From IMG/VR virus record IMGVR_UViG_2648501797_000006, positions 1 to 24,757 of that record: a stretch of DNA of 24,757 nucleotides; one strand, given 5' to 3'. Made by a program: the position numbers and the translations under genes. Source of the stretch: a virus (taxonomy: Duplodnaviria > Heunggongvirae > Uroviricota > Caudoviricetes). The notes under the pieces were generated by a model. The model searched no databases. It was not told where the DNA came from and saw nothing but the letters and a program-made list of their open reading frames with translations. Positions 1 through 24,757 of the stretch are shown here, one piece after another (positions within the stretch are counted from its first letter, which is position 1; every line of letters starts with the position of its first letter).

Positions 1-135
1 TCAAAACATGTAAAGCCTTGCAAGCCATTGCGAGGCCTTATGTGTCTCAGTTTTGTCCCACCTTGTATTACGACTTGCATAGCCAATGAAGATAAACGTG
101 ACGACAAACGGCGCAGCAGTCTTCTTTTCCTTCAT
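1..135 (-). CDS. Possible small hydrophobic protein (44 aa, MKEKKTAAPFVVTFIFIGYA...); speculative
   Basis: In-frame ATG at 133..135 (complement) preceded by GGGGA; stop at 1..3; one hydrophobic helix-length segment. Lies inside the longer 1..345 track ORF. No recognised family. Confidence 0.2.
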   Translation of the reverse strand: MKEKKTAAPFVVTFIFIGYASRNTRWDKTETHKASQWLARLYMF

Positions 136-295
136 ACTTTCCCCACCCAGCATGCATACCTTTATGCCATAACTGAAGTTTATGTCTGTTATGAGCGAGG
201 AGCGGAAGTCCGCAATTGTTCTTGCAACTAGGGCAGCTAAAAGACATGGCAGGCAAATGTCTACATGTAGGATACACCTGCTATCATAAAGAATC

Positions 296-1075
296 TTAGT
301 CCTGAAGCATTTTAACTTTCTTCTCATGCTTTTTATATTCGCCATTTATCCATTCAGGTTCTTCCCGAATAGCTGATCGCATACAGTGTGTTGGGATATC
401 ATTCCAGAAAGCTGTAATCGCATCTGCAAACTCTATAAACTGTGTTTCTGTAACCTCAAGTTGCTCATGACGTAGACTAAATCTATAGCCTCCTGGAATA
501 TTGATATCCTGATAATACTCAGGATGCGCGATGGAAAGCTCCCGATGGGCATGGCCATCACCGTGCTTATAAACATTGACTACTTGGCGACAGGCATCGA
601 TTTTTTCGTAATAAGCCTTGCCGGTGATATCCATCCCAACCCATTCTAGAATTTCAATTAGCCTTGGGAAGCCGATGTCCCAGATCATCGATGTTACGGG
701 TTTAGAGTCGAGCCAATGGCTGAATTCACGGATACACTTTTCTCGAAGTTCCTTATCGAACTGGTGAAACATTCCTGCTGTCAGAGCAAGTGAAACCGTA
801 TTTTTCATATCACTGAGGGCAATCCAATGTGAAATTCCTTCATCATGAGCCTGTTCCCAGATAGCCCCCTCGTCGTCATAATCGGGGTCAAAACGCTTAC
901 CGGCGGCCTCATAGTAATCTTTTTCTTTCTGCCGAGCTTCAGCTTCAAGATCAGAATCGCTAAACTGCGAAAATAAACGTTTTCTGGCTTCAGAAACATA
1001 AAAATTGTGTTTGTCGAGGAAGTAAGCCCGATCAATGGTTGCAAAATAAAAAAGTGAAAAATCTTTTTCGCTCAT
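296..1075 (-). CDS. Hypothetical protein, 259 aa, no family recognised (candidate prophage cargo)
   Basis: Track ORF 296..1153; likely start is the ATG at 1073..1075 (MSEKDFSLFYF...), preceded by AGGGAG. Stop TAA at 296..298. Contains HGDGHAHRELSIAH (an Rx5H spacing). Confidence 0.6.
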   Translation of the reverse strand: MSEKDFSLFYFATIDRAYFLDKHNFYVSEARKRLFSQFSDSDLEAEARQKEKDYYEAAGKRFDPDYDDEGAIWEQAHDEGISHWIALSDMKNTVSLALTAGMFHQFDKELREKCIREFSHWLDSKPVTSMIWDIGFPRLIEILEWVGMDITGKAYYEKIDACRQVVNVYKHGDGHAHRELSIAHPEYYQDINIPGGYRFSLRHEQLEVTETQFIEFADAITAFWNDIPTHCMRSAIREEPEWINGEYKKHEKKVKMLQD

Positions 1076-1451
1076 GGGGATCTCCCTCGTTTCGTCAGTT
1101 CTACAAGCCCTTGGAAGTAGGCTGCTAATAAAGAAAAGATTACATTTGAACAACTGTGCAAGATAGCAGTACGCCTAAAGGTAGTGCAAGTATCCCAACT
1201 AAGGTAACGATGCGTTTTCAAATATATAACTTAACGCTCGCGATATCCGCTTCTGGCACGAGGCGGACAGAACATGTGGACATGACGTCAGCTCTAAGCG
1301 AGGAGCTGATGCTAGCGGGGTAGGTTCAGTACAATCATAGGAGAGATCCAAAGTGTGCAGACACTGACTAAATTAAAGAAAATAGCATCTACGCTATATG
1401 GATATTAATAATGTCTATGACGAATATCATTATACGGGTAATGACTCCAAC

Positions 1452-1955
1452 TTATTGATAGTGTTTTATGTTCAGATAATGCCCGATGACTTTGTCATGC
1501 AGCTCCACCGATTTTGAAAACGACAGCGACTTCCGTCCCAGCCGTGCCAGGTGCTGCCTCAGATTCAGGTTATGCCGCTCAATTCGCTGCGTATATCGCT
1601 TGCTGATTACGTGCAGCTTTCCCTTCAGGCGGGATTCATACAGCGGCCAGCCATCCGTCATCCATATCACCACGTCAAAGGGTGACAGCAGGCTCATAAG
1701 ACGCCCCAGCGTCGCCATAGTGCGTTCACCGAATACGTGCGCAACAACCGTCTTCCGGAGCCTGTCATACGCGTAAAACAGCCAGCGCTGGCGCGATTTA
1801 GCCCCGACATAGCCCCACTGTTCGTCCATTTCCGCGCAGACGATGACGTCACTGCCCGGCTGTATGCGCGAGGTTACCGACTGCGGCCTGAGTTTTTTAA
1901 GTGACGTAAAATCGTGTTGAGGCCAACGCCCATAATGCGGGCTGTTGCCCGGCAT
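1452..1955 (-). CDS. insB: IS1 InsB frame (transposase made as an InsAB' fusion by -1 frameshifting)
   Basis: 167-aa frame overlapping the insA 3' end, sequence ...[27 protein letters not shown]... typical of IS1 InsB. Confidence 0.9.
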
Positions 1956-2149
1956 CCAACGCCATTCATGGCCATATCAATGATTTTCTGGTGCGTACCG
2001 GGTTGAGAAGCGGTGTAAGTGAACTGCAGTTGCCATGTTTTACGGCAGTGAGAGCAGAGATAGCGCTGATGTCCGGCGGTGCTTTTGCCGTTACGCACCA
2101 CCCCGTCAGTAGCTGAACAGGAGGGACAGCTGATAGAAACAGAAGCCAC
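1874..2149 (-). CDS. insA: IS1 InsA (91 aa)
   Basis: Translation [43 protein letters not shown]... matches IS1 InsA from memory. Confidence 0.9.
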
Positions 2150-2515
2150 TGGAGCACCTCAAAAAGACCATCATACACTAAATCAGTAAGTTGGCAGCAT
2201 CACCAATCAAACGATAGTTTGCAATGACAATATAAACGTTTTCAGTGAGTTAAGCAATACTAGGAAATTATGAGACAGATTACGTCGCCTCCACCATAAT
2301 GATTAACGAACCGTACTTTTTGCAAAGTCCGCATCTGGCACATAGCAGACCAGAGACACTGGCGTAAAGCCATGGAGGATCGGTGGGAGGAGGTAAAAAT
2401 CCTCTCATGCAAAAAATACGCAAAATCGATAACAGTTGGAAATCATTCAATACTCGCACTATCGGAAGTTCACCAGCCAGTCGTAGCACGTTCTTGCATA
2501 CGACGTGCTACGGTT

Positions 2516-2911
2516 TCATTTATCTCCGACCGGAAACCTCTTATACAAAGTCGATATGCCAATATCATAGATGATCGCCACCTTCTGGCGAGGAACTCCT
2601 GATGCAATTAATCGTCCGGCCTGTGCCCATTGTTCTGGTGTAAGTTTGGGACGTCGTCCACCAATTCGTCCCTGTGCGCGAGCAGCTTCCAGGCCAGCTT
2701 TTGTTCGTTCAACAATCAGTTCTCGTTCCATTTCAGCCAGGGCACCCATCACATGAAAGAAGAAGCGCCCCATAGGCGTACTCGTATCGATGCTATCCGT
2801 CAGGCTCCGGAAGTTAACACCTTTCTCCCGCAGTTCCTCCACTAACCCAACAAGATGTCGCATGCTGCGACCGAGGCGGTCACGCTTTCAGACCACCAGC
2901 GTATCGCCTTC
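2516..2911 (-). pseudogene. Pin/Hin/Gin-family serine DNA invertase remnant: N-terminally truncated with an in-frame nonsense codon
   Basis: Track ORF 2516..2863 gives ...RSLTDSIDTSTPMGRFFFHVMGALAEMERELIVERTKAGLEAARAQGRIGGRRPKLTPEQWAQAGRL..., an invertase C-terminal two-thirds. Reading upstream in frame gives EGDTLVV-stop-KRDRLGRSM: TGA at 2888..2890 (complement) replaces the conserved Trp of GDTLVVWKLDRLGRS. Similarity ends near 2911, so the catalytic-serine N-terminus is absent. Confidence 0.8.
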
Positions 2912-3026
2912 AGATATGCATCCTTGCTAAACTTAGATCGCCGGTCACCAACTAAGCATGCAGTATGCGTTATGTTTTTTATTGCTCCCAGGGTAATGTG
3001 TCCACTAACTAAACAAGGAGATAGTG

Positions 3027-3578
3027 ATGCTGCATACTATGAATTTCACGGTGCCCGTAAATCAGTCCACCGTTAACGCTTTAATTAGCAATTGCCTTGG
3101 AGCTATCAATCAGGGGGCGACTGAGTTAAACATTTACATTTCCAGTCCGGGCGGTGACCTCGTTGCAGGTTTTACTGCTTATCACTTTCTAAAGGCCCTA
3201 CCAATCCCAGTAAAGACCCATAACCTTAGCAATGTTGAATCAGTCGCTAATATCATTTTTCTTGCAGGGTCTGAACGTAAGGCGAATCCTGGGAGTCGGT
3301 TCTTACTGCATCCTTTTCACTGGGGCTTGATGGGCCCAAGCGTGGATCACTCACGCGTCAGTGAGTGGAGCGCGTGTCTCAATAATGACCTGGAGCGTTT
3401 TGTCGATATTTTGGAGAGTCAGATTGAGCTCAGTAAGAGCCGCAATGAGTGGAAGGAGGTTATCTCCGCCGCCACCATAGCCAATGCCTCTACAGCTCTG
3501 GATTGGGGGATGGTTCACGAGGTTGCCGCCGCCACTTACCCGCAGGCACCCGGCACATACTGGTGGATTAACTGTTAA
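3027..3578 (+). CDS. ClpP-fold (peptidase S14-like) serine peptidase-like protein, 183 aa
   Basis: AAGGAG at 3015..3020, 6 nt before ATG 3027. ...ELNIYISSPGGDLVAGFTAYHFL...SNVESVANIIFLAGSERKANPGSRFLLHPFHWG parallels ClpP ...YINSPGGVITAGMSIYDTM...GQAASMGAFLL...RVMIHQPLGG, with Ser and His at the corresponding positions. Assignment from recalled motifs only. Confidence 0.55.
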   Translation: MLHTMNFTVPVNQSTVNALISNCLGAINQGATELNIYISSPGGDLVAGFTAYHFLKALPIPVKTHNLSNVESVANIIFLAGSERKANPGSRFLLHPFHWGLMGPSVDHSRVSEWSACLNNDLERFVDILESQIELSKSRNEWKEVISAATIANASTALDWGMVHEVAAATYPQAPGTYWWINC

Positions 3579-3737
3579 CATAATTACCTCTCAAATTTAA
3601 ATTGGGCAGAGATGCCAGCATCCAGGCTCGCGCCTGGACGATTGTCTGATGATGAAAAGTGCAGTTTAATCTGTGGCTGGATTATCTGGATGCACTGGAG
3701 CTGGTTGATACCTCCAGTGCGCCAGATATTGAATGGC

Positions 3738-4148
3738 CTACTCCTCCGGCAGTTCAGGCCAGATGACATCCGGTGCGGTGCTGGTATCTGTTGCCGTCAC
3801 AGCGTCGATATAATCCAGCACAACGTTAAGTCGGGTAGTTTCTTCTTGCGTCAGTTTGCGCCCGGCCTGCAGCTTTAACTGAATCACGCTGATATTGACC
3901 ATTGCTGCGTCTATCAGCGACTGTTTTTTTTGTTCAGCGTCAGCTACCAGTTCATCATGAGAACGTTCCGGAGGGAGCGGCGCAGTAAATACCCCGTCTG
4001 AATACCCCCAGCCGATTCCGGGATGCTCACTGATATCAGAAATATCAATGAGCTGCTGATTATCCGGCACTGTGAATTCAGCCTCGCCATCCCAGACAAT
4101 GACATTCACAACCATCCCATTTTCAATAACTGCATATGACGCATTCAT
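3738..4148 (-). CDS. Tail fibre assembly protein (Tfa/gpU-like)
   Basis: C-terminus ...LDYIDAVTATDTSTAPDVIWPELPEE is the conserved Tfa C-terminal motif. Start ATG (complement 4146..4148) follows GAGGAG and overlaps the upstream stop as TAATG. Confidence 0.7.
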   Translation of the reverse strand: MNASYAVIENGMVVNVIVWDGEAEFTVPDNQQLIDISDISEHPGIGWGYSDGVFTAPLPPERSHDELVADAEQKKQSLIDAAMVNISVIQLKLQAGRKLTQEETTRLNVVLDYIDAVTATDTSTAPDVIWPELPEE

Positions 4149-4624
4149 TATGCAAACTCCTCGATAATACAAATCCCAGCAGCACCTTTCCCGCCTGTCA
4201 TACTGGTTCCGCTATAACCGGCATCGTATGCGCCACCGCCACCTGAACCATATACCTTACCACTAACACCACCGCCAGCGCCTGCGCGTCCACCGCCCCC
4301 CCAGTACGATGTTCCGCCTTCACCGCTGACGCCGATATTTCCGGACTGACCGTCGCCTCCATTTCCACCAATGATGTTGATACCGCCAGTACTTGGCACA
4401 CCGCCGTTATCGTCTTCGGTCAGCTCGCTGATGACCGAAAAATCGAACTGATAAATCAGCTCATGACGATTCAGATCCAGCAGCGTGCCGCCGTCATAAG
4501 TAATCGGGTTACCGCACGCTTCCGGGTTCCAGCCCAGAATGGCCTTAAAGAGCATCTGCCGGATATCGTCCACCACATCATACGAGGCAAACTGACCGCG
4601 CTCATCACGCCCGTTCCAGCTCTT
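4148..4624 (-). pseudogene. Tail fibre C-terminal (receptor-binding, Gly-rich) fragment lacking its N-terminal portion
   Basis: Frame is open from 4624 to stop 4148..4150 with only an alternative GTG at 4576; the Gly-rich C-terminus is directly followed by tfa. Upstream is the terminase gene, not the rest of a fibre gene. Confidence 0.6.
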
Positions 4625-6104
4625 TCATCGGGTCGGACATGTTGGTGTAGTTCTGAATGATGGTGATGGGATTCAGGTCTTCATCAGCAAGGTCATGTGA
4701 CAGCCCGGTCGCCCCGAAGGGGTCGATGGGTGACTCGCTGACCGGGCTGATTTTGTTCGCTGCTTTGGCCTCTTCGAGGATGTAGCGATAATCCACCTCT
4801 GCACCATCGGTAACGGTCAGGACGCCCATTTCCACCCATTTCTGAAAGCGTTCGGCTGTCCGGCGATCTTCATTTTTCTCGACGCTGTACACCGTGTCAT
4901 ACGGTACCCAGAAACGCGGGGCCACACTGTAGTAATGCGTTTTACCGTCAATCTCGCGGGTATAAAGTCGCGCCATGCTGTTCATATCCAGCTTACGCGC
5001 CAGGTCAAAGGCCAGAATGCACGGCTGCCCCTCGAACTGCTCAAGGGTCAGTGATTTATCCTCGCAGCTCTGCCAGCTCACCAGGTTGAAATACGCCGAA
5101 CGCGCCGACACCCAGATATTGAGGTGTTTTGTTTTAAAGACGTTTGCCAGACGGGCGTTATTTTTCGCACGCTGCTGCTGACTTAACAAAAATTCGCGAT
5201 AAACCGACACGCCAATATTTGGATTGGCTTTTTCCAGCACCTGCGGGTCGGTCCAGTCGTCACCTTCATCAACGGTATAGATGATCCCGAACAGTTCATC
5301 GTTGGGCACCGAGCCGTTGAGCATCTCGATGACTTCCCGCCGCTTGTCGTAGCACGGCCCCTCAATGTTGTACCCGGCAGTAGTAATGGCCCACATCAGT
5401 GGCTGACGTCGCGCCCCCATCCCGGTAAGCATCGTGGTGTAAAGCGCATCGGTGGCGTGCTCGTGATATTCATCCACCACCGCACAGTGGGGTGATGATC
5501 CATCACCGGGGTTACCGATCAGCGGTTCAAACCGCGCGCCATCCTCCGGACGGTTCATGTTTGAGGCGTTAACCTCAATCCCGAACGCTTCCGTCAGCAT
5601 GGGCGTGCGTTTACACATCAGTCGCGCCGGGCGAAAGACTTCCCACGCCTGTTTCTCTGTCGTGGCACCGGAATACACTTCCGCGCCAAACTCGTTATCA
5701 CAGGCAAAACAATACAGGGCGACACCGGCAGAGATTGCCGATTTGCCGTTCTTACGGGGGATTTCGGTATACACCTCCCGGAAGCGGCGCAGCCGGGAGC
5801 CTTTATTGACCCAGCCAAACGCACAGCAGATCACAAAGAGCTGCCACGGCTCCAGCGTGATGGGCATCCTCTTGAATGCCCACTCACCCTTGGTGTGCGG
5901 CAACAGCTGAATAAATTTGGCGGCTCGTTCAGCCAGGTCCTTGTCGAAGCGGTAACGAAACGACTTACTTTTTTCCGCCATCAGGTCATCAAGATGGCGC
6001 TGGCAGGCCTGAATCACAAACTGGCAGGCCACAATCTTTCCGCGAAAGACATCCCGGGCATACTGATTGGCAGCATTTACGTTGGGGTAAGATTTCCGGC
6101 TCAT
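4605..6104 (-). CDS. Terminase large subunit (Terminase_1-like, 499 aa)
   Basis: 499-aa frame; its ATG overlaps the TerS stop as ATGA (6101..6104). Placed after HNH and TerS as in HK97-type packaging modules. Confidence 0.85.
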
Positions 6105-6595
6105 GATTCGATGATTTTCAGAAACGGGTTAGTAGCTTTCTTCTGCCCCGCCAGGCCAATCAGACGCTGGCGGCTGCTGGGGTCGAGTCCGAGCATTGCC
6201 CCCGTGCTGCTCATCTCGGACTCCTGTTCTTTTTTGGCGGTCAGCTCAGGATTTTTGACCATACCGCCCATTGCACCGGTGATGGTGTTGCCCTGTCTGG
6301 CAATATTTTTCACGGCACGTCGCCAGAACTCATAGGCCACACACCACCGCTCAAGCACCGCGAGGTCAGTCACGCACAGCAGGCCCTGACCGCAAAGTTC
6401 TTTAGTTGTCAATTGCCACATGATCGTGGCGAGAGGGAGATCTTCTTCAGCGAACCACTCCGGTGGCTCAACACCTTTGATGGGCGTAAAAACAGGTTCA
6501 TCTTTATTCAGGGCTCGCTTGCCGGGGTTTCCGGCCAGCGCCTTGCGCGCCGTTGGCTTGGGGCGACGCCCGGAACGCCCCGCCGTTCCAGCCAT
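6101..6595 (-). CDS. Terminase small subunit (P27-like)
   Basis: Basic N-terminus [27 protein letters not shown]...; ATG at complement 6593..6595 with GGAG 8 nt upstream (the track used an upstream GTG). Directly upstream of TerL. Confidence 0.7.
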
Positions 6596-6720
6596 ATGCG
6601 GCACTCCTGGTTAAATTTCATTTTTCGCGGGTATAAAAAAACGATGGGGCGGGCAGTCCTGAAGACGTCAGGGTACAGAGATTTGACCCGCCCCTCCCCT
6701 CTGGCAGTGGGAACTGGTTC

Positions 6721-7071
6721 TTACTTCAGCCGTTCACGGGCCGTCTTCGCCTTATGACACGGCCAGCACAAACTCTGCAGATTACTGTCGACATCAGTGC
6801 CGCCATGCGATTTAGGGATGATGTGGTCAACGGTCTTCGCCTCACGCACCACACCAGCACGCAGACATAACTGACACAGGCCTTTGTCACGCTTCAGGAC
6901 ACGCGCGCGGATACTTTCCCACTTCGAACCGTAGCCGCGCTGATGACGGGATTGTCCAGGTTTGTATTGCTTCCAGCCTTCGCTTTTGTGGCTTTCGCAG
7001 TAGCCTGAAGGGTCCGTGGTTGTAGAGCGGCAGCCGCGAACACGGCAGGCTTTTGGGGTTCGTGGGGGCAT
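6721..7071 (-). CDS. HNH endonuclease (packaging-associated)
   Basis: Cys/His pattern C..C...HIIPKSHGGTDVDSNLQSLCWPCH typical of phage HNH proteins next to terminase genes; GGAG 6 nt before the ATG. Confidence 0.8.
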   Translation of the reverse strand: MPPRTPKACRVRGCRSTTTDPSGYCESHKSEGWKQYKPGQSRHQRGYGSKWESIRARVLKRDKGLCQLCLRAGVVREAKTVDHIIPKSHGGTDVDSNLQSLCWPCHKAKTARERLK

Positions 7072-7595
7072 ATGTACTCCAATGAAGAAACCAGCGAAAT
7101 AGCAGCCTTCATTCGTAGTAAACCTTTTTCATCAACGCAGTAATGGATTCTTTGAAGAGTCGCAATCAATACAACTCACTAATGGAGAGACTTGTCTCAC
7201 GCATGAGACAAATTTCCCGTTTGATTTAATGGACACTATAGAGGGACAGAATGCCTTCCTCACTCGAATCACATCAATTAAGGAGGTTCAACATGTTTCA
7301 TTCCACAAGTCATCAGGCTGTAATTATGGCAGCATCAGTTTGTGCCACAGACCTTTTCCGCTTCACTTTGAGCCTGATTCATTTCTACCTGACCGGCTCG
7401 CCTCTATCTTTTTAATCCCCACTTTATCCAAATTGCATTGCCAGAATGCCGACAACAGACTGACATTCAAATCCTGACTACCTCCAATAGGCTGAGCATC
7501 CACCTATATAGTTTTAATTTTCATCAATCCATTTAACTATCGTTTAATTGTTGTCACATAGGATTCTGCCGTTTTTAACAATGCAGGATAATAAG

Positions 7596-7889
7596 ATGAA
7601 AAAAATGTTGTTTTCTGCCGCTCTGGCAATGCTTATTACAGGATGTGCTCAACAGACGTTTACTGTTGGAAACAAACCGACAGCAGTAACACCAAAGGAA
7701 ACCATCACCCATCATTTCTTCGTTTCGGGAATTGGACAGGAGAAAACTGTTGATGCAGCCAAAATTTGTGGCGGCGCAGAAAATGTTGTTAAAACAGAAA
7801 CCCAGCAAACATTCGTAAATGGATTGCTCGGTTTTATTACCTTAGGCATTTATACTCCGCTGGAAGCGCGGGTGTATTGCTCACAATAA
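7596..7889 (+). CDS. bor: Bor lipoprotein (lambda bor homologue)
   Basis: MKKMLFSAALAMLITGCAQQTFTV...ICGGAENVVKTETQQTFVNGLLGFITLGIYTPLEARVYCSQ is near-identical to lambda Bor as recalled; lipobox LITGC; AGGA upstream of ATG 7596. Confidence 0.9.
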   Translation: MKKMLFSAALAMLITGCAQQTFTVGNKPTAVTPKETITHHFFVSGIGQEKTVDAAKICGGAENVVKTETQQTFVNGLLGFITLGIYTPLEARVYCSQ

Positions 7890-7920
7890 TTGCATGAGTT
7901 GCCCATCGATATGGGCAGCT

Positions 7921-8382
7921 CTATCTGCACTGCTCATTAATATACTTCTGGGTTCCTTCCAGTTGTTTTTGCATAGTGATCAGCCTCTCTCTGAGAGTGA
8001 AATAATCCCGTTCAGCGGTGTCTGCCAGTCGGGGGGAGGCTGCATTATCCATGCCGGAGGCGGTGGTGGCTTCACGCACTGACTGACAGACTGCTTTGAT
8101 GTGCAACCGACGACGACCAGCGGCGACATCATCACGCAGAGCATCATTTTCAGCTTTCGCATCAGCTAACTCCTTCGTGTATTTTGCATCGAGCGCAGCA
8201 ACATCACGTTGGCGCACCTGCATGTCAGTAATTGTCGAGTTCGCCAGCTTCAGTTCTCTGGCATTTTTGTCGCGCTGGGCTTTGTAGGTAATGGCGTTAT
8301 CACGGTAATGATTAACCGCCCATGACAGACAGACGATGATGCAGATAACCAGAGCGGAGATAATCGCGGTTAATCTGTTCAT
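7921..8382 (-). CDS. Rz: Rz i-spanin
   Basis: [48 protein letters not shown]... near-identical to lambda Rz; start overlaps the R stop as ATGA. Confidence 0.95.
7980..8162 (-). CDS. Rz1: Rz1 o-spanin, nested in the +1 frame of Rz
   Basis: [55 protein letters not shown]... matches lambda Rz1 with lipobox and Pro-rich tract. Confidence 0.9.
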
Positions 8383-8855
8383 ACCTCAATCTCTCTGACC
8401 GTTCCGCCCGCTTCTTTGAATTTTGCAATCAGGCTGTCAGCCTTATGCTCGAACTGACCATAACCAGCGCCCGGCAGTGAAGCCCAGATATTGCTGCAAC
8501 GGTCGATTGCCTGACGAATATTGCCGCGGTCAATCATCGGTAAAGCGCCACGCTCTTTAATCTGCTGCAGAGCTACAGCGTCCTGGCTTTCTGGAGAAAA
8601 ATCTTTCAGGCCAAGCTGTTTACGGTAAGCATCCCACCAGCGTGAAAGAAGCTGGTAACGTCCGGCGGCTGTTGATTTGAGTTTGGGGTTTAGCGTGACA
8701 AGTTTGCGAGGGTGATCGGAGTAATCAGTGAACAGTTCACCACCAACAATAACATCATAACCGTGGTTACGTGTCGGTTGTCGCCCGTTATCCGTTCCTT
8801 CTGACCAGGCCACCATATCAAGGAAAGCTTTACGCTGAGGATTTAGTTCCTGCAT
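8379..8855 (-). CDS. R: Endolysin R (lambda R-type lytic transglycosylase)
   Basis: ...[77 protein letters not shown]... near-identical to lambda R. Confidence 0.95.
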
Positions 8856-8858
8856 AAA

Positions 8859-9185
8859 TTACTCCTTCGAGCTACCAAACTTGTTACCGATTACTCTCAT
8901 TGCCGCACCACGAATAGCATCGACCCCGATCAGCCCCACCCCACCACCAATAGCAACAGAAAGTGATTTAGGCCATCCGACATACTCAAGCGCGGATGCA
9001 AAGGTCAGTGTCAGAGCGCCACAGAGCAAAATCTCGAGCGTTTTTCGCTTCCAGCCGCCACCGCCACCAAAATAGGCAATACGTAAACCAGCCATAACGA
9101 TCGACATAATTACTGCGCCCAGTGGTGTGTCTCCACGCCACCAGCTCTGTACCAACTCCAGCCAGGTATTTGGGTTATGAGGCAT
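8859..9185 (-). CDS. Putative holin (three predicted TM segments)
   Basis: Immediately upstream of R; likely start at complement 9183..9185 (MPHNPNTW...) after GAGGTGAG; three hydrophobic segments. Not lambda S by sequence. Confidence 0.55.
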   Translation of the reverse strand: MPHNPNTWLELVQSWWRGDTPLGAVIMSIVMAGLRIAYFGGGGGWKRKTLEILLCGALTLTFASALEYVGWPKSLSVAIGGGVGLIGVDAIRGAAMRVIGNKFGSSKE

Positions 9186-9228
9186 TTCGTCATCTCTCAC
9201 CTCGCGATATTTGCGGGTGCTGTGTTGG

Positions 9229-9254
9229 AAATAAAAAGGCCACGCAACGTGGCC
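9229..9254 (-). terminator. Rho-independent terminator between the methyltransferase and holin genes
   Basis: Perfect stem GGCCACG-caa-CGTGGCC (9238..9254) followed on the minus strand by TTTTTATTT (complement of 9229..9237). Confidence 0.6.
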
Positions 9255-9261
9255 ACCAGAA

Positions 9262-10314
9262 TTATTTCCCCACCAGTTCACTTACCTCTTTCACCGTCTG
9301 ATTAAACCGCTCTGACTCAAGTTCAACACCTAACGCCCGACGCCCCAGCGCCATTGCTGCTTTTATTGTGGAACCGGATCCCATAAAGAAATCAGCAACC
9401 AGATCACCAGGTCGACTACTGGCATTGATTATTTGCCGGAGCATATCCGCCGGTTTCTCGCACGGATGTTTACCCGGGTAGAACTGAACGGGCTTATGCG
9501 TCCAGACATCGGTATAAGGCACAGAGACTGATACGGAGAAATAGCGCCGGAGAGATTTAAACTCATCCAGCAATTCAGAATATTTGCGATTCAGTGAATC
9601 ATAAGATGCCACCAGCTGGTGGTGTGGTTGTTCCAGTTGTTGTTCCTGAAACTTCTCTGCCGCTATACGGGAAAACAGTGCCTGTAACTTCCGATAGTCA
9701 GCCTCATTCGGCAACTGCCACTGACTGGCACCAAACCAGTGGGAAACCATATTTTTCTTATCTGTGGCTTCGGCAATTTGTTTTGCCGTTATACCCAGTT
9801 CGGCACGAGCATCCCTGAAATACGATATCAGCGGTGCCATTATGTGCTGTTTGAGTTCCCTTTCTTTTGCCGCATAGTCGTCACTTTTGCCGCGATATGG
9901 CCCCTGGTAATGTTCAGCAAACAGAACGCGCTCTGTGGCAGGAAAATATGCGCGCAGACTTTCTTTATTACACCCATTCCAACGTCCGGACGGCTTCGCC
10001 CAGATGATATGGTTAAGCACGTTGAAACGTTCACGCATCATGATCTCAATATCAGATGCCAGGCGATGCCCACAGAACAGGTAAAGGCTTCCGGCAGGTT
10101 TTAACACCCGCCAGAACTGGGCCAGACAGTGGTCCAGCCACTTAAGGTAATCTTCGTCCCCTTTCCACTGATTGTCCCAACCGTTAGGTTTCACTTTGAA
10201 GTAAGGCGGATCGGTAACAATCAGGTCAATGGAATCATCAGGCAGGGACTGAATAAAATGCAGGCAATCAGCGTTGATTAAATCAACACTGTTTATTTTT
10301 ACAGTATTTTTCAT
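9262..10314 (-). CDS. Orphan DNA methyltransferase (DPPY motif, beta-class N6-adenine or N4-cytosine)
   Basis: IVTDPPYF near the N-terminus and SAM-binding FFMGSGST near the C-terminus (motif IV before motif I). No partner endonuclease recognised nearby. Confidence 0.85.
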   Translation of the reverse strand: MKNTVKINSVDLINADCLHFIQSLPDDSIDLIVTDPPYFKVKPNGWDNQWKGDEDYLKWLDHCLAQFWRVLKPAGSLYLFCGHRLASDIEIMMRERFNVLNHIIWAKPSGRWNGCNKESLRAYFPATERVLFAEHYQGPYRGKSDDYAAKERELKQHIMAPLISYFRDARAELGITAKQIAEATDKKNMVSHWFGASQWQLPNEADYRKLQALFSRIAAEKFQEQQLEQPHHQLVASYDSLNRKYSELLDEFKSLRRYFSVSVSVPYTDVWTHKPVQFYPGKHPCEKPADMLRQIINASSRPGDLVADFFMGSGSTIKAAMALGRRALGVELESERFNQTVKEVSELVGK

Positions 10315-10464
10315 GGATCAGTAAGCGTAACTCTGGTAGGCTCACTCTGCTTTTGCGCTAAAGCAGTGGGCCGTGGTTCGCTTGTGACCAGTAAGCATGA
10401 GCGAATGGCTGGCAGGTGCTACCAACACCCACCAGCCGCCCATTTTCACAGCAGGAAACCGCCA

Positions 10465-10668
10465 TTACTGGCAGCGTCTGAATTTATTCCCGTACCCGCC
10501 GTTATCCTTCGCCAGACCCGCCAGAACTAACTGAGTCAGTATTAACTGGCACCGGGCTTCGCTTACTCCGGTAGTTCTCGTCATCATGCGTGGCGTTACC
10601 CACTTGTCAGCAGGTAAGAAATGAAGGACTGCGGCGGCGGTTTCTGTCATATCTTGCTGTTTTAGCAT
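10465..10668 (-). CDS. Possible small helix-turn-helix protein (67 aa); speculative
   Basis: Internal ATG at complement 10666..10668 preceded by AGGGA; RMMTRTTGVSEARCQLILTQLVLAGL resembles a winged-helix recognition region. No family recalled. Confidence 0.25.
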   Translation of the reverse strand: MLKQQDMTETAAAVLHFLPADKWVTPRMMTRTTGVSEARCQLILTQLVLAGLAKDNGGYGNKFRRCQ

Positions 10669-10790
10669 GTCTTTTTCCCTTCTGGTTAACATGACATACC
10701 AATAACTCTTGTCTAAAAAGCCAGCAAGATAAAAAGTCAGTATTCACGACCACCAGCGTGTTTACTGTGCTGCACCAAGTTTACAGGTAC

Positions 10791-10822
10791 AAAAAAACCG
10801 CTCAGCGGCGGGTTTAAGTTGT
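10791..10822 (-). terminator. Weak candidate bidirectional terminator
   Basis: aaaaaaaCCGCtcaGCGGcgggttt: short GC stem flanked by an A-run on one side and a T-run on the other (seven Ts on the minus strand). Confidence 0.3.
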
Positions 10823-10987
10823 GTGGCGAAGTAACCACTCTTAACACAGTAATCTAGAAAATGCGGACCGCGTTAGTGATTTTTATCTGTTTTTCCATTA
10901 TTTTTTTGCCACACAGCTTAAAACGAAAAATAAAGCAGGCGTTGCCAAACCTCACGGTGACAGTTGGCTTAGAATGAGGACATATTT

Positions 10988-12007
10988 TTGGATAAGTTTG
11001 ATGAGATTCATGTAGATATTGAATCTGAGCAGCAAGCCTTCGATTTGCTTGAAAGCTATCTTGATGGTTATGGTTTACCTGACAGTTTAAGTTTCAACGG
11101 ATGGCCAAACCTTACCATCAGATTAACCGGTGAAAAATTCAACAGATCGCTAACACCTTCAGTTATGAAGGGATTTGTTGAAATGCAAGCTCAAATCAAC
11201 AAATCATATGCCCTTGCCAAGTACGGTGTCCCTGACGTCCGCAAACTGACCAAAGAAGAACTTGATGCCCTAGAAATAGAAGTTACGGTAGAACAGGGTT
11301 CTTCAATAGTAGAAATCAACATTGATGGCTTTTTAACCAAACTCACACAGGAACTTGTTGGTAAAATGAACGCAACTGAGATCATGTTTACTGTTCTCGG
11401 CGCAGCAGTCATCTGGGGCGGAGTAACAGTATTTAAACGGTTCTTGGACAACCGTAAAGATATTCGCCTTGCAGAAATTGCTAAGGATGGAGAGAAAGAA
11501 CATCTCCGGACTATGCAGATCATGAGCGAGCAAGAAACTAAACGCCTGCGGGTTATTTCAGAAATGATTGCGGAAAAACCACTTCTCGATAACATGGACC
11601 GTATGTCGTATGACGCTAAAACCCAAATGGTCAAATCCTTTGTGCGTTCAGATAACGCTCAAATTGATGGCGTTACTATTGATTCTGAAATGGCGAAAGA
11701 GTTGGTTACGAATGCTCGTAGACGTTCATCAGAAATGAGGATTGATGGTATTTACCGAATTGAAGAAGTCAATAATACTGACCCAGAGAGTTTCAAAGTT
11801 AAGGTCCGACGCGTAGATACCGACCAACGTCTAACCTGCGTAGTTCAGGATGTTTTCCTTGATGAATCCGGAAACAAAGAAGCATTGCAGCGAGCTGAGT
11901 GGGAAAGAAAGCCTGTACATTTGAGCATTAACGCAAAACACGTCGATGGTGACATTAAGTCAGCAGTAATTCTCTATGTTCGAGATGTGGAACAAAAGCC
12001 CGAGTAA
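10988..12007 (+). CDS. Hypothetical membrane-anchored protein, 339 aa, no family recognised (candidate moron)
   Basis: Only start is TTG at 10988, with GAGGA 7 nt upstream; no in-frame ATG for about 60 codons although the N-terminus reads protein-like. One central hydrophobic segment (IMFTVLGAAVIWGGVTVF) in a charged, helix-rich sequence. Visibly AT-rich versus flanks (not computed). Converges on Q, stops 14 bp apart. Confidence 0.6.
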   Translation: MDKFDEIHVDIESEQQAFDLLESYLDGYGLPDSLSFNGWPNLTIRLTGEKFNRSLTPSVMKGFVEMQAQINKSYALAKYGVPDVRKLTKEELDALEIEVTVEQGSSIVEINIDGFLTKLTQELVGKMNATEIMFTVLGAAVIWGGVTVFKRFLDNRKDIRLAEIAKDGEKEHLRTMQIMSEQETKRLRVISEMIAEKPLLDNMDRMSYDAKTQMVKSFVRSDNAQIDGVTIDSEMAKELVTNARRRSSEMRIDGIYRIEEVNNTDPESFKVKVRRVDTDQRLTCVVQDVFLDESGNKEALQRAEWERKPVHLSINAKHVDGDIKSAVILYVRDVEQKPE

Positions 12008-12021
12008 TCGGGCTTCAATAA

Positions 12022-12414
12022 TCAATCTTTAATTTCGGGGTCCATCTCTAGACTAATTTCCAGCATCGATAGGCAGCCATCAATAAACCCCTCAGCCATC
12101 TGTATCTCAATGCGTATTAGTTTCTCATCCTTTTTACGAGCCTTGGCGAGCTTTCTTTTAGAGATACCGTATAGGTAATGGGCAACAAGAAGCGAATGTT
12201 CGTCCGGCCTTTTTTGCCTTAGACGAGCAAGACAACCTTCAATAATTAATGCATCACTATCTGAACATGCCTGACGTGTTTTGCTTGTATAGGGAAGAAG
12301 CCCTTTAAACCCAGCAGCTATAGGAGAATAGTCTACTCCTGAACTATCACTCGCCGCCCATGCTCCCCAACGATCCAGAACCATTTGAATATCACGCATC
12401 AACTTTCTCCACAA
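12022..12414 (-). CDS. Late-gene antiterminator Q (phage 82/21-type Q family)
   Basis: MRDIQMVLDRWGAWAA...IAAGFKGLL... matches the Q antiterminator family as recalled; true start may be the MRDIQ methionine 5 codons in. Confidence 0.8.
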   Translation of the reverse strand: MWRKLMRDIQMVLDRWGAWAASDSSGVDYSPIAAGFKGLLPYTSKTRQACSDSDALIIEGCLARLRQKRPDEHSLLVAHYLYGISKRKLAKARKKDEKLIRIEIQMAEGFIDGCLSMLEISLEMDPEIKD

Positions 12415-12416
12415 AA

Positions 12417-13412
12417 TCAGGCCAGCACGCCAATTGCCAGCGCACGATCGATAAAACGAAATATCAGCTCCAACTGAGAGCCATACTTTTCTTCAAATAC
12501 CACGGTATCCGCATGCAGCTCGTCGTGATGCTTTCTGCACAAAGGCAACACAAAAAGGTCATGCGCTTTTGTTCCCATTCCACCCTGACCGTAACCTATC
12601 AGGTGGTGGGGATCATCAGCGGGCTTTCCACAACATGCACACGGCTGTGTCTTAACCCAGCGCGTGTACTTTTCATTAACCCAGCGGCGACGTTTTGGGC
12701 GTAACATAAAAGACTCCGGCGACTCCGGATCCACTTTCAGCGCCAGCACCTTTTTCGCCTTATCCTGGATGATGCTGGTGGCAGGAACCGAAGGCACAAG
12801 GTCACTTTCCCGGGTGACAGACGGCACAACAGGCTTCGGTAATCTCAGTGCCTTACGGGCTGCACTTTCCGGTAAGGCATCCGCCAGGTCATTACGAATC
12901 AGCCACCAGCACAGTTCCGGCATTGTCACAACGTGACTGTCATCAAAACCGAGATCCCGACGCACAACAGACAACACCCAGCGGGCACAGTTATCCGTTG
13001 CCATTGATTCCAGCCGTTCCGTGAACTGATCGCGCAGCTGGTTATCGCAGTGCCAGCACAGACGGATTGCACCCGGAGCGTGTCGCATTGTGGTCATGTT
13101 CTCGCTGTGCCAGTCGGAATGAGGCCACTGGCAGCCTTTTTCACGAAGTAACCAGCTTTCAAGACATTCCACGCCACCAGCACGACGGATCACTGCCTCA
13201 TTGCGGAACACGGCCCGAACGGTAGGATCATCCGCCAGCGGTTGTGATGCCGCCGGAACGGCACCACTGGCGAAAGATGAATAACGTTCCGGCTCAGGCT
13301 CCAGCAGGACACGCCCCTGCATAAACAGGGGCATCAGCTCTGAACCTGGTCTGAACAATACGATCCCCATACGCGGGGCAATTTCAGGGGTCAGTAGTGC
13401 TCTCACGGTCAC
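12417..13412 (-). CDS. HNH-motif protein of the nin region (DUF968-like)
   Basis: C-terminal CACCGKPADDPHHLIGYGQGGMGTKAHDLFVLPLCRKHHDELH motif; GTG start abutting the upstream gene. Family name from memory only. Confidence 0.55.
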   Translation of the reverse strand: MTVRALLTPEIAPRMGIVLFRPGSELMPLFMQGRVLLEPEPERYSSFASGAVPAASQPLADDPTVRAVFRNEAVIRRAGGVECLESWLLREKGCQWPHSDWHSENMTTMRHAPGAIRLCWHCDNQLRDQFTERLESMATDNCARWVLSVVRRDLGFDDSHVVTMPELCWWLIRNDLADALPESAARKALRLPKPVVPSVTRESDLVPSVPATSIIQDKAKKVLALKVDPESPESFMLRPKRRRWVNEKYTRWVKTQPCACCGKPADDPHHLIGYGQGGMGTKAHDLFVLPLCRKHHDELHADTVVFEEKYGSQLELIFRFIDRALAIGVLA

Positions 13413-13413
13413 C

Positions 13414-14223
13414 TCAATGTACGGTATCGAGCAGCTTTAACAGCTCAGGGAATCGGGATTCGAAGAAATGCGGCTGCGTCTCGCGCGGATTTGCGGGACT
13501 GGTGATGTTCTTGCCGAACATGCAGCCTTTCGCTGTCAGTGACCAGAATTTTTTGATGTTGTTAATCGCGGTACGGCTGTATCGTTCGCGCTGCTCGACG
13601 ATCCCCAGCTTCACCATCTGGTGATATGCCTGATTAGCTGTCAGGCGGATACCATACTGCTTCAGCAATGCACTCAGTGACAGCGTGGGGCGGCTTGAGC
13701 CATCAGGCGCGTCAGCAGGAGCATCAATGGCATAGCGCGGTGCCAGATTCGGTAAGCCAACAGCCTCCTGGAGTTTCTGACAGGCCCCAAGCACTGAAGA
13801 GTTAGACAGGTTTAACTCCCTGCGCATAAAGTCCAGCAGAATCACTCCAGCCTGCATCTTGTCAGCAGCCTGCCCGGATAATTTTTCCGGTGCGCTGGTT
13901 ACCATATCGAAAGTACGGATCACCTTCAGATGGAATGACGGGCTGATCCACATTGCATAGGCATACACCAGTTCCTTGCAGACATAAGTTCCCCGTTCAT
14001 TTCCCCCATGAATCACACTCACCGGGTCAACACCCAAATTCTGGGTGTTGGTCAATTCATGAACAAGTTCAACAGTTTGTTGGCTGGAAAGAAACTTTCC
14101 TGGCTCCTTGGTTCTGGCATTTGCACCAGATGCTACTGCTGCGCGATGCAGATCGTTCAGGCTGTAACGCCCATAAGCATCACGACGAACTTCAATACCA
14201 TCAATGACCATCAGATTATTCAT
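13414..14223 (-). CDS. KilA-N domain antirepressor-like protein (Ant family)
   Basis: N-terminal MNNLMVIDGIEVRRDAYGRYSLNDLHRAA...KEPGKFL has KilA-N character; ATG at complement 14221..14223 follows AAGGAG. Confidence 0.7.
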   Translation of the reverse strand: MNNLMVIDGIEVRRDAYGRYSLNDLHRAAVASGANARTKEPGKFLSSQQTVELVHELTNTQNLGVDPVSVIHGGNERGTYVCKELVYAYAMWISPSFHLKVIRTFDMVTSAPEKLSGQAADKMQAGVILLDFMRRELNLSNSSVLGACQKLQEAVGLPNLAPRYAIDAPADAPDGSSRPTLSLSALLKQYGIRLTANQAYHQMVKLGIVEQRERYSRTAINNIKKFWSLTAKGCMFGKNITSPANPRETQPHFFESRFPELLKLLDTVH

Positions 14224-14242
14224 ACTTCGTTTCTCCTTTTGC

Positions 14243-14633
14243 TCAGGCGGCTGCACCCGCCGTTTTCTCGTACTTACTGATAGTGATCTCGACCTTCCCT
14301 TCCGGGATAACCGGTCCCCACTCCACCAGCATTCTTTTCACCTGACTGTCGTCTTCCCACACACCCGCGTGGGTCAGGGCGTCAAACAGCGCCTTGTTAT
14401 AGTTGTCCAGATCGCGGCTCCGGTTATCCGGAAGGAAACAACACGATCTCCACTGAAGCAGGTGCCGACGTTGGTTTCGGCAGACGACGTAACTGCTCAA
14501 CTATTGCTGCGCACGCCGCGCTCTGGAATTTTCGCCCCGCCGCGCTTATCAGGCTCTTACCAGCAAACGCCCCTTTGTTGGGGTGTCGCCAGTACGTGTT
14601 CACGCTGGGCGGGAAAGGCAGGATCAGCTTCAT
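14243..14633 (-). pseudogene. rusA: rusA Holliday-junction resolvase split by a 1-nt frameshift
   Basis: ORF 14424..14633 (MKLILPFPPSVNTYWRHPNKG...VEIVLFPSG-stop) is the RusA N-terminus; ORF 14243..14500 (+1 frame) carries ...FLPDNRSRDLDNYNKALFDALTHAGVWEDDSQV..., the RusA catalytic C-terminus. Shift maps to the TGTTGTTT run near 14431..14445. Confidence 0.75.
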
Positions 14634-14956
14634 ACTTTCAGGCCTCTCTCATGTAACCAGTGAGTTGCACGCAGCCTTGCGTTTTCCTCACCGGCAAGCA
14701 GTGAGCGGATAATCCCGACCGCCTCGCTGTCGTCGTCCTTCACCGCGGTATGAAGCGTGATCCCCCGGGCCACACCACGCTTTATCGTGATGACGCCTTT
14801 TTTCTCCAGTGCGCGAAGATGCTCCACCGCTGCATTCACTGAACGGTATCCCAGCATGGTTGCCACCTCCTGATTGGTTGGCGGAAAGCCACGTTCTTGC
14901 TGGTAAGAAATCAGCATATCCAGCACCTGCTGCTGACACTGAGTTAACGTCGTCAT
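14630..14956 (-). CDS. LexA N-terminal DNA-binding-domain protein (108 aa, no peptidase domain)
   Basis: MTTLTQCQQQVLDMLISYQQERGFPPTNQEVATMLGYRSVNAAVEHLRALEKKGVITIKRGVARGITL parallels the LexA winged-helix domain; the S24 domain is absent. Start overlaps the upstream stop as TAATG. Confidence 0.7.
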   Translation of the reverse strand: MTTLTQCQQQVLDMLISYQQERGFPPTNQEVATMLGYRSVNAAVEHLRALEKKGVITIKRGVARGITLHTAVKDDDSEAVGIIRSLLAGEENARLRATHWLHERGLKV

Positions 14957-15450
14957 TAAGCCCCCACGTAATTCCCTGACAGATACCATTCATCACCCGA
15001 TACAGCGCGCTTGCTGCTTTTCCGTAAGCACCGCTCTCGACGCGCCAGAAAGTTGTTTCGTTCTGGCTGGGAGTGACTTTCACGGAATGCCGCCATCCAC
15101 ACCGTTGCAGCACGACGGTATAAGCCCCTGGACTCCAGCTCTTCAGCCTGGCGGGTCAGGCACAAAATCACCCGGGGATCGTTAGTGCCGACATAGAAAT
15201 TGCGCACAGGTCTGGTTTCACGAACAGGTTGTGGTTCCGGCTCCTGCGCTCTCTCAGTCAGGCGCGGGAAATGTCTGCGTGTATCTCCTTCACAACGGTG
15301 AGCCACATGCCCACTCTGACGTAACTTGCTTGCTGACTGCAGAACGCGCTGCCGTGAGTAACCTGCAAAAGCATCCGCAATGTCTCCGGAAGTACAGCCC
15401 GGATGGGCTTCAATGAATTTCTGAACGTCATTCAAAAGACTCATGATCAC
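14956..15450 (-). CDS. Putative PerC-like transcriptional regulator
   Basis: C-terminal LESRGLYRRAATVWMAAFRES...RRERCL resembles the PerC/Pch signature as recalled; N-terminal half unassigned. Confidence 0.45.
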   Translation of the reverse strand: MIMSLLNDVQKFIEAHPGCTSGDIADAFAGYSRQRVLQSASKLRQSGHVAHRCEGDTRRHFPRLTERAQEPEPQPVRETRPVRNFYVGTNDPRVILCLTRQAEELESRGLYRRAATVWMAAFRESHSQPERNNFLARRERCLRKSSKRAVSGDEWYLSGNYVGA

Positions 15451-16388
15451 CCCCTGAATCCTGCCGGGATCTGGCTGTAGTCCACGTTGTCGTAACTGGC
15501 TTTGAAGTACGGGTCTTCACGTTTTTCTGTGTGCGTGCTGACGGACGGCGATAAGCGCAGGGAAAGCTCATCCCATTTTTCCCGCAACTTCGACGGGCTG
15601 AGCACGTTACGGCACCAGAACGGATCGCGGCTGACGCGGCTGTACATCTCGCAGATTTGTTTGTGAGTACGACCATCCTGCACACACATCAGGCGAATTT
15701 CGTTTGCCCATGCTGTCCAGTTCGGTTCTTTGGGACGAACCACCTCGCCGTCACATTCGGCGGCCTGCTCGTACAGGGCAATGATTTTTTTCCAGAGCCA
15801 CTGTGCGCAGGTCAAATCATCCTGCGTTCCCCACTGGCGCTTTTTAGGGCTGAATACAACCGCATCAGGATGGCGAGTTAAAAAATCCTGTTCAGCCGTC
15901 TGCGTGTCCGGTTGCGAAGCGTCCGGACGAGAAGGTTTTTTATCTGACGGATCATGTTTTGATTTTACTGACGGATCCCCGCCAGATTCTGACGGGTGAA
16001 AACCCGCTTTTTTGCCAGATTTCGACGCATCAAATTTTGACGTGTCAGATTTTGATGCGTCAGATTTTGACGGGTCAGAATCTGACAGTTGAGAAAATGC
16101 CGCTGCCTGAAGCTTCGCAACGTTAAGCTGATAAACATTCGACGCATTGCGGTTACCCTGGCGACGCGCCTTACGCGTTAACCAGCCTTCTGCTTCCAGC
16201 CGTGCGATAGCCGTTCTGACGGTACTCATCCCCGCGCCAATCTGACGGGCAATAGTTTCAATTGATGGCCAGCACACACCTTCGTCATTACTGAAATCAG
16301 CCAGGCGGGCCATAATTGCCACGCTGGATAATTTCATGCCTGACGCAGCGCAACCATCCCATACATAGCCGGTTAATTTAGTGCTCAT
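15447..16388 (-). CDS. Replication initiator (O-like function) with an N-terminal HTH domain
   Basis: N-terminus ...CWPSIETIARQIGAGMSTVRTAIARLEAEGWLTRK is a winged-helix replication-protein domain; the central low-complexity SDSDPSKSDASKSDTSKFDASKSG is encoded by tandem DNA repeats. Confidence 0.7.
   Translation of the reverse strand: MSTKLTGYVWDGCAASGMKLSSVAIMARLADFSNDEGVCWPSIETIARQIGAGMSTVRTAIARLEAEGWLTRKARRQGNRNASNVYQLNVAKLQAAAFSQLSDSDPSKSDASKSDTSKFDASKSGKKAGFHPSESGGDPSVKSKHDPSDKKPSRPDASQPDTQTAEQDFLTRHPDAVVFSPKKRQWGTQDDLTCAQWLWKKIIALYEQAAECDGEVVRPKEPNWTAWANEIRLMCVQDGRTHKQICEMYSRVSRDPFWCRNVLSPSKLREKWDELSLRLSPSVSTHTEKREDPYFKASYDNVDYSQIPAGFRG
15940..16095. repeat. Tandem iteron-like repeats (about 8 copies, ~15 bp period) inside the replication gene: probable ori
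   Basis: Repeated (C/T)CAGA(T/A)TTTGACG units, for example tcagattttgatgcg, tcagattttgacggg, tcagaatctgacagt, ccagattctgacggg. Boundaries approximate (within a few nt). Confidence 0.6.
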
Positions 16389-16736
16389 GACCGACCTCTA
16401 TTTCCCTGAATTTACGACGAAACTGTTCGAGCGGGCTGAAGCACTCATGCTCATAGCCTTCACGGAGGTAGATAACCCGTTGTGTTTCCGGCTCCCAACG
16501 AATGACTCTGACGGGCACTCCGTAGTGATCTTTGAACCAGCGGTTAACTTGTCGCAAAGGACTGTCTCCTTCTGCCGGTTGAAATCCCCCACAGCCCACT
16601 CAGCAAAGCTGTGGGTTACAATTTCCCTGTCACCTGGTACATTTACTGCATAGCAATACTCCACCTTCGCTTTTCCACCCGGTACAGGAAGCGCAATCAG
16701 TTGCGAGCGACGGTAGTGTGTTGTTAAACTGTTCAT
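16378..16736 (-). CDS. Hypothetical small protein, possibly split by a +1 frameshift at a G5/C5 tract
   Basis: ORF 16398..16736 has a protein-like N-terminus then a Ser-rich tail; ORF 16378..16599 (+1 frame, GTG start) has a protein-like C-terminus ([37 protein letters not shown]...). Frames cross at ccccc, 16586..16590. Confidence 0.35.
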
Positions 16737-17347
16737 GCGTTAGTTTCTCCACAACCAGAAGCAATCGACGCCACGACGCCCGGAGCTGCACACTCGCGGG
16801 CGTCATTACTTTCTGAAACGCAAAAAATTTTGTAGACAAGTGCTGCATGCTCCTGCAGCTTCGAAATTGAGAGGTACAGCTCGTCGTTAATTGCTGTCTT
16901 CTCATGCGGTTCCACTACACCGTCTTCGATTGCCGAACGAATCTGTCTGGAATAACTGCCAATCTGTTCAATGACTTCCAGCAGGCGCTGGTTAATATCG
17001 GCGTTGTCCACATCCTCGACGTCAGGAAGAGACACAAAGACGCCATTTGCAGACTGCGCCACAGCGTCAGCAATGAAGTGAGTTCCACCAGCACGTTGCA
17101 AAATCATTGCCCATCCCAGCGGGAAAATCTGATCGCCATCGGCACGAAGGCGGTTAAATAATGCGTTTTCTGTTACATCCAGCCAGTCAGCTGCTTCAGC
17201 GTAACCACCCGGCAACGCTGCGATAGTTTTTCTGACAGCTTTCACGTACCACTCAGGCTGTTTTTCTACTTTCCAGTGATGCTTACCCACGGTTAGCCTC
17301 ATCGTTCTGTGGTTTCTGTTAATCGATTTATCCATTAGATTTTTCAT
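16733..17347 (-). CDS. CII-like regulatory protein (YdaT/CP76-like, 204 aa)
   Basis: Sits directly downstream of cro; start MKNLMDKS at complement 17345..17347 overlaps the cro 3' end. Family assignment from memory, not verified. Confidence 0.45.
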
Positions 17348-17528
17348 AAAGCTCAGGTTTAAATGGCAACCGTCCGCAAGTTCTATATGCAGCTTCTGCT
17401 GCACGTCCTTTTGGAATTAACTGGCCCGGACGGTTTCGCCACTGATAAACGGCTTCAGTTGTTATGCCGAAAAAAGCAGCAACTTTCTCAATACTGCCGA
17501 AGTAGCTTTCGATATCGTCAGTTGTCAT
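17328..17528 (-). CDS. Cro-like HTH regulator (YdaS/DicC-like, 66 aa)
   Basis: Small HTH protein (...VAAFFGITTEAVYQWRNR...) divergent from the cI-like gene; GGAGGG 5 nt before the ATG. Confidence 0.65.
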   Translation of the reverse strand: MTTDDIESYFGSIEKVAAFFGITTEAVYQWRNRPGQLIPKGRAAEAAYRTCGRLPFKPELYEKSNG

Positions 17529-17625
17529 ACGCCCTCCAAACTAAGTTTTATTAGATGCTAATTACAAATCTATCTTTGGTCAATAAAAACTAAGATTACT
17601 TAGCAATTCAAGAAATGGTGCTCCT
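17529..17625. promoter_or_regulatory. Divergent immunity-region promoter/operator (OR-like)
   Basis: 97-bp gap between cro-like and cI-like genes with two AACTAAG motifs in near-palindromes: ctaagttttattag (17541..17554) and ctaagattacttag (17590..17603). Candidate leftward -35 TTGACC (complement 17579..17584) and -10 TAGCAT (complement 17555..17560). Confidence 0.55.
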
Positions 17626-18252
17626 ATGGAAACGGTTGGTCAGCGTATAAAAGCTCTGAGAAGAGTTACCGGAACGTCCCAGAAAGAATTGGGTAAATTT
17701 TGTGGAGTAAGCGACGTTGCTGTGGGGTACTGGGAGAAAGACATCAATACCCCTGGTGGGGAGGCACTTTCGAAATTAGCGAAGTTCTTCAATACGTCAA
17801 TAGATTACATTCTTTATGGTGCTGAGTTTGAAGGCAAACTCGTCACAAACATGCGCAGAGTTCCTGTAATATCGTGGGTTCAGGCTGGGCAGTTTACTGA
17901 GTGCAGGGCAGCAGAAGTGTTTAGTGAAGTGGACAAGTGGGTAGATACATCATTAAAGATTGGTGATAACTCATTTGCATTAGAGGTTAAAGGTGACTCC
18001 ATGACTAACCCTAATGGCCTCCCAACAATACCAGAAGGCGCAACAGTGATTGTAGATCCAGATGCAGAACCTCGTCATGGAAAAATAGTCATCGCTCGAC
18101 TTGATGGAACAAACGAAGCTACAGTAAAAAAATTAGTCATCGATGGCCCTCAAAAGTTTTTAGTGCCATTAAATCCTCGGTATCCCAACATCCCTATCAA
18201 TGGTAATTGCCTTATCATTGGTGTAGTCAAAGGAGTTCAATACGAACTCTAA
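17626..18252 (+). CDS. cI-like prophage repressor (HTH-XRE plus S24 LexA-like peptidase domain)
   Basis: N-terminal HTH (QKELGKFCGVSDVAVGYWE) and C-terminal autocleavage domain with GDSM serine and a downstream lysine (VKKLVIDG). Confidence 0.85.
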   Translation: METVGQRIKALRRVTGTSQKELGKFCGVSDVAVGYWEKDINTPGGEALSKLAKFFNTSIDYILYGAEFEGKLVTNMRRVPVISWVQAGQFTECRAAEVFSEVDKWVDTSLKIGDNSFALEVKGDSMTNPNGLPTIPEGATVIVDPDAEPRHGKIVIARLDGTNEATVKKLVIDGPQKFLVPLNPRYPNIPINGNCLIIGVVKGVQYEL

Positions 18253-18420
18253 GACCTCTCTTCTCTAACTAAGGCACCGAACTAAGAAAAGTTTGGTGTT
18301 TTCTCTTGCCATAATAACTAAGTTAAGTTAGATTTTATATCAAAGATAACGAACAGGCAGGACGCCCACGAAGTAGCCGCCTGGGGCATATGAAGTCCAG
18401 GATGATTCGTTGAGTCATGT
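18253..18420. promoter_or_regulatory. Candidate second operator cluster (OL-like) downstream of cI
   Basis: Three more AACTAAG copies at 18267..18273, 18280..18286 and 18316..18322 (the last followed by ttaagttag). Confidence 0.35.
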
Positions 18421-18458
18421 TGTGCCACCAGGCACTCATGTTAAAGCAGGTGTATGAA

Positions 18459-18734
18459 ATGAAAGTCCAGATTTTAAACAATAACTGTGAAGTCGTTTGG
18501 TCATACGACATAGCCGCCCCTGTAGATCAGAGCGGCGATAGCTGGACCAATGGGAAACATCAGATTATGGCTGGAGTTGTGTTCTCTTTACGCCGTGCTT
18601 TGGAACAGGCTGAAGTATTTCCATCAGACCCTGAATGGAAATGGCCTTTTTCTATTTGTCCAAATTCGGAGAGCACATTTCAGAAAATTGGTCAGAAAGT
18701 CGCACTCGAAGAGCATCAGCCAACTGTTTCCTGA
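18459..18734 (+). CDS. Hypothetical small protein downstream of cI (rex/sieB-equivalent position)
   Basis: ATG at 18459 (MKVQILNNNCEVVW...) with a weak AGG upstream; its 3' end overlaps a convergent ORF and reads less protein-like there. Confidence 0.3.
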   Translation: MKVQILNNNCEVVWSYDIAAPVDQSGDSWTNGKHQIMAGVVFSLRRALEQAEVFPSDPEWKWPFSICPNSESTFQKIGQKVALEEHQPTVS

Positions 18735-18897
18735 TTTTTTCAGGTAACTCGTCGGCATCGCAGAAACAACAACGCTCGATCATGTTGAAAGCCGATTCGT
18801 AGAACTGTTTCTGCTGAGTGTCGCTGAGACAGGAAAAGAGCGACGTTACGATGATTTTATTAATTGCATTATCAAGTTCTTTTTCATCAAAAGTCAT
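18652..18897 (-). CDS. Hypothetical small protein (81 aa), convergent with and overlapping the previous ORF
   Basis: AAGGAAAA 7 nt before ATG (complement 18895..18897); MTFDEKELDNAINKII...; no family recognised. Confidence 0.4.
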   Translation of the reverse strand: MTFDEKELDNAINKIIVTSLFSCLSDTQQKQFYESAFNMIERCCFCDADELPEKIRKQLADALRVRLSDQFSEMCSPNLDK

Positions 18898-19129
18898 TTG
18901 ATTTTCCTTTTATGTATACGGGCTTAAAAGGATACCACCGAGCCTGAAGTGGTGAAAAGACAGGCACATAACAGCTAAGTATTTTCAACCAGAGAGAATC
19001 CTTAGCGTTGTGGTGAATGCGGCTCAGCGCACGCGGGTTAAGGTTGAGGCTGACAGTCGACCTTCTGTAGATACCCACCCGCCTGGTGTGCAACCTTCGC
19101 CAGGCACCGGGAGGCACCCGGCACCACAA

Positions 19130-19197
19130 CTTTATGCTGTGTGTAGTCCTGGCGGTACCAGTTTGTACCCTTGCTTCCGGCTGGTACCGCTCTTTTT
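19130..19197 (+). ncRNA. Candidate DicF-like small RNA with an intrinsic terminator
   Basis: In a ~440-bp gap with no convincing ORF: perfect 10-bp stem gcggtaccag (19152..19161) / ctggtaccgc (19181..19190), 19-nt loop, then tcttttt. The segment ggcggtaccagtttgtaccc resembles the DicF core as recalled (ggcggtatcagttttactcc). 5' boundary not determinable. Confidence 0.35.
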
Positions 19198-19334
19198 ACA
19201 AAACAGAGAAGAGCATCACCGGACGACGGGCTCATAACCCAATCCATCCGGGCGGCTGCCACCGCAGGTGTTCTTCTCTGTTTTGTGGAGAAACTAATCG
19301 GCCTTGCAGGGTCGATATGATGAGGAGCAGCAAA

Positions 19335-19697
19335 ATGGCTAGCGAACGCAGTACTGATGTGCAGGCATTTATCGGGGAGCTGGACGGCGGCGTATTTGAA
19401 ACCAAAATCGGCGCAGTTCTCAGTGAAGTCGCTTCCGGTGTGATGAACACGAAAACCAAAGGTAAGGTCTCACTCAACCTGGAAATCGAACCATTTGATG
19501 AGAACCGTGTGAAAATCAAACACAAACTCTCATATGTTCGCCCGACTAACCGCGGGAAAATTTCCGAAGAAGACACCACCGAAACGCCGATGTATGTCAA
19601 TCGCGGTGGTCGCCTGACTATTCTGCAGGAAGACCAGGGACAATTACTGACTCTTGCCGGTGAACCTGACGGAAAACTCCGCGCAGCAGGTCATTAA
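19335..19697 (+). CDS. yfdP: YfdP-like protein (120 aa)
   Basis: GAGGAG 7 nt before ATG 19335; the track's upstream extension is GC-rich structured sequence. Assigned by length and position ahead of yfdQ/yfdR-like genes. Confidence 0.5.
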   Translation: MASERSTDVQAFIGELDGGVFETKIGAVLSEVASGVMNTKTKGKVSLNLEIEPFDENRVKIKHKLSYVRPTNRGKISEEDTTETPMYVNRGGRLTILQEDQGQLLTLAGEPDGKLRAAGH

Positions 19698-19762
19698 TAT
19701 CGTTCTTAATTAACTGATTATTTATCTCATCACTGAATATCTTTATATAGTGAGGACTTATT

Positions 19763-20587
19763 ATGTCTCAGAACTTAGACGCAACCGCAATTAATCAAAT
19801 CCATGCCCTTATTTCTGCTCAGGGTGTTAATGAAATTATCAGTAAGATTGGTGCCGATGCTGTGGCATTGCCTGAGAATTTCCGCATTCATGATCTGGAA
19901 AAATTTAATTTAAATCGCTTCCGTTTCCGTGGTGCGCTTTCCACTGCCAGCATCGATGACTTTACCCGTTATTCTAAAGATCTTGCAGATGAAGGCACCC
20001 GCTGCTTTATCGATGCTGATAATATGCGTGCCGTCAGTGTGCTTAACCTGGGTACTATTGATGAACCAGGTCACGCAGATAACACCGCCACTCTCAAACT
20101 GAAAAAGACAGCACCGTTCTCTGCTCTGTTGTCTGTTAATGGCGAGCGTAACTCCCAGAAATCACTGGCAGAATGGATTGAAGACTGGGCCGACTACCTT
20201 GTGGGCTTTGATGCTAATGGTGACACCATTCAGGCAACAAAAGCGGCTGCGGCGGTCCGTAAAATCACGATTGAAGCAAACCAGACCGCTGATTTTGAAG
20301 ATAATGACTTCAGCGGCAAACGCTCCCTGATGGAGTCTGTCGAAGCGAAGACCAAAGACATTATGCCAGTGGCATTTGAATTTAAATGCATTCCGTTTGA
20401 AGGTCTGAAAGAACGTCCGTTTAAATTACGCCTCAGCATTATCACTGGCGATCGTCCGGTACTGGTTCTGCGCATTATTCAGCTGGAGGCGGTGCAGGAA
20501 GAAATGGCTAACGAATTTCGTGATCTGCTTGTTGATAAATTCAAGGACAGCAAAGTAGAAACCTTTATTGGTACTTTCACCGCCTGA
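19763..20587 (+). CDS. yfdQ: YfdQ-like protein (DUF2303 family, 274 aa)
   Basis: 274-aa ORF with a good RBS (gtgaggactt before ATG); length and neighbourhood match the CPS-53 yfdPQRST module as recalled. Confidence 0.7.
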
Positions 20588-20598
20588 TTTCATTACTG

Positions 20599-20624
20599 CA
20601 AATGCCCCTGCGGGGGCATTTATG
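20599..20624 (+). terminator. Candidate hairpin terminator after the yfdQ-like gene
   Basis: ATGCCCC-tgcg-GGGGCAT perfect 7-bp stem (20602..20619) followed by ttat; short T-run so strength uncertain. Confidence 0.4.
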
Positions 20625-20714
20625 GAAACGTAATTTACTCAATAATCGCCGGATGGTGAGGGATTCTTTTTACCAGAATTCAGCGCGGTGCAGCGCATAT
20701 ACGTGGAGAACAAA

Positions 20715-21251
20715 ATGTCATTTATTAAAACTTTTTCCGGGAAGCATTTTTATTATGACAGGATAAATAAAGACGACATCGATATTAACGATATCGCGGT
20801 TTCCCTTTCAAATATCTGTCGCTTTGCCGGTCATCTTTCGCACTTCTACAGCGTCGCCCAACATGCGGTTCTTTGCAGCCAGCTGGTGCCGCAGGAATTT
20901 GCTTTTGAAGCGTTAATGCATGATGCAACAGAAGCGTATTGCCAGGACATTCCCGCACCACTGAAACGCCTTCTTCCTGACTATAAACAAATGGAAGAAA
21001 AAATAGACTCCGTAATCCGTGAGAAATACGGATTACCCCCAGTTATGAGTACGCCCGTGAAATATGCCGATCTCATCATGCTGGCAACCGAACGCCGCGA
21101 TCTCGGGCTTGATGATGGCTCTTTCTGGCCTGTACTGGAAGGTATCCCGGCAACAGAGATGTTCAACGTGATTCCACTGGCACCGGGCCATGCCTACGGG
21201 ATGTTTATGGAACGCTTTAACGAGTTATCGGAGTTACGCAAATGCGCATGA
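20715..21251 (+). CDS. yfdR: YfdR-like HD-domain phosphohydrolase (178 aa)
   Basis: GGAG 6 nt before ATG 20715 (MSFIKTF...); candidate metal-binding His/Asp residues (HFYSVAQHAV...MHDATEAY); length equals recalled YfdR. Confidence 0.7.
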   Translation: MSFIKTFSGKHFYYDRINKDDIDINDIAVSLSNICRFAGHLSHFYSVAQHAVLCSQLVPQEFAFEALMHDATEAYCQDIPAPLKRLLPDYKQMEEKIDSVIREKYGLPPVMSTPVKYADLIMLATERRDLGLDDGSFWPVLEGIPATEMFNVIPLAPGHAYGMFMERFNELSELRKCA

Positions 21252-21604
21252 ATGTTTTCGAAATGGAAGGGTTTCTTCGTGGGAGATGTGTACCGCGAGA
21301 TCTGAAAGTAAATGAAACAGATGCTGAATACCTGGTGCGTAAATTCGATGCGCTTGAAGCTAAATGTGCAGCACAGGAAAACAAAGTAATACCAGTGTCA
21401 ACTGAACTGCCACCAGCAAATGAAAGTGTTTTGTTATTCGATGCTAACGGAGAAGGCTGGCTAATTGGCTGGCGTTCTCTCTGGTACACCTGGGGACAAA
21501 AAGAAACCGGAGAATGGCAGTGGACATTTCAGGTCGGGGACCTTGAAAACGTCAATATCACTCACTGGGCAGTAATGCCAAAAGCACCGGAGGCTGGAGC
21601 ATAA
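21242..21604 (+). CDS. yfdS: YfdS-like protein (120 aa)
   Basis: Start overlaps the yfdR-like stop; length and order match recalled YfdS. Confidence 0.55.
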   Translation: MRMNVFEMEGFLRGRCVPRDLKVNETDAEYLVRKFDALEAKCAAQENKVIPVSTELPPANESVLLFDANGEGWLIGWRSLWYTWGQKETGEWQWTFQVGDLENVNITHWAVMPKAPEAGA

Positions 21605-21909
21605 TGACCACTTTTACCGACAAAGAACTGATTAAAGAAATTAAAGAGCGTATCAGCAGCCTTGACGTGCGAGACGATATTGAGCGCCGTGCTTATGAAA
21701 TCGCACTCCTATCTCTGGAAGTAGAACCAGATGAACGCGAAGCTTATGAATTATTCATGGAAAAGCGTTTCGGTGACTTAGTAGATCGTCGGAGAGCAAA
21801 AAACGGCGATAACGAATACATGGCATGGGATATGACTCTCGGTTGGATCGTCTGGCAGCAACGAGCTGGTATCCATTTTTCAACAATGTCACAGCAAGAG
21901 GTGAAATAA
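21604..21909 (+). CDS. yfdT: YfdT-like protein (101 aa)
   Basis: Start overlaps the upstream stop as TAATG (21602..21606); length and order match recalled YfdT. Confidence 0.55.
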   Translation: MTTFTDKELIKEIKERISSLDVRDDIERRAYEIALLSLEVEPDEREAYELFMEKRFGDLVDRRRAKNGDNEYMAWDMTLGWIVWQQRAGIHFSTMSQQEVK

Positions 21910-22259
21910 TGGAGCCATACAGCCTCACACTCGATGAGGCCTGTCATTTTCTCAAGATATCCAGACCGACTGCCATTAACTGGATACGCACAGGGCGTCT
22001 TCAGGCAACACGCAAAGATCCCACTAAGAATAAATCTCCTTACCTCACAACACGACAAGCCTGCATTGCGGCTCTTCAGTCTCCGCTGCATACTGTCCAG
22101 GTGAGCGCGGGTGATGGCATAACAGAGGAAAGAAAATGTCACTCTTCCGCAGAGGTGAAATATGGTACGCCAGTTTCACATTGCCGAACGGTAAAAGATT
22201 TAAACAGTCTCTTGGAACAAAGGACAAAAGGCAGGCGACAGAACTCCATGACAAGCTAA
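21909..22259 (+). CDS. Excisionase/AlpA-like DNA-binding protein (xis candidate)
   Basis: AAGAGGTGA before ATG 21909, which overlaps the upstream stop as TAATG. N-terminus [31 protein letters not shown] is an AlpA/Xis-type HTH. The 3' 124 nt overlap int in another frame, so the functional protein may be shorter. Confidence 0.5.
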
Positions 22260-23299
22260 AGGCTGAAGCATGGCGGGTCAGCAAACTTGGTGAAATACCT
22301 GATATAACGTTCGAGGAAGCATGTGTCAGGTGGCTTGAAGAGAAAGCACATAAAAAATCACTGGACGATGACAAAAGCCGGATCGGATTCTGGCTTCAAC
22401 ATTTCGCAGGAATGCAACTAAGAGACATTACTGAATCAAAAATTTATTCAGCAATGCAGAAAATGACGAACCGGCGTCATGAGGAAAACTGGAGACTCAG
22501 GGCAGAAGCATGCAGAAAAAAAGGGAAACCTGTTCCAGAATACACGCCAAAACCAGCGTCCGTTGCAACGAAGGCTACGCATCTTTCATTTATAAAGGCC
22601 CTACTAAGAGCCGCAGAGCGTGAATGGAAAATGCTGGATAAGGCACCAATTATTAAAGTGCCTCAACCAAAGAATAAACGGATCCGCTGGCTGGAGCCCC
22701 ATGAAGCACAAAGGCTGATTGATGAATGTCCGGAGCCATTAAAGTCTGTTGTTGAATTTGCACTGGCAACAGGCTTAAGACGCTCGAACATCATCAACCT
22801 TGAATGGCAACAAATAGACATGCAGCGCCGGGTGGCATGGATAAACCCGGAAGAGAGTAAATCAAACCGCGCAATTGGCGTTGCGCTGAATGATACTGCA
22901 TGTCGCGTTTTGAAAAAACAAATCGGGAATCATCACCGTTGGGTATTTGTGTACAAGGAAAGCTGTACCAAACCAGACGGAACGAAAGCGCCAACAGTAA
23001 GGAAGATGCGGTATGACGCAAACACAGCCTGGAAAGCGGCGCTGAGACGGGCTGGTATTGATGATTTCAGATTTCACGACTTGAGACACACCTGGGCAAG
23101 TTGGCTGGTTCAAGCCGGAGTCCCGTTGTCAGTGTTACAGGAAATGGGAGGCTGGGAGTCTATCGAAATGGTTCGTCGATATGCTCACCTTGCACCTAAT
23201 CACCTTACCGAACACGCACGGCAAATAGACTCGATCCTGAACCCATCGGTCCCAAATTTGTCCCAATCAAAAAATAAGGAAGGTACTAATGATGTGTAA
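22136..23299 (+). CDS. int: Tyrosine recombinase (phage integrase, 387 aa)
   Basis: AGGAAAG before ATG 22136; C-terminal catalytic region with ...[42 protein letters not shown] (R, H-x-x-R, Y). Ends 15 bp from the tRNA 3' end. Confidence 0.9.
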
Positions 23300-23313
23300 C
23301 TTATTGATTTAAA

Positions 23314-23389
23314 TGGTGCCGATAATAGGAGTCGAACCTACGACCTTCGCATTACGAATGCGCTGCTCTACCAACTGAGCTATATCGGC
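23314..23389 (-). tRNA. thrW: tRNA-Thr (anticodon CGU), 76 nt with encoded CCA
   Basis: Reverse complement reads GCCGATATAGCTCAGTTGGTAGAGCAGCGCATTCGTAATGCGAAGGTCGTAGGTTCGACTCCTATTATCGGCACCA: D-loop AGCTCAGTTGGTAGAGC, anticodon loop TTCGTAA, T-arm GGTTCGACTCC. Confidence 0.9.
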
Positions 23390-23503
23390 CCTGAAAGGAC
23401 ATGTTCACGAACGTGAATCACGGTGGACAAGGTTAAAACTAACCGGGCGATGCGTCAATGGCCTTGTGAATCAAATGGCTACTTTTGCATCACCCGGTTT
23501 TAT

Positions 23504-24757
23504 TTACGCACGAATGGTGTAATCACCAATGCCGATCCACTTGTAAGTGGTCAGTGCTTCCAGCCCCATTGGGCCACGCGCGTGGAGTTTTTGTGTGCTT
23601 ACCGCCACTTCCGCACCCAGACCAAACTGGCCGCCGTCGGTAAAACGCGTAGAGGCGTTAACGTAAACAGCGGACGAATCCACTTCGTTAACAAAACGCT
23701 GGGCGTTGCGCATATCGCGGGTCAGGATCGCATCGGAGTGTTGTGTGCCGTGTTCACGAATATGGGCGATGGCATCGTCAAGATCGCTGACGATTTTGAC
23801 GTTCAAATCTAATGACAGAAACTCATCGTCATACTCTTCGGCTTTAACAGCAACCACCTTCGCAGGGCCTGCCTGCAACTGCGCCAGTGCAGCTGCATCT
23901 GCGTGTAATGTCACGCCGCTTTCCGCCATTTGTTTGCTTAATGCGGGCAGGAAGCTATCGGCGATGTTTTTATTCACCAGCAACGTTTCAACCGTATTAC
24001 ATGTGCTCGGACGCTGAGTTTTCGCGTTGACGATCACTTTTAATGCTTCAGCGATCTCTACACTTTCATCAACGTAAATATGGCATACGCCTATACCACC
24101 TGTGATCACCGGGATTGTCGACTGTTCACGGCACAGTTTATGCAAACCAGCGCCACCACGCGGGATCAGCATGTCGATGTATTTATCCATACGCAGCATT
24201 TCACTGACCAGCGCACGGTCAGGATTATCAATCGCCTGCACGGCACCCGCCGGTAAGCCGCAGGATTTCAGGGCGTCCTGAATCACCGCCACCGTTGCAG
24301 CGTTAGTGCGACACGTTTCTTTGCCACCGCGCAGGATCACCGCATTACCGGTTTTCAGGCACAGCGAAGCGACATCAACCGTCACGTTCGGGCGCGCTTC
24401 ATAAATCACGCCAATAACCCCCAGCGGTACGCGACGACGCTCAAGACGCAGGCCGCTGTCCAGTACGCCGCCATCGATTACCTGCCCCACCGGATCGGCG
24501 AGGTTACACACCTGGCGCACATCGTCGGCAATGCCTTTCAGCCGTGCGGGCGTCAGTGCCAGACGGTCAAGCATCGCTTCGCTAAGGCCGTTGGCACGCG
24601 CGTCAGCAACATCCTGCGCGTTAGCGTTGAGGATGATTTCGCTTTGTGCTTCCAGTTCATCGGCTATTTTTTCCAGTACGCGATTTTTTTCGCGGCTGGA
24701 GAGTTGCGCTAATTTATACGAGGCTTGCTTCGCGGCAATGCCCATTTGTTCCAGCAT
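23504..24757 (-). CDS. proA: Gamma-glutamyl phosphate reductase ProA (417 aa, start codon at the window edge)
   Basis: [38 protein letters not shown]... is E. coli ProA as recalled; stop at 23504..23506. Confidence 0.95.

What the first reader, a model, noticed from the sequence alone, without database searches (positions are those of the whole stretch)
296..1075. Unrecognised 259-aa protein at the prophage edge, beyond the invertase and IS1
The layout (tail-fibre fragment, tfa, invertase, then an unrelated gene) mirrors the e14 end where the restriction gene mcrA follows pin. This ORF occupies that slot but is not McrA by sequence. It has an Rx5H spacing (RELSIAH) that fits the HEPN Rx4-6H pattern, which is weak evidence on its own.
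Basis: partly seen in the sequence, partly recalled or inferred. Interest (0 to 1): 0.65.

Follow-up and report, generated by a model that had tools for sequence, protein, structure and literature searches.

The report
Solo HEPN-like prophage cargo gene

Summary
The ORF (window 296-1075, minus strand, 259 aa) is real. It has a good ribosome-binding site, dN/dS of 0.25 between two E. coli alleles, and about 1,400 homologue clusters.

It matches nothing in Pfam, NCBIfam or PADLOC. Its only hit is PHROG 19541, which has no known function.

R178 is kept in 4 of 41 diverse homologues and H184 in 6 of 41, and 86% of shuffled sequences contain an Rx4-6H match.

The invariant residues are N167, K170, H171 and G174 (V-N-V-Y-K-H-G-x-G). 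They sit at the end of the helix where HEPN domains carry Rx4-6H, but with valine in place of arginine. D/E107-K108-x-x-R111 on the preceding long helix is also conserved.

In about half of the 80 genome loci inspected (of 156 positive stretches found), the homologue overlaps by 4 nt both an MmeI-like methyltransferase (YeeA/DnmA type) and the next gene of a YeeB helicase/YeeC nuclease operon. In Enterobacterales it is a 1.07-kb single-gene cassette on prophages and plasmids.

Best reading: a latent HEPN-type abortive-infection RNase, like HepS, Tha or PrrC. This is untested. I rate it a new variant of a known kind, of moderate interest.

The parts
296..1075 (-). CDS of the 259-aa protein (called T here); WP_025269809.1, annotated 'hypothetical protein'
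   Evidence: ORF and translation. RefSeq annotation. Homologues. AF2 model with pLDDT 92.7.
1082..1088 (-). Shine-Dalgarno sequence GAGGGAG, 6 nt before the ATG
   Evidence: Read directly from the sequence. Conserved in the E24377A allele.
1076..1258 (-). 183-nt upstream region that travels with the gene; presumed own promoter/5' UTR
   Evidence: Homology between the ST540 and E24377A copies stops at window 1258. The consensus promoter scan found no strong sigma-70 site here, so the promoter is inferred, not shown.
192..295 (-). 104-nt downstream region that belongs to the same mobile cassette
   Evidence: The cassette boundary at window 192 comes from blastn of ST540 against E24377A.
554..580 (-). 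Codons for V166-N-V-Y-K-H-G-D-G174, the family's invariant motif, at the C-terminal end of helix 154-171
   Evidence: N167, K170, H171 and G174 are invariant in 43 close and 41 diverse homologues. Helix limits come from the AF2 model. The position matches where HEPN domains carry Rx4-6H (PMC3710099).
743..766 (-). Codons for H104-Q-F-D-K-E-L-R111, the conserved patch on the long helix 69-118
   Evidence: D/E107 is 100% acidic. K108 and R111 are at least 93% conserved. H104 is kept in 36/41.
524..544 (-).
   Evidence: R178 is kept in 4/41 and H184 in 6/41 of alignment A3. The pattern is at chance level.
1405..1436 (-). Last ~10 codons plus stop of an unrelated 306-aa predicted membrane protein gene, truncated by IS1
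   Evidence: Alignment with E. coli CFE299, where the gene is intact.
1437..2204 (-). IS1A element. It replaced 973 bp present in CFE299, and there is no target-site duplication.

Best explanation
T is a self-contained, horizontally mobile single-gene cassette (window 192-1258). It encodes a member of a large, unnamed, all-alpha protein family with a HEPN-type four-helix core.

Its conserved polar residues cluster where HEPN RNases have their active site:
- phi-N167-x-x-K170-H171-G-x-G at the end of core helix 3
- D/E107-K108-x-x-R111 on core helix 2

The canonical arginine is replaced by valine.

I propose that T is a latent, metal-independent endoribonuclease. It would act as an abortive-infection or second-line immune effector. 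It is made constitutively in the lysogen and stays inactive (there is no antitoxin gene). A phage cue switches it on, and it then cuts tRNA, rRNA or mRNA to stop phage growth.

In most Proteobacteria the gene is translationally coupled inside YeeA(DnmA)-YeeB-YeeC restriction-like operons. That parallels the anticodon nuclease PrrC inside EcoprrI. In Enterobacterales it has escaped as a solo moron on prophages and plasmids, as HepS and Tha have.

Shown here: the gene is real and under selection; the fold resemblance; the conserved residues; the genomic contexts.

Inferred: RNase chemistry; the defence role; latency and the trigger.

For: **Topology.** It matches the published HEPN description (PMC3710099). 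[quoted passage not shown] In T these correspond to:
- helix 154-171, ending in VNVYKHG-x-G
- D107 in helix 69-118
- two short helices at 124-145

The same paper lists HEPN families that lack R but keep H.

**Conservation.** N167, K170, H171 and G174 are invariant. D/E107, K108 and R111 are nearly so across homologues down to ~22% identity.

**Context in other Proteobacteria.**
- 43 of 89 loci have an MmeI-like type IIG enzyme directly upstream.
- The DEAD/ResIII helicase lies at +1, +2 or +3 in 22, 16 and 3 cases. A T5orf172 gene lies downstream in 25 loci.
- In most of these loci the homologue overlaps both of its neighbours by 4 nt.
- Abi_2/PD-T4-5 or RhuM/PDC-S05 genes are inserted at the same junction in some loci.

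**Context in Enterobacterales.**
- It is prophage accessory cargo beside LEM-3-like GIY-YIG and HNH genes in E24377A.
- It follows the J tail-tip gene and sits next to a RES toxin in a Proteus-type provirus.
- A distant clade sits next to Abi_2 and PBECR1 genes in 13 proviruses.
- 131 plasmids carry a homologue.

**Mobility and selection.** The cassette moves alone. dN/dS is 0.245.

**Precedents.** HepS is a solo prophage HEPN anticodon nuclease with no partner that is inactive by default (PMC13043305). HEC-08 is a HEPN protein embedded in Hma systems.
Against: - The defining arginine of Rx4-6H is absent from the whole family: position 166 is V in 40/41.
- No sequence method links T to any HEPN family. 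Pfam finds nothing for T or for 41 members. The PDB profile search has no hit at E<=10. hhalign against Abi_2 gives probability 1%.
- Foldseek found nothing in PDB or BFVD.
- PADLOC-DB v2 has no model for it.
- tblastn found no copy in 50,697 deposited phage genomes.
- There is no experimental evidence of toxicity, RNA cleavage or defence.
- The B. subtilis YeeABC cluster showed no anti-phage effect (PMC9973331).
- The tight 4-nt coupling in YeeABC operons could mean that T is a structural subunit rather than an independent effector.
Confidence: 0.45

Rival explanations
1. T is a non-catalytic HEPN-like adaptor, sensor or nucleotide-binding subunit of YeeA-YeeB-YeeC restriction complexes. The solo copies on plasmids and prophages would then act as decoys or inhibitors of such complexes (anti-restriction), or as regulators, rather than as nucleases.
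For: - T overlaps both operon neighbours by 4 nt in most of the ~45 YeeABC-type loci examined, which is typical of stoichiometric subunits.
- The canonical catalytic arginine is missing.
- One homologue (P0014, 59% identity) lies in a Pantoea plasmid leading region between psiB/parB and ardA/klcA anti-restriction genes.
Against: - Invariant N, K and H residues plus an acidic/K/R patch look like an active site. The 2013 survey (PMC3710099) expects inactive HEPN domains to lack conserved polar residues.
- In the Pantoea plasmid the gene is on the strand opposite to all the leading-region genes.
- B. subtilis YeeABC has no T, so T is optional.
- Other accessory defence genes (Abi_2, RhuM) are inserted at the same junction, which makes it look like an embedding hotspot.
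Confidence: 0.2
2. T is a selfish toxin or addiction-type gene that stabilises the mobile elements carrying it, with no role in phage defence.
For: - It is found on 131 plasmids and many prophages as a lone gene.
- The best fold match is a TA-system toxin, HepT.
Against: - No conserved adjacent antitoxin exists. Upstream neighbours differ between loci. The shared cassette holds only T plus 183 nt upstream with no credible small ORF.
- A constitutively toxic solo gene could not be maintained.
- The embedded position in R-M-like operons fits immunity better.
Confidence: 0.1
3. In this particular window the gene is a silent relic. The IS1-mediated deletion and the prophage decay have left an intact but unexpressed ORF.
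For: - IS1 removed 973 bp just upstream, including the neighbouring gene.
- The surrounding prophage is heavily deleted.
- The scan found no strong sigma-70 consensus promoter in 1076-1258.
- A truncated remnant of the gene (P0093) exists in hundreds of E. coli assemblies, so the cassette does decay.
Against: - The ORF and its 183-nt upstream region are intact and 100% identical in at least 7 complete genomes, including CFE299, which has no IS1.
- The same upstream region accompanies the gene in E24377A-type prophages.
- dN/dS is 0.245.
- The IS1 end is 361 nt from the start codon, outside the conserved cassette.
Confidence: 0.1
4. One reading: a canonical HEPN nuclease whose catalytic Rx4-6H motif is R178-ELSIA-H184.
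For: The string matches the pattern. The fold is HEPN-like.
Against: - R178 and H184 are not conserved: 4/41 and 6/41.
- 86% of shuffles contain such a match.
- The string lies on the short helix after the true conserved motif.
Confidence: 0.02

Closest known systems
HepS (STM14_3211) of Salmonella prophage Gifsy-1: solo HEPN abortive-infection anticodon nuclease (Sargen et al., Nature 2026, PMC13043305)
   Same: - It is a single small all-alpha HEPN-fold protein.
- It has no partner or antitoxin.
- It is carried as an accessory gene of lambdoid prophages. The E24377A allele of T sits in the same replication-to-Q accessory region.
   Different: - HepS has a canonical R100-x4-H105 motif, whereas T has V-N-x-x-K-H with no arginine.
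- There is no detectable sequence similarity.
- T is also an operon component of YeeABC systems.
- T's activity, oligomeric state and trigger are unknown.
PrrC / RloC anticodon nucleases linked to type I R-M systems, and the R-M-embedded HEPN genes catalogued by Anantharaman et al. 2013 (PMC3710099)
   Same: It is a putative RNase gene nested inside a restriction-modification-type operon, suggesting a second line of defence that fires when restriction is blocked.
   Different: - PrrC and RloC carry an N-terminal ABC-ATPase domain. T has no ATPase.
- The host operon is the MmeI-like YeeA/YeeB/YeeC type, not type I.
- The enterobacterial T copies have no R-M partner at all.
Abi_2 family (AbiD/AbiF, PD-T4-5), PF07751
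   Same: It is a HEPN-superfamily solo Abi protein of similar size. It is found inserted at the very same YeeA-YeeB junction (8 loci) and next to a distant T homologue in proviruses.
   Different: - Abi_2 has the canonical R-N-x-x-A-H-H motif.
- T gives no Pfam or PADLOC hit to it.
- hhalign probability is 1%.
HepT (DUF86) toxins of HEPN-MNT toxin-antitoxin systems, e.g. SO_3166 (PDB 5YEP)
   Different: - HepT is ~130 aa with an Rx4HxY motif, and a cognate MNT antitoxin neutralises it by AMPylation.
- T is twice as long, has no MNT neighbour and lacks the arginine.
YeeA(DnmA)-YeeB-YeeC clusters (Morgan et al. 2009, PMC2731913; Fernandez et al. 2023, PMC9973331)
   Same: This is the operon in which about half of the T homologues examined reside. 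The 2023 paper noted an 'uncharacterized protein family' in these neighbourhoods.
   Different: - T is not one of the three defining genes, and it is absent from the B. subtilis prototype.
- The window's copy has no such operon nearby.

Membership tests
HEPN superfamily | Four-helix up-and-down bundle, often with an insert between helices 2 and 3 | tested here: met
HEPN superfamily | [quoted passage not shown] | tested here: not met
At that position the family has V166-N-V-Y-K-H171-G. The H and the polar N are invariant, but the R position is V in 40/41. R-less HEPN families are documented, so this lowers the membership claim rather than excluding it.
HEPN superfamily | Conserved acidic residue in helix 2 near the motif | tested here: inconclusive
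HEPN superfamily | Dimerisation that brings two motifs together into a composite active site; metal-independent RNA cleavage | not testable with these tools
   This needs multimer modelling or biochemistry.
HEPN superfamily | Detectable sequence or profile relationship to an established HEPN family | tested here: not met
   - No Pfam, NCBIfam or PADLOC hit.
- No recurrent weak Pfam hit among 41 members.
- No PDB profile hit at E<=10.
- hhalign against Abi_2 gives probability 1%.
McrA (e14 restriction endonuclease) | HNH nuclease domain with an N-terminal 5mC-binding domain | tested here: not met
   There is no HNH or other Pfam domain. The fold is all-alpha.
HepS family | Sequence homology to STM14_3211 with a canonical R100-x4-H105 motif, under 250 aa | tested here: not met
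   The PDB sequence/profile search returned nothing. T lacks the arginine and is 259 aa. Whether the HepS chain is in that PDB copy was not verified.
PrrC/RloC anticodon nucleases | N-terminal ABC-type ATPase domain fused to the nuclease domain | tested here: not met
   There is no ATPase domain or P-loop, and the protein is a 259-aa helical protein.
YeeA-YeeB-YeeC (DnmA) system component | Encoded within an operon with an MmeI-like methyltransferase, an SF2 helicase and a T5orf172/GIY-YIG protein | tested here: not met
   This is true for 43 of 89 homologue loci. It is not true for the window's copy or for any enterobacterial copy examined.
PHROG 19541 | Full-length HMM match | tested here: met
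   E = 5.4e-121, covering residues 7-253 against profile positions 1-246 of 246. The PHROG has no functional annotation.

The most novel reading that the evidence does not exclude
T may define a new, arginine-less branch of HEPN-like nucleases (motif phi-N-x-x-K-H-G-x-G plus D/E-K-x-x-R). In its ancestral setting it would be an integral fourth subunit of YeeA-YeeB-YeeC restriction systems. It would couple methylation-based DNA discrimination to RNA cleavage or to a signalling step. It would then have repeatedly escaped to become an autonomous phage sensor-effector on enterobacterial prophages and plasmids.
Probability: 0.25. Interest if true: 0.7.

Novelty: new variant of a known kind. Interest (0 to 1): 0.5.

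Why it matters
If the reading is right, three things follow.

First, it adds a sizeable unannotated family to the bacterial immune repertoire. The family has about 1,400 clusters at 50% identity, was found in 156 stretches of a one-genome-per-species collection, and occurs on 131 sequenced plasmids, many of them from Citrobacter, Klebsiella and Enterobacter. No current defence-finder model detects it.

Second, it would show that HEPN-type chemistry can run on an N/K/H site without the 'defining' arginine. That would widen motif-based searches for such nucleases.

Third, it gives a handle on the poorly understood YeeA-YeeB-YeeC (DnmA) systems. Their anti-phage role has been contradictory between species, and a previously overlooked fourth gene may be part of the explanation.

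If the reading is wrong and T is a non-catalytic adaptor or decoy, the solo copies on plasmids would be candidates for a new anti-restriction strategy.

Tried and rejected
- **Sequence libraries.** Pfam, NCBIfam and PADLOC scans of T gave nothing. A Pfam scan of 41 diverse members showed no recurrent family. The PDB profile search gave nothing at E<=10.
- **Foldseek.** Searches against PDB and BFVD found no match at E<=0.001. The AFDB libraries were not available.
- **hhalign.** The family profile against an Abi_2 alignment built from neighbouring genes gave probability 1%.
- **Two-gene system with the 306-aa upstream gene seen in CFE299.** Rejected. That gene has no Pfam or PADLOC hit. It is unrelated to the upstream gene in Accumulibacter. 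It is absent from the other allele's context, and it lies outside the shared cassette.
- **Domain fusions.** The longer homologues are one-off chimeras, for example the T N-terminus joined to a YeeC C-terminus or to DUF2971. They are not informative architectures.
- **Other Rx4-6H matches.** R16-H23 is only semi-conserved, with both residues present in 23/41. R198-H203 is not conserved.
- **tblastn against 50,697 deposited phage genomes.** No hit.
- **Literature search** for the accessions and the PHROG id found nothing.
- **tRNA scan** of the left flank found none.

Full report
**1. The observation**

The minus strand of window 296-1075 carries a 259-codon ORF, with ATG at 1075 and TAA at 298-296. 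A GAGGGAG ribosome-binding site sits six bases upstream.

The window is identical to the chromosome of E. coli ST540. RefSeq annotates the same CDS there as a hypothetical protein, WP_025269809.1.

To the right of the gene lie IS1A (element at 1437-2204) and a truncated pin-like recombinase pseudogene. Beyond these are a ClpP-like gene, tail-fibre-assembly fragments and a strongly deleted lambdoid prophage. That prophage keeps terminase, lysis genes, iss, a methyltransferase and Q.

To the left, beyond window position 1, lie a LysR (yagP-like) fragment and paoDCBA.

**2. A real gene under selection**

The gene is rare in E. coli: 16-18 of 5,426 complete genomes carry it. There are two alleles.
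- The first is the ST540/CFE299 allele at the pao/yagP site.
- The second is 94.6% identical at the DNA level. In E24377A, SE11 and other strains it sits in the accessory region of a different lambdoid prophage, between the early genes and DUF1367/Q. A LEM-3-like GIY-YIG gene and an HNH gene are nearby.

Between the two alleles dN/dS is 0.245. The sequence they share is only window 192-1258: the gene, 183 nt upstream and 104 nt downstream. The unit of transfer is thus a 1.07-kb single-gene cassette.

In strain CFE299 the IS1 is absent and a 306-aa predicted membrane protein gene lies 330 nt upstream. In the window IS1 has replaced 973 bp, leaving only that gene's last ~10 codons (1405-1436), and there is no target-site duplication. 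That neighbour lies outside the shared cassette and is unrelated to the neighbours found elsewhere. I do not consider it a partner.

**3. Family**

Pfam, NCBIfam and PADLOC give no hit. PHROG 19541, of unknown function, matches full-length at E = 5e-121.
- A word-seeded search found 93 clusters.
- An exhaustive profile search found 1,419 clusters at E<=1e-3 and 799 at E<=1e-10.
- A scan of one genome per species found 156 positive stretches, nearly all Pseudomonadota.
- 131 plasmids carry a homologue, as do 39 IMG/VR provirus contigs.
- None of 50,697 deposited phage genomes does.

**4.

In an alignment of 43 homologues (30-85% identity), R178 is kept in 14 and H184 in 14. In 41 more diverse members (22-58% identity), the counts are 4 and 6.

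The protein has three Rx4-6H matches, and 86% of shuffles have at least one.

The conserved features are:
- N167, K170, H171 and G174 are invariant in both alignments, within V-N-V-Y-K-H-G-x-G.
- F223 and W224 are also invariant in both alignments.
- Position 107 is always acidic.
- K108 and R111 are at least 93% conserved.
- Position 166, where a HEPN arginine would sit, is V in 40 of 41.

**5. Structure**

AlphaFold2 run on the 43-sequence alignment gives pLDDT 92.7 and pTM 0.87, and the protein is all-alpha. Foldseek finds nothing significant in PDB or BFVD.

The 2013 survey of the superfamily (PMC3710099) makes three points. [quoted passage not shown] A conserved acidic residue, when present, is in helix 2. 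Inserts between helices 2 and 3 are characteristic.

T fits this plan:
- The long helix 69-118 carries D107-K108-x-x-R111.
- Two short helices (124-145) form the insert.
- Helix 154-171 ends in V-N-V-Y-K-H, followed by a G-x-G turn.

The same survey lists families that lack the R but keep the H, and it argues that alternative active-site residues can be used. I could not inspect the residue-level superposition, so the equivalence of H171 to the catalytic histidine is an inference from topology.

No sequence-based method connects T to a HEPN family.

**6. Context elsewhere**

I clustered the neighbours of 89 homologue loci.
- In 43 loci an MmeI-like type IIG enzyme of about 925 aa lies directly upstream on the same strand. 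It has the MmeI_N, helicase-spacer, MTase, TRD and C-terminal domains, and matches PADLOC REase_MTase_IIG at E = 8e-277.
- A DEAD/ResIII helicase of about 686 aa follows T, at position +1, +2 or +3 in 22, 16 and 3 cases.
- A T5orf172/MUG113 protein of about 402 aa follows the helicase in 25 loci.
- In most of these loci the T homologue overlaps both of its neighbours by 4 nt.

This is the YeeA(DnmA)-YeeB-YeeC arrangement. Morgan et al. proposed it as a three-subunit restriction system (PMC2731913). It is reported to be inactive against phages in B. subtilis but protective in Vibrio crassostreae (PMC9973331). That paper also mentions an uncharacterised family in these neighbourhoods.

In some loci an Abi_2/PD-T4-5 gene (8 loci) or a RhuM/PDC-S05 gene (6 loci) is inserted between T and the helicase. 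The junction therefore also behaves as a hotspot for embedded accessory defence genes.

The enterobacterial clade (47-93% identity to T) is never in such an operon. Its members are found in the following places:
- at prophage ends or accessory regions
- after the J tail-tip gene next to a RES/HEPN_RES_NTD1 toxin in a Proteus-type provirus
- in a Pantoea plasmid leading region between psiB/parB and ardA/klcA, but on the opposite strand
- on IncFIB, IncC-like and Col-type plasmids among IS elements

A distant clade (26% identity) in 13 proviruses is followed directly by an Abi_2 gene and a PBECR1 nuclease gene.

**7. Mechanism**

The best-supported reading is a latent HEPN-type endoribonuclease that serves as an abortive-infection or second-line effector.

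The shown steps are the fold resemblance, an active-site-like invariant patch at the expected place, the absence of any antitoxin, mobility as a solo cassette, purifying selection, and consistent association with restriction-like operons and Abi/toxin cargo.

The inferred steps are RNA cleavage, activation by a phage cue, and protection of the lysogen.

The precedents are close.
- HepS of Gifsy-1 is a solo HEPN protein with no partner. It is inactive by default, is triggered by tail-tip proteins and cuts tRNA anticodon loops.
- Tha of S. aureus prophages is a tail-activated HEPN system.
- HEC-08 is a HEPN protein embedded in Hma systems.
- PrrC is nested in EcoprrI (my own knowledge, and cited).

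I put this reading at 0.45.

The main rival (0.2) is that T is a non-catalytic adaptor or sensor subunit of YeeABC, with the solo copies acting as decoys or regulators. The 4-nt coupling and the missing arginine favour it. The invariant polar residues and the optional nature of T argue against it.

An addiction-toxin reading and a 'silent relic in this strain' reading each get about 0.1.

**8. Comparison and novelty**

T works most like HepS or Abi_2-type solo HEPN defences, and like PrrC in its embedded form. It is not a demonstrable member of any named family.
- It fails the Rx4-6H test.
- It has no profile similarity to any HEPN family.
- It is not McrA, HepS or PrrC.
- The window's copy is not part of a YeeABC operon.

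It is best described as an unnamed HEPN-like family with a non-canonical phi-N-x-x-K-H-G-x-G motif, which makes it a new variant of a known kind.

A specialist would find it a credible, testable candidate rather than a surprise. The links to the unresolved YeeABC systems and to clinically relevant plasmids add some value. Interest: 0.5.

Noticed in passing
window 1405-1436 (-); intact copy at L002:11405-12325 (-): This is the remnant (last ~10 codons plus stop) of a 306-aa hypothetical protein with two predicted transmembrane helices (WP_097452624.1). IS1 removed the rest together with 973 bp. The protein has no Pfam or PADLOC hit.
   Followed up: partly
window 1437-2204: The flanks of the IS1A element (cattatacg / aatcaaacg) show no target-site duplication. 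This is consistent with an IS1-mediated adjacent deletion rather than a simple insertion.
   Followed up: partly
window 3027-3578 (+): A 184-aa ClpP-like protease gene, annotated as 'ATP-dependent Clp protease proteolytic subunit', sits between the truncated pin-like invertase (2516-2917) and the tail-fibre-assembly fragments. That is an unusual place for such a gene. It may be another cargo gene.
   Followed up: no
L096-L098:6001-6444; also partial hits H37/H38 matching window 250-484: A 147-aa chimeric ORF (P0093) carries the last ~65 residues of T at about 97% identity, fused to unrelated sequence. It lies in CP4-type islands (YagK/YfjJ, AlpA neighbours) and is on record in hundreds of E. 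coli assemblies. The T cassette has therefore decayed repeatedly.
   Followed up: partly
rows H11-H17 (other E. coli chromosomes aligned to window 1436-2916): In other strains, mcrA or a LEM-3-like GIY-YIG gene is annotated beside IS1 and the pin-type invertase. This suggests a variable cargo hotspot at this prophage end. The LEM-3-like gene is also a neighbour of T in E24377A-type prophages.
   Followed up: partly
L031, L036, L040-L042, L048, L058, L061 (Abi_2); L047, L052, L060, L068, L071 (RhuM): The YeeA-YeeB junction in alpha- and gammaproteobacterial operons also hosts Abi_2/PD-T4-5 or RhuM/PDC-S05 genes, placed directly after the T homologue and again with 4-nt overlaps. This looks like an embedding hotspot inside a restriction-like operon.
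   Followed up: partly
L003:8001-8780 (Pantoea ananatis plasmid CP022431): A 59%-identical homologue lies in a conjugative-plasmid leading region between DUF905/parB/psiB/psiA and ardA/DUF1380/klcA. It is on the strand opposite to all of those genes.
   Followed up: no
L007/L008:6947-7906 and 8939-9997 (Candidatus Accumulibacter): Here the T homologue is flanked on the same strand by two unannotated proteins of 319 and 352-365 aa. The first gives a weak PADLOC PDC-S42 hit (E = 1e-4). The block sits in an island with a CHAT-domain protein and recombinases, and may be a different multi-gene arrangement.
   Followed up: no
window 1027-1006 region (residues R16-H23 of T): A second, semi-conserved R-x6-H pair lies at the start of helix 1. 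R16 is kept in 35/41, H23 in 29/41, and both together in 23/41. R33 on the same helix is also largely conserved. One of these could supply the 'missing' arginine to the active site. This could not be checked without model coordinates.
   Followed up: partly

Follow-up and report, generated by a model that had tools for sequence, protein, structure and literature searches.

Adjacent deletions promoted by IS1 are reportedly first described by Reif and Saedler in the 1970s, from the gal region of Escherichia coli. In these classical cases an intact element is kept, the deletion starts exactly at a tip of the IS and extends into the adjoining DNA, and no target-site duplication is present, all of which also holds for the locus described here; the classical deletions, however, were observed as events, whereas ours is reconstructed from natural alleles. 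Members of the IS1 family measure about 768 bp, end in imperfect terminal inverted repeats of roughly 23-30 bp and normally generate a target-site duplication of 8 or 9 bp (PMC12428005). Where insertion sequences in E. coli lack such a duplication, the usual explanations are adjacent deletion or recombination between two IS copies, and adjacent deletions by insertion sequences in general have been reviewed (PMC11708052).

A second well-described class consists of the 'IS-del' events of IS150 in the Lenski lines, in which an insertion is followed by an adjacent deletion of 14 bp to 49 kb, leaving the element between non-duplicated flanks with the neighboring DNA lost, as in the present case (PMC11708052). 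IS150 belongs to a different family from IS1 (IS3, with copy-out-paste-in transposition), and its intermediates were proved by time-series samples (PMC11708052). A third point of comparison is the IS1A copy of E. coli K-12 MG1655 (19796-20563), which has the same length of 768 bp and the same organization as the element studied here, is identical to it at 765 of 768 positions without indels, and likewise has no duplication, being flanked by GTAATTGCT and TACCTCAAT. The two copies differ in their genomic site and in three bases, at element positions 82, 325 and 730 in the orientation used below.

Here we examine an IS1 copy near the left end of a 24,757-nucleotide stretch of caudoviricete DNA (IMG/VR record IMGVR_UViG_2648501797_000006) that belongs to an E. 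coli prophage; we call the whole stretch the window. Comparison with related alleles shows that this IS1 fills a gap of 972 bp: it has no duplication, most of a gene for a 306-aa protein has been lost, and a 32-bp 3' stump of that gene is left (probability about 0.97). The route by which this arrangement arose is considered separately, as is a truncated invertase gene nearby that had been linked to the same event.

A complete IS1 element between unmatched flanks

The element occupies positions 1437-2204, from GGTAATGACTCC at 1437 to GGCAGCATCACC at 2204, with its genes on the minus strand; our reading of the sequence agrees with the coordinates and both flanking 9-mers given in an earlier note on this DNA. 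Its length and imperfect terminal repeats, its insA and insB' frames joined by an A6C motif and its near-identity to IS1A place it in the IS1 family, and RefSeq labels an identical copy 'IS1-like element IS1A family transposase, programmed frameshift'. The right-hand inverted repeat (IRR-type end, GGTAATGACTCCAACTTATTGAT, 1437-1459) adjoins the left flank and the left-hand inverted repeat (IRL-type end, reverse complement GGTGATGCTGCCAACTTACTGAT, 2182-2204) adjoins the right flank; read inward from the two ends, as GGTAATGACTCC and GGTGATGCTGCC, they are alike at 18 of 23 positions. The 91-aa insA reading frame (1874-2149, minus strand) matches Pfam Zn_ribbon_InsA and HTH_Tnp_IS1, and the insB' frame (1452-1955, minus strand) carries the DDE domain (DDE_Tnp_IS1, E = 2e-78). 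A simulated -1 frameshift fuses the two into a 232-aa InsAB' protein, the AAAAAAC slippery site for programmed frameshifting lying at 1892-1898 on the minus strand (element position 307 in canonical orientation). By these features the element, the sole IS1 in the window, is a complete and potentially active copy of IS1A type.

The 9-mers that border the element, CATTATACG on the left (1428-1436) and AATCAAACG on the right (2205-2213), differ from one another, as the earlier note had pointed out, and the direct duplication of 8 or 9 bp, which marks a simple insertion rather than the element as such, is absent here. The two are identical at six of nine positions and share a terminal ACG, a degree of matching (six or more of nine) expected by chance with a probability of about 0.011, whether calculated from local base composition or over all pairs of 9-mers from the two flanks. 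Such a match is what a simple insertion might leave behind if its duplication had since decayed, a reading that predicts contiguous flanks in alleles without the element. A separate feature of the right flank is a SNP at position 2220, 16 bp from the IS1 end and private to the window: T replaces the C found in every other IS1-bearing allele and in most of the IS1-free ones (ATAGTTTGC vs ATAGTTCGC).

IS1-free alleles hold 972 bp between the two flanks

When complete E. coli genomes were searched by megablast with this region, six proved to have the identical IS1 allele and one without IS1, CFE299 (NZ_OZ465017.1). More loci were obtained through exact look-ups of the 259-aa protein encoded by the leftmost gene of the window and of two variants of the 306-aa protein, and one additional IS1-free locus came from a viral collection, for a set of 23 IS1-free alleles of the same prophage end. 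In every one of the 23, CATTATACG runs directly into CAGCCTCGG and AATCAAACG is directly preceded by TTAATGCTA, the two 9-mers enclosing an interval of 972 bp that begins with CAGCC and ends with GCTA. In pairwise BLAST comparison with one such locus (L001), window positions 1-1436 correspond to 5565-7000 at 100% identity and 2205-2667 to 7973-8434, with the 972 bp between the two segments. Homology between the window and the IS1-free alleles stops exactly at both tips of the element, whose two flanks are non-contiguous in all 23 loci. Among right flanks without IS1, the nearest to that of the window has 99.0% identity across 312 bp, and the exact progenitor, combining the 306-aa gene with the truncated invertase and ClpP-like genes described below, was absent from the loci sampled.

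These alleles decide against a decayed duplication, which we regard as exceedingly improbable in spite of the partial match between the 9-mers: each 9-mer occurs once, in its own native context, 972 bp from the other in 23 of 23 IS1-free alleles, where a simple insertion would have left them adjoining. The earlier note had proposed comparison with IS1-free alleles and named an empty site indicative of simple insertion as the outcome that would overturn its view; none of the 23 empty-site alleles is of that kind, and its core inference, that the missing duplication reflects an associated deletion, is borne out by the 972 bp missing between native flanks.

The 23 loci span four different right-hand contexts before the Pin-type invertase, containing a LEM-3 GIY-YIG gene, a DUF4145 gene, an acyltransferase gene or nothing. 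Because the 972 bp are kept in all four, the interval is stable and ancestral rather than peculiar to a single strain. The left junction of the window is common to seven other IS1-bearing loci (L002, L004 and L007-L011), and the right junction to all six of these that extend across IS1. As all IS1-bearing alleles have the same two junctions, they trace to one ancestral event that has since spread. The seventh, a draft assembly (L011, GCA_949281775.1), has the left junction followed by 84 bp of IS1 (4556-4639) and then tandem REP/BIME-like repeats and allG, an arrangement that is most likely an assembly join across IS1 and otherwise a further IS1-associated rearrangement.

The deleted gene and its conserved partner

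Of the 972 bp, 83 bp lie upstream of the 306-aa reading frame (WP_097452624.1; minus strand, L001 6969-7889), and the rest covers its codons 1-296 together with one base, the first, of codon 297. What the window retains of this gene is a 32-bp remnant at 1405-1436 (minus strand), equivalent to L001 6969-7000, in which the remainder of codon 297 (two bases) is followed by the final nine codons and the stop. The retention of this stump identifies the change as a deletion, and as none of the loci read is devoid of IS1 and the 972 bp alike, the interval is taken to be ancestral. It is formally conceivable that the 972 bp were instead inserted into the IS1-free alleles, and that IS1 entered a short ancestral allele from which nothing was deleted. 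We give this next to no credence, since it would leave the in-frame 3' end of the 306-aa gene in the window and the missing short allele unaccounted for, and since a duplication around IS1 would still be expected.

The 306-aa gene is one half of a conserved two-gene module found at the attL end of thrW prophages. In the loci read the two genes always point the same way, the 306-aa gene coming first and a spacer of 329 bp separating it from the 259-aa gene. The window keeps this downstream partner, its leftmost gene (296-1075, minus strand; WP_025269809.1), together with the intact 329-bp spacer (1076-1404). The suggestion in the earlier note that the leftmost gene had been cut off from its context thus holds in a loose sense, in that the 306-aa gene always found directly upstream of it has been deleted.

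Pfam and PADLOC searches returned no match for either protein. Only the 259-aa protein could be placed in PHROGs, in a family of unknown function (PHROG 19541); it has about 90 homolog clusters across the Proteobacteria, and its AlphaFold model is all-helical with a pLDDT of 92, with no PDB match at E < 0.5 in a fold search. The 306-aa family comprises just eight clusters, from E. coli, Klebsiella, Enterobacter, Proteus and Rahnella, and the model of this protein (pLDDT 63) was too poor for a fold search. The 306-aa protein has two moderately hydrophobic stretches of 19 residues. The gene pair may be an uncharacterized accessory module of thrW prophages, possibly for defense or exclusion, in which the 306-aa protein, with its two moderately hydrophobic helices, would be the effector; the IS1 allele would then have spread because loss of this one gene was advantageous. 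We consider this improbable, along with a more modest alternative, in which the locus would simply represent a natural one-step, duplication-free IS1 insertion-deletion.

Routes to a single IS1 without duplication

The end product is identical whether the 972 bp were lost by adjacent deletion, by recombination of one IS1 copy with another or in a single step together with the insertion. We favor, at somewhat better than even odds, a two-step adjacent deletion carried out by the IS1 transposase. In the first step, an ordinary IS1 insertion at one junction or the other would have made a 9-bp duplication. AT-rich targets are preferred by IS1, and the right junction falls in the 200 bp with the highest AT content of the region (GC 0.30-0.32), which makes the AT-rich spacer that precedes the 306-aa gene, at AATCAAACG, a slightly likelier primary site. 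In the second step, intramolecular transposition by InsAB' would have joined one IS1 end to a target 972 bp away on the same molecule, discarding the intervening DNA along with the inner copy of the duplication. The product would be one intact IS1 between unrelated 9-mers, with the 306-aa gene lost and the 259-aa gene retained behind its own upstream spacer.

Three kinds of search were made for intermediates of such a pathway. Exact patterns for the junctions of an IS1 with a duplication, at the right or the left site, gave no hits in viral, metagenome and species-representative genome collections; none of the 48 contigs read has IS1 beside an intact 306-aa gene; and the truncated proteins of 300 and 307 aa that a left-site intermediate would encode were absent, by exact look-up, from a collection of 15 billion proteins. 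Within this limited sampling we found neither a progenitor with IS1 and a duplication at one junction nor nested deletions extending from a fixed IS1 end. As no intermediate was found, we infer the sequence of steps and any part played by the transposase from the end product, which three routes share. Of the claim in the earlier note that IS1 probably mediated an adjacent deletion or rearrangement, then, the deletion at the IS1 tips is borne out by the IS1-free alleles, and mediation by the transposase remains the favored interpretation.

The same product would result if two IS1 copies in the same orientation had inserted at CATTATACG and AATCAAACG, each with its own duplication, and RecA-dependent recombination had then removed the interval and one of the elements, leaving a single IS1 between the two outer duplication copies. 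Each host genome matches IS1 in more than 30 places (34-40 per record), so that IS1 insertions are evidently frequent, and recombination of this kind is a common cause of missing duplications (PMC11708052). It demands three events, however, including two same-orientation insertions within 1 kb, and neither a singly nor a doubly inserted allele emerged from the junction patterns, the 48 contigs or the truncated-protein look-ups, so that we hold this course of events to be unlikely.

That no collection searched contained an intermediate also fits a one-step process, in which the two IS1 ends became attached to sites separated by 972 bp, or IS1 entered a gap or break that was already there, so that neither a duplication nor a simple-insertion intermediate ever arose. 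Ngan et al. 2024 propose events of this kind for IS5 and IS481 (PMC11708052), although the same source describes none for IS1, and in the long-term evolution lines, inspection showed each of the 14 events that combined an IS with a deletion to be a two-step adjacent deletion (PMC11708052). Under sparse sampling, moreover, missing intermediates are weak evidence, and a one-step origin seems to us quite unlikely. Two-step adjacent deletion accordingly remains the route that we prefer.

Other IS1 copies at similar prophage ends

IS1 copies lying near Pin in other genomes were considered as possible nested deletions from the same junction. Two of them, IS1A copies in similar prophage ends (L033 and L034), proved to be independent simple insertions elsewhere, with perfect 9-bp duplications CAAGGGGTC and CTGAACATG, which makes the missing duplication at 1437-2204 meaningful. 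A third (L035 4003-4770, NZ_CP128926.1) is an IS1A copy without duplication at the end of an e14-like prophage; it too was rejected as a nested deletion, since it sits at an unrelated site, between ycgH and mcrA. Taken with the K-12 IS1A (L037 197-964), which also has no duplication, this copy indicates that IS1 elements without target-site duplications are commonplace.

The truncated invertase and the prophage context

To the right of IS1 lies a Pin-type serine invertase pseudogene whose 5' end is missing (2516-2917, minus strand; Pfam Resolvase positions 79-144 plus HTH_7), for which RefSeq remarks 'missing N-terminus, internal stop'. The earlier note had guessed that the IS1 event removed this 5' end, which is wrong. 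The truncation point, at about 2917, is some 710 bp from IS1, and the lost 5' part would have its place farther right still; window positions 2205-2916 are colinear with an IS1-free allele (L005). The same 402-bp truncated recombinase, joined to an identical ClpP-like protein (WP_016244976.1), is found in TUM14664 and PSS-04, which have no IS1 at this position. Since the truncation is unchanged in genomes without IS1 here, it is unrelated to the IS1 event, which we reject as its cause; it is an independent and probably older recombination junction.

The gene that follows the truncated invertase (3027-3578, plus strand) encodes this 183-aa ClpP/head-maturation-protease-like protein. It stands among fragments of tail-fiber assembly genes, an odd location for a protease, and many E. 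coli prophages have the same junction. A variable cargo slot (window 2205-3030; also in L003, L005, L006, L015, L030 and L031) separates the gene pair from Pin and is filled, depending on the strain, by a LEM-3-like GIY-YIG nuclease, a DUF4145 protein, an acyltransferase or nothing. In other prophages homology stops at about window position 2322, 2411 or 2482, and these varying end points indicate mosaic recombination.

The prophage is integrated at a tRNA-Thr(CGU) gene (23314-23389) next to proA, which lies at its right end (region 23309-23389). In strain 123636 a 52-bp copy of the tRNA end, 98% identical, lies just left of the point where the window starts (L002 11448-11499); the two are probably the attR and attL core repeats. 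The position of this repeat makes the gene pair the last cargo next to attL. Directly beyond attL, strain 123636 carries a P4-like island with its own integrase. Compared with the prophage of this strain (NZ_CP158323), which is otherwise near-identical, tail and baseplate genes (about 10.1 kb) and head genes (about 5.2 kb) are missing from the window. At 4405-4620 it has only a 208-bp piece of a tail-terminator gene (4408-4615) between a truncated glycine-rich tail-fiber gene and the gene for the terminase large subunit. The junctions there have overlaps of 2 and 5 bp only and no IS, and none of the complete E. coli genomes in RefSeq spans the arrangement.

Biological implications

The event at 1437-2204 belongs to an ordinary, textbook class of IS1-associated deletions, and the IS1 allele itself is already known from at least six complete RefSeq genomes, in which IS1 and its neighbor genes are annotated and the deletion is not flagged. 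Beyond correct annotation the finding therefore matters little: it accounts for an IS1 without a duplication, names the gene that was lost and separates the IS1 event from the truncation of the invertase. With the same junctions in all IS1-bearing copies, the allele could serve as a lineage marker. If the gene pair has a function, such as phage exclusion, strains with the IS1 allele would be natural single-gene knockouts.

What the first reader, a model, noticed from the sequence alone, without database searches (positions are those of the whole stretch)
2516..2911. Serine invertase inactivated twice: nonsense codon at the conserved Trp and loss of the catalytic N-terminus
The C-terminal two-thirds is a well-conserved Pin/Hin/Gin-type invertase. 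Upstream the frame reads EGDTLVV-stop-KRDRLGRSM with TGA at 2888..2890, and similarity ends ~20 nt further on, so the catalytic serine region is gone. Any invertible fibre segment here is frozen.
Basis: partly seen in the sequence, partly recalled or inferred. Interest (0 to 1): 0.45.

Follow-up and report, generated by a model that had tools for sequence, protein, structure and literature searches.

The report
Dead Pin invertase stub in prophage
This is the leftover last 72% of a phage DNA-invertase gene (the enzyme that flips a tail-fibre segment) that lost its catalytic front end to an inserted ClpP-like protease gene and also carries a stop codon, an ordinary pseudogene that RefSeq already annotates as such in identical prophages.

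Summary
Window 2516-2917 (- strand) encodes residues 52-184 of a 184-aa Pin/Gin-type serine invertase: 92% identical to an intact E. coli PinE, and E 1e-63 to Mu Gin (PDB 3UJ3). TGA at 2888-2890 replaces the invertase-conserved Trp61 (TGG in intact alleles). Homology stops at 2916/2917. The first 51 codons, including the catalytic serine, are nowhere in the window.

The front end was replaced rather than simply lost. A roughly 0.7-kb block carrying a divergently oriented ClpP-like gene (3027-3578) took out the pin 5' end, the adjacent crossover site (pixR), the alternative fibre tip and most of the alternative tail-fibre-assembly gene (stub at 3630-3766).

The same pin'(TGA)-ClpP-tfa' block is found in 22 of 5426 complete E. 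coli genomes. It sits in e14-like, DUF2612-type and P2-like prophages, with a near-invariant core and mosaic flanks. The stop codon is therefore inherited, not a read error.

Full-length relatives keep one orphan pix site and an in-frame glycine-rich fibre, so their fibre is locked. This window has no pix site at all, and two further deletions removed the tail and head genes.

Verdict: an ordinary, already annotated pseudogene. Low interest.

The parts
2516..2917 (-). pin pseudogene: codons 52-184 of a Pin/Gin-type serine invertase plus its natural stop. It retains the C-terminal part of the catalytic domain, the E-helix and the HTH_7 DNA-binding domain.
   Evidence: tblastn against intact PinE: 92% identity, E 2e-80. 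Gin PDB 3UJ3, E 1e-63. Pfam Resolvase 79-144/145 plus HTH_7. PGAP pseudo-CDS at the same coordinates in the identical locus L001.
2888..2890 (-). TGA nonsense codon at Trp61 (TGG in intact alleles).
   Evidence: Present in all 9 carrier sequences compared.
2882..2884 (-). Leu63->Arg (CGT) in the conserved KLDRLGR motif, a second derived substitution next to the stop.
   Evidence: Intact E. coli PinE, Gin and the intact Citrobacter alleles that share this 5' allele type all have Leu here.
2516..2863 (-). Residual 115-aa ORF starting at the internal Met70 (E-helix plus HTH). It is probably not expressed.
   Evidence: the ORF listing. No Shine-Dalgarno sequence upstream (sequence). No promoter-like site on the - strand between 2864 and 3100. 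Frameshifted to 73 aa in strain CT29.
2918..3026 (+). Foreign spacer that begins at the breakpoint in pin. It is unrelated to pin and carries the AAGGAG ribosome-binding site (3015-3020) of the ClpP-like gene.
   Evidence: Alignment with intact pinE. Sequence. Positions 2965 onward are shared with the pin-less ClpP locus L006.
3027..3578 (+). ClpP-like (PpClpP1-like, 183 aa) moron, oriented divergently from pin'. This is the gene that displaced the invertase 5' end.
   Evidence: Pfam CLP_protease, 5e-13. PDB 9UXT, E 5.5e-38. dN/dS of 0.05-0.09 and invariant Ser72/His95.
3630..3766 (+). 3' stub of the alternative (silent-side) tail-fibre-assembly gene. It marks the other edge of the replacement.
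   Evidence: PGAP annotation of the identical L001. Homology to the L004 tfa 3' end in inverted orientation.
3738..4172 (-). Tail-fibre-assembly gene on the expressed side.
   Evidence: Pfam Caudo_TAP, 1.5e-20. PGAP annotates 3738-4088 and flags it as incomplete.
4148..4409 (-). C-terminal glycine-rich fragment of the tail-fibre gene. Its N-terminal constant part and the pixL site lie in the 10.1 kb deleted from this window.
   Evidence: blastn against L003. Pfam Gly_rich_2. pixL is at L003 5844-5855.

Best explanation
This is a non-functional remnant of the pin DNA-invertase gene of an e14-like (Mu-type tail) prophage integrated at thrW/proA. In an ancestor, an illegitimate replacement swapped about 1.2 kb for a ~0.7-kb block carrying a ClpP-like protease gene on the opposite strand. 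The 1.2 kb comprised pin codons 1-51 (with the catalytic Ser and, by analogy with hin/gin, the Fis-dependent enhancer), the adjacent pixR crossover site, the silent alternative fibre tip and the 5' part of its assembly gene. That single event abolished fibre switching in cis and in trans, because it removed the enzyme, one crossover site and the alternative cassette together. The fibre stayed fixed in the glycine-rich orientation. The stub then picked up TGG->TGA at Trp61 and Leu63->Arg. The resulting pin'-ClpP-tfa' block later spread among unrelated prophages by homologous recombination through the conserved pin and tfa stubs. In this window the prophage decayed further: two deletions removed the fibre N-terminus with pixL and the baseplate, tail and head genes, and an IS1 inserted nearby. 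What is shown directly: the anatomy, the lesions, the absence of crossover sites and the population distribution. What is inferred: the order of events, the loss of the enhancer, and the mechanism of spread.
For: Only PinE residues 52-184 are present, with a stop at W61. The intact comparator L004 has the order pinE, pixR (7833-7858), alternative fibre tip, tfaE, tfa, pixL (9679-9704), fibre. In the window and its full-length relative L003, the ClpP-like gene occupies the place of pinE-5'/pixR/fibre tip/tfaE-5'. The window has no pix-like site. L003 and the other carriers keep a single orphan pix core inside the fibre gene, and the L003 fibre is one continuous 308-aa ORF. The block occurs in 22 of 5426 complete genomes, always with the truncated recombinase. 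All 9 carrier sequences compared have the TGA. The core 2701-3737 differs by 0-2 nt among carriers, while the flanks are mosaic. Host backbones differ: e14-like, DUF2612-type and P2-like prophages, near thrW, dusA and dacD. pin' has dN/dS 0.075 against intact pinE, so inactivation was recent relative to allele divergence. Intact Citrobacter alleles of the same 5' type have W61 and L63. The ClpP-like gene has dN/dS 0.05-0.09, so it is the part under selection. Inversion needs both repeats, and other Pin paralogues can act in trans (PMC12529663).
Against: No reads were available, so the TGA is supported only by its conservation across independent assemblies. No intact ancestor allele was found: the closest intact E. 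coli pin is ~89% identical at the nucleotide level, and the Citrobacter alleles are ~82%. The pre-replacement structure is therefore reconstructed by analogy with L004. The order of truncation and nonsense mutation cannot be resolved, because all carriers have both. The residual 115-124-aa ORF from Met70 is open in 8 of the 9 carrier sequences, which does not by itself exclude expression.
Confidence: 0.92

Rival explanations
1. The stub is expressed from Met70 as a 115-aa E-helix plus HTH protein. This protein would bind pix/gix-type sites and act as a regulator or dominant-negative inhibitor of Pin-family invertases from co-resident prophages.
For: The ORF 2516-2863 is open and includes a complete HTH_7 domain. 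It is open in 8 of the 9 carrier sequences.
Against: There is no Shine-Dalgarno sequence before the ATG and no promoter-like site upstream on the - strand. The ORF is frameshifted in strain CT29. Its 3' half is a recombination mosaic of other pin alleles rather than a conserved unit. Its openness is explained by recent origin. The far more decayed Enterobacter remnants next to the same ClpP-like gene show no constraint.
Confidence: 0.04
2. The gene is intact in reality, and the stop codon and truncation are sequencing or assembly errors.
For: The window has other odd junctions (4409/4410 and ~4611) that no complete genome shares, so the assembly quality of the source is not guaranteed.
Against: The identical TGA and breakpoint occur in 8 fetched carrier loci from independent complete assemblies of different strains and prophage backbones. 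No sequence encoding Pin residues 1-51 exists in the window. The upstream DNA is a coherent ClpP-like gene with its own ribosome-binding site.
Confidence: 0.01
3. The pin' and tfa' stubs are kept because they are useful, not merely neutral. They would serve as homology arms that let the ClpP-like cargo recombine into any prophage carrying a pin/tfa invertible-fibre locus.
For: The core is near-invariant while the flanks are mosaic, with recombination breakpoints inside pin' (2550, 2621, 2703) and inside tfa (~3876). The block sits in three different tail-module types. A ClpP-like gene also sits next to a pin remnant in Enterobacter P2-like prophages.
Against: Spread by flanking homology is expected for any insert in a conserved locus and needs no selection on the stubs. 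The locus in strain 100416 carries the ClpP-like gene with no pin remnant. Klebsiella and P22-like phages carry family members at unrelated moron sites.
Confidence: 0.15

Closest known systems
PinE of the E. coli e14 element and its invertible P segment (Din family: Hin/Gin/Cin/Pin)
   Same: The gene has the same position and orientation at the end of a Mu-type tail-fibre module: ymfQ, stfP, tfa, (tfa'), pin. Residues 52-184 are 92% identical to PinE. Relatives carry the same pix sequence, TTCTCCCAAACCAAGGTTTTCGAGAG, at the constant/variable boundary of the fibre gene. The repeat core matches the one reported for e14 (PMC12529663).
   Different: Codons 1-51 with the catalytic Ser are missing. 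There is a nonsense codon at W61 and a Leu63->Arg change. pixR and the alternative fibre cassette are absent, so no inversion is possible.
Gin invertase of phage Mu (PDB 3UJ3 / 4M6F)
   Same: The sequence aligns over Gin residues 53-181 at E 1e-63, covering the end of the catalytic domain, the E-helix and the HTH domain.
   Different: Gin residues 1-52 have no counterpart, and the ORF is interrupted.
RefSeq/PGAP pseudogene 'recombinase family protein; internal stop; incomplete; missing N-terminus' (e.g. ABRO93_RS18935 in E. coli 123636)
   Same: The sequence is identical over 2400-3900 and the pseudo-CDS has the same coordinates.
   Different: None for the pseudogene itself. The window's prophage additionally lacks 15.3 kb of tail and head genes.
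PpClpP1 of Pseudomonas plecoglossicida (PDB 9UXT). This is for the neighbouring gene that displaced the pin 5' end.
   Same: The two align from residue 2 to 170 without gaps in the first 100 residues, at E 5.5e-38. Both have the short N-terminus, and the Ser and His of the triad are conserved.
   Different: This one is a prophage moron in E. coli. From the alignment, the third triad position appears to be neither Asp nor Pro (inference). No biochemistry exists for this protein.

Membership tests
Din-family serine DNA invertases (Hin/Gin/Cin/Pin) | N-terminal catalytic domain with the nucleophilic serine (Ser9/10) in the YxRVS motif | tested here: not met
   Only PinE residues 52-184 are encoded. 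Residues 1-51 (MLIGYVRVST...) have no match in the window. The Pfam Resolvase match starts at profile position 79 of 145.
Din-family serine DNA invertases (Hin/Gin/Cin/Pin) | Uninterrupted reading frame | tested here: not met
   TGA at 2888-2890, in place of Trp61.
Din-family serine DNA invertases (Hin/Gin/Cin/Pin) | C-terminal HTH_7 DNA-binding domain and E-helix with invertase-type sequence | tested here: met
   Pfam HTH_7, 2e-12. Alignment with Gin 53-181. PHROG 125 'DNA invertase', 3.5e-50.
Din-family serine DNA invertases (Hin/Gin/Cin/Pin) | Two 26-bp crossover sites (pix/gix/hix) in inverted orientation flanking a segment next to the gene | tested here: not met
   The window has no match to the pix core or to the full site with up to 3 mismatches, and no suitable inverted repeat. 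The positive control L004 has both sites. Relatives keep only one.
Din-family serine DNA invertases (Hin/Gin/Cin/Pin) | Fis-dependent recombinational enhancer about 100 bp from one crossover site, inside the 5' coding region | not testable with these tools
   The DNA where the enhancer lies in hin/gin is absent here. That location comes from established knowledge; the ~100 bp distance from hixL is stated in PMC3798978. No Fis-site model was run.
ClpP / peptidase S14 (neighbouring gene 3027-3578) | CLP_protease fold with the catalytic Ser and His | tested here: met
   Pfam PF00574 scores 49.7 bits against a cut-off of 20.2. Ser72 and His95 are invariant in 51 family members. All NCBIfam ClpP equivalog models score far below their cut-offs, so this is not canonical ClpP.
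Known anti-phage defence systems (PADLOC 2.0.0), for the ClpP-like gene and the 285-aa ORF 296-1153 | A match to any defence-protein model | tested here: not met
   No hit at E <= 0.01.

The most novel reading that the evidence does not exclude
The pin'-ClpP-tfa' block may be a selected, horizontally mobile cassette rather than debris. In this reading, a short PpClpP1-like ClpP subunit has displaced the tail-fibre host-range switch of myovirus-type prophages. This may have happened more than once, since Enterobacter P2-like prophages show the same gene next to an older pin remnant. The gene would move between unrelated prophage backbones on the conserved pin/tfa stubs, and its product would co-assemble with host ClpP to alter proteolysis for the benefit of the lysogen, for example in phage exclusion or control of induction.
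Probability: 0.2. Interest if true: 0.45.

Novelty: already known. Interest (0 to 1): 0.13.

Why it matters
It matters little in itself. Truncated pin genes are routine prophage decay, and identical copies are already flagged as pseudogenes in RefSeq. The practical value is for annotation. This locus should not be scored as a phase-variable or invertible fibre system, and it should not count as a source of trans-acting Pin activity of the kind recently linked to phage T2 resistance (PMC12529663). The one mildly interesting by-product concerns what destroyed the switch: a conserved ClpP1-like moron under purifying selection that recurs at moron slots of several prophage types. That may deserve a functional test.

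Tried and rejected
- **The repeat finder on the intact comparator.** It did not recover the pix sites, because the imperfect 26-bp sites fall below the 9-nt seed. I replaced it with pattern searches, which found both sites in L004 and none in the window.
- **Defence function of the flanking genes.** PADLOC gave no hit for the ClpP-like gene or the 285-aa ORF.
- **A sequenced phage carrying the block.** None in 50,697 phage records; only intact invertases at 72-85% identity turned up.
- **An intact ancestor allele.** The closest intact pin in E. coli is ~89% identical.
- **One origin or two for the Enterobacter and E. coli pin'-ClpP junctions.** Pairwise identities do not decide the question.
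- **Base composition.** It does not mark the insert.
- **Literature.** I found no paper on ClpP-like prophage morons at fibre loci. The Johnson review on serine invertases is not held in the library.
- **K-12 pinH as the identity of this stub.** I considered this from memory and dropped it, because no K-12 genome is among the matches at 97% identity or better.

Full report
**Observation**

On the minus strand, window 2516-2983 translates to ...CISEGDTLVV*KRDRLGRSMRHLVGLVEELREKGVNFRSL...YKRFPVGDK*, with the internal stop at 2888-2890. An intact 184-aa PinE from E. coli 2009C-3133 (L004:7223-7777) aligns to the window only through its residues 52-184, at 2917..2519, with 123/133 identities and E 2e-80. 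The stop falls on Trp61. The fragment matches Mu Gin (PDB 3UJ3) residues 53-181 of 193 at E 1e-63, and Gin has Trp at the same column. Pfam sees Resolvase profile positions 79-144 of 145 plus HTH_7.

At the DNA level the intact allele reads TGG where the window reads TGA, and similarity ends at about 2916. The N-terminal 51 residues, including the YVRVS catalytic-serine motif, have no match anywhere in the 24.7-kb window (best E 1.6). The only adjustments are that the pseudogene runs to 2917 rather than 2911, and that homology continues 26-27 nt beyond the stop rather than ~20.

**What sits where the N-terminus should be**

From 2918 the sequence is unrelated to pin. It carries an AAGGAG ribosome-binding site at 3015-3020 and then, on the plus strand, a 183-aa ClpP-like ORF at 3027-3578 (Pfam CLP_protease 5e-13). 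Downstream lies a 137-bp 3' stub of a tail-fibre-assembly gene on the plus strand (3630-3766). It converges with a tail-fibre-assembly gene (3738-4172) and a glycine-rich fibre fragment on the minus strand.

The intact comparator L004 has the classical e14 arrangement: fibre constant part, pixL, fibre tip, tfa, then on the other strand tfaE, the alternative tip and pixR, and finally pinE. Its pixL is TTCTCCCAAACCAAGGTTTTCGAGAG at 9679-9704, and pixR lies in inverted orientation at 7833-7858.

Comparison shows that the ClpP-like block replaced pin codons 1-51, pixR, the alternative fibre tip and the 5' part of the alternative tfa. That is roughly 1.2 kb swapped for about 0.7 kb, a size estimated by analogy with L004. 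The central 263 bp of the convergent tfa/tfa' region is inverted relative to L004. The segment was therefore fixed in the orientation opposite to L004's.

**Is anything still invertible?**

The window has no match to the pix core with one mismatch, none to the 26-bp site with three mismatches, and no suitable inverted repeat. The full-length relative, strain 123636 (L003), is 99.9% identical. It retains a single pix core at 5844-5855, at the boundary between the StfP-type constant part and the glycine-rich tip. Its fibre is one continuous 308-aa ORF.

Most other carrier loci checked likewise have exactly one orphan pix core inside the fibre gene; L008, L009 and L013 gave no match with that strict pattern. 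Experimental work on e14 shows two things: deleting either repeat abolishes inversion, and paralogues such as PinQ can act in trans (PMC12529663). Here a trans-acting Pin could not help, because one site and the alternative cassette are gone. 'Frozen' is thus right for the lineage. In this window the question does not arise, because the remaining site and the fibre N-terminus lie in a deleted stretch.

**Not a read error, and not private to this strain**

The 713-bp ClpP block occurs in 23 of 5426 complete E. coli genomes. In 22 of them it lies next to the truncated recombinase. PGAP annotates that recombinase as 'internal stop; incomplete; missing N-terminus' in every locus fetched.

In an alignment of 9 carrier sequences (the window plus 8 fetched loci), all have TGA at the Trp61 codon. 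The core 2701-3737 differs from the window by only 0-2 nt. The 3' half of pin' shows up to 69/185 differences, and the tfa region shows 47/163 differences in some strains, so both flanks are mosaic.

The block sits in different backbones and chromosomal sites:
- e14-like prophages with ymfQ and baseplate J, next to thrW/proA and dusA
- DUF2612-type baseplates, next to dacD in strain BR1220
- P2-like tails with gpI and gpU

A single recent module has evidently been passed around by homologous recombination through the conserved pin and tfa sequences.

**Timing**

Against intact E. coli pinE the stub has 39 synonymous and 12 non-synonymous differences, giving dN/dS 0.075. Almost all of its divergence therefore accumulated while the gene was functional. 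The 5' part (residues 52-90) is a different allele type, with saturated dS. Its amino-acid variants (E54, G75, K83, V85) are shared with intact pin genes of Citrobacter, found with an exact 23-mer scan. Those intact genes have Trp61 and Leu63.

The changes specific to the pseudogene near the junction are therefore L52I, W61stop and L63R. The last falls in the conserved KLDRLGR motif. No intact allele closer than ~89% nucleotide identity (E. coli) or ~82% (Citrobacter) was found. Because every carrier has both the truncation and the stop, their order cannot be resolved.

**The gene that did the damage**

The ClpP-like protein is not canonical ClpP, since all NCBIfam ClpP models score far below their cut-offs. 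It aligns end to end with PpClpP1 of Pseudomonas plecoglossicida (PDB 9UXT, E 5.5e-38). PpClpP1 is an N-terminally short ClpP with a wide pore and a Ser-His-Pro triad. It forms hetero-tetradecamers with the canonical paralogue (PMC12900304).

The family is spread through Enterobacterales, and Ser72 and His95 are invariant in 51 members. dN/dS is 0.089 against the 87.6%-identical copy in E. coli 100416 and 0.051 against the Enterobacter copy. In the contexts examined it is a reverse-strand moron in a prophage:
- between gpU and tfa in Enterobacter P2-like prophages
- between the lysis and terminase genes in Klebsiella lambdoid prophages
- in the immI region of a P22-like phage
- next to DinI/HumD in strain 100416

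PADLOC has no model for it.

The Enterobacter P2-like loci also carry a far more decayed, frameshifted pin remnant directly upstream of the ClpP-like gene, and one orphan pix core in the fibre gene. Whether this reflects one ancient event or recurrence remains undecided.

**Further decay in this window**

Relative to strain 123636 the window lacks L003 5475-15592 and 15801-21004, so about 15.3 kb is missing. The lost genes include the fibre N-terminus, baseplate, tape measure, sheath, tube, head genes, portal and part of the large terminase subunit. A 208-bp island (4408-4615) remains, along with a chimeric ORF at 4148-4576. The junctions show only 2-5 bp of microhomology. No complete genome shares these junctions. 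An IS1 sits at 1437-2204 without a matching 9-bp target duplication. The prophage is therefore defective on several counts, and the pin stub is one lesion among many.

**Rivals**

- A functional 115-aa HTH protein made from Met70 is not excluded by ORF integrity, since the ORF is open in 8 of 9 sequences. However, it lacks a ribosome-binding site and a promoter-like site, is frameshifted in CT29, and has a mosaic 3' half. I give it about 4%.
- A sequencing artefact is effectively excluded by the cross-genome conservation.
- Selection on the stubs as homology arms is possible, but it is not needed to explain the pattern.

**Comparison and verdict**

By descent this is a member of the Hin/Gin/Cin/Pin invertase family. 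It fails the family's functional criteria: no catalytic serine, an interrupted frame, no pair of crossover sites, and no 5' region where the enhancer would lie. It is a pseudogene of a well-known kind and is already annotated as such in RefSeq for identical sequences. Nothing about it would surprise a specialist. Interest is low (0.13). The only lead worth a follow-up is the conserved ClpP1-like moron that replaced the switch.

Noticed in passing
window 4408-4615 (junctions at 4409/4410 and ~4611-4615); chimeric ORF 4148-4576: Relative to the 99.9%-identical prophage of E. coli 123636, two deletions (10.1 kb and 5.2 kb) remove the fibre N-terminus, baseplate, tail, head and portal genes and part of the terminase. 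They leave a 208-bp island of the tail-terminator gene fused in frame to the glycine-rich fibre fragment. The junctions have only 2-5 bp of microhomology, and none of 5426 complete genomes shares them. This is either a private deletion or an assembly artefact.
   Followed up: partly
window 3027-3578 (+): A ClpP-like 183-aa moron homologous to the atypical short ClpP1 of Pseudomonas plecoglossicida (PDB 9UXT). It is under strong purifying selection (dN/dS 0.05-0.09) with invariant Ser72/His95. Family members sit on the reverse strand at moron slots of P2-like, lambdoid, P22-like and e14-like prophages across Enterobacterales. There is no PADLOC model for it.
   Followed up: partly
L014-L017, positions 4600-5000 (Enterobacter P2-like prophages): A much more decayed pin remnant, with frameshifts and indels, lies directly upstream of the 83%-identical ClpP-like gene. 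It is 5'-truncated within a few codons of the E. coli breakpoint, and one orphan pix core remains in the fibre gene. One ancient event or recurrence at a fragile spot is unresolved.
   Followed up: partly
window 1437-2204 (-): A complete 768-bp IS1 with exact terminal inverted repeats lies 312 bp downstream of the pin stub. Its flanking 9-mers (CATTATACG / AATCAAACG) do not match, so there is no simple target-site duplication. That suggests an IS1-associated rearrangement. The IS1 is present in only 6 of the carrier genomes.
   Followed up: partly
window 207-2517; L004 6166-7220: The region just 3' of pin is a variable cargo slot. Here it holds a 285-aa ORF (296-1153, PHROG 19541, unknown function) plus IS1. 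Other strains carry a LEM-3-like GIY-YIG nuclease, DUF4145, DinI or a cytosine methyltransferase there. In L004 the GIY-YIG gene is bracketed by two copies of the ~35-bp pin terminator-hairpin region (window 2482-2516), and similarity breakpoints in other carriers cluster at 2482-2487.
   Followed up: partly
window 3661-3923: The convergent 3' ends of the two tail-fibre-assembly genes match the intact comparator L004 (8772-9034) only in reverse orientation. The former invertible segment was therefore fixed in the opposite orientation to L004.
   Followed up: no
window ~7596-7889 (+), ~23314-23389, 23504-24757 (-): By coordinate mapping to the annotated strain 123636, the window also carries an iss (increased serum survival, bor-like) lipoprotein gene, the thrW tRNA-Thr attachment site next to the prophage integrase, and proA.
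   Followed up: no

What the first reader, a model, noticed from the sequence alone, without database searches (positions are those of the whole stretch)
3027..3578. Stand-alone ClpP-fold peptidase-like gene inside a decayed invertase/tail-fibre cassette
A 183-aa ORF with a canonical RBS carries the ClpP-like SPGG segment plus Ser and His at ClpP-equivalent positions, but is shorter than ClpP. It sits where an alternative tail-fibre segment would be expected, divergent from the dead invertase and convergent on tfa. Prophage-end fibre/invertase regions are known cargo hotspots, so a protease effector is plausible. It could instead be a relic prohead-protease fragment.
Basis: partly seen in the sequence, partly recalled or inferred. 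Interest (0 to 1): 0.7.

Follow-up and report, generated by a model that had tools for sequence, protein, structure and literature searches.

The report
Phage-carried short ClpP protease gene
This is an intact, evolutionarily maintained gene for a shortened ClpP-type serine protease that many unrelated temperate phages of enterobacteria carry as an add-on ("moron") gene; its fold and chemistry are known from one studied Pseudomonas relative, but what it does for a phage or its host has not been studied.

Summary
Window 3027-3578 (+) encodes a 183-aa ClpP-fold protein with an AAGGAG ribosome-binding site. It has Ser72 and His95 at the ClpP catalytic positions and Ala149 in place of the catalytic Asp.

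It is not a prohead-protease relic. It belongs to a distinct "short ClpP" family: 343 clusters at 50% identity, found in 226 species. One member has been characterised, PpClpP1 of Pseudomonas plecoglossicida (PDB 9UXT). The sequence match is E 1e-37 and the model-to-structure TM-score is 0.93.

The family lacks the N-terminal gate and, by alignment, the ClpX/ClpA docking pocket. dN/dS is 0.05-0.09, so the gene is under purifying selection.

In pseudomonads the gene is chromosomal, among stress-type genes. In Enterobacterales every context I examined is a phage accessory slot. These include the second gene of the mnt operon in immI, a P2-like slot between the tail-fibre assembly gene and the tail-sheath block, the lysis-terminase junction, sites inside tail operons, and prophage ends.

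Here a roughly 0.7-kb cassette replaced the alternative tail-fibre half of a Pin-type invertible segment and removed the invertase N-terminus. The same frozen module sits on at least three prophage types.

The mechanism is inferred from PpClpP1: a Ser-His barrel that cannot dock ClpX and probably pairs with the host ClpP ring. The biological role is unknown. This is a new member of a known kind, of moderate interest.

The parts
3027..3578 (+). Short ClpP (peptidase S14) gene, 183 aa, identical to RefSeq WP_016244976.1. Ser72 is codon 3240-3242, His95 is codon 3309-3311, and Ala149 (codon 3471-3473) stands in place of ClpP Asp171. The C-terminal tail is YWWINC.
3015..3020 (+). Ribosome-binding site AAGGAG, six bases upstream of the ATG.
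   Evidence: It is conserved in the E. coli 100416 and Enterobacter copies.
2917..3026 (+). Upstream part of the imported cassette. The stretch from about 2955 to 3026 is shared with the 87.6%-identical copy in E. coli 100416, which has a different context. The consensus scan found no strong sigma-70 promoter.
2516..2917 (-). Dead pin-type serine invertase remnant, the C-terminal 133 codons. It has an internal TGA at 2888-2890. Roughly the first 50 codons, including the catalytic Ser region, are missing. Homology to intact pinE stops at 2916.
3630..3766 (+). Remnant of the second, opposed tail-fibre assembly gene (tfa'). Only about the last 45 codons remain and they are frameshifted. This marks the right edge of the replacement.
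   Evidence: RefSeq annotation. Comparison with the intact arrangement in L097. Inverted-repeat pair I1 between tfa' and tfa.
3738..4172 (-). Tail-fibre assembly gene (tfa, Caudo_TAP), convergent on the ClpP-like gene.
4148..4576 (-). Glycine-rich tail-fibre tip fragment fused to a tail-terminator fragment. This is the deletion scar of the decayed prophage.
1452..2149 (-). IS1 (insA/insB) inserted just outside the stop of the pin remnant.

Best explanation
The gene encodes an intact phage-borne member of the 'short ClpP' branch of peptidase family S14. The one studied member of this branch is PpClpP1 of Pseudomonas plecoglossicida (PDB 9UXT).

Shown here:
- It has the complete ClpP head-and-handle fold.
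- Ser72 and His95 are family-invariant, and there is no third acidic residue.
- The N-terminal gating loops are absent. The hydrophobic pocket that docks ClpX/ClpA is not conserved.
- The gene is under purifying selection.
- In Enterobacterales it travels as a single-gene moron in the accessory slots of unrelated temperate phages. In nearly half of the viral contigs it is translationally coupled to the mnt repressor gene of immI.
- In this window a cassette of about 0.7 kb (2917-3629) replaced the alternative tail-fibre tip, most of tfa', the crossover site and the N-terminus of a pin-type invertase. This froze the segment. The frozen module then spread by recombination to the ends of several prophages.

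Inferred from the PpClpP1 biochemistry:
- The protein assembles into a wide-pored, heptamer-based barrel with a weak Ser-His peptidase.
- It cannot bind ClpX itself.
- It stacks on a ring of the host's own ClpP. The mixed barrel is fed through the host ring by ClpX/ClpA, and its output is altered.

Inferred from the mnt linkage: the gene is made in lysogens, so it is a lysogenic-conversion type function. It would tune host Clp proteolysis for host fitness or against incoming phages, rather than act in virion assembly.
For: Identity:
- Pfam CLP_protease is above its cut-off.
- The best PDB sequence match is 9UXT_A, E 9.8e-38 over residues 3-169. Canonical ClpPs score only about 4e-9.
- The AlphaFold model has pLDDT 93.6. 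It superposes on 9UXT with TM 0.93, rmsd 1.7 A and 40% identity, against about 0.82 for canonical ClpPs.

Catalytic and interface residues:
- S72 and H95 are invariant.
- Asp171 becomes Ala149. Met1 aligns with Lys25 of mature ClpP.
- Pocket residues Y60, Y62, F82, I90, M92, F112, L114 and L189 become N, Y, A, H, L, K, N and W.

Functionality:
- dN/dS is 0.089 against E. coli 100416 and 0.051 against Enterobacter.
- The protein is identical (WP_016244976.1) in the four other E. coli genomes annotated here. Twenty-five genomes carry the 801-bp stretch at 99.8% DNA identity or more.

Mobility and cargo status:
- P22-like and lambdoid immI, after mnt and divergent from arc-ant.
- In 36 of 78 IMG/VR loci, mnt overlaps the start codon by one base.
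- P2-like prophages, between the tail-fibre assembly gene and the tail-sheath block.
- Klebsiella lambdoids, between Rz/LysC and the terminase.
- Chromobacterium, between the tail fibre and the lysis genes.
- Inside Mu-like tail operons, and next to Rha, ERF or M78 genes.
- A prophage end next to DinI/HumD.
- 124 viral contigs carry a relative.

Local anatomy.

Biochemistry of the homologue (PMC12900304):
- It forms a tetradecamer with a 42.7 A pore.
- Ser and His are essential, and the third residue is dispensable.
- No ClpX binding was detected.
- Alone it degrades neither casein nor GFP-ssrA.
- It forms a stable heterotetradecamer with canonical ClpP, which has higher activity and is served by ClpX.
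Against: - The partnership with E. coli ClpP is extrapolated from a homologue only 40-47% identical, from a sister clade that is chromosomal, not phage-borne.
- The enterobacterial clade also lacks the Arg that follows the third-residue position in the pseudomonad clade. Ring-ring contacts may therefore differ.
- No promoter was predicted upstream in this window, and this prophage is heavily decayed. Expression of this particular copy is unproven.
- Expression in lysogens is inferred from the mnt linkage in other phages, not from this locus, which has no mnt.
- No phenotype is tied to the gene. It matches no known defence model.
Confidence: 0.55

Rival explanations
1. Autonomous peptidase. The protein forms its own homo-tetradecamer and works without host ClpP or any unfoldase. 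It would clear peptides or unfolded chains through its gate-less pore, as a stress or fitness function brought by the phage.
For: - PpClpP1 forms homotetradecamers with a 42.7 A pore and has Ser/His-dependent peptidase activity on its own (PMC12900304).
- The family lacks the gate and the docking pocket.
- Pseudomonad homologues sit among stress-type genes: KGG, DUF2383, SDR and YetF.
Against: - PpClpP1 alone did not degrade FITC-casein or GFP-ssrA, and it was 13-fold less active than canonical ClpP.
- Its activity rose in the mixed complex.
Confidence: 0.22
2. Anti-phage or superinfection-exclusion gene. The protease is a single-gene prophage defence, expressed in lysogens, that degrades proteins of incoming phages or triggers abortive infection. 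This concerns the biological role and could coexist with the best explanation.
For: - It occupies classical defence or exclusion slots. These are the mnt-side of immI in P22-like phages, a P2-like slot between tfa and the sheath genes, the lysis-terminase junction, and prophage ends beside an R-M system, a GIY-YIG nuclease gene and YafO toxins.
- It lies on the strand opposite the late genes (216 of 309 flanking ORFs).
Against: - No hit in PADLOC-DB.
- No mention in the two P2/P4 hotspot studies searched, and none in other literature searches.
- The sister clade is a stable chromosomal gene in many pseudomonads, not in defence islands.
- No sensor or partner gene is conserved.
Confidence: 0.2
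3. Decoy or inhibitor of host ClpP. The short subunit caps host ClpP rings only to blunt ClpXP/ClpAP, for example to stabilise phage proteins or antitoxins. Catalysis would be irrelevant.
For: - The heterocomplex with canonical ClpP was shown for PpClpP1.
- The short subunit cannot bind ClpX, so one face of a mixed barrel would be closed to unfoldases.
- From general knowledge, phages do encode host-protease inhibitors: lambda CIII, T4 PinA and T7 Gp4.5.
Against: - Ser72 and His95 are invariant, and about 20 further active-site or handle residues are at least 95% conserved across 80 sequences. This argues that catalysis is selected for.
- The PpClpP1P2 mixed complex was more active, not less.
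Confidence: 0.07
4. Silent passenger in this window. The family is functional elsewhere, but this copy, stranded in a gutted prophage without mnt or a recognisable promoter, is not expressed and does nothing here.
For: - No sigma-70-like promoter was found between 2800 and 3026.
- The prophage has lost its head and tail genes and carries an IS1.
- The invertase next door is dead.
Against: - The ORF and RBS are intact.
- The protein is identical in the five genomes annotated here, and the DNA is at least 99.8% identical in 25 genomes across at least four prophage contexts, some apparently complete.
- The roughly 70 bp upstream are conserved with a copy in a different context.
Confidence: 0.15
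5. Relic fragment of a ClpP-like prohead (head-maturation) protease, left behind by prophage decay.
For: - The best PHROG is phrog_94 'head maturation protease', E 2e-27.
- NCBIfam Clp_rel_HeadMat is the top NCBIfam hit.
- The homologue in phage phiv205-1 is annotated this way.
Against: - The score of 50.1 bits is far below that family's 120-bit cut-off.
- The protein is full length for its own family, with conserved N- and C-termini.
- dN/dS is 0.05-0.09.
- It is never found in a head module. It is present in P22-like phages, which by general knowledge need no prohead protease. It is also present in phages whose head genes lie elsewhere.
- It is chromosomal and non-phage in pseudomonads.
Confidence: 0.02

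Closest known systems
PpClpP1 of Pseudomonas plecoglossicida (PDB 9UXT; PLoS Pathog 2026, PMC12900304)
   Same: - The length is the same, 183 aa, with the same N-terminal truncation.
- Ser and His are at the same positions, and there is no catalytic Asp.
- The sequence match is E 1e-37. The model superposes with TM 0.93 and rmsd 1.7 A.
- Both share the family motifs THN..VES, FL.HP.HW, VDH.R..E and SLD.D.
   Different: - Identity is only 40-47%.
- The third position is Ala149, not Pro151, and the following Arg is absent.
- The C-terminal tail is YWWINC rather than QWSVHA.
- PpClpP1 is a chromosomal gene next to iron-permease, EEP and YbhN-like genes in the type strain (L094). The paper treats it as a housekeeping paralogue. 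The window gene belongs to a clade found here only on phages and prophages.
Canonical ClpP (E. coli ClpP; TIGR00493 / PF00574)
   Same: It has the ClpP fold, TM about 0.82. It also has the SPGG oxyanion segment and the catalytic Ser and His.
   Different: - Identity is about 19-20%. TIGR00493 scores 28 bits against a cut-off of 308.6.
- It lacks the propeptide, the axial loops and the start of helix A.
- It lacks Asp171 and the neighbouring Arg residues.
- The docking-pocket residues are largely polar.
- It is not linked to clpX.
Second, ClpX-blind ClpP isoforms that work only in mixed barrels (P. aeruginosa ClpP2, Listeria ClpP1, M. tuberculosis ClpP1). This comparison rests on general knowledge and on PMC12900304.
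   Same: The logic is the same: a divergent ClpP ring that does not engage the unfoldase and gains activity when stacked on a canonical ring.
   Different: Those are chromosomal paralogues with near-full-length N-termini and Asp or Asn triads. This one is shorter, has only a Ser-His pair, and is carried by phages, so its partner ring would be the host's.
ClpP-related phage head-maturation proteases (NCBIfam NF045542; phrog_94)
   Same: Both are phage-encoded, ClpP-fold, N-terminally short proteins. The weak profile similarity is E 2.9e-13 for NF045542 and 2e-27 for phrog_94.
   Different: It scores below the curated cut-off. It is not in a head module, has no scaffold or capsid fusion, lies on the opposite strand in accessory slots, and is present in phages that have other or no maturation proteases.

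Membership tests
Peptidase S14 / ClpP superfamily (Pfam PF00574) | Profile score above the curated gathering threshold. | tested here: met
   49.6 bits against 20.2, E 5.4e-13, covering residues 7-168.
Peptidase S14 / ClpP superfamily (Pfam PF00574) | ClpP alpha/beta head plus handle fold. | tested here: met
   The model has pLDDT 93.6. TM is 0.80-0.83 to many solved ClpPs.
Peptidase S14 / ClpP superfamily (Pfam PF00574) | Catalytic Ser and His at the canonical positions. | tested here: met
   Ser72 and His95 align with E. coli Ser97 and His122. Both are invariant in the family.
Canonical ATP-dependent ClpP (TIGR00493 and PRK equivalogs) | Curated equivalog score. | tested here: not met
   TIGR00493 scores 28.2 against 308.6. 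The best PRK model scores 44.4 against 228.
Canonical ATP-dependent ClpP (TIGR00493 and PRK equivalogs) | Third triad residue, Asp (or Asn). | tested here: not met
   Ala149 is at the Asp171 position. The enterobacterial clade has Ala or Ser there, and the pseudomonad clade has Pro.
Canonical ATP-dependent ClpP (TIGR00493 and PRK equivalogs) | N-terminal axial loops, and the hydrophobic pocket for the IGF/IGL loops of ClpX/ClpA. | tested here: not met
   Met1 aligns with Lys25 of mature ClpP. Pocket positions Y60, F82, I90, F112 and L114 become N, A, H, K and N. The list of pocket residues is from memory of the ClpP literature. PpClpP1 does not pull down ClpX (PMC12900304).
Short ClpP, PpClpP1 type (PDB 9UXT) | About 180-195 aa, N-terminally truncated, Ser-His without Asp, with closest sequence and fold match to 9UXT. 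| tested here: met
   Sequence E 9.8e-38. TM 0.93 and rmsd 1.7 A.
Short ClpP, PpClpP1 type (PDB 9UXT) | Homotetradecamer, and a heterotetradecamer with canonical ClpP. | not testable with these tools
   Only single-chain prediction was available. This is known for PpClpP1 only.
ClpP-related head-maturation protease (NCBIfam NF045542) | Curated score cut-off. | tested here: not met
   50.1 bits against a cut-off of 120.
ClpP-related head-maturation protease (NCBIfam NF045542) | Located in the head module (portal, protease, scaffold/capsid) on the late-gene strand. | tested here: not met
   The contexts are immI, the tfa/sheath junction, the lysis/terminase junction, tail operons and prophage ends, mostly on the opposite strand.
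Known anti-phage defence systems (PADLOC-DB v2) | Match to any defence-protein model. | tested here: not met
   No family at E of 0.1 or better.
Pin/Gin/Hin-type invertible tail-fibre segment | Intact serine invertase. | tested here: not met
   Only the C-terminal 133 codons remain, with an internal TGA. The N-terminus is lost at 2916/2917.
Pin/Gin/Hin-type invertible tail-fibre segment | Inverted crossover sites flanking the segment. | tested here: not met
   No inverted repeat of 14 nt or more brackets 2860-4600. The only relevant pair lies within tfa'/tfa.
Pin/Gin/Hin-type invertible tail-fibre segment | Two opposed sets of fibre tip plus tfa. | tested here: inconclusive
   One set remains on the minus strand. 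Of the other, only a 137-bp tfa' remnant remains, and the ClpP gene stands where the second fibre tip is in L097.
Phage moron / accessory gene | Self-contained gene, present or absent at variable sites in otherwise syntenic phage genomes, usually on the opposite strand. | tested here: met
   There are at least 8 different insertion contexts in unrelated phage types. A 650-bp cassette is shared between different contexts. Of the flanking ORFs, 216 of 309 are on the other strand.

The most novel reading that the evidence does not exclude
Temperate phages of enterobacteria deliberately carry a ClpX-blind, gate-less Ser-His ClpP ring. It is expressed from the prophage, co-translated with the Mnt repressor in immI. 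It stacks on the host's ClpP to re-programme ClpXP/ClpAP proteolysis. This would be a previously unrecognised class of phage-encoded host-protease modulator. It could act as superinfection exclusion or defence (for example, faster removal of incoming phage replication or anti-repressor proteins) or as a stress-fitness factor for the lysogen.
Probability: 0.3. Interest if true: 0.7.

Novelty: new member of a known kind. Interest (0 to 1): 0.42.

Why it matters
The gene is routinely annotated as 'ATP-dependent Clp protease proteolytic subunit' or 'head maturation protease'. The evidence here fits neither label. It cannot dock an ATPase by itself, and it is not part of any head module.

The work here shows three things:
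- The only characterised relative, PpClpP1, represents a large family.
- One clade of that family is phage cargo. It is present in about 3% of complete E. coli genomes: 26 with this variant and up to 149 with the immI variant.
- In the immI variant the gene is wired into the lysogeny-maintenance operon.

This gives a concrete, testable candidate for a phage factor that alters host regulated proteolysis or phage-phage competition. It also adds context to the proposal that PpClpP1-type proteins are drug targets. If the function turns out to be ordinary, the result still corrects a widespread mis-annotation.

Tried and rejected
- Prohead-protease relic. Rejected on length, selection, context and curated score.
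- Known defence system. PADLOC gave nothing.
- Conserved partner gene. Neighbour clustering in 80 genomic and 78 viral loci found no universal partner. The recurrent neighbours are mnt in the immI type (36 of 78 loci), an unknown 182-aa ORF in six Klebsiella-type loci with no Pfam hit, and a KGG stress-protein gene in pseudomonads.
- Still-invertible segment controlling expression. No crossover repeats were found, and the invertase is dead.
- Promoter. The consensus scan found none upstream. My manual inspection of 2955-3026 found only poor -10/-35 matches.
- Literature. Searches for phage, moron or defence ClpP-like genes found nothing on this family apart from the PpClpP1 paper. The library is incomplete, so absence there is not proof.
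- Technical note. My first crude ORF caller failed on high-GC Pseudomonas loci. I replaced it with a GC3-aware one.
Full report
**1. The observation**

Window 3027-3578 (+) is an open reading frame of 183 codons. AAGGAG lies six bases before the ATG.

The protein passes the Pfam Clp protease model, with 49.6 bits against a gathering score of 20.2 and E 5.4e-13, over almost the whole profile.

An alignment with E. coli ClpP and family members places Ser72 and His95 on the catalytic Ser97 and His122 of ClpP. Both are invariant in every alignment made. The third triad residue, Asp171, corresponds to Ala149.

The protein is short because it starts at the position of Lys25 of mature ClpP. It therefore lacks the propeptide, the axial gating loops and the beginning of helix A.

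The window is the chromosome of E. coli ST540 (100% match). RefSeq already calls the gene 'ATP-dependent Clp protease proteolytic subunit', WP_016244976.1.

**2. Local anatomy**

To the left, on the minus strand, lies the C-terminal 133 codons of a pin-type serine invertase with an internal TGA. Homology to intact pinE genes (84-88% identity, in more than 1,000 E. coli genomes) stops abruptly at window 2916. The invertase has therefore lost roughly its first 50 codons.

To the right lie a 137-bp frameshifted remnant of a plus-strand tfa gene, then a complete minus-strand tfa, then a glycine-rich fibre-tip fragment.

An intact relative (L097) has this order: pinE(-), fibre tip(+), tfa'(+), tfa(-), fibre tip(-). 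In the window, a block from 2917 to about 3629 has replaced several elements:
- the invertase N-terminus
- the crossover site
- the alternative fibre tip
- about three quarters of tfa'

No inverted repeats that could serve as crossover sites remain.

The imported block shares about 650 bp with an 87.6%-identical copy in E. coli 100416. That stretch runs from about 70 bp upstream of the ATG to about 35 bp past the stop. The 100416 copy sits in a quite different place, at a prophage end next to DinI/HumD and convergent on a tail-fibre gene. The mobile unit is therefore essentially the gene alone.

The frozen module pin'-clpP-tfa'-tfa is found at 99.8% identity or more in 25 of 5,426 complete E. 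coli genomes. It lies at the ends of at least three other prophage types or sites, some apparently complete:
- next to dacD
- at ssrA, beside a type II R-M system and a GIY-YIG gene
- two further contexts

**3. What the protein is**

The best solved relative by far is 9UXT, with E 9.8e-38. Canonical ClpPs score about 4e-9.

An AlphaFold model built on 38 homologues is confident, with pLDDT 93.6. It superposes on 9UXT with TM 0.93 and rmsd 1.7 A. Canonical ClpPs give TM about 0.82.

9UXT is PpClpP1 of Pseudomonas plecoglossicida (PMC12900304). Its reported properties are:
- It is 183 aa and N-terminally truncated.
- It has a 'Ser-His-Pro' arrangement. Ser and His are essential, and the third residue is dispensable.
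- It forms a homotetradecamer with a 42.7 A pore.
- Its peptidase activity is 13-fold lower than that of canonical ClpP.
- No binding to ClpX was detected.
- Alone it degrades neither casein nor GFP-ssrA.
- It forms a stable heterotetradecamer with the canonical ClpP. That complex is more active and is served by ClpX.

The window protein shares the family-specific motifs, which are at least 95% conserved in 80 sequences: H65, E71, S72, H95, P96, H98, W99, D107, H108, R110, E113 and D121.

The residues that form the ClpX/ADEP pocket in E. coli ClpP are mostly replaced by polar ones. The list of pocket residues is recalled from the literature.

By curated cut-offs the protein is neither a canonical ClpP nor a ClpP-related head-maturation protease.

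**4. It is a living gene**

Pairwise dN/dS is 0.089 against the E. coli 100416 copy (dS 0.53). It is 0.051 against an Enterobacter copy.

Homologues keep the same length and both termini. A profile search of 1.84 billion representatives finds 343 clusters at E of 1e-30 or better, nearly all 180-200 aa.

**5. Where the family lives**

A scan of one genome per species found relatives in 226 species.

About seventy of the best 80 are Pseudomonas and its allies, at 42-47% identity, including the P. plecoglossicida type strain. Their neighbourhoods are not phage-like. They include cytochrome oxidase genes, a KGG-repeat stress protein directly upstream, DUF2383 ferritin-like proteins, an SDR, YetF/DUF421, DUF326, DUF72, a low-affinity iron permease and an EEP-family gene. 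Local synteny holds within species groups.

Every enterobacterial context I examined is a prophage or phage:
- P22-like phages (phiv205-1, EC.P3) and lambdoid PhiR12. Here the gene is the second cistron of the mnt operon of an immI module and overlaps the mnt stop by one base. The module is divergent from arc-ant.
- Enterobacter P2-like prophages, between the tail-fibre assembly gene and the tail-sheath block.
- Klebsiella lambdoids, between Rz/LysC and the terminase.
- Chromobacterium, between the tail fibre and the lysis genes.
- Pantoea, Erwinia and Proteus. The sites are inside Mu-like tail operons, or next to Rha, ERF or M78 genes.

IMG/VR holds 124 viral contigs with relatives at 50% identity or more. 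Of 78 analysed, 36 have the mnt-coupled arrangement. The genes downstream are highly variable cargo, including a YafO toxin, a P63C-domain protein and lipoproteins. Of the flanking ORFs, 216 of 309 lie on the opposite strand.

The immI variant occurs in up to 149 further E. coli genomes, including APEC O1.

**6. How it most likely works**

Shown: the fold, the Ser-His pair, the loss of the gate and docking pocket, purifying selection, and moron-type mobility.

Inferred from PpClpP1: barrel assembly, weak intrinsic peptidase activity, and productive stacking on the host's canonical ClpP ring. Substrates delivered by ClpX/ClpA through the host ring would then be cut in a chamber that is half phage-encoded.

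Inferred from the translational coupling to mnt: the protein is made in lysogens. By textbook knowledge of P22, mnt is the repressor that keeps the antirepressor off in lysogens. This is the signature of a lysogenic-conversion or exclusion function, not of virion assembly.

I give this composite explanation about 0.55. The rivals are:
- an autonomous peptidase (0.22)
- a defence or exclusion role (0.2), which concerns role and may overlap
- a catalytically irrelevant decoy (0.07)
- a silent passenger at this particular locus (0.15)
- a prohead-protease relic (0.02)

**7. Comparison with what is known, and novelty**

The protein is a new, phage-borne member of an already recognised kind: ClpP superfamily, PpClpP1-type short ClpP.

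The parts I could not find described in the searchable literature are:
- that the family is large
- that a whole clade is phage cargo inserted at many accessory sites
- that this clade is often wired to mnt
- that the common annotations ('ATP-dependent ClpP subunit', 'head maturation protease') do not fit

That library is incomplete.

The finding is real and tidy. Its mechanism rests on a homologue of 40-47% identity, and its biological role is open.

**8. Verdict**

- The 'cargo' interpretation is supported.
- The 'effector' reading is unproven.
- The 'relic' reading is rejected.
- Interest is moderate (0.42). It would be higher (about 0.7) if the host-ClpP re-programming or exclusion role were demonstrated.

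Noticed in passing
window 296-1153 (-): An ORF of 285 aa (259 aa in RefSeq, WP_025269809.1) at the outer edge of the prophage, beyond the IS1. It matches phrog_19541 (unknown function, E 8e-121) but has no Pfam or PADLOC hit. It may be another cargo gene.
   Followed up: partly
window 1452-2149 (-): An IS1 element (insA/insB with programmed frameshift) is inserted immediately outside the stop codon of the pin remnant. It is absent from the same module in other strains (L003, L098-L100).
   Followed up: partly
window 4148-6104 (-): A large internal deletion of the prophage. A C-terminally truncated large terminase (4605-6104) abuts a chimeric ORF that joins a tail-terminator fragment to a glycine-rich fibre tip (4148-4576). 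All head genes and most tail genes are gone.
   Followed up: partly
window 7548-7889 (+): An iss/bor-type serum-survival lipoprotein gene on the strand opposite the lysis cassette. This is a classical lambdoid moron in the same prophage.
   Followed up: no
L098 2708-6559 and L100 5786-6559: In other strains the same pin'-clpP module is flanked by a LEM-3-like GIY-YIG nuclease gene. In EC1722-1 there is also a type II restriction-modification pair next to ssrA. This is a small defence-type cargo cluster at the prophage end.
   Followed up: no
L174 5374-5922 (+) and five similar IMG/VR loci: An unknown 182-aa ORF with no Pfam hit sits 78 bp upstream of the short clpP on the same strand in lysis-adjacent (Klebsiella-type) contexts. 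It is a possible operon partner in that sub-clade.
   Followed up: partly
L025, L027, L045, L054, L070, L075, L088 (Pseudomonas and allied species, just upstream of position 8001, or of 5410 in L045 and 6490 in L070): A KGG-repeat 'stress-induced acidophilic repeat' protein gene directly precedes the chromosomal short clpP on the same strand in at least seven species. DUF2383, SDR and YetF genes lie nearby. This suggests that the pseudomonad clade belongs to a general-stress regulon.
   Followed up: partly
window residues 176-183 of the protein (3552-3575): The family has a conserved aromatic C-terminal tail: YWWINC or NWWVTC in phage copies, and xW[CS]VH[AST] in pseudomonads. Its role is unknown. 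It aligns near ClpP Leu189 of the docking pocket.
   Followed up: no
L008-L011 (Enterobacter P2-like prophages): The tail sheath, tube, tape-measure and gpU block is on the strand opposite gpD/ogr and the baseplate/fibre genes. This is unlike P2 as I recall its map. The short clpP sits at the junction.
   Followed up: no

Follow-up and report, generated by a model that had tools for sequence, protein, structure and literature searches.

Two junctions link a truncated large terminase gene to a tail-fibre remnant in a defective prophage

A gene for the large terminase subunit (TerL) that stands next to what looks like the end of a tail-fibre gene raises the question of whether the phage was built in this order or has lost the genes in between, and, if they were lost, where the joins lie and how they were made. 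The window, which is the whole stretch of 24,757 nucleotides analysed here, contains such a locus, and an earlier note on this DNA had placed a deletion junction at 4576-4640, with TerL abutting a tail-fibre C-terminal fragment. Comparison with an undeleted relative indicates that the window very probably carries a recent loss of the morphogenesis region at two breakpoints, which were rejoined by illegitimate recombination. The features of the locus are listed below from TerL onward, and the lost segments are given in coordinates of the reference region L004.

4605..6104, minus strand: truncated TerL, 499 codons, of which 497 are native and 2 are out of frame (R, A), followed by a stop at 4605-4607
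4614/4615: junction J1, which joins TerL codon 497 to the interior of the tail-terminator gene with a 2-bp TT overlap; L004 18801-24010 lost (5,210 bp)
4410-4615 (206 bp), minus strand: internal piece of the SfV orf9 homologue, the tail-terminator gene, keeping its native orientation and reading frame (codons 75-143 of 186)
4408/4409: junction J2, which joins the tail-terminator fragment in frame to the fibre module with a 2-bp TA overlap; L004 8475-18594 lost (10,120 bp)
4148..4621, minus strand: open frame of a chimera in which terminator residues 75-143 run on in frame into fibre residues 118-203
4148..4407, minus strand: remnant of the fibre C-terminal module, the last 86 codons and the stop, glycine-rich
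3738..4172, minus strand: tail-fibre assembly chaperone (tfa), Pfam Caudo_TAP (E = 1.5e-20) and phrog_188, kept downstream of the fibre remnant

As judged from its sequence, the element is an SfV/e14-type prophage, a type with an HK97-like head and a Mu-like tail, integrated at tRNA-Thr(thrW)/proA. L004 is the annotated region of E. coli 123636 (NZ_CP158323.1) that was used as the reference, and it contains the closest relative found, which is not proven to be the ancestor. This prophage (3,839,952-3,878,753) is 38.8 kb long and lies between a 48-bp attL repeat and tRNA-Thr(thrW), adjoining proA. In the L004 annotation its head set is full (portal, HK97-type protease, capsid and connectors), and so is its Mu-like tail set (terminator, sheath, tube, tape measure and baseplate). 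Its fibre/invertase end is itself already degraded and contains pseudogenes. On the integration side, the window has the following features.

22136-23299: integrase, Pfam Phage_integrase
23312-23359: tRNA-Thr with the attR core

A search of the whole window gave no copy of attL. In L004, the end of the 48-bp attL repeat is 66 bp past the counterpart of window base 1, and by this comparison attL would lie just outside the window.

Alignment to an intact related prophage, which the earlier note had proposed for mapping and sizing the deletion, divides the window into three ungapped collinear blocks (blastn).

Window 1-4409: L004 4066-8474
Window 4410-4615: L004 18595-18800, 100% identical
Window 4616-24757: L004 24011-44152

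The three blocks have identities of 99.95-100% and E-values of 0 to 1e-107, and gapless matches of this quality to one relative mean that the junction pattern is not due to chance. There are 11 mismatches in total, 3 of them in the prophage (about 23 kb) and 8 clustered in proA. With only 3 SNPs separating it from an undeleted relative, the deletion is recent and private to its lineage. The fibre/tfa segment and the TerL segment, which are 100% and 99.7% identical in E. coli 123636, are about 15.5 kb apart there, and the total loss of 15,330 bp is the exact difference in length between the window and L004 loci.

The breakpoints were placed by the boundaries of the blastn blocks and by a three-way alignment of the window with both parental sites. 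In this alignment the parental sites share 2 bp at each junction and no longer repeat. BLAST had given a 5-bp overlap at J1 by placing a 1-nt gap where the alignment ends; direct inspection shows this to be an artefact and gives 2 bp. A true breakpoint, J1, thus lies inside the interval 4576-4640, as had been proposed, but the locus has two junctions and not one, and J2 falls 168 bp outside that interval.

The open reading frame of TerL, which runs on the minus strand from 6104 to 4605 and encodes 499 aa as first described, matches the Pfam models TerL_ATPase and TerL_nuclease. Its ATPase domain is complete (PF03354, positions 1-174 of 178, E = 2.7e-26), and its nuclease domain is incomplete (PF20441, positions 4-225 of 286). 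The earlier note had left it undecided whether a protein of 499 aa is full length. Full-length TerL has 577 aa in SfII, vB_EcoM-720R4 and E. coli 123636, and in a residue-by-residue comparison the window protein is identical to the 577-aa TerL through residue 497, after which it continues as R-A-stop in a foreign frame. TerL is therefore not full length, with 497 native residues out of 577, and its last 80 residues are gone.

The nearest solved homologue is the HK97 TerL (PDB 6Z6D, E = 4.7e-25). The catalytic centre of the HK97 TerL nuclease is formed by D302, D388 and D471, and K463 reaches into the site (PMC9410871). The numbering of the 6Z6D chain appears to be 10 residues off that of the paper, since a single shift of this size accounts for all four of the residues named. 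In the alignment with 6Z6D, D302 and D388 correspond to D367 and D461 of the 577-aa E. coli TerL, which are kept in the window, while K463 and D471 correspond to K536 and D544, which are in the deleted tail; the region of D544 has the motif KIDGAVAL. The window protein is thus like the HK97 TerL in its ATPase domain and in the first two nuclease aspartates, which are conserved, but it ends before the equivalents of K463 and D471. With these equivalents in the lost tail, the RNase H-like nuclease site would be incomplete and the nuclease is predicted to be inactive.

The sequence that follows TerL directly is not the fibre fragment that had been described there, but the 206-bp piece of the tail-terminator gene. 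This piece matches E. coli 123636 at 100% and SfV orf9 at 97.6% identity, and window positions 4408-4615 are 96.6-97.6% identical to the interior of orf9 of SfV and of its homologues in SfII, SfI and SfIV. The gene orf9 is located just upstream of the tail sheath gene. The tail terminator domain PF23840 (Phage tail terminator protein) is not full-length in the window, which keeps residues 75-143 of 186, and the first approximately 70 codons of the chimeric frame match this model at positions 81-141 of 150 and phrog_209 at positions 79-148 of 163.

The fibre remnant, which makes up the rest of this frame, is identical to the end of a 203-aa "glycine-rich domain-containing protein" of L004, and it matches the extreme C-termini of phrog_6202 (555-636 of 636) and phrog_454 (1285-1376 of 1376). 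In strain CFIAFB20180511 the module is 99.1% identical and ends a tail-fibre gene of 759 aa, which is followed by a tfa gene; as the C-terminal end of that gene, the module is a genuine fibre module. The N-terminal part of the fibre protein, which would include the baseplate-attachment and shaft region, is absent together with a proper start, and terminator sequence stands upstream instead. The next coding sequence after TerL is therefore an in-frame terminator-fibre chimera and not, as had been proposed, a tail-fibre C-terminus.

The observation that the next frame opens at 4624 without a proper start holds. The chimeric frame opens after a stop at 4622-4624 and runs to 4148, with 157 codons. 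It lacks a convincing start: translation could begin only at a GTG at 4576 or at an internal ATG, no clear Shine-Dalgarno sequence accompanies either, and the gene caller chose the internal ATG, which gives 135 aa. Any two coding pieces that are joined by accident have a one-in-three chance of being in frame. The terminator-fibre frame is probably a functionless by-product of an accidental fusion.

With the two segments, 20 structural (head/tail) genes were lost entirely and 3 were truncated (TerL, tail-terminator and fibre), according to the L004 annotation. The deletion at J1 removed the last 80 TerL codons and codons 1-74 of the tail-terminator gene, and with them ymfR, the portal, protease and major capsid genes and four head-completion/connector genes. 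The deletion at J2 took the final 43 codons of the tail-terminator gene and codons 1-117 of the glycine-rich fibre module; lost entirely with them were a DUF2635 gene, the genes of the sheath, tube, tape measure, tail assembly protein and DNA circularisation protein, four baseplate genes, ymfQ and stfP. Comparison with L004 thus bears out the earlier statement that portal, protease, capsid, tail and fibre N-terminus are absent, and the element is a defective, virion-incompetent E. coli-type prophage of 23.4 kb.

The retained part contains the integrase, a CI-like repressor (HTH_3 and Peptidase_S24) with Cro, an HTH_36 replication-initiator-like gene, the Q antiterminator, an N6/N4 methyltransferase, a holin, an endolysin (GH24 in L004), Rz, Bor/Iss, HNH and the small terminase (TerS). 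The lysis, replication and immunity genes, which had been said to look intact, do appear so, since their sequences, and that of Q, are virtually the same as in the E. coli 123636 prophage. The gene rusA is frameshifted in both the window and L004. A PADLOC scan of neighbouring unknown genes for defence systems gave only the methyltransferase. Next to TerL, the packaging module is kept as follows.

6101..6604, minus strand: TerS of the P27 / Terminase_4 family, PF05119 (E = 2.4e-21), approximately 97% DNA identity to SfV/SfII TerS, intact
6605..6720, intergenic: putative cos end near window 6662, to which the first base of the linear SfV and SfIV records aligns
6721..7071, minus strand: HNH endonuclease of the packaging module, Pfam HNH (E = 7.6e-17), annotated as HNH endonuclease in L004, kept

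The alignment of these two linear records suggests that the cos end lies near 6662.

These gene contents bear directly on the reading in which nothing was lost and the window represents a functional phage type, with a naturally short terminase followed by a short fibre-like gene. By length alone a TerL of 499 aa is plausible, as HK97 TerL has approximately 504 aa (the 514-residue 6Z6D chain minus a 10-residue tag, the length of which we infer). The identity of the window TerL to the 577-aa protein up to codon 497, where it leaves the frame, argues against a native short protein, as do the missing third catalytic aspartate and the next frame, which begins in the middle of a tail-terminator gene. 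An intact relative with a terminase directly followed by a short fibre gene, which would have spoken for this order, was not found: the intact relatives examined (SfII, vB_EcoM-720R4 and E. coli 123636) all have TerL, then a small gene, then the portal. Capsid and tail genes are missing from the whole window, and the native arrangement is effectively refuted, with next to no probability left to it.

A loss of genes could also be apparent, if both junctions were chimeras made by the assembler and the real genome had a full morphogenesis region. The distribution of the junctions would fit this: J1 and J2 are both missing from the 5,426 complete E. coli genomes, in which the junction-spanning queries were never covered to 80% or more, and the exact 32-nt sequences of J1 and J2 have no match in GTDB species-representative genomes or in JGI metagenome contigs. 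In the same set of complete genomes, TerL is uninterrupted across the J1 site in 1,369, and an intermediate allele with J1 only or J2 only is present in none of the 5,426. Apart from the window, the exact 499-aa TerL is on record only in a 14.6-kb Logan contig from the public run ERR11565178, which matches window positions 2177-12104 with 1 mismatch over 9,928 bp and carries both junctions collinearly. Both junctions are thus read-supported by a second assembly, which does not by itself prove an independent lineage; the source of the contig may be the same or a sister isolate, or even the window's own reads. The breakpoints have no repeats that could mislead an assembler, with overlaps of only 2 bp, and an island of 206 bp between two joins is not a typical pattern of misassembly. 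An assembly error has scarcely any probability against this evidence, and the junctions are derived and rare, seen in a single lineage.

For a real deletion, the first question is which process made the joins. Homologous recombination between repeats is ruled out, as the parental sites share 2 bp only. Enzymes of mobile elements are the next candidates, and two such elements, located 1.5-3 kb away, are kept in the window.

1452-2149: IS1
2516-2863: invertase remnant without the N-terminal catalytic part, matching only positions 79-144 of the Pfam Resolvase profile

Serine invertases of the Pin/Gin type cut with a 2-bp stagger. An invertase of this type acting on pseudo-crossover sites would therefore fit the 2-bp overlaps at both junctions, and a native gix/pix-like site (ATCTCCCAAACCAAGGTTTTCGAGAG, L004 8837-8862) is located inside the deleted DNA. 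Scored against a hix/gix consensus, this native site reaches 17 of 22, whereas the four parental breakpoints score 1-7 of 22, against a background with a mean of 5.4 and a 95th percentile of 9. The pseudo-site idea was rejected on these scores, and the invertase gene in the window also lacks its catalytic part. An adjacent deletion by IS1 was rejected as well: no junction touches IS1, which is more than 2.2 kb from J2, no IS end is present at the junctions, and the IS1 insertion is at a position common to the undeleted relative. Both the IS1 insertion and the truncation of the invertase are identical in the undeleted E. coli 123636, and a deletion by either enzyme is highly improbable.

The preferred reading, a loss by illegitimate recombination, would start with breakage or template switching, followed by homology-independent joining at the 2-bp microhomologies. 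At J1 the TerL gene, cut after codon 497, continues in the middle of the tail-terminator sequence, and at J2 the surviving 206-bp piece runs into the last 86 fibre codons. Both joins could stem from a single complex repair or template switch, in which a short collinear stretch survived, or from two successive deletions. The native order and orientation of the 206-bp island fit both courses, and the two junctions with the collinear island may represent a single template-switching or end-joining event. The repair mechanism is read here from the junction sequences, and an overlap of 2 bp is barely above chance for any pair of sites. In E. coli, deletions of 13-35 kb are formed at microhomologies after chromosomal double-strand breaks (PMC4872102), and LigA-dependent end-joining with deletions of up to 40 kb is cited in that paper (Chayot et al. 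2010, in PMC4872102). The result is a TerL without its last 80 residues, whose nuclease is predicted to be dead, the removal of the 20 head/tail genes, and a virion-incompetent 23.4-kb prophage, which may still be able to excise, replicate or lyse.

Whether such a remnant was kept by selection is a separate matter. It could be a helper-dependent cos "satellite" that keeps cos, TerS and HNH to hijack the capsids of a related phage, or a domesticated lysis cassette triggered by the SOS response. These three packaging elements are indeed retained, as are the genes for integrase, repressor, replication and lysis, and all are essentially unmutated. The 3 SNPs that separate it from a complete relative leave no time for visible selection, the element is found in one lineage only, and the breakpoints cut genes at arbitrary positions. 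By analogy with the cos packaging limits of lambda, a molecule of approximately 23.4 kb, or roughly 60% of the 38.8-kb unit, would be below the expected packaging range. A satellite of the PICI-like kind would be expected to have a conserved gene set of its own, found again in other lineages and adapted to hijacking a helper phage; the window contains a near-identical deletion derivative of a full prophage in one lineage. A selected functional element is thus very unlikely. There is a slightly larger, still small, chance that the remnant, with its complete lysis cassette, is SOS-inducible and kills its host without producing particles, or that it is mobilised by a co-resident SfV-type helper supplying TerL and virion proteins; if this were true, it would represent a satellite-like element at the moment of its birth.

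The case is a new instance of the well-known decay of prophages by internal deletion, ordinary and recent. Its value is mainly for annotation, and the deletion scar opens no new biological question: the 499-aa "terminase" and the 135-157-codon "fibre" open reading frame are pseudogene fragments that should be flagged, and the prophage should be scored as defective. As a nearly identical undeleted relative exists, the locus is also a clean and dated example of the loss of a morphogenesis region in an E. coli prophage, with homology-independent joins, 2-bp overlaps and a small retained island.

Among the known systems, the E. coli 123636 prophage shares with the window the integration site, the IS1 insertion, the truncated invertase, a ClpP-like gene, and the early, lysis and packaging genes, with 3 SNPs over the shared approximately 23 kb. 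It differs by having all 15,330 bp of head/tail genes, the 577-aa TerL, and neither junction.

SfI, SfV and relatives are viable phages whose integration site is thrW, beside proA; SfI and SfV use the cos mechanism of packaging, and SfV, SfII, SfI and SfIV carry gtr serotype-conversion genes (PMC3636060). The window is similar to SfV, SfII, SfI and SfIV in TerS and TerL, with DNA identities of 97.0-97.7% over positions 4611-6700, and in the thrW/proA attachment. The SfV-type phages differ from it in being viable and in having the 577-aa TerL, after which come a small gene and the portal, protease and capsid genes. The fibre C-terminal module of the window has no match to SfV, SfII, SfI or SfIV among the DNA matches listed.

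The cryptic prophage e14 of E. coli K-12, which has 97.3-97.5% DNA identity to L004, is of the same phage type and has two internal deletions of its own that fuse gene fragments, with block overlaps of 3-4 bp. Its annotation describes ymfN, an oweE'/aaaE' chimera, as a "chimeric replication protein/phage terminase" and includes remnants of beeE and jayE (beeE'/jayE'). One of its joins links a replication gene to TerL, with about 10.6 kb lost, and the other links the portal to baseplate J, with about 12.7 kb lost. Like the window, e14 has a truncated terminase and a fibre/tfa/invertase end and keeps its integrase and repressor, but it lost the N-terminus of TerL, while the window lost the C-terminus. 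It keeps ymfR, the start of the portal, the segment from baseplate J' through ymfQ, and stfP, whereas the window lost everything from ymfR to stfP; the lysis genes, Q and the TerS region, which the window retains, are absent from e14. The e14 element is located at icd and the window element at thrW, and e14 is the closest, tested and older precedent for the deletions in the window.

The damage to the serine invertase gene is shared with E. coli 123636 (NZ_CP158323.1), whose 38.8-kb prophage is a near-identical relative without the 15.3-kb deletion of head and tail genes. The features concerned, and the protease gene next to them, are the following.

1452-2149, minus strand: IS1 element with insA and insB ORFs, a few hundred bp from the invertase gene.
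2516-2863, minus strand: serine invertase gene lacking its N-terminal catalytic part (coverage of the Pfam Resolvase profile starts at position 79).
3024-3578, plus strand: gene of a ClpP-like serine protease of 184 aa (Pfam CLP_protease; phrog_94, head-maturation-protease-like).

Since the invertase truncation and the IS1 arrangement are identical in strain 123636, the comparison of the two sequences shows that the truncation preceded the 15.3-kb deletion. The ClpP-like gene, which is also found in strain 123636 and has no match in PADLOC, has the tail-fibre assembly gene on one side and the truncated invertase on the other, and is on the strand opposite to both. It occupies the place expected for an invertible fibre segment's second half.

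Four other genes of the prophage are listed here.

296-1153, minus strand: ORF of 285 aa, phrog_19541 (unknown function).
7548-7889, plus strand: gene of a Bor/Iss serum-resistance lipoprotein.
10988-12007, plus strand: ORF of 339 aa, with phrog_6191 (unknown function) as its sole match.
14243-14633, minus strand: rusA-like gene broken into a pair of ORFs, of 85 aa and 69 aa.

The 339-aa ORF, antisense to the late operon and located between the Q antiterminator and DNA methyltransferase genes, is possibly a cargo gene or moron. The 285-aa ORF occupies the extreme left of the prophage, next to and on the inner side of the attL position deduced from the prophage in strain 123636. Neither ORF matches anything in Pfam or PADLOC. 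The Bor/Iss gene, flanked by the lysis cassette and an HNH endonuclease gene, is kept in the defective element. The rusA-like gene carries a frameshift annotation in strain 123636.

Eight of the 11 differences from strain 123636 fall within 172 bp of chromosomal proA (24506-24677) and just three within about 23 kb of prophage, a distribution that points to either another host background or a tract of recombination adjoining a nearly identical prophage.

Both internal deletion junctions of the cryptic prophage e14 of K-12 (region L007) map precisely onto the complete relative in strain 123636 (region L004).

L007 9402-9404: e14 junction joining L004 24902 and 35550.
L007 11136-11139: e14 junction joining L004 10505 and 23165.

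Where the TerL breakpoint of e14 falls in L004, the site (TGATCCATCACCGGGGTTACCGATCA, centre 24903) matches 16 of the 22 scored positions of the invertase crossover consensus, the second highest score in the locus, which is probably a coincidence of palindromic sequence.

What the first reader, a model, noticed from the sequence alone, without database searches (positions are those of the whole stretch)
6605..6720. GC-rich inverted repeat between HNH and TerS: candidate cos / terminase recognition region
GGGGCGGG (6646..6653) and CCCGCCCC (6687..6694) form an inverted repeat separated by 33 bp, in the gap where HK97-type phages place cos. The first arm with following bases (gggcgggcagtcct) resembles the lambda cohesive-end sequence GGGCGGCGACCT as recalled.
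Basis: partly seen in the sequence, partly recalled or inferred. Interest (0 to 1): 0.4.

Follow-up and report, generated by a model that had tools for sequence, protein, structure and literature searches.

The report
Prophage cos site, HK97/SfV type
The GC-rich repeat lies in the known DNA-packaging cut site (cos) of a very common SfV/P27/HK97-type E. coli prophage, here stranded in a deleted prophage that can no longer package itself, so the finding is correct but ordinary.

Summary
In detail: GGGGCGGG (6646-6653) and CCCGCCCC (6687-6694) are a perfect 8-nt inverted repeat with a 33-nt spacer, between HNH (6721-7071, minus strand) and TerS (6101-6595, minus strand).

The cos interpretation is supported. 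On the gene-sense (minus) strand the gap reads ...GGAC|TGCCCGCCCC|ATCG.... TGCCCGCCCC is exactly the 10-nt cohesive end mapped by run-off sequencing of SfI virion DNA. The annotated cos of phiP27 and the record ends of HK97, EPP-1 and Bacillus phage Gamma fall at the homologous position. The cohesive end is therefore window 6646-6655, probably a 3' overhang.

The other arm belongs to a conserved upstream box, GGGGAGGGGCGGGTCAAATC (6680-6699), found 30±1 nt upstream of the cut even in Bacillus phages.

The inverted repeat itself is probably not selected. Complementarity is lost without compensation in 33 of 88 related sites, folding is no better than shuffles, and about 5% of shuffled gaps contain such a repeat. 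The lambda resemblance is at chance level.

The prophage is defective: TerL is truncated and the head and tail genes are deleted. The same gap occurs in 1,256 of 5,426 complete E. coli genomes.

Verdict: already known, low interest. One modestly new lead is that the inferred bottom-strand nick (AC^TG) matches the known nicking motif of cos-adjacent HNH enzymes.

The parts
6721..7071 (-). HNH endonuclease gene (116 aa) with an N-terminal zinc-ribbon-like motif (CRVRGC...CESH). It is the accessory nuclease of the packaging module.
   Evidence: Pfam HNH PF01844, E 7.6e-17. BLASTP against HK97 gp74 gives E 7e-10. BLASTP against the characterised nickase N.phiGamma gives E 4e-17, 35% identity.
6680..6699 (-). 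Conserved upstream box; the sense strand reads GGGGAGGGGCGGGTCAAATC. It contains the HNH-proximal arm of the inverted repeat (6687-6694). Its function is inferred: a cosQ-like or nuclease-positioning site.
   Evidence: Invariant or nearly so in SfI, SfV, P27, Klebsiella phages and HK97. It is 18/18 identical to the box downstream of HNH in relatives of Bacillus phage Gamma. It always lies 30±1 nt upstream of the AC^YG junction.
6656..6679 (-). Variable spacer of conserved length (sense TCTGTACCCTGACGTCTTCAGGAC), ending in the conserved GAC.
   Evidence: Most of the sequence variation among 88 unique cos regions lies here, while the length is fixed. The inner CCTGA/TCAGG palindrome is specific to the window and a few variants; most relatives read TCCGG.
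6646..6655 (-). Cohesive end (cosN equivalent): sense TGCCCGCCCC, plus-strand GGGGCGGGCA. It contains the TerS-proximal arm of the inverted repeat (6646-6653). The inferred nicks are between 6646|6645 on the sense strand and between 6655|6656 on the plus strand, giving 10-nt 3' overhangs.
   Evidence: Identical to the 10-nt gap found by run-off sequencing of SfI virion DNA. Homologous to the phiP27 cos-site CGCCCGCCCC. The HK97, EPP-1 and Gamma record ends fall at the same position. HK97 has 10-nt 3' overhangs.
6617..6641 (-). TerS-proximal region: a T7 run (+5..+11) followed by ATACCCGCGAAAAATGAA (+12..+29). This is the predicted TerS-binding (cosB-like) site.
   Evidence: Nearly invariant in all relatives that have Terminase_4 TerS. 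It lies at the same distance as the mapped HK97 TerS site (+15..+29, CTAACCCGATTTTTT). It is replaced by different DNA where the TerS N-terminus differs (L188). Binding is inferred, not shown.
6101..6595 (-). Small terminase gene (P27 family, 164 aa), intact. AGGAG Shine-Dalgarno at 6604-6608.
   Evidence: Pfam Terminase_4, E 2.4e-21. 100% identical to TerS in more than 60 IMG/VR contigs. PGAP annotates it as 'phage terminase small subunit P27 family' in the intact relative.
4605..6104 (-). Large terminase gene truncated at the C-terminus (499 of 577 aa; the nuclease domain is incomplete).
   Evidence: Pfam TerL_ATPase, plus TerL_nuclease covering only profile positions 4-225 of 286. The deletion junction is at window 4611-4615 relative to the intact prophage. 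BLASTP against HK97 gp2 gives E 2e-20.

Best explanation
The gap is the cos (cohesive-end) site of an SfV/SfI/phiP27-type temperate phage that uses the HK97-style, HNH-assisted terminase system.

Read on the gene-sense (minus) strand, the layout is:
- HNH stop codon
- conserved box GGGGAGGGGCGGGTCAAATC (6680-6699)
- 24-nt spacer ending in GAC
- 10-nt cohesive end TGCCCGCCCC (6646-6655)
- T7 run and ACCCGCGAAAAAT (6617-6641)
- Shine-Dalgarno and TerS ATG

In an intact phage, TerS would bind just downstream of the cut. TerL together with HNH would make two staggered nicks: after ...CCCC on the sense strand, and after GGGGCGGGCA on the other strand. This leaves 10-nt 3' overhangs. DNA would then be packaged starting from the TerS side.

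Their complementarity is most likely a by-product, not a hairpin or a symmetric site that selection maintains.

In this window the site is a relic. The prophage has lost the TerL C-terminus, portal, protease, capsid and most tail genes, so the site could only be used in trans by a related helper phage.

What is shown: sequence identity to a mapped cos, positional homology, and the deletions. What is inferred: the nick positions and polarity in this element, the TerS site, and the role of the G-box.
For: - The window's sense strand contains the exact SfI cohesive end TGCCCGCCCC in the same context. In SfI it was mapped as a 10-nt gap between run-off reads from virion DNA (PMC3636060). A gap rather than an overlap implies 3' overhangs.
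- phiP27 carries an annotated cos-site, CGCCCGCCCC, at the homologous position.
- The HK97 record ends at ...GACCGCCGCCAAA and starts at GTTTG..., aligning to the same junction. HK97 has 10-nt 3' overhangs, and gp74 HNH stimulates cos cleavage (PMC11331095 and PMC9410871).
- The EPP-1 and phage Gamma records break at the same place.
- TerL and HNH are homologous to those of HK97, and the HNH is homologous to N.phiGamma.
- The cos gap is 100% identical to that of an intact 38-kb prophage at thrW/proA in E. coli 123636.
- The gap occurs in 1,256 of 5,426 complete E. coli genomes.
- Against selection on the repeat itself: 33 of 88 unique cos regions have 7 or fewer of 8 complementary positions, and 17 have 5 or fewer, with no consistent compensation. 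Prophages with identical TerS carry GGGGGAGG paired with CCCGCCCC. phi105 has a C-rich box instead of a G-rich one.
- For defectiveness: the window equals the intact prophage minus 10.1 kb and 5.2 kb.
Against: - No end-mapping exists for this element. All evidence for the cut position comes by homology.
- The SfV and SfIV records break 17 nt further upstream. The SfI paper describes the SfV cos as postulated rather than mapped.
- The 3' polarity for SfI is my inference from the word 'gap'. The authors do not state the polarity.
- The window's TerS shows no detectable similarity to HK97 gp1, so transfer of the +15..+29 TerS site is weak.
- The 8/8 repeat is retained in 55 of 88 sites and a 7/7 version exists in phage Gamma. 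Some role for the symmetry therefore cannot be excluded. The 88-site set is dominated by close relatives and was collected with a pattern that fixes TCAAATC and GACNGCCNGCC.
Confidence: 0.88

Rival explanations
1. The inverted repeat forms a stem-loop in the late transcript. Followed by AUCGUUUUUUU, it would act as an intrinsic terminator or attenuator between the lysis/HNH genes and the terminase genes.
For: On the sense strand the repeat is followed, after 4 nt, by a T7 run. The minimum-free-energy fold pairs the two arms.
Against: - The terminator scan finds nothing in 6000-7600.
- The loop is 33 nt, and the fold energy is not better than shuffles (z -0.78 as RNA, -1.66 as DNA).
- There is no Rfam match.
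- Stem complementarity is lost without compensation in 33 of 88 relatives.
- In HK97 the T-run lies at +24..+30, inside the mapped TerS site, and is not adjacent to a stem.
- Head genes must be transcribed through cos in the circularised or concatemeric genome.
Confidence: 0.04
2. The two arms are symmetric half-sites for one dimeric protein (TerL, HNH or a host factor). The protein would bridge the G-box and the cohesive end, about 41 bp or four helical turns apart, so the inverted symmetry would be functional even though it is degenerate.
For: - GGGGCGG(G)/(C)CCGCCCC is present in both the E. coli elements and Bacillus phage Gamma.
- Many cohesive ends in distant lineages end in CCCC, opposite a GGGG in the box.
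- The box-to-cut spacing is fixed at 30±1 nt.
Against: - HK97 (G9 against CGCCGCCAAA), the Klebsiella phages and EPP-1 lack the symmetry, as do many E. coli variants with identical TerS.
- phi105 has a C-rich box in the same place.
- The symmetry centre (about 6670) is 15-25 bp away from both nicks. This is unlike lambda cosN, where the symmetry is centred on the cut.
Confidence: 0.1
3. The repeat is a chance feature of GC-rich intergenic DNA with no packaging role, and cos lies elsewhere, for example at the SfV/SfIV record break 17 nt upstream or next to the TerS start as in the SfII and ST64B records.
For: An 8-nt inverted repeat arises in 5.3% of shuffled gaps. Several deposited records break at other positions in or near the gap.
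Against: Both arms lie in blocks conserved across enterobacterial and Bacillus phages. The only experimentally mapped end in close relatives (SfI) and the explicit P27 annotation both coincide with one arm. [quoted passage not shown]
Confidence: 0.03

Closest known systems
cos site of Shigella/E. coli phages SfI, SfV, SfII and SfIV, and Stx2e phage phiP27
   Same: - Same gene order: HNH, cos, then TerS (P27 family) and TerL.
- The gap is 90-97% identical to these phages.
- The 10-nt cohesive end TGCCCGCCCC is identical to SfI (P27 has CGCCCGCCCC).
- Same upstream box and same TerS-side sequence.
   Different: A few spacer substitutions (for example TTCAGG instead of TTCCGG) and A instead of G at +1 relative to SfI. 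The element here sits in a prophage with a truncated TerL and no head or tail genes, so it is not part of a working phage.
HK97 cos (10-nt 3' overhang; gp74 HNH-assisted cleavage; TerS site at +15..+29)
   Same: - Position between HNH and TerS.
- TerL and HNH are homologous.
- Shared G-tract plus (A)TCAAATC box about 31 nt upstream of GAC|CGCC.
- An ACCCG core plus an A/T tract lies 15-30 nt downstream of the cut.
   Different: - The cohesive-end sequence differs (CGCCGCCAAA).
- TerS is unrelated at sequence level (HK97 gp1 has no Pfam family).
- HK97 gp74 lacks the N-terminal zinc ribbon.
- No inverted-repeat relation exists between the box and the cohesive end.
Bacillus phage Gamma / Wbeta-type cos with the N.phiGamma HNH nickase
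   Same: - GGGGCGGGTC box, 31-nt distance, GTAC|CGCCGCCCC junction, C-rich cohesive end, and HNH immediately upstream.
- The HNH proteins are 35% identical (E 4e-17).
- The N.phiGamma nick site CG|GT (AC^CG) matches the inferred bottom-strand nick.
   Different: - Gram-positive host.
- 9-nt terminal sequence in the record.
- The TerS-side DNA is unrelated, and TerS is not detectably similar.
Lambda cos (cosQ-cosN-cosB)
   Same: The functional logic is the same: an upstream termination element, a nick site, and a TerS-binding region next to the TerS gene. The cohesive end is G/C-rich.
   Different: - No significant sequence similarity.
- Lambda has a 12-nt 5' overhang; this family has a 10-nt 3' overhang.
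- Lambda uses Nu1-type TerS and has no HNH.
- In lambda the G-rich strand reads towards the TerS gene; here it reads away from it.

Membership tests
HK97/P27-type HNH-associated cos site | Located in the intergenic gap between an HNH endonuclease gene and the small terminase gene, with an HK97-type TerL downstream | tested here: met
   HNH PF01844, TerS PF05119, and TerL PF03354 plus PF20441, all on the minus strand in that order. TerL against HK97 gp2 gives E 2e-20 and HNH against gp74 gives E 7e-10.
HK97/P27-type HNH-associated cos site | Sequence homologous to an experimentally mapped cohesive end | tested here: met
   TGCCCGCCCC is identical to the SfI cos mapped by run-off sequencing. It aligns with the P27 cos-site feature and with the HK97, EPP-1 and Gamma termini.
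HK97/P27-type HNH-associated cos site | Cleavage yields 10-nt 3' protruding ends at this position | not testable with these tools
   This needs virion DNA. The polarity is inferred from HK97 and from the 'gap' result for SfI. This element has a truncated TerL.
HK97/P27-type HNH-associated cos site | A specific TerS-binding site a few turns downstream of the cut | tested here: inconclusive
   A conserved ATACCCGCGAAAAAT lies at +12..+26, resembling the position and composition of the HK97 site. However, the two TerS proteins are not detectably related, and binding was not tested.
Functional (self-packaging) prophage | Intact TerL, portal, protease, capsid and tail genes | tested here: not met
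   Relative to the intact prophage in E. coli 123636, the window lacks L013 5027-15144 and 15353-20556. TerL is 499 of 577 aa.
Lambda-type cos | Sequence similarity to lambda cosN/cosB, and a Nu1-type TerS | tested here: not met
   Only the GGGCGG hexamer is shared, and 57% of shuffles match it. The best local alignment of the gap to lambda 1-190 is reached by 31% of shuffles. TerS is Terminase_4.
Intrinsic (rho-independent) terminator | Short GC-rich hairpin with a small loop, directly followed by a U-run and conserved as a structure | tested here: not met
   No call by the scanner. The loop is 33 nt and z is -0.78. No covariation was found, and there is no Rfam hit.
Group 1 zinc-ribbon HNH nicking endonucleases (Xu & Gupta 2013) | N-terminal zinc-ribbon motifs plus a C-terminal HNH domain, encoded next to cos and terminase, nicking at CG|GT-like sites | tested here: inconclusive
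   CRVRGC and CESH motifs are followed by an HNH domain. BLASTP against N.phiGamma gives E 4e-17. The inferred bottom-strand nick GGCA|GTCC fits S|RT and CA|GT variants of the motif. Nicking activity was not tested.

The most novel reading that the evidence does not exclude
HNH-assisted cos sites may share an undescribed, deeply conserved architecture. It consists of a G-rich box ending in T(C/A)AAA (GGGGAGGGGCGGGTCAAA, 18/18 identical between this E. coli prophage and relatives of Bacillus phage Gamma), placed 30±1 nt (three helical turns) upstream of an AC^YG junction. AC^YG is the biochemically defined nick site of cos-adjacent zinc-ribbon HNH nickases. On this reading the HNH enzyme, positioned from the box, cuts the bottom strand, and TerL cuts the top strand 10 nt away. 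That would answer the question left open for HK97 of which nuclease makes which nick.
Probability: 0.3. Interest if true: 0.5.

Novelty: already known. Interest (0 to 1): 0.22.

Why it matters
As a finding about this window it matters little. It correctly locates the packaging site of a very common E. coli prophage family whose cos was mapped in 2013 (SfI) and annotated in 2002 (P27), and here the site is a relic in a deleted prophage.

It has practical value for annotation. It fixes the true genome ends for this phage family at window-equivalent 6646-6655, whereas several public records (SfV, SfIV, SfII, ST64B) are broken at other, arbitrary positions.

It also marks a chromosomal cos that a related helper phage could in principle recognise.

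The comparative by-product could be useful to people working on HK97-type packaging, because it suggests simple mutational and nicking experiments. That by-product is the cross-phylum G-box at fixed spacing, together with the coincidence of the inferred nick with the HNH nicking motif.

Tried and rejected
- **Intrinsic terminator or RNA element.** The terminator scan found nothing. Folds were no better than shuffles. Rfam was empty.
- **Lambda homology.** The cosN 12-mer and the whole lambda 1-190 region were both at chance level. A similarity I noticed by eye (ATGAAAATTTTCC against ATGAAATTTAACC) did not survive the shuffle test.
- **Transfer of HK97 TerS contact residues (Arg7, Arg128).** Abandoned because the two TerS proteins show no BLASTP similarity and HK97 gp1 has no Pfam family.
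- **Covariation support for the inverted repeat.** None was found. A single GGGGGAGG/CCTGCCCC case looks compensatory, but 13 other GGGGGAGG or AGGGGAGG sites keep C at the partner position.
- **Inner palindrome CCTGA...TCAGG in the spacer.** Not conserved; most relatives read TCCGG.
- **Geobacillus virus E2 termini as an independent check.** The record is linearised inside the HNH gene, so it is uninformative.
- **phi105 as an independent check of AC^YG.** Only a near-match: GAC^CG overlaps the annotated 7-nt cos boundary but is offset by 1 nt.
- **First TerS-based locus scan.** It returned only TerS proteins 99-100% identical to the window's and was useful only for microvariation.
- **Literature.** Allison 2002 (SfV), Kala 2014 (HK97 gp74) and the P27 genome paper are not held. 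String searches for the cohesive-end sequences and for GGGGCGGG returned only irrelevant papers.

Full report
**1. Observation**

The sequence shows GGGGCGGG at 6646-6653 and CCCGCCCC at 6687-6694. The repeat finder reports an 8-nt, 100% complementary inverted repeat with 33 nt between the arms. The exact pattern is unique in the window and absent from 100 shuffles.

A fairer null asks for any perfect 8-nt inverted repeat with a 3-40 nt spacer. It succeeds in 5.3% of dinucleotide shuffles of the gap, and the window contains about 28 other such repeats. The repeat is real but not remarkable by statistics alone.

All flanking genes are on the minus strand: HNH 6721-7071, TerS 6101-6595 and TerL 4605-6104. 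I take the TerS start to be the ATG at 6595, as annotated in SfI, SfV and by PGAP. The AGGAG Shine-Dalgarno lies at 6604-6608.

**2. What it is**

A megablast of the region against phage records showed that the linear records of SfI, SfIV, SfV, SfII and ST64B end inside or beside this gap. Read on the sense (minus) strand, the window is:

...GAGGGGAGGGGCGGGTCAAATCTCTGTACCCTGACGTCTTCAGGAC TGCCCGCCCC ATCGTTTTTTTATACCCGCGAAAAATGAAATTTAACCAGGAGTGCCGCATATG

The SfI paper reports direct sequencing of the termini of virion DNA. Compared with the prophage, there was "a 10 nucleotide (5'-TGCCCGCCCC-3') gap" (PMC3636060). That decamer is present unchanged in the window at 6646-6655, and the SfI record ends exactly after it.

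Four further lines agree:
- phiP27 carries a misc_feature "cos-site", CGCCCGCCCC, at the homologous position.
- The HK97 record ends ...ATGACCGCCGCCAAA and begins GTTTGAATTT..., which aligns to the same junction.
- The Edwardsiella phage EPP-1 record ends ...GTACTGCCCGCCTC and begins CCCCAATTTTTATGACCGCGAAAAATG.
- Bacillus phage Gamma carries CGCCGCCCC at both record ends, preceded by GTAC.

The SfV and SfIV records break 17 nt further upstream. However, the SfI authors describe the SfV cos as postulated, and both the SfI and SfIV papers say their records were linearised artificially.

I conclude that 6646-6655 is the cohesive end.

**3. Polarity and nick positions (inferred)**

HK97 has 10-nt 3' overhangs (PMC11331095 and PMC9410871). 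In SfI the two run-off reads left a gap rather than an overlap. That is expected only if neither template strand carries the decamer at its 5' end, which means 3' overhangs.

Numbering in the HK97 paper (T16 and the A-tract in CTAACCCGATTTTTT) matches record position 1 as +1. The sense-strand nick therefore lies between window 6646 and 6645, and the plus-strand nick between 6655 and 6656.

**4. The other arm**

The HNH-proximal arm is part of a box, GGGGAGGGGCGGGTCAAATC (6680-6699). This box is invariant or nearly so in SfI, SfV, P27, the Klebsiella phages and HK97 (GGGGGGGGGATCAAATC).

The box recurs downstream of HNH in Bacillus phage Gamma (GGGGCGGGTCGAAA). It also recurs in IMG/VR loci encoding relatives of the Gamma HNH at 50-60% identity (GGGGAGGGGCGGGTCAAAAA, 18/18 identical to the window). 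The HNH proteins themselves are only 35% identical.

The distance from the box to the (G/T)AC preceding the cohesive end is 30±1 nt in all of these. phi105 has TTAAATCCCT exactly 31 nt upstream of its annotated cos, but preceded by a C-rich tract.

I found no description of this box in the held HK97 or HNH literature. That is not proof that it is undescribed.

**5. Is the inverted repeat itself functional?**

Probably not.
- Among 88 unique cos regions, 55 have 8/8 complementarity and these are mostly near-identical relatives. Seven have 7/8, nine have 6/8, sixteen have 5/8 and one has 4/8, without consistent compensation.
- Prophages whose TerS is 100% identical to the window's carry GGGGGAGG opposite CCCGCCCC.
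- HK97, the Klebsiella phages, EPP-1 and phi105 lack the symmetry.
- Folding of the sense strand is no better than shuffles (z -0.78 as RNA, -1.66 as DNA).
- No terminator is called and Rfam is empty.

Caveat: the 88-site set was collected with a pattern that fixes TCAAATC and GACNGCCNGCC, and it is dominated by enterobacterial prophages.

**6. Modularity**

TerL and HNH are homologous to HK97 gp2 (E 2e-20) and gp74 (E 7e-10). This parallels the shared box and cut site.

TerS is a Terminase_4/P27-family protein with no detectable similarity to HK97 gp1 or to the Gamma TerS. This parallels the unrelated DNA on the TerS side of the cut.

Loci such as L188 keep HNH, the box, the cut site and TerL, but have a different TerS N-terminus and different TerS-side DNA.

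In the window, the TerS-side block T7-ATACCCGCGAAAAATGAA (6617-6641) is almost invariant among relatives with Terminase_4 TerS. It sits at the same distance from the cut as the mapped HK97 TerS site (+15..+29). I therefore predict it is the TerS-binding site. This is an inference only.

**7. A mechanistic lead**

Xu & Gupta (PMC3592412) showed that cos-adjacent zinc-ribbon HNH enzymes are strand-specific nickases that cut CG|GT, written AC^CG on the other strand. Variants include YG|GTY, BG|GT, S|RT and an off-target CA|GT.

The window's HNH has the N-terminal CxxxxC...CxxH motifs and matches N.phiGamma at E 4e-17.

The inferred bottom-strand nick is:
- GGAC^TGCC in the window and SfI
- GAC^CGCC in P27, HK97 and the Klebsiella phages
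- GTAC^CGCC in Gamma

These have the same motif and the same nick position. phi105 is off by one nucleotide.

[quoted passage not shown] It is a post-hoc match to a 4-bp motif in homologous sites, so I rate it as a lead.

**8. Context**

The window is a deletion derivative of an SfV-like prophage at thrW/proA. It aligns at 99.9% to a 38-kb intact prophage in E. coli 123636, except for two missing blocks, L013 5027-15144 and 15353-20556.

The deletions remove the TerL C-terminus (499 of 577 aa), portal, protease, capsid, connectors, sheath, tube, tape measure and baseplate. A 208-bp tail-terminator fragment is left behind. The same TerL junction is seen in strains W21 and PCN061.

The cos gap itself is 100% identical to that of the intact prophage, and HNH and TerS are intact. 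The site is therefore sequence-competent, but the element cannot package itself. No second cos is present in the window.

The gap occurs in 1,256 of 5,426 complete E. coli genomes.

**9. Comparison and verdict**

This is a copy of the already characterised cos of the SfI/SfV/P27 group, belonging to the HK97-type HNH-assisted packaging systems. It is not lambda-like in sequence, polarity or TerS type.

The lambda argument and the emphasis on the inverted repeat are not supported.

Novelty: already known. Interest is low. The only new angle is the cross-phylum box, its fixed spacing and the nick-motif observation, which would need experiments to matter.

Noticed in passing
window 4408-4615 and 4605-6104: Two internal deletions relative to an intact prophage (10.1 kb of tail genes; 5.2 kb from the tail terminator to the TerL 3' end). 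They leave a 208-bp tail-terminator fragment fused to a glycine-rich tail-fibre ORF (4148-4576) and a TerL truncated to 499 aa. The same TerL junction is present in E. coli W21 and PCN061.
   Followed up: yes
window 7548-7889 (+): A Bor/Iss lipoprotein gene (PF06291, E 1e-30; annotated iss in the relative) on the opposite strand between the lysis cassette and HNH. It is a serum-resistance moron just upstream of the packaging module.
   Followed up: partly
window 10988-12007 (+): A 339-aa ORF on the plus strand, alone among minus-strand late genes between the antiterminator Q gene and the DNA methylase gene. It has no Pfam family above threshold and no PADLOC hit, and is annotated hypothetical in the relative. 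It could be a moron or an accessory gene.
   Followed up: partly
window 9262-10314 (-): An N6/N4 DNA methyltransferase (PF01555, E 1e-42) encoded immediately upstream of the holin gene in the late region.
   Followed up: no
L200 and L156 (IMG/VR contigs), cos core at about 496-639 of the extracted stretches: The same box, cos core and first ~30 nt of TerS-side DNA abut host DNA about 0.5 kb upstream of a ClpS-like gene, with no HNH or TerS nearby. These are isolated cos relics at another chromosomal site.
   Followed up: partly
L122 3500-3538 and 6371-6409: Two copies of the HNH-cos-TerS module in the same orientation, 2.9 kb apart, separated by an IS-like two-ORF element. This could be a duplication, adjacent prophages or an assembly artefact. 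Two same-orientation cos sites this close would be relevant to packaging.
   Followed up: partly
L270/L269 (phi105 NC_004167 ends): phi105 has TTAAATCCCT exactly 31 nt upstream of its annotated 7-nt cos, but preceded by CCCCCCACCC rather than a G-tract. The N.phi105 motif RAC^CR overlaps the cos boundary with a 1-nt offset.
   Followed up: partly
U82619.2 / KC814930 (SfV, SfIV), KC736978 (SfII), AY055382 (ST64B) record ends: Public records of close relatives are broken at different positions within or beside the cos gap: 17 nt upstream of the SfI-mapped end, just after the HNH stop, or just before TerS. Their first and last bases should not be read as physical termini.
   Followed up: yes
H81, NZ_CP081704.1 (E. 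coli AH02, 43,680-bp record): A 43.7-kb separate replicon record in a complete E. coli assembly ends at the position equivalent to window 6663, the SfV-style break. This suggests a phage genome of this family assembled as an extrachromosomal molecule.
   Followed up: no
L009 (ON470584.1, vB_EcoM-689R6) cos gap: This deposited phage record has a run of N between the TerS-side cos sequence and the TerS start. An assembly gap exactly at cos is consistent with physical ends there.
   Followed up: no

Follow-up and report, generated by a model that had tools for sequence, protein, structure and literature searches.

We analyzed a window of 24,757 nt of DNA from a virus (Caudoviricetes; IMG/VR record IMGVR_UViG_2648501797_000006). 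The locus of interest belongs to a lambdoid prophage integrated at tRNA-Thr and forms a late-gene cassette, all of whose features described below lie on the minus strand. They follow one another in the order Q, an insert, tR', a small ORF, a leader, a methyltransferase gene (the methylase), a terminator, and the holin. The Q antiterminator gene (12022..12402) matches PF06530 (Phage_antitermQ, E 2e-52), carries the RefSeq name "antiterminator Q family protein," and has a product 70% identical to Q of phage 1720a-02. Homology and a terminator scan point to a likely pR'/leader/tR' segment (10790..10890, with a presumed promoter position), which is homologous to the DNA directly after Q in 1720a-02 and phiP27 and to the DNA before the small ORF in Stx2a_1447. 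It contains a tR'-like hairpin (GCCGC-TGA-GCGGT followed by TTTTTTT, at 10809..10797), and a consensus scan of the region gave no convincing site for pR' itself. The lysis cassette (7921..9185) comprises holin S (8859-9185; PF05106), endolysin (8379-8855), Rz (7921-8382), and Rz1 (7980-8162), as annotated by RefSeq in the identical prophage of E. coli PCN061.

The methylase gene (9262..10314) encodes a 350-aa beta-class N6-adenine DNA methyltransferase of the M.EcoGII family, as assigned by PF01555 and homology. The profile match (N6_N4_Mtase, E 1e-42) spans the full protein (residues 29-341), and the motifs follow the beta-class order, with an N-terminal DPPY (residues 35-38; 10201-10212), a central TRD, and a C-terminal FxGxG in the SAM motif FFMGSGST (residues 309-316; 9367-9390). 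A sequence-only reading of this DNA had picked out a DPPY methyltransferase, a hairpin, and a small ORF, and we recovered all three in place on the minus strand. Neither DPPY nor the SAM-binding motif, whose truncation that reading had flagged for checking, is truncated. The protein is 98-99% identical to SfV orf48 and its counterparts in phages cdtI, mEp460, and Ayreon, and its gene occurs in 23% of complete E. coli genomes.

Two tested relatives inform us about its specificity. The methylase is 81% identical to M.EcoGII (281/349) and 89% identical to Anc291 (308/348), in both cases without gaps across TRD residues 160-237; the two reference sequences were machine-read from a supplement, with a few residues possibly misread. 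Both relatives are active, non-specific adenine methyltransferases with no motif (PMC5778455; PMC11551740), and M.EcoGII also methylates RNA (PMC5778455, PMC11551740). Placed phylogenetically between tested enzymes at 81%-89% identity, the window's methylase is most readily seen as a sequence-non-specific N6-adenine enzyme acting in any context, and on the strength of this identity it would recognize no motif. The homology-based specificity check proposed in the earlier reading thus points to the non-specific adenine class. The methylase shares its beta-class motif order, its length (349-350 aa), its prophage location, and its orphan status with M.EcoGII and M.EcoGI (both from prophages of E. 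coli O104:H4 C227-11) and with Anc291 and SUPREM, two reconstructed ancestors; the enzyme itself is an ordinary, already characterized kind of prophage enzyme. M.EcoGII is a common reagent in Fiber-seq-type chromatin footprinting, MadID, and RNA m6A tools.

The gene had been read as an orphan, and our searches agree. No restriction endonuclease partner is annotated in the prophage (RefSeq, identical prophage of E. coli PCN061), none was found in it by PADLOC, which classes the enzyme as MTase_II without a partner, and the family is called orphan in the literature (PMC6602927). We considered two further genes as restriction partners and set both aside. The HNH gene at 6721-7071 adjoins a P27-type small terminase, past the lysis genes and iss, as is usual for a packaging HNH; its product has weak REase-like matches (E about 1e-5). 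The DUF968/HNHc_6 gene at 12417-13412 is one often seen in the lambdoid nin region. That the methylase is the remaining half of a decayed restriction-modification system, left at its position by accident, is hardly credible: the PADLOC grouping with Type II methyltransferases and the REase-like matches of the HNH protein would suit such a remnant, but in more than 240 related loci from many phage lineages, the neighbors are always Q, the leader, lysis genes, or tRNA-stx and never an endonuclease, and the HNH protein is of the packaging type.

The genomic setting is itself conserved. The window's gene order is also found in Ayreon, phiNP, yong2, Morganella and Serratia phages, N15, and PY54, and Stx2 phages carry the methylase cassette between Q and the tRNA/stx2 genes. 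In VHML, Val-yong3, phiARM81ld, and phiO18P, the methylase gene again abuts or falls inside the lysis genes (in phiO18P, between holin and endolysin). The gene's physical linkage to lysis genes extends over phages of Escherichia, Serratia, Yersinia, Aeromonas, and Vibrio. From this gene order we infer that the methylase is part of the late transcription unit and is Q-dependent. The arrangement is like lambda late control, with Q, a short leader and strong terminator, a cargo gene with its own terminator, and then S-R-Rz; in Stx phages, stx2 occupies the site of the cargo. Whereas a classical moron comes with a promoter of its own and is active in the lysogen, the window's cargo apparently lacks a promoter and apparently depends on Q.

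Between the methylase stop and the holin lies an intrinsic terminator (9229..9254, minus strand), recognized by its hairpin and T-run. Its stem, GGCCACG/CGTGGCC, has seven pairs (six of them G-C) around a 3-nt loop, followed by TTTTTATTT (UUUUUAUUU), with a hairpin energy of -12.5 kcal/mol. It begins 7 nt past the methylase stop and ends 43 nt ahead of the holin ATG at 9185. The region has no shortage of terminator-like sites (nine, vs. 4.3 ± 2.0 in shuffles). The hairpin is kept, with loop variants only, in 78 of 80 near-identical viral contigs, and the annotation of phage Ayreon marks it as a terminator. On a broader scale, a hairpin and T-run just past the methylase stop were found in 163 of 238 loci, and distant relatives (N15, Serratia OS31, and PY54-like phages) have post-stop hairpins with unrelated stem sequences. 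The 7-bp hairpin noted earlier is, by these comparisons, a real and conserved intrinsic terminator. Because a terminator directly after the methylase gene is missing from about 75 of the 238 relatives, the Stx-phage type among them, it is not essential to the cassette. The sequence-only reading had gone further and described the methylase as insulated from the lysis cassette. The terminator on which this rested is real, but the methylase itself lies in the late unit, downstream of Q and the tR'-like terminator, and is tied to the lysis genes; the terminators would gate both the methylase and the lysis genes against polymerase that is not modified by Q, and would not separate one from the other.

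Expression in the lysogen is also at odds with what is known of the family. [quoted passage not shown] The suggestion that the gene alters host methylation is unlikely for this reason. It is likewise very improbable that the methylase is a site-specific orphan enzyme expressed from the prophage, with an epigenetic role in the host or a role in protection against one cognate system. Orphan prophage methyltransferases with host effects are known in general, and the 19% of positions that distinguish the window's enzyme from M.EcoGII include some in the TRD; against this stand its closeness to two non-specific enzymes, the silence of its homologues in lysogens, the terminators on both sides of the gene, and the results of our searches just upstream of it, in which a consensus scan found no promoter-like site and no usable Shine-Dalgarno was found before the start codon.

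The small ORF (10465..10668, minus strand; 67 aa) has an AAGGG Shine-Dalgarno and is labeled hypothetical in RefSeq. It had been proposed, speculatively, as an HTH protein, and its homologues and an AF2 model (pLDDT 87; H-H-H plus a beta wing) bear this out as a real, stand-alone winged-helix protein. Homologues on the same strand, among them N15 gp51 and PY54 ORF59, are present in 219 of 242 related loci, where they end 125-325 nt before the methylase start. The protein matches phrog_331, and its relatives are listed at NCBI as "TrmB family transcriptional regulator." The folds nearest to the model are Zalpha, eS25, and TrmB-type winged helices, all with weak E-values. A Z-alpha-like function was considered (TM 0.84, with a weak E-value) and kept as a lead only, as the Asn/Tyr/Trp residues that contact Z-DNA are apparently not conserved.

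The 150-nt stretch from the small ORF to the methylase ATG had been treated as a spacer. It is in fact the most conserved and most informative noncoding part of the locus, and it holds a structured RNA with two covarying folds: a conserved, bistable leader of ∼130 nt (10315..10446, minus strand), defined by covariation and a covariance model (R1). In state A, helices P0 (10442-10438/10371-10367), P1 (10437-10424/10420-10407), P2 (10405-10397/10385-10377), P3 (10366-10360/10353-10347), and P4 (∼10345-10340/10326-10321) are arranged as a three-way junction with highly conserved unpaired junction nucleotides. State B comprises P1ext (10443-10438/10402-10397), Pseq (10389-10381/10325-10316), and Palt (10372-10366 with 10345-10339). 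The two states are mutually exclusive, with energies ∼0-10 kcal/mol apart, and state B is the minimum-free-energy fold or a few kcal/mol off it. In the computed fold, Pseq base-pairs nucleotides -4 to -13 before the methylase AUG.

Covariation was counted on an unfitted alignment of 71 distinct sequences, using helices defined by hand. In state A, 82% of cells were paired, compared with 31%-44% when the helices were slid, and 21 of 38 pairs were compensatory. State B had 87% of cells paired and 23 of 38 compensatory pairs. Pseq alone was 87% paired, with compensatory changes in six of eight pairs and a covariation score matched by 0 of 500 shuffles, a control that overstates significance because related sequences share ancestry. 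A further hairpin, P5 (ACUGU-N8-ACAGU; 10288..10305, minus strand), falls within methylase codons 4-9 and is marked by constraint on synonymous codons: Thr4 is always ACU, Asn8 AAC, and Ser9 AGU, and Asn3 varies. One relative (L193) has P5 in the compensatory form ACUGG/CCAGU. An RNAalifold consensus from an eight-sequence alignment was partly wrong, with misaligned stems, and was set aside. We also rejected the leader as a peptide-coding sequence, given that no frame is open family-wide and the stems change via compensatory substitutions.

The leader accompanies this enzyme family in Escherichia, Proteus/Morganella, N15-like, Aeromonas, and Vibrio phages; from E. coli to Vibrio, each locus gave a single R1 match, and its end invariably fell at the first ATG of the methylase operon; and in the phage collection the element occurs only beside this methyltransferase gene. 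The small ORF is not obligatory for it, as ∼15 loci carry the leader without that ORF. Some relatives have an ORF for a Mu Com-like translational regulator (phrog_6417) between leader and methylase. In distant relatives, the Com-like protein was considered as a substitute for the leader and rejected, since the leader precedes the Com-like ORF there and the two therefore coexist. Rfam has nothing over the leader, either at gathering thresholds across the whole window or at E<=10 across 9100-11100. Outside the leader, on the other strand, there is a weak STnc130 match at 10687-10823, and the remaining hits are noise.

The strand and mode of action of the leader call for some care, as an antisense RNA might instead be transcribed from it (a feature of type I toxin–antitoxin systems), or it might serve as a protein-binding DNA operator or as a stabilizing 5' structure. 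Counts of G.U and A.C oppositions, considered as an arbiter of the transcribed strand, gave a mixed outcome. P1 (68 G.U vs. 14 A.C), P4, and Palt favor the sense strand; in P2, C.A oppositions outnumber G.U by 131 to eight, and C.A would be G.U on the opposite strand. The C.A positions in P2 are, however, exactly those that pair with an invariant GGG in state B, and we attribute them to the strand pairing in both folds. An antisense promoter within codons 5-12 is plausible for Proteus-type sequences, in which the antisense strand reads TTGACA-16-TATTTT, but the motif is unconserved in the E. coli type, and the promoter scan found none. The P3 loop is palindromic (UGCGCA or GUGCAC), as would be expected at the site of a dimeric DNA-binding protein, but an operator would not need the covariation seen in the long-range helix to the pre-AUG region. 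Taken as a group, these alternatives to a translational switch acting in cis are rather unlikely, though they carry some weight.

A cis-acting switch remains our preferred reading. In structure, the leader combines a conserved, covarying aptamer fold with an alternative expression-platform fold, as riboswitches do. Like riboswitches and bistable 5'-UTR switches, it has two conserved folds that exclude each other, with the ribosome-binding region occluded in one, and serves one gene family; unlike riboswitches, it has no Rfam match and no Shine-Dalgarno to sequester, and any ligand would be hypothetical. There is a suggestive parallel with the com-mom module of Mu, which reviews have drawn for these methylases as well (PMC12707154): a toxic adenine-modifying enzyme, silent in the lysogen and expressed late, whose mRNA structure hides the initiation region. 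Computationally, Pseq has the character of such an initiation-occluding structure. The resemblance has its bounds. Mom, unlike the window's enzyme, is not a SAM methyltransferase; the window lacks Com, its small ORF encoding a winged helix without the Com-type Cys4 motif; and Mu has a single inhibitory stem, compared with a ∼130-nt two-state element with a three-way junction in the window. Distant relatives of the cassette do share the Com-like zinc-finger ORF phrog_6417 with the Mu module. Altogether, the leader is an apparently undescribed two-state RNA that probably holds a toxic methylase untranslated until it is needed. We are more tentative, falling somewhat short of even confidence, about the stronger proposal that it represents a bistable regulatory RNA of an undescribed class, devoted to the M.EcoGII-type operons of phages and locked by default, with an ON fold stabilized by SAM/SAH, the methylase, or the winged-helix protein.

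The reading we consider likely for the cassette as a whole is that of a late-expressed, non-specific, broad anti-restriction methylase in a lambdoid late cassette, gated by terminators and a translational RNA switch. Transcripts initiated in the lysogen at the constitutive late promoter would halt at tR', and any read-through RNA would fold into the sequestered state B, a double lock that may account for the silence of these toxic enzymes in lysogens. On induction, Q-modified RNA polymerase would pass both tR' and the post-methylase terminator, and the methylase and lysis genes would be expressed from a single late transcript. The leader would then shift to state A, freeing the initiation region, with the winged-helix protein, the methylase itself, SAM, and folding kinetics as candidate triggers. 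The pre-holin terminator may additionally keep unmodified polymerase off the lysis genes. The methylase would modify adenines throughout the replicating phage DNA shortly before packaging, and this would shield progeny from many adenine-sensitive restriction systems when they enter the next host.

A non-specific late enzyme could also serve another purpose, such as marking DNA for packaging or replication, countering methylation-independent defenses, modifying RNA, or timing lysis. The linkage to lysis genes is tight and ancient, with phiO18P as an example of a gene placed among them; M.EcoGII acts on RNA too; and P1 Dmt is required for packaging (PMC12707154). We nevertheless consider such roles unlikely, as modification by M.EcoGII makes DNA resistant to many restriction enzymes, and both the authors of that work and reviews favor protection (PMC5778455; PMC12707154).

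The methylase was already known, and the new result is the conserved two-state leader before its ATG. Published M.EcoGII work describes the enzyme; the papers searched gave no description of its place in a late operon, its flanking terminators, or a leader RNA. The authors of the M.EcoGII paper raised the puzzle of a phage that carries a toxic enzyme yet keeps it silent, for which terminators on both sides, the lack of a Shine-Dalgarno, and an OFF fold pairing the initiation region would provide a testable answer. Should the trigger prove to be a small molecule or the methylase, the switch would constitute a new class of regulatory RNA, and it could serve as a tool for the tight control of toxic genes. 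The EHEC sRNAs AgvB and AsxR were considered as counterparts of the pR'-tR' short RNA or the leader and rejected, as both are convergent and lie downstream of moron genes. The position of the cassette between Q and stx2 in many Stx2 phages implies that the Shiga toxin late transcript traverses the leader and the methylase gene.

The sequence-only reading had described an orphan DPPY methyltransferase, and the gene is indeed present, on the minus strand. Its ORF (10314..9262) encodes 350 aa, and the PF01555 (N6_N4_Mtase) match spans the entire protein (E 1e-42); the gene is not truncated, with DPPY at residues 35–38 and an intact SAM motif, FFMGSGST, at residues 309–316. We aligned the protein to reference sequences of M.EcoGII and the reconstructed ancestor Anc291, taken from the supplement of PMC11551740, and found full-length identities of 81% and 89%, respectively, with a gap-free target-recognition region. 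M.EcoGII is a 349-aa beta-class prophage enzyme, non-specific for adenine, unexpressed in the lysogen and harmful once expressed, from [quoted passage not shown] (PMC5778455). Every reconstructed ancestor methylated both DNA and RNA, and a sequence motif is absent for M.EcoGII, Anc291 and the ancestor SUPREM (PMC11551740). In O111 STEC, homologues are classed as 'nonspecific' orphans, and no signal from them appears in lysogen methylomes (PMC6602927). Classification of target specificity by homology, a check proposed along with the original reading, thus leads to two motif-free relatives; we strongly infer that the window methylase acts non-specifically on adenine, and a site-specific epigenetic role is poorly supported.

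Close relatives are common. Genes of SfV (orf48), cdtI, mEp460 and Ayreon are 98%–99% identical to the window methylase, and those of many Stx2 phages, phiP27 and 1720a-02 are 80%–85% identical at the protein level; 1720a-02 is known to carry a close M.EcoGII relative (PMC5778455). Of 5426 complete E. coli genomes, 1264 carry the gene together with its leader RNA, at up to eight copies each. Given the identity to M.EcoGII and Anc291 and the family data, we take the window enzyme, judged by its sequence, to be an ordinary member of a characterised family, so that the original finding holds up but is unremarkable: the enzyme belongs to a known family and sits where that family is usually found.

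The window region is 99.9% identical to a prophage beside tRNA-Thr/proA in several E. coli strains. In the RefSeq annotation, genes run on a single strand unless flagged: from integrase through repressor/Cro to RusA, KilA-N, DUF968 and Q; a hypothetical gene (opposite strand); a hypothetical 67-aa gene and the DNA methyltransferase; holin, endolysin and Rz; iss/bor (opposite strand); and HNH, terminase, and head and contractile-tail genes. As had been claimed, no partner restriction endonuclease was found in the prophage, by RefSeq annotation or PADLOC. Neither the 116-aa HNH protein adjoining the P27-family small terminase (6721–7071, minus strand) nor the DUF968/HNHc_6 protein upstream of Q (12417–13412, minus strand) fits such a role by position or type. 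Descent of the methylase from a decayed restriction-modification system is poorly supported. The gene is located in the late region in every locus compared.

Two opposite-strand genes interrupt this order. The iss/bor serum-resistance lipoprotein gene (7596–7889, plus strand), directly past Rz/Rz1, is a typical lambdoid moron. A 339-aa ORF (10988–12007, plus strand; phrog_6191, function unknown), without a match in Pfam, NCBIfam or PADLOC, separates the Q stop codon from the presumed segment of the late promoter pR' and its terminator tR'. Two other opposite-strand genes occupy this site in Stx2a_1447, and the position appears to be a hot spot at which cargo genes, expressed in opposition to the late transcript, have inserted.

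Seven nucleotides past the methylase stop we find GGCCACG-TTG-CGTGGCC followed by TTTTTATTT (9254..9229, minus strand; hairpin of −12.5 kcal/mol), which is the hairpin and T-run reported ahead of the holin (ATG at 9185, minus strand; PF05106 match). Of 80 near-identical viral contigs, 78 retain this terminator, with sequence variation confined to its loop. More telling than this conservation are distant lineages, in which a hairpin-plus-T-run with an unrelated stem follows the stop codon (e.g., AGCCCCGC, AACCCGCC, GCCCTGGC, AAGGCACC). Such a site is present in 163 of 238 loci, and is annotated as a terminator in N15 and Ayreon. On the other side of the methylase, 100 nt around 10790–10890 are homologous to the segment right after Q in 1720a-02 and end in a strong terminator (10809–10797); we read the segment as a probable pR'-leader-tR' unit with a putative promoter position. 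Because a tR'-like terminator lies upstream and a hairpin follows the stop, the methylase is bracketed by terminators within a Q-type late operon. The methylase had been described as insulated from the lysis cassette: the hairpin would gate against unmodified polymerase, but it would gate methylase and lysis genes alike and not separate the two, which share that operon. On the strand opposite to the late operon, the tR'-like hairpin is overlapped by a weak match to the full length of the Salmonella sRNA family STnc130 (10687–10823, plus strand; 25 bits, gathering score 55; E 0.54); the hairpin sequence also reads as a hairpin on that strand.

The order Q/late promoter, small ORF, ∼150–270 nt, methylase and lysis genes recurs in Ayreon, phiNP, Hafnia yong2, Morganella IME1369_02, Serratia OS31, N15 and PY54. 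The methylase gene immediately precedes the holin in VHML, Val-yong3 and phiARM81ld, and lies between holin and endolysin in phiO18P. This P2-like Aeromonas phage (locus coordinates 1917–4013) has the order zinc-finger protein, holin, methylase, muramidase, and no leader RNA.

The small upstream ORF, offered as a speculative HTH protein, proved to be a conserved 67-aa gene (10668..10465, minus strand) with a good Shine-Dalgarno. In 219 of 242 loci a homologue is encoded on the same strand, 125–325 nt ahead of the methylase; N15 gp51 and PY54 ORF59 are among them. NCBI names the phiP27-type homologues 'TrmB family transcriptional regulator'. An AlphaFold model (m13960ee0b136; 27 input sequences; pLDDT 87) has three helices and a beta-hairpin wing, and the protein is predicted to be a minimal winged helix. 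Among solved folds, the closest to it are Z-alpha, ribosomal eS25 and NsrR/IclR/TrmBL2-type domains, each at a weak E-value. The best structural matches bind RNA or nucleic-acid structure (Z-alpha of ADAR1, TM 0.84; eS25; the SelB mRNA-binding domain), and in many lineages the loop of leader hairpin P3 is a palindrome of alternating purines and pyrimidines; a link between the two is suggestive only. Several loci have the leader without the small ORF, so the ORF commonly accompanies the cassette but is not one of its constant components.

The features named by the sequence-only reading were all where it placed them, and its interpretation was partly right. The unexpected result is a conserved two-state leader RNA, which merits experimental follow-up. 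The leader, 150 nt between the small ORF and the methylase ATG (element at 10315..10446, minus strand), is conserved from E. coli phages to N15 and PY54 despite changing stem sequences. No Rfam family covers it in the window, and we found no published description in the open-access papers searched. In the first fold (state A), a three-way junction is closed by P0 (UGGGC/GCCCA) and carries the long hairpin P1 and hairpin P2; hairpins P3 and P4 come after it. We drew this fold by hand and tested it on a MAFFT alignment of 71 distinct sequences that had not been fitted to any structure. Cells were paired in 82% of cases, compared with 31%–44% when partners were slid; 21 of 38 pairs had compensatory changes, and the covariation score (0.198 vs. 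0.121 shuffled) was reached by none of 500 shuffles. Since aligned leaders share descent, shuffle controls are generous, and the slid-partner controls and multiple independent stem variants are the stronger evidence. With a covariance model of state A, each locus yielded a single copy, whose end invariably fell at the first ATG of the methylase operon; the model also matched N15-like YDC107_1 and the Vibrio phages VHML and Val-yong3; in the model-fitted alignment (77 sequences), 85% of cells were paired and 30 of 38 pairs were compensatory. BLAST of the leader matched 60 phage records; setting aside one partial match (35% of the query, in phiSTEC1575-Stx2k), the matches listed were directly upstream of this methylase gene.

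The second fold (state B) is supported at least as well as state A, and occludes the methylase initiation region. It has three helices: P1ext, pairing UGGGCG with the 5' strand of P2 (94% of cells paired; a compensatory A-U in one sequence); Palt, pairing GGCCCA with UGAGCC (G-C 30, A-U 19, G-U 17 and A.C 1 at one pair); and Pseq, pairing the P2 loop and 3' strand, G(G/A)UCAC..., with nucleotides −4 to −13 before the AUG, ...CUGAUC. In Pseq, 87% of cells were paired, six of eight pairs were compensatory and no shuffle of 500 reached the covariation score; for state B as a whole, pairing was again seen in 87% of cells and compensatory change at 23 of 38 pairs. All switching strands have two conserved partners each. 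Across 18 representative sequences the folds lie ∼0–10 kcal/mol apart, B usually being more stable, and the window RNA with longer flanks folds into state A. The methylase has no usable Shine-Dalgarno: 16 of 71 sequences, including the window, have none, and 49 have only an AAGG, 12 nt upstream of the start, inside P4. A-rich single-stranded sequence surrounds the start codon, and a hairpin (ACUGU-N8-ACAGU) maintained by synonymous-codon constraint comes next.

The C.A oppositions of P2 coincide exactly with bases that pair to the invariant GGG in state B. Three features make it possible that the element is an antisense RNA or DNA operator: this C.A pattern, the palindrome in the P3 loop, and a motif in some lineages that resembles an antisense promoter. 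The covarying long-range helix to the pre-AUG region favours a sense-strand switch. The pre-ATG (C)UGAUC (10316–10321, minus strand) contains a Dam site (GATC), and pairs in the OFF fold, state B, with the P2 loop (10384–10389, minus strand), which reads GAUCA in most relatives and GGUCA in the window. Dam methylation of DNA matters for Mu mom and might do so here.

We propose a scheme whose established basis is the enzyme family, intact motifs, orphan status, gene order, two terminators, absent Shine-Dalgarno and two conserved folds; claims on expression, specificity and switching are all computational. In a lysogen, late-promoter transcripts would halt at tR', and stray read-through RNA would adopt the occluded fold, so that the toxic enzyme is not made. 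Upon induction, Q-modified polymerase would pass both terminators, yielding one transcript for methylase and lysis proteins, and some signal would shift the leader to the junction fold. Adenines of replicating phage DNA would be methylated just before packaging, protecting progeny from many restriction systems, and the terminator before the holin would further safeguard the lysis genes. Protection against restriction is the function proposed by Murray et al. (PMC5778455) and by a 2025 EcoSal review that likewise sets M.EcoGII alongside Mu Mom (PMC12707154); the methylase may instead have some other late function.

Aeromonas, Vibrio and some other loci carry a Mu Com-like zinc-finger ORF (phrog_6417, 'translational regulator') between leader and methylase (2862–3077 in L092, 2362–2478 in L255; also upstream of the methylase in L203, L196 and L197), followed by a hairpin covering a GGAG. 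By analogy to Mu com-mom, this arrangement suggests a second translational lock. In phiP27, 1720a-02 and Stx2a_1447 (locus coordinates ∼3650–6700), the methylase cassette is followed by tRNA genes and stx2, and there is no terminator past the methylase. In these and many other Stx2 phages, the unit of small ORF, leader and methylase sits directly between Q on one side and the ileZ/argN/argO tRNAs and stx2AB on the other, and the toxin's late transcript therefore passes through the leader and methylase gene.

What the first reader, a model, noticed from the sequence alone, without database searches (positions are those of the whole stretch)
10988..12007. Unrecognised 339-aa membrane-anchored protein in the Q-to-lysis moron slot
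In lambdoid phages the interval downstream of Q is the classic cargo site (Shiga toxin genes sit there). Here it holds an AT-rich ORF on the strand opposite to late transcription, converging on Q with stops 14 bp apart. It has a TTG start with a good RBS, one central TM helix flanked by charged helical regions, and no similarity I can recall. That is the profile of a single-gene exclusion or abortive-infection factor, but the function is inference.
Basis: partly seen in the sequence, partly recalled or inferred. Interest (0 to 1): 0.8.

Follow-up and report, generated by a model that had tools for sequence, protein, structure and literature searches.

The report
Prophage cargo gene, probable phage defence
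This is a real, strongly conserved but uncharacterised gene that many temperate phages carry as optional cargo; it encodes a membrane-anchored protein that most likely protects the lysogen against other phages, but nobody has tested that.

Summary

It belongs to a large family with no characterised member (PHROG 6191; 1,518 clusters at 50% identity, all about 330 aa). Pfam, NCBIfam, PADLOC and PDB give no significant match.

Relatives sit in at least five classic phage cargo slots. These are converging on Q, just downstream of the cI repressor, between the tail chaperones and the tape measure, between tail genes I and J, and in Mu-like and P2-like prophages. The TTG start and a bidirectional terminator hairpin over the stop codon are conserved.

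The exact protein (WP_000357056.1) is already listed as an untested "predicted novel defense gene" in DefensePredictor (Science 2026).

Best reading: a lysogen-expressed, non-enzymatic, membrane-anchored anti-phage protein, exclusion at entry somewhat more likely than abortive infection. Function and membrane topology are untested.

The parts
10988..12007 (+). ORF, 339 aa, TTG start, TAA stop; WP_000357056.1; member of PHROG 6191
10977..10981 (+). GAGGA ribosome-binding site, 6 nt upstream of the TTG start
   Evidence: the GAGG core is conserved in the Enterobacter and Pantoea orthologues
11009..11362 (+). N-terminal alpha/beta domain (residues 8-125). It is the most conserved part (G48, T56, Q67, L87, E91, G104, S105) and no fold match was obtained for it
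11381..11434 (+). Charge-free hydrophobic segment, residues 132-149 (IMFTVLGAAVIWGGVTVF). Predicted membrane anchor, flanked by K126 and K150/R156/K157/R160
11435..11647 (+). Charged helical linker, residues 150-220
11726..11989 (+). C-terminal OB-fold barrel, residues 247-334 (five strands with a helix between strands 3 and 4)
11996..12015 (.). Hairpin AAGCCCGA-GTAA-TCGGGCTT. The ORF stop codon lies in the loop and the hairpin ends 6 nt from the Q stop. On the minus strand it is followed by TTTTGTT. Likely shared bidirectional terminator; its stem encodes the conserved C-terminal KPE
   Evidence: conserved in orthologues down to 70% amino-acid identity
12022..12414 (-). Antiterminator Q (PF06530 type), the convergent neighbour. 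The pairing persists while Q diverges to 56% identity
10824..10885 (.). Conserved non-coding block upstream of the ORF. Its left part, to about 10849, is shared by all five aligned phages; the hairpin/T-run part is absent in PhiR40_1. Probably a late-operon leader or regulatory region; function not resolved
10797..10809 (-). Intrinsic terminator on the late strand (GCCGCTGAGCGGT + T7), a tR'-like element at the left border of the variable slot

Best explanation
The ORF is a self-contained cargo unit (a 'moron') of a degraded lambdoid prophage at thrW/proA.

What the protein looks like. It has a conserved N-terminal alpha/beta domain, one membrane-embedded helix, a charged helical stalk and a C-terminal OB-fold. 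It has no recognisable catalytic motif.

Proposed mechanism. It is made at a low level in the lysogen. Weak TTG initiation is conserved, and in many relatives the gene lies directly behind the repressor gene. It sits in the inner membrane and blocks a superinfecting phage at or just after genome entry. It would do this by binding a component of the entry apparatus, or the incoming DNA, through the OB-fold and/or the N-terminal domain.

Shown: a real gene under purifying selection; the domain architecture (on a predicted model); mobility between cargo slots; its own terminator; a conserved weak start codon.

Inferred: expression in the lysogen, membrane insertion and topology, any anti-phage activity, and the step at which it acts.

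My estimates: any anti-phage role about 0.55-0.6; the entry-exclusion version about 0.35.
For: Cargo behaviour. The same flanks hold four unrelated reverse-oriented cargos: this ORF, a 148-aa ORF in PhiR40_1, orf54+orf53 in phage cdtI, and a 308-aa ORF in mEp460.

Slots occupied by family members:
- Converging on Q in Escherichia, Enterobacter and Pantoea. This accounts for 47 of 80 IMG/VR loci.
- Immediately downstream of, and co-oriented with, the cI-type repressor in Salmonella, Morganella, Acinetobacter, Moraxella phage Mcat17 and coliphage phi458. This accounts for 16 of 80 loci.
- Between the tail chaperones and the tape measure, which is the slot of HK97 gp15.
- Between tail genes I and J in P. 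aeruginosa, which is the slot of HK97 gp22/23.
- In Mu-like and P2-like prophages.

Tolerated during the carrier phage's own lytic growth. In the tail slots the gene is co-oriented with the late genes, which fits entry exclusion better than a broadly triggered suicide system.

Weak start. In 44 of 52 distinct ORFs no in-frame ATG is available, and TTG is the first in-frame candidate in 42 of them. This holds down to 60% protein identity although synonymous sites are saturated.

Membrane segment.

No conserved His, Cys or acidic cluster, which argues against an enzyme.

Low GC in every host.

DefensePredictor Table S10 gives mean log-odds 6.55 (cutoff 4) and no hit to known defence proteins.

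Neighbouring defence-like genes. A Septu-like PDC-M62 pair lies next to Q in the Pantoea prophage, and a weak PDC-S48-like gene lies upstream in the P2-like prophage.
Against: There is no experimental evidence for expression, membrane location or phage resistance.

There is no homology to any validated defence or exclusion protein.

DefensePredictor uses low GC and neighbouring genes as features, so it is not independent of the context argument. Its overall validation rate was 45% of 94 tested units and rose with the score, and 6.55 is at the low end of the predicted range.

No sigma-70 promoter could be placed convincingly upstream. The only scan hit would leave no leader.

Topology is problematic. 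The K/R balance weakly favours the C-terminus inside, which would put a 130-residue acidic N-terminal domain with no signal peptide in the periplasm.

The very confident single-chain model (pTM 0.81) might mean the hydrophobic helix is packed inside the fold or an oligomer rather than in lipid. I could not inspect the coordinates.
Confidence: 0.35

Rival explanations
1. Abortive-infection effector. The OB-fold or the N-terminal domain senses a phage product or nucleic acid. The protein then oligomerises through its small-residue-rich hydrophobic helix and permeabilises or depolarises the inner membrane, killing the infected cell before progeny are released.
For: The conserved weak TTG start suggests a dosage-sensitive, potentially toxic product. 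The hydrophobic helix keeps a stripe of small residues (G138, A140, G144/G145) that suits helix-helix packing. The cI-downstream slot is also where lambda keeps RexAB. In the Q slot the gene lies on the opposite strand to everything expressed in lytic growth, which could help shut it off on induction.
Against: In the tail-module slots the gene is co-oriented with late genes, so it would be made during the carrier phage's own lytic cycle. One short hydrophobic helix is a minimal pore former. There is no homology to RexB or to the membrane effectors in PADLOC.
Confidence: 0.22
2. A lysogenic-conversion factor unrelated to phages. It would be a membrane protein that changes host envelope physiology, stress tolerance or host interaction, as bor/iss and lom do.
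Against: The family spans free-living and host-associated Gamma-, Beta- and Alphaproteobacteria, in lambdoid, Mu-like and P2-like phages. That is hard to reconcile with a niche-specific host trait. There is no signal peptide or lipobox.
Confidence: 0.15
3. A protein that serves the carrier phage's own cycle, for example lysis timing, anchoring of replication or DNA at the membrane, or help with tail or entry functions.
For: It is close to the holin in some phages and to tail genes in others. Five members give a weak sub-threshold Pfam match of the C-terminal domain to the GpJ FNIII-A domain (E 0.002). OB-folds often bind DNA.
Against: Closely related phages with the same flanks lack it and carry unrelated cargo instead. 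Its position is not fixed relative to any core module. It stays intact in 85 of 86 E. coli genomes, including this prophage, which has lost its tail genes and has a truncated terminase.
Confidence: 0.1

Closest known systems
HK97 gp15 (superinfection-exclusion moron; role as I recall it from Cumby et al. 2012)
   Same: Single-gene phage cargo. As I recall, gp15 is an inner-membrane protein, which is only predicted for this ORF. Relatives of this ORF occupy exactly the gp15 slot between the tail chaperones and the tape measure. This is the mechanistic model for blocking genome entry.
   Different: gp15 is 62 aa with no OB-fold or N-terminal domain, and shows no sequence relationship (hhalign probability 0.2%).
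Lambda RexA/RexB (genes downstream of cI)
   Same: Many relatives sit directly downstream of, and co-oriented with, the repressor gene. That position implies expression in the lysogen.
   Different: Rex is a two-protein system in which, as I recall, RexB is a multi-pass membrane protein. There is no similarity to either protein.
SNIPE / PD-lambda-1 (Saxton et al., Nature 2026, PMC13190303)
   Same: A single protein with one membrane anchor and an elongated helical region. SNIPE shows that a membrane-tethered protein can intercept phage DNA at injection.
   Different: SNIPE has an N-terminal anchor, DUF4041 and a GIY-YIG nuclease. This protein has a central anchor, no nuclease motif, and no Pfam or PADLOC match to those models.
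Tai (phi80 orf63) and Tab tail-assembly blockers
   Same: Prophage cargo genes found in several hot spots. phi80 orf63 is also reverse-oriented relative to the late genes.
   Different: TaiEcA is 204 aa and unrelated (hhalign probability 0.2%). Tab lies next to the terminase genes of Casadabanvirus phages.
DefensePredictor 'predicted novel defense gene' cluster WP_000357056.1 (Science 2026, PMC13092281, Table S10)
   Same: It is this exact protein.
   Different: That is a score only. The accession was not found in the supplementary tables held here, including the list of tested units, and no architecture, family or context analysis is given.

Membership tests
Moron (autonomous cargo unit, in the sense used in the HK97 genome annotation) | Present or absent between genes that are adjacent in related phages | tested here: met
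   Four different cargos sit between the same flanks
Moron (autonomous cargo unit, in the sense used in the HK97 genome annotation) | Base composition differs from the surrounding phage DNA | tested here: met
   41.9% against 49.2% GC here, and lower than the locus in 13 of 13 contexts
Moron (autonomous cargo unit, in the sense used in the HK97 genome annotation) | Own terminator | tested here: met
   Conserved hairpin at 11996-12015 over the stop codon, with A/T runs on both sides in the Enterobacter and L067 orthologues. Activity not measured
Moron (autonomous cargo unit, in the sense used in the HK97 genome annotation) | Own promoter | tested here: inconclusive
   The only consensus match (10957-10986) would leave no leader, and no conserved -35/-10 pair was found
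PHROG 6191 | Full-length match to the family profile | tested here: met
   E 1.6e-152, residues 3-337 on profile positions 2-337 of 338
OB-fold (C-terminal domain) | Five-stranded barrel with a helix between strands 3 and 4, and structural similarity to known OB-folds | tested here: met
Bitopic inner-membrane protein | One hydrophobic, non-amphipathic, charge-free segment long enough to span the bilayer | tested here: met
   18 residues, KD 1.77, Eisenberg <H> 0.81 with moment 0.06, at most 8% K/R/D/E in any column across 150 relatives. No dedicated transmembrane predictor was available
Bitopic inner-membrane protein | Membrane location and topology | not testable with these tools
   The charge balance only weakly favours the C-terminus inside. 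Needs fractionation and PhoA/LacZ-alpha fusions
Known anti-phage systems (PADLOC-DB 2.0.0) | Match to any model of a known or candidate defence protein | tested here: not met
   No hit for the window protein, and no recurrent hit among 42 relatives
RexA / RexB | Sequence or profile similarity | tested here: not met
   hhalign probability 0.1% for both
Tai (TaiEcA, phi80 orf63) | Sequence or profile similarity | tested here: not met
   hhalign probability 0.2%
Anti-phage defence gene (functional class) | Reduces plating or plaque size of at least one phage when expressed | not testable with these tools
   Only a machine-learning score exists: log-odds 6.55 against a cutoff of 4

The most novel reading that the evidence does not exclude
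This is the founding member of a widespread family (more than 1,500 clusters at 50% identity, mainly in Proteobacteria) of single-protein, non-enzymatic, membrane-anchored phage-exclusion factors. The family is built from a previously undescribed N-terminal domain and an OB-fold. Lambdoid, Mu-like and P2-like temperate phages trade it between cargo slots, and it blocks genome entry or an immediately following step.
Probability: 0.3. Interest if true: 0.7.

Novelty: new variant of a known kind. Interest (0 to 1): 0.55.

Why it matters
If the protein is shown to exclude phages, it would add a large and structurally distinct family to the short list of single-protein membrane defences. It would have a clear architecture to dissect (N-terminal domain, anchor, stalk, OB-fold).

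It would also have natural test beds: 86 complete E. coli genomes, many Salmonella genomes including serovar Typhi, P. aeruginosa prophages, and the inducible coliphage phi458.

It would explain why one gene is kept in so many unrelated cargo slots. It would also matter for predicting phage host range in APEC, Salmonella and Pseudomonas.

If it shows no anti-phage activity, it becomes a well-documented false positive for context-based and machine-learning defence prediction.

Tried and rejected
- Pfam, NCBIfam and PADLOC scans of the protein and of 42 relatives gave only sub-threshold hits: FNIII-A_GpJ E 0.002; DUF7947 in 8 members, best E 0.0018, 17-19 bits against a cutoff of 27.
- A PDB sequence-profile search found nothing below E 0.17.
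- Foldseek against PDB matched only at the OB domain, with E 4.5e-3 or higher.
- Foldseek against BFVD gave three full-length matches (E 2e-5 to 9e-5) to uncharacterised phage proteins, one with DUF6575. TM-scores were only 0.23-0.27.
- I followed DUF6575 to Vassallo et al. 2022, where it is named as a defence-associated domain. I could not identify which system carries it, and no member of this family hits DUF6575 by sequence. It remains a lead only.
- The AFDB50 library was unavailable.
- Tai, Tab, SNIPE, RexA, RexB and HK97 gp15 were each considered and rejected as relatives.
- A second word-indexed homologue search with a 150-sequence profile added no annotated relatives.
- Rfam found nothing significant around the gene.
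- I tried to locate the late promoter PR' and the ORF's own promoter by consensus scan and by cross-genus footprinting, without a convincing result.
- A full-text literature search for the accession, for phrog_6191 and for phi458 Orf11 gave no gene-level study.

Full report
OBSERVATION

RefSeq annotates the same coordinates in identical DNA of E. coli ST540 as WP_000357056.1, 'hypothetical protein'.

GAGGA lies at 10977-10981, 6 nt before the TTG. No other in-frame start could include the conserved N-terminus.

The antiterminator Q gene (12022-12414, minus strand) converges on the ORF with 14 nt between the stop codons. The ORF is 41.9% GC against 49.2% for the window.

The window is a degraded lambdoid prophage next to tRNA-Thr and proA. 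Its terminase is truncated, its tail genes are lost, and it carries an IS1.

IS IT A REAL GENE?

Yes. A first search gave 101 homologues of about 335 aa in Enterobacterales, Pseudomonas, Acinetobacter and Burkholderiales. An exhaustive profile search gave 1,518 clusters at 50% identity with E of 1e-3 or better. The 150 best are almost all 320-360 aa and match end to end.

Between the E. coli, Enterobacter and Pantoea orthologues, non-synonymous differences are 0.08-0.20 per site while synonymous sites are saturated at about 0.8.

In 5,426 complete E. coli genomes the gene occurs in 86. It is always chromosomal and single-copy, and at least 99.4% identical in every record listed. One listed copy is split by IS1.

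WHAT THE PROTEIN LOOKS LIKE

Pfam, NCBIfam, PADLOC and a PDB profile search give nothing significant. The only family assignment is PHROG 6191, of unknown function.

AlphaFold2 gives a confident model: pLDDT 85 and pTM 0.78 with 42 sequences, and pLDDT 93 and pTM 0.81 with 150 sequences. Both runs give the same secondary structure. The parts are:
- an N-terminal alpha/beta domain (residues 8-125);
- a long kinked helix (129-163) whose first part is hydrophobic;
- further charged helices up to residue 220;
- a small beta element;
- a C-terminal five-stranded barrel with a helix between strands 3 and 4.

Three uncharacterised phage proteins in BFVD align over the full length, but with low TM-scores.

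Residues 132-149 are the only hydrophobic stretch. In 150 diverse relatives, K/R/D/E make up at most 8% of any of these 18 columns, and none at 132-145 apart from 1% K/R in two columns. The stretch is flanked by K126 and by K150/R156/K157/R160, and aromatic residues sit at 143, 149 and 152. Eisenberg mean hydrophobicity is 0.81 (family mean 0.71) and the hydrophobic moment is 0.06. This is the signature of a membrane anchor, not of an amphipathic surface helix.

Topology is unresolved. The charge balance only weakly favours the C-terminus inside. The N-terminal domain is acidic and has no signal peptide.

The best-conserved residues are mostly structural, with a few polar ones (Q67, S105, E91, T56, Y74, R244). 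There is no conserved His, Cys or acidic cluster, so an enzyme is unlikely.

CONTEXT: THE STRONGEST EVIDENCE

(a) The slot is variable. With the same flanks (Q on one side; a conserved non-coding block, a small ORF, a DNA methylase and the holin on the other), related phages carry other reverse-oriented cargo:
- phage PhiR40_1 has a 148-aa ORF;
- phage cdtI has orf54 (DUF6731) plus orf53;
- phage mEp460 has a 308-aa ORF.

(b) The family moves between slots:
- Converging on Q, 14-35 nt apart, in Escherichia, Enterobacter and Pantoea.
- Directly downstream of, and co-oriented with, the cI-type repressor in Salmonella (including Typhi), Morganella, Acinetobacter, Moraxella phage Mcat17 and coliphage phi458. 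The phi458 protein, Orf11, is a distant full-length member (hhalign probability 98%).
- Between tail genes I and J in P. aeruginosa.
- Between the tail chaperones and the tape measure in another lineage.
- In a Mu-like and a P2-like prophage.
- Once in an IS1595-flanked islet.

In the HK97 record, the chaperone-tape-measure slot holds gp15 ('moron product') and the I-J slot holds gp22/gp23 ('moron' and 'reverse moron').

Of 80 IMG/VR loci, 47 are Q-convergent, 16 are cI-downstream and 17 are other. The gene is almost absent from plasmids (5 of 72,556 records).

(c) It has features of an autonomous, tightly dosed unit:
- A hairpin (AAGCCCGA-GTAA-TCGGGCTT, 11996-12015) holds the stop codon in its loop and is conserved in orthologues down to 70% identity.
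- In the Enterobacter and L067 orthologues it has an A-run on one side and a T-run on the other, so it looks like a bidirectional terminator shared with Q.
- In 44 of 52 distinct ORFs from viral contigs no in-frame ATG is available, and TTG is the first in-frame candidate in 42 of them, down to 60% protein identity.
- From general knowledge, TTG starts about 3% of E. coli genes. Its retention points to selection for low translation, as expected for a dosage-sensitive product.
- The ORF has lower GC than its locus in all 13 contexts checked, for example 0.46 against 0.61 in Pseudomonas.

WHERE IT SITS RELATIVE TO LATE TRANSCRIPTION

The gene is on the strand opposite to Q and all late genes. 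Two things bound it:
- the terminator hairpin directly after Q;
- on the far side of the ORF, a conserved non-coding block (about 10824-10885) followed by a strong minus-strand terminator (10809 to 10797).

The left part of the block, together with the terminator, is shared by phages carrying each of the cargo variants aligned.

Together these suggest that the cargo lies between the end of the early operon and the late promoter/leader, not inside the late transcript as stx genes do. I could not locate PR' or the ORF's own promoter, so this remains an inference.

PRIOR KNOWLEDGE

The accession appears in Table S10 of the DefensePredictor paper (DeWeirdt, Mahoney and Laub, Science 2026, PMC13092281). 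It is listed as 'Putative/Predicted novel defense gene' with mean log-odds 6.55 (range 4.51-9.74, cutoff 4) and no HHblits or Foldseek hit to known defence proteins.

The accession was not found in any other supplementary table held here, including the list of tested units. That study validated 45% of 94 tested units, and success rose with the score. The model uses low GC and neighbouring genes as features, so it is not independent of the context argument. No other paper mentions the protein or its PHROG.

INTERPRETATION

The most economical reading is a lysogen-expressed, membrane-anchored, non-enzymatic anti-phage protein. I put any anti-phage role at about 0.55-0.6.

I lean towards exclusion at or just after genome entry (about 0.35) rather than abortive infection (about 0.22). 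My reason is that the gene is tolerated in positions where it would be co-transcribed with the carrier phage's own late genes. In addition, one of those positions is the slot of HK97 gp15, which, as I recall, is a characterised entry-exclusion protein.

The conserved weak start and the small-residue stripe on the hydrophobic helix keep the abortive-infection model alive.

A host-directed conversion function (about 0.15) and a role in the phage's own cycle (about 0.1) fit less well. The family has a very broad host and phage range. Sister phages replace it with unrelated cargo. It stays intact in a prophage that can no longer make virions.

COMPARISON WITH KNOWN SYSTEMS

It plausibly works like HK97 gp15, the Rex and Sie genes, or SNIPE. 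All are cargo expressed in the lysogen; gp15, RexB and SNIPE are membrane proteins. It is not a member of any of them: profile comparisons with RexA, RexB, TaiEcA and gp15 are null, and it has no SNIPE domains. It is best filed as a new protein family within the known kind 'prophage-encoded single-gene defence or exclusion moron'. It has been flagged computationally but never characterised.

VERDICT

Interest is moderate to fairly high, because the family is large, structurally distinct and easy to test. Many such candidates now exist, and none of the functional steps has been shown for this one.

Noticed in passing
window 11996-12015: A conserved palindrome forms a hairpin whose loop is the ORF's stop codon and whose stem encodes the conserved C-terminal KPE. 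It lies 6 nt after the Q stop and looks like a bidirectional terminator shared by the two convergent genes.
   Followed up: partly
window 10797-10885: A non-coding block (GTGGCGAAGTAACCACTCTTAACA ... TGCGGACCGCG..T-run) plus a minus-strand terminator (10809 to 10797). The left part is conserved across Escherichia, Enterobacter and Pantoea and across phages with different cargo in the slot; the hairpin/T-run part is absent in PhiR40_1. It is probably the late-operon leader or regulatory region; the late promoter was not found.
   Followed up: partly
L015 1740-2186; L016 1067-2455; L110 2735-3661: The same Q-proximal slot holds three other unrelated reverse-oriented cargos: a 148-aa ORF in PhiR40_1, DUF6731 orf54 plus orf53 in phage cdtI, and a 308-aa ORF in mEp460. 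None matches PADLOC. The slot may be a hot spot of untested accessory genes.
   Followed up: partly
L024 8617-11000: In a Pantoea prophage that carries an orthologue, a Septu-like two-gene system lies immediately upstream of Q. It is an AAA_15 ATPase plus a PtuB-like protein, best matching PADLOC candidate PDC-M62 (E 2e-34 and 8e-24).
   Followed up: no
window 7596-7889 (+): The iss gene (increased serum survival lipoprotein, a bor relative) is a second reverse-oriented cargo gene. It lies between the lysis genes and the HNH/terminase genes of the same prophage.
   Followed up: no
window 1452-2149, 4608-6104 and 14243-14633: The prophage is decayed. It has an IS1A insertion, a terminase large subunit missing its C-terminus, tail genes reduced to fragments, and a frameshifted rusA, yet the 339-aa ORF is intact.
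   Followed up: no
L111 2896-3942 (Escherichia phage phi458 Orf11): An inducible coliphage from an avian pathogenic strain, which plates on MC1061, carries a distant full-length family member (20% identity, hhalign probability 98%) directly downstream of its CI gene. It is a ready-made experimental system.
   Followed up: partly
L010 6308-10193: In an Acinetobacter prophage the homologue is one of a chain of co-oriented cargo genes behind the repressor. The chain includes an HSDR_N-domain protein and a GGDEF protein; neither matches PADLOC.
   Followed up: no
window 10687-10823 (+): A weak, non-significant Rfam match to the enterobacterial sRNA STnc130 (25 bits against a gathering score of 55, E 0.4) overlaps the conserved region left of the ORF.
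   Followed up: no

Follow-up and report, generated by a model that had tools for sequence, protein, structure and literature searches.

A phage-encoded LexA-like DNA-binding protein that lacks the autocleavage domain, in the early operon of a lambdoid prophage

The window analyzed here (24,757 nucleotides of the Caudoviricetes record IMGVR_UViG_2648501797_000006) carries a lambdoid E. coli prophage inserted at tRNA-Thr, and Rfam and tRNA scans returned this attachment site only. A gene for a LexA-like protein lies in the nin-like region of the early rightward operon (Table 1), in agreement with the original prediction that the protein is phage encoded. It belongs to a run of genes with overlapping starts and stops, in the order replication gene, PerC-like gene, LexA-like gene, and rusA, which is placed downstream of a PR-like promoter and upstream of Q. 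When the minus strand was scanned down to position 14630, no promoter-like site was found besides this one, from which the LexA-like gene is likely transcribed. Given its place between the PR-like promoter and Q, the gene should yield a delayed-early product, made after induction or infection. An alternative upstream ATG would yield a 119-amino-acid version of the open reading frame (ORF), but all homologues and the PGAP calls have the MTTLT start.

Table 1. Positions of the genes, domains, and sites discussed in the text
Feature	Position	Strand	Description or basis
rusA (Holliday-junction resolvase), pseudogene in the window	14243..14633	-	One extra T at ~14433; Pfam RusA match on the second half only
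LexA-like gene (PHROG 362), 108 aa	14630..14956	-	DNA-binding winged helix, then a linker and a two-helix tail; S24 protease absent
LexA-type winged helix-turn-helix, residues 1-69	14750..14956	-	Helices 6-22, 28-35, and 40-52; strands 56-58 and 66-68
Recognition helix, residues 39-52 (SVNAAVEHLRALEK)	14801..14842	-	Alignment to E. coli LexA; S39, N41, A42, and E45 kept; E44 replaced by Val
Proposed dimerization tail, residues 74-103	14648..14737	-	Two conserved helices (74-88 and 93-103); A97 and L101 invariant
ATGA overlap of LexA-like stop (TGA) and rusA start (ATG)	14630..14633	-	Sequence, ORF coordinates
PerC-family (YfdN-like) gene, 162-164 aa	14956..15450	-	Weak MarR-like N terminus and PerC domain
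TAATG overlap of PerC-like stop and LexA-like start	14954..14958	-	PerC-like stop TAA at 14958-14956; LexA-like ATG at 14956-14954
Replication-initiator-like gene (HTH_36/DnaD_N), head of the overlapping gene run	15447..16388	-	Pfam, annotation
cro-like gene	17328..17528	-	Annotation
PR-like promoter, between the cI-like and cro-like genes	17555..17583	-	Scan, TTGACC-17-TAGCAT; consensus match only
cI-like gene	17626..18252	+	Annotation
Strong SOS box CACTGTTTATTTTTACAGTA	10287..10306		Codons 3-9 of the late-region DNA methyltransferase gene (9262..10314, minus strand)

The LexA-like protein, which runs from MTTLTQCQQQV to KV, matches the entire Pfam model for LexA's DNA-binding domain with its residues 1 to 65 (PF01726, LexA_DNA_bind, model positions 1 to 65 of 65; E value of 2.6e-19, 69.2 bits for a cutoff of 23.7) and matches PHROG 362 over its full length (E value of 1.7e-59, positions 1 to 106 of 106). 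The top matches of a sequence search in the PDB were 1LEA, the DNA-binding domain of E. coli LexA (E value of 6.6e-16), and full-length LexA, and BLASTP aligned 90 residues with E. coli LexA at 43% identity (E value of 9e-22). The profile and sequence matches of the LexA-like protein and of its PerC-like neighbor are far above chance. The NCBIfam lexA equivalog model TIGR00498 was matched at positions 1 to 91 of 203 only, with a score of 70.5 bits that is below the cutoff of 110.95. Pfam detected no Peptidase_S24 domain in the protein, which stops at residue 108 and thus lacks the C-terminal S24 serine protease/dimerization domain of canonical LexA (Ser119/Lys156). As the autocleavage domain is missing, RecA-stimulated self-cleavage cannot inactivate the LexA-like protein, as had been proposed together with the likeness to the LexA winged helix and the lack of an S24 domain. 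The gene is a common phage accessory gene that already has an annotation: a genome identical across the 2.2-kb query region lists it as "LexA repressor" (WP_001545197.1). A full-text literature search found no paper on the PHROG 362 LexA-like family, and the PADLOC library of antiphage defense systems gave no meaningful match.

In an AlphaFold2 model, the winged-helix domain (residues 1 to 69) had a pLDDT of ~89 and superposed on the LexA-DNA complex 3JSO with a root mean square deviation (rmsd) of 0.9 to 1.0 Å over 67 to 69 residues (50 to 51% identity). Ser39, Asn41, Ala42, Glu44, and Glu45 are named as the DNA-contact residues of LexA in PMC3091678 and PMC13416735, which are secondary sources for the exact role of Glu44. 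According to our alignments, four of these five are kept in the LexA-like protein, as is the wing motif Arg64-Gly65-Ile66. In the recognition helix, Ser39, Asn41, Ala42, and Glu45 are thus conserved, but Glu44 is Val in this protein. Position 44 was never Glu in the 95 family members that we examined (Val, Ala, Phe, Thr, or Leu in 95/95), versus Glu in 24 of 30 full-length LexA matches, so the specificity of the family may differ from that of LexA. Distant members, for example P0236, have also lost Ala42 and Glu45.

The ~40-residue two-helix tail that stands in place of the LexA C-terminal domain was modeled with a pLDDT of ~90 (residues 81 to 100) and persists in relatives down to 38% identity. 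We infer that this tail is a new dimerization module unrelated to that of LexA, in which case the N8 spacing between half-sites is not guaranteed. A winged helix followed by helices is also found in BlaI/MecI-type repressors, and the full-length model gave weak fold matches to Rv1846c and MecI in Foldseek; however, these matches were poor (E values of 0.008 to 0.05, rmsd of 7 to 11 Å), the sequences are unrelated, and the LexA-like tail comprises only two helices. Together, these comparisons describe a protein that is homologous to E. coli LexA (1LEA, 1JHH, 3JSO) in its N-terminal winged helix-turn-helix but that has neither an S24 domain nor a conserved cleavage site and is encoded by a phage, in the PR operon. 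Among 149 copies of the gene, we counted 65 synonymous and 30 nonsynonymous codon variants, a per-site ratio of ~0.15 that indicates purifying selection, and the recognition helix showed two changes only, both conservative.

The LexA-like gene is present in 2,220 of 5,426 complete E. coli genomes (~41%). Both the domain-plus-tail architecture and the location upstream of rusA-DUF968-Q are kept at 38 to 52% identity. The cassette is precisely absent from some prophages (Rep-PerC-Dam-RusA) that are otherwise ~98% identical in the neighboring genes checked. A genome-wide scan for further loci was uninformative, as its output was dominated by true lexA genes from Halomonas and its relatives, with a single family member, from Kosakonia, besides. 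Stx phages are among the carriers of the gene. K-12, the standard model organism for the SOS response, does not have it.

Scanning the prophage for SOS boxes, a check suggested with the original prediction, yielded one very good box, at the start of the methyltransferase gene. It scored 22.4 bits with a position-weight matrix derived from a set of SOS operators, on which the bit scores depend; the training median was 20.1, the best of 200 shuffles reached 20.2, and the next site in the window scored 8.6. We regard this box as a candidate operator of the host LexA, perhaps also of the LexA-like protein. An identical box is found in Citrobacter phage phiNP, and a Klebsiella phage has a different, equally good box at the corresponding place although the encoded protein sequence changes. 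Comparing 84 half-site arrangements on 8 divergent loci placed CTGT-N8-ACAG first, with 9 occurrences versus ~1.5 expected, and among everted, direct, and inverted CTGT arrangements with spacers of 0 to 20, only this LexA geometry stood out on these loci. Two distant relatives (L090 and L092) show a terminator, then a −35/−10 promoter with an SOS box that abuts the −10 element, and then the LexA-like operon; the promoter of L090 was found by the scan, and that of L092 was read by eye, the scan having found none there.

Boxes and gene also occur separately. The same boxes are carried without the LexA-like gene by phage phiNP and by 5 of 10 noncarrier prophages, whereas four divergent carrier loci (L085 to L088) showed no SOS-like box within 6 kb. 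The density of SOS boxes per 10 kb was 0.46 in carriers versus 0.33 in noncarriers, the latter represented by only 10 prophages. A dependence of the phage SOS boxes on the LexA-like gene was thus not found. The box upstream of the P0236 gene is perfectly canonical even though the P0236 protein has lost Ala42 and Glu45, which points to the host LexA, rather than the phage protein, as the ligand of that box.

The explanation that we tentatively prefer is that the gene encodes a LexA-derived, RecA-insensitive DNA-binding regulator, and that this gene is a cassette of the nin-like region that prophages may or may not carry. The two-helix tail would replace the LexA C-terminal domain as a dimerization module, and the dimer would bind palindromic operators with CTGT-like half-sites, i.e., SOS boxes or sites closely resembling them. 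Being uncleavable, the protein could restore LexA-type repression once RecA* has destroyed the host LexA. Candidate targets are phage boxes, such as that at the methyltransferase start, and perhaps also SOS genes of the host or genes under LexA control in rival elements; expression under SOS control would then be expected to show a pulse or a shutoff in the course of lytic growth. The architecture, the DNA contacts, the selection on the gene, its conserved context and operon position, the SOS boxes, and the precedent of gp6 from phage GIL01 are consistent with this regulator. We count against it the replacement of Glu44 in all members examined, the divergence of P0236, the unrelated dimerization module, the independence of boxes and gene, and the dependence of the box scores on the operator set behind the matrix. 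Noninducible LexA mutants (LexA3 G85D, S119A) and the LexA N-terminal fragment have a DNA-binding activity that RecA* cannot remove. The mutants keep the dimer interface and the exact specificity of LexA, and the natural N-terminal cleavage fragment is a weak binder that undergoes degradation. The phage protein is predicted to share the phenotype of the mutants, a dampened or closed SOS induction, but it differs from the mutants and the fragment by its own tail and its changed residue 44.

Alternatively, the protein may bind a phage-specific, non-SOS palindrome and activate or repress phage genes (e.g., Q, late genes, or methyltransferase genes) independently of the host SOS regulon, a possibility that we view as real but somewhat doubtful. 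This reading follows from the change of Glu44 and the predicted new geometry of the dimer, and it has a precedent in gp6 of the betatectivirus GIL01, the closest characterized analogue of the LexA-like protein. A truncated homologue of LexA whose specificity is altered, gp6 recognizes a palindrome of its own, regulates phage genes, and activates the late promoter P3 (PMC6182141). Both proteins are phage-encoded LexA DNA-binding domains without a protease, and LexA boxes are present in GIL01 promoters (PMC6182141). BLASTP found no alignment between the two, and hhalign matched the LexA-like domain to gp6 with a probability of 96.4% (33% identity over 63 columns). Homology at the profile level only implies that the two were probably derived independently from different LexA lineages. 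They also differ in build and use: gp6 has 66 amino acids and no tail, and its distinct recognition helix, in which Lys38 is critical, binds GaCACAn nTGTGaC, not the SOS box (PMC6182141). Furthermore, gp6 is a late activator that its host virus, a tectivirus of Gram-positive bacteria, requires, whereas the coliphage gene is an optional cassette with a recognition helix close to that of LexA. The further divergence of this helix in distant members, the four carrier loci without a nearby box, and the constant position just upstream of the rusA-DUF968-Q block would fit a private operator. However, we found no shared non-SOS palindrome, only the LexA geometry stood out among CTGT half-site arrangements, and the E. 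coli members retain S39, N41, A42, and E45 exactly. As the gene is optional in otherwise ~98% identical prophages, it cannot be an essential late activator.

The LexA-like protein might not be a transcription factor but a DNA-binding accessory to recombination or repair with RusA, for example, by targeting or modulating the resolvase. The rusA gene is found downstream of the LexA-like gene in the window and at every distant locus inspected; it is directly adjacent in most, and in two distant loci a single small ORF or a single inserted gene in reverse orientation lies in between. In the window, stop and start overlap in ATGA. However, rusA is frameshifted here, as shown by the PGAP flag ("frameshifted") and by comparison with an undamaged copy, while the LexA-like gene is intact, and the Rep-PerC-Dam-RusA prophages do entirely without the latter. 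Moreover, modular inheritance can explain a fixed gene order in the nin region, and LexA winged-helix domains are sequence-specific operator binders. We therefore consider a role as a RusA accessory improbable.

The gene upstream had been proposed to be translationally coupled to the LexA-like gene, which could suggest that a PerC-like activator and the LexA-like protein are cotranslated and act together as a two-gene regulatory unit. The upstream ORF scores above the Pfam PerC cutoff (PF06069, E value of 1.9e-9, 38.1 bits for a cutoff of 22.6, residues 98 to 151), belongs to PHROG 1324, and is named "yfdN: PerC family transcriptional regulator" by PGAP, after the K-12 prophage gene of the PerC/Pch family; it differs from that family by an extra N-terminal MarR-like winged helix and is a predicted regulator. 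On the minus strand, the junction reads ...GGGGGCTTAATGACGACG, confirming the TAATG overlap; 758 of 5,426 E. coli genomes, as well as phages SfIV and 2H10, have this direct junction too. The pairing itself is not conserved. An alignment with phage mEp460 showed that a Dam methylase gene bounded by ATGA...ATGA is missing exactly at the TAATG junction of the window, and this cassette separates the PerC-like and LexA-like genes in about two thirds of the E. coli carriers. In distant homologues, PerC is absent and the upstream neighbor is a replication gene, a C5 methylase gene, or a small ORF. Every gene of the run overlaps with a neighbor. The overlap is thus incidental rather than a dedicated pairing, arising because the operon is packed and the Dam cassette is missing. 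We rejected the functional pair on these grounds, the comparative data having already largely refuted it, and regard it as very improbable.

Hardly any credence can be given to a decoy function, in which LLAGEE (VAAGEP in LexA) would dock in the active site of an S24 protein (LexA, a cI-like repressor, or UmuD) or would engage RecA*, and so modulate cleavage: HMMER and BLASTP alignments do reach LexA residue 86 and pair Ala88-Gly89 with the LexA cleavage site Ala84-Gly85, but close relatives have Asn, Lys, or some other residue in place of the Gly, the motif is gone in distant ones, and AlphaFold2 predicts the segment with high confidence as helical, not as a strand-loop, so we rejected a cleavage site mimic as the main idea.

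In its most far-reaching form, the regulator that we prefer would be a RecA-proof surrogate of LexA present in ~41% of complete E. coli genomes: expressed early in the lytic cycle as the host LexA is destroyed, it would reoccupy phage and chromosomal SOS boxes, bring the SOS response to an end, and shut down the LexA-controlled functions of coresident prophages, colicin plasmids, and mutagenic polymerases. We consider this full scenario unlikely. If the protein does bind SOS boxes, a very common prophage cassette would change when the SOS response is mounted and how strongly, with effects on the induction of rival prophages, Stx phages included, and on SOS-dependent mutagenesis in many pathogenic E. 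coli strains. Such effects would not be visible in K-12. The natural variants of the cassette, with and without the gene and ~98% identical in the neighboring genes checked, provide ready isogenic comparisons. If the protein instead has its own operator, it would add to GIL01 gp6 a second, independent example of a phage that recruited the head of LexA as a private regulator.

The 108-aa protein had been described as a LexA DNA-binding domain without an S24 peptidase domain, and profile searches bore this out. Pfam LexA_DNA_bind matched over its entire model (E value of 2.6e-19; 69.2 bits versus a cutoff of 23.7), the Pfam search returned no S24 peptidase match, and the NCBIfam LexA equivalog aligned only over model positions 1-91 of 203, scoring below its cutoff (70.5 versus 110.95 bits). 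The top PDB sequence matches were the E. coli LexA DNA-binding domain and full-length LexA (E about 1e-15), and BLASTP gave 43% identity to E. coli LexA across 90 residues. In an AlphaFold2 model computed from a 19-sequence alignment (mean pLDDT, 84), residues 1-69 form a winged helix-turn-helix that superposes on DNA-bound LexA (3JSO) with an rmsd of 0.9-1.0 A (67-69 residues, 50-51% identity), followed by a low-confidence linker (71-75) and a confident tail of two helices (74-88 and 93-103). The PHROG 362 match spans all 108 residues, tail included, and homologues down to 38% identity keep the domain-plus-tail architecture, in which A97 and L101 do not vary. A comparison of 149 gene copies (86 haplotypes) gave 65 synonymous and 30 nonsynonymous codon variants; the per-site ratio of about 0.15, with amino acid changes mostly in the linker and tail, indicates that the gene is maintained by selection. 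The gene belongs to an already annotated but experimentally uncharacterized family: it is called a "transcriptional repressor" in PHROG 362, a "LexA family transcriptional regulator" at NCBI, and a "LexA DNA binding domain protein" in phage records, and full-text literature searches found no experimental study of the family.

The DNA-contact residues of E. coli LexA are Ser39, Asn41, Ala42, Glu44, and Glu45 (PMC3091678, PMC13416735). Of these five residues, the window protein retains four (Ser39, Asn41, Ala42, and Glu45); Glu44 is replaced by Val. Glu occupies position 44 in 0 of 95 family members versus 24 of the 30 full-length LexA matches from the same search, and positions 42 and 45 also vary in more distant members. 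The closest characterized analogue is gp6 of the betatectivirus GIL01. This truncated homologue of LexA, 66 aa long, recognizes a palindrome of its own and switches on the late promoter (PMC6182141). Its homology to our protein is at the domain level only, and gp6 differs in lacking a tail and in being essential for late expression. That the protein is, like gp6, a private regulator acting at an operator of its own is a somewhat doubtful reading by itself, yet nearly as likely as action at LexA-like operators. Several database proteins (P0127, P0134, P0141, P0145, P0149, and others) carry a tandem pair of LexA-type DNA-binding domains but lack a protease domain, which is another way of joining two LexA heads.

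The LexA alignment extends past the linker into the cleavage-site region, where LLAGEE faces VAAGEP of LexA. The Gly is not conserved in the family, and the segment is helical in the predicted structure. It thus resembles a remnant of a truncated ancestor rather than a functional cleavage site, and a role of the protein as a pseudo-substrate is among the less likely explanations.

E. coli strain 123636 has, within a lambdoid prophage inserted at tRNA-Thr beside proA, a stretch that matches the 2.2 kb at 14200-16400 with 100% identity. The minus strand carries, in order, a PR-like promoter, cro, ymfL, a DUF4222 gene, the replication, PerC-like, and LexA-like genes, rusA, the KilA-N gene, a DUF968 gene, Q, the late-region methyltransferase gene, and lysis and head genes. 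Successive genes from the replication gene through rusA are joined by overlaps of 1 to 4 bases. Because the promoter scan found no other minus-strand promoter-like site from PR to the LexA-like gene, we infer that the protein should be made from the PR transcript with delayed-early timing.

Features of the window and of two related prophage loci, L090 and L092
Feature	Location	Strand	Remarks
iss (bor-like serum-survival lipoprotein) gene	7596-7889	+	beside lysis genes
Late-region N4/N6 DNA methyltransferase gene	9262..10314	-	downstream of Q; SOS box in codons 3-9
339-aa hypothetical gene	10988-12007	+	convergent to Q, between Q and late genes
KilA-N gene	13414..14223	-	
rusA pseudogene	14243-14633	-	one extra T at about 14433 (gene position 201)
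LexA-like gene, 108 aa	14630..14956	-	ORF and Pfam LexA_DNA_bind
PerC-like gene	14956..15450	-	Pfam PerC above cutoff, residues 98-151; weak MarR-like N terminus
Replication gene	15447..16388	-	
PR-like promoter	17583..17555	-	promoter scan
cI-like repressor gene, S24 domain	17626..18252	+	
tRNA-Thr (CGT)	23314-23389	-	beside proA; marks prophage attachment site
L090 promoter region	7507-7579		terminator, -35/-10 promoter, SOS box abutting -10
L092 promoter region	7476-7580		same layout

The constant partner of the LexA-like gene is rusA: homologues at 38-52% identity all have rusA downstream, directly in most cases, and DUF968 and Q then follow wherever contigs reach far enough. A function as a RusA accessory factor is one of the less likely readings. 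The extra T inactivates the window's rusA, dividing it into 69-aa and 85-aa ORFs, and PGAP flags as frameshifted the copy in a genome with the same sequence here. On the upstream side, the minus strand reads GGGGGCTTAATGACG, so that the PerC-like stop (TAA) and the LexA-like start (ATG) have one base in common, confirming the proposed TAATG overlap. The pairing as a unit did not survive, however. A 650-bp Dam methylase gene flanked by ATGA...ATGA, precisely missing from the window in alignment, separates the two genes in mEp460, SfV, SfII, cdtI, Stx2c and Stx2a phages, and others, and in the 38-52% homologues the upstream neighbor is a replication gene, Dam, a large C5 methylase, or a small ORF. 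The LexA-like gene occurs in 2,220 of 5,426 complete E. coli genomes, 758 of which have the direct junction; it is absent from 10 of 79 prophage loci anchored on the DUF968 gene, 7 of them arranged Rep-PerC-Dam-RusA with Dam abutting rusA. Given this pattern, PerC-like, Dam, and LexA-like genes are independent optional cassettes meeting at overlapping start and stop codons, the coupling to PerC is incidental, and a PerC partnership is among the less likely explanations. Cassettes are precisely present or absent at ATGA or TAATG junctions (window 14954-14958 and 14630-14633; related loci L001, L085, L198, and L211) in prophages whose neighboring genes are about 98% identical; recombination may use such short overlaps as joints.

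The window was scanned with a position-weight matrix built from about 20 E. coli SOS boxes, which gives approximate scores. The proposed search for SOS-box-like sites yielded exactly one strong site: CACTGTTTATTTTTACAGTA at 10287-10306 (22.4 bits; training median, 20.1; best of 200 shuffles, 20.2; next window site, 8.6). This box is identical in Citrobacter phage phiNP (local DNA identity, about 87%), and a Klebsiella phage has at the same position a box of different sequence but equal quality (gene strand, TACTGTAAAAATATCCAGCA), despite a changed peptide, which argues for selection on the box as such. This conservation suggests that the late-region start is under LexA control or carries a roadblock. 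Related E. coli prophage loci have further strong boxes within cI-like genes, directly after rusA before a KilA-N gene, and at the methyltransferase start. Those within cI-like S24 repressor coding sequences (22.9-27.1 bits; mEp460 [L001] 8763-8782, phiNP [L083] 17133-17152, L089 2836-2855) lie about 165-210 nt from the gene starts and have different spacers. In some E. coli prophages, a 22.2-bit box, TACTGTATTTATGAACAGTG (L006 10765-10784), lies just past rusA, about 90 nt upstream of a KilA-N-domain gene, a candidate antirepressor-like gene under LexA control. No such box accompanies the KilA-N gene of the window. When 84 half-site arrangements were compared across eight divergent loci, CTGT-N8-ACAG showed the strongest enrichment (9 seen versus about 1.5 expected). 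GC-rich spacers and low matrix scores mark three of these nine sites.

In the distantly related prophages L090 and L092, a promoter with an abutting SOS box (20.5 and 26.9 bits, respectively) heads the operon, placing the LexA-like gene under a predicted SOS operator. The scan detected this promoter in L090 but none in L092, where the hexamers were read by eye. After the box follow a homologous 75-82 aa ORF, the LexA-like gene, rusA, DUF968, and Q, a layout that would provide an SOS-inducible route to Q expression bypassing the immunity region. Host LexA would fit as the ligand in L092, since the box is a perfect canonical SOS box despite a much-diverged recognition helix. The L092 late region (11794-13390) also has Pfam Cas_Cas1 and AcrVA2-like matches between the methyltransferase and holin genes.

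The LexA-like gene is absent from phiNP, which carries the boxes, and four divergent carrier loci have no SOS box within 6 kb. Box density is similar in noncarriers (0.33 per 10 kb; only 10 loci) and carriers (0.46). The boxes do not show binding by the phage protein, but they do tie this phage group to the host LexA circuit. As to dimerization, DNA specificity, timing, and physiological role, we tentatively infer, as the most likely reading though at somewhat less than even confidence, that a noncleavable protein produced early in lytic growth would dimerize through its two-helix tail, bind LexA-like operators, and, with host LexA gone, re-impose repression at SOS-type operators.
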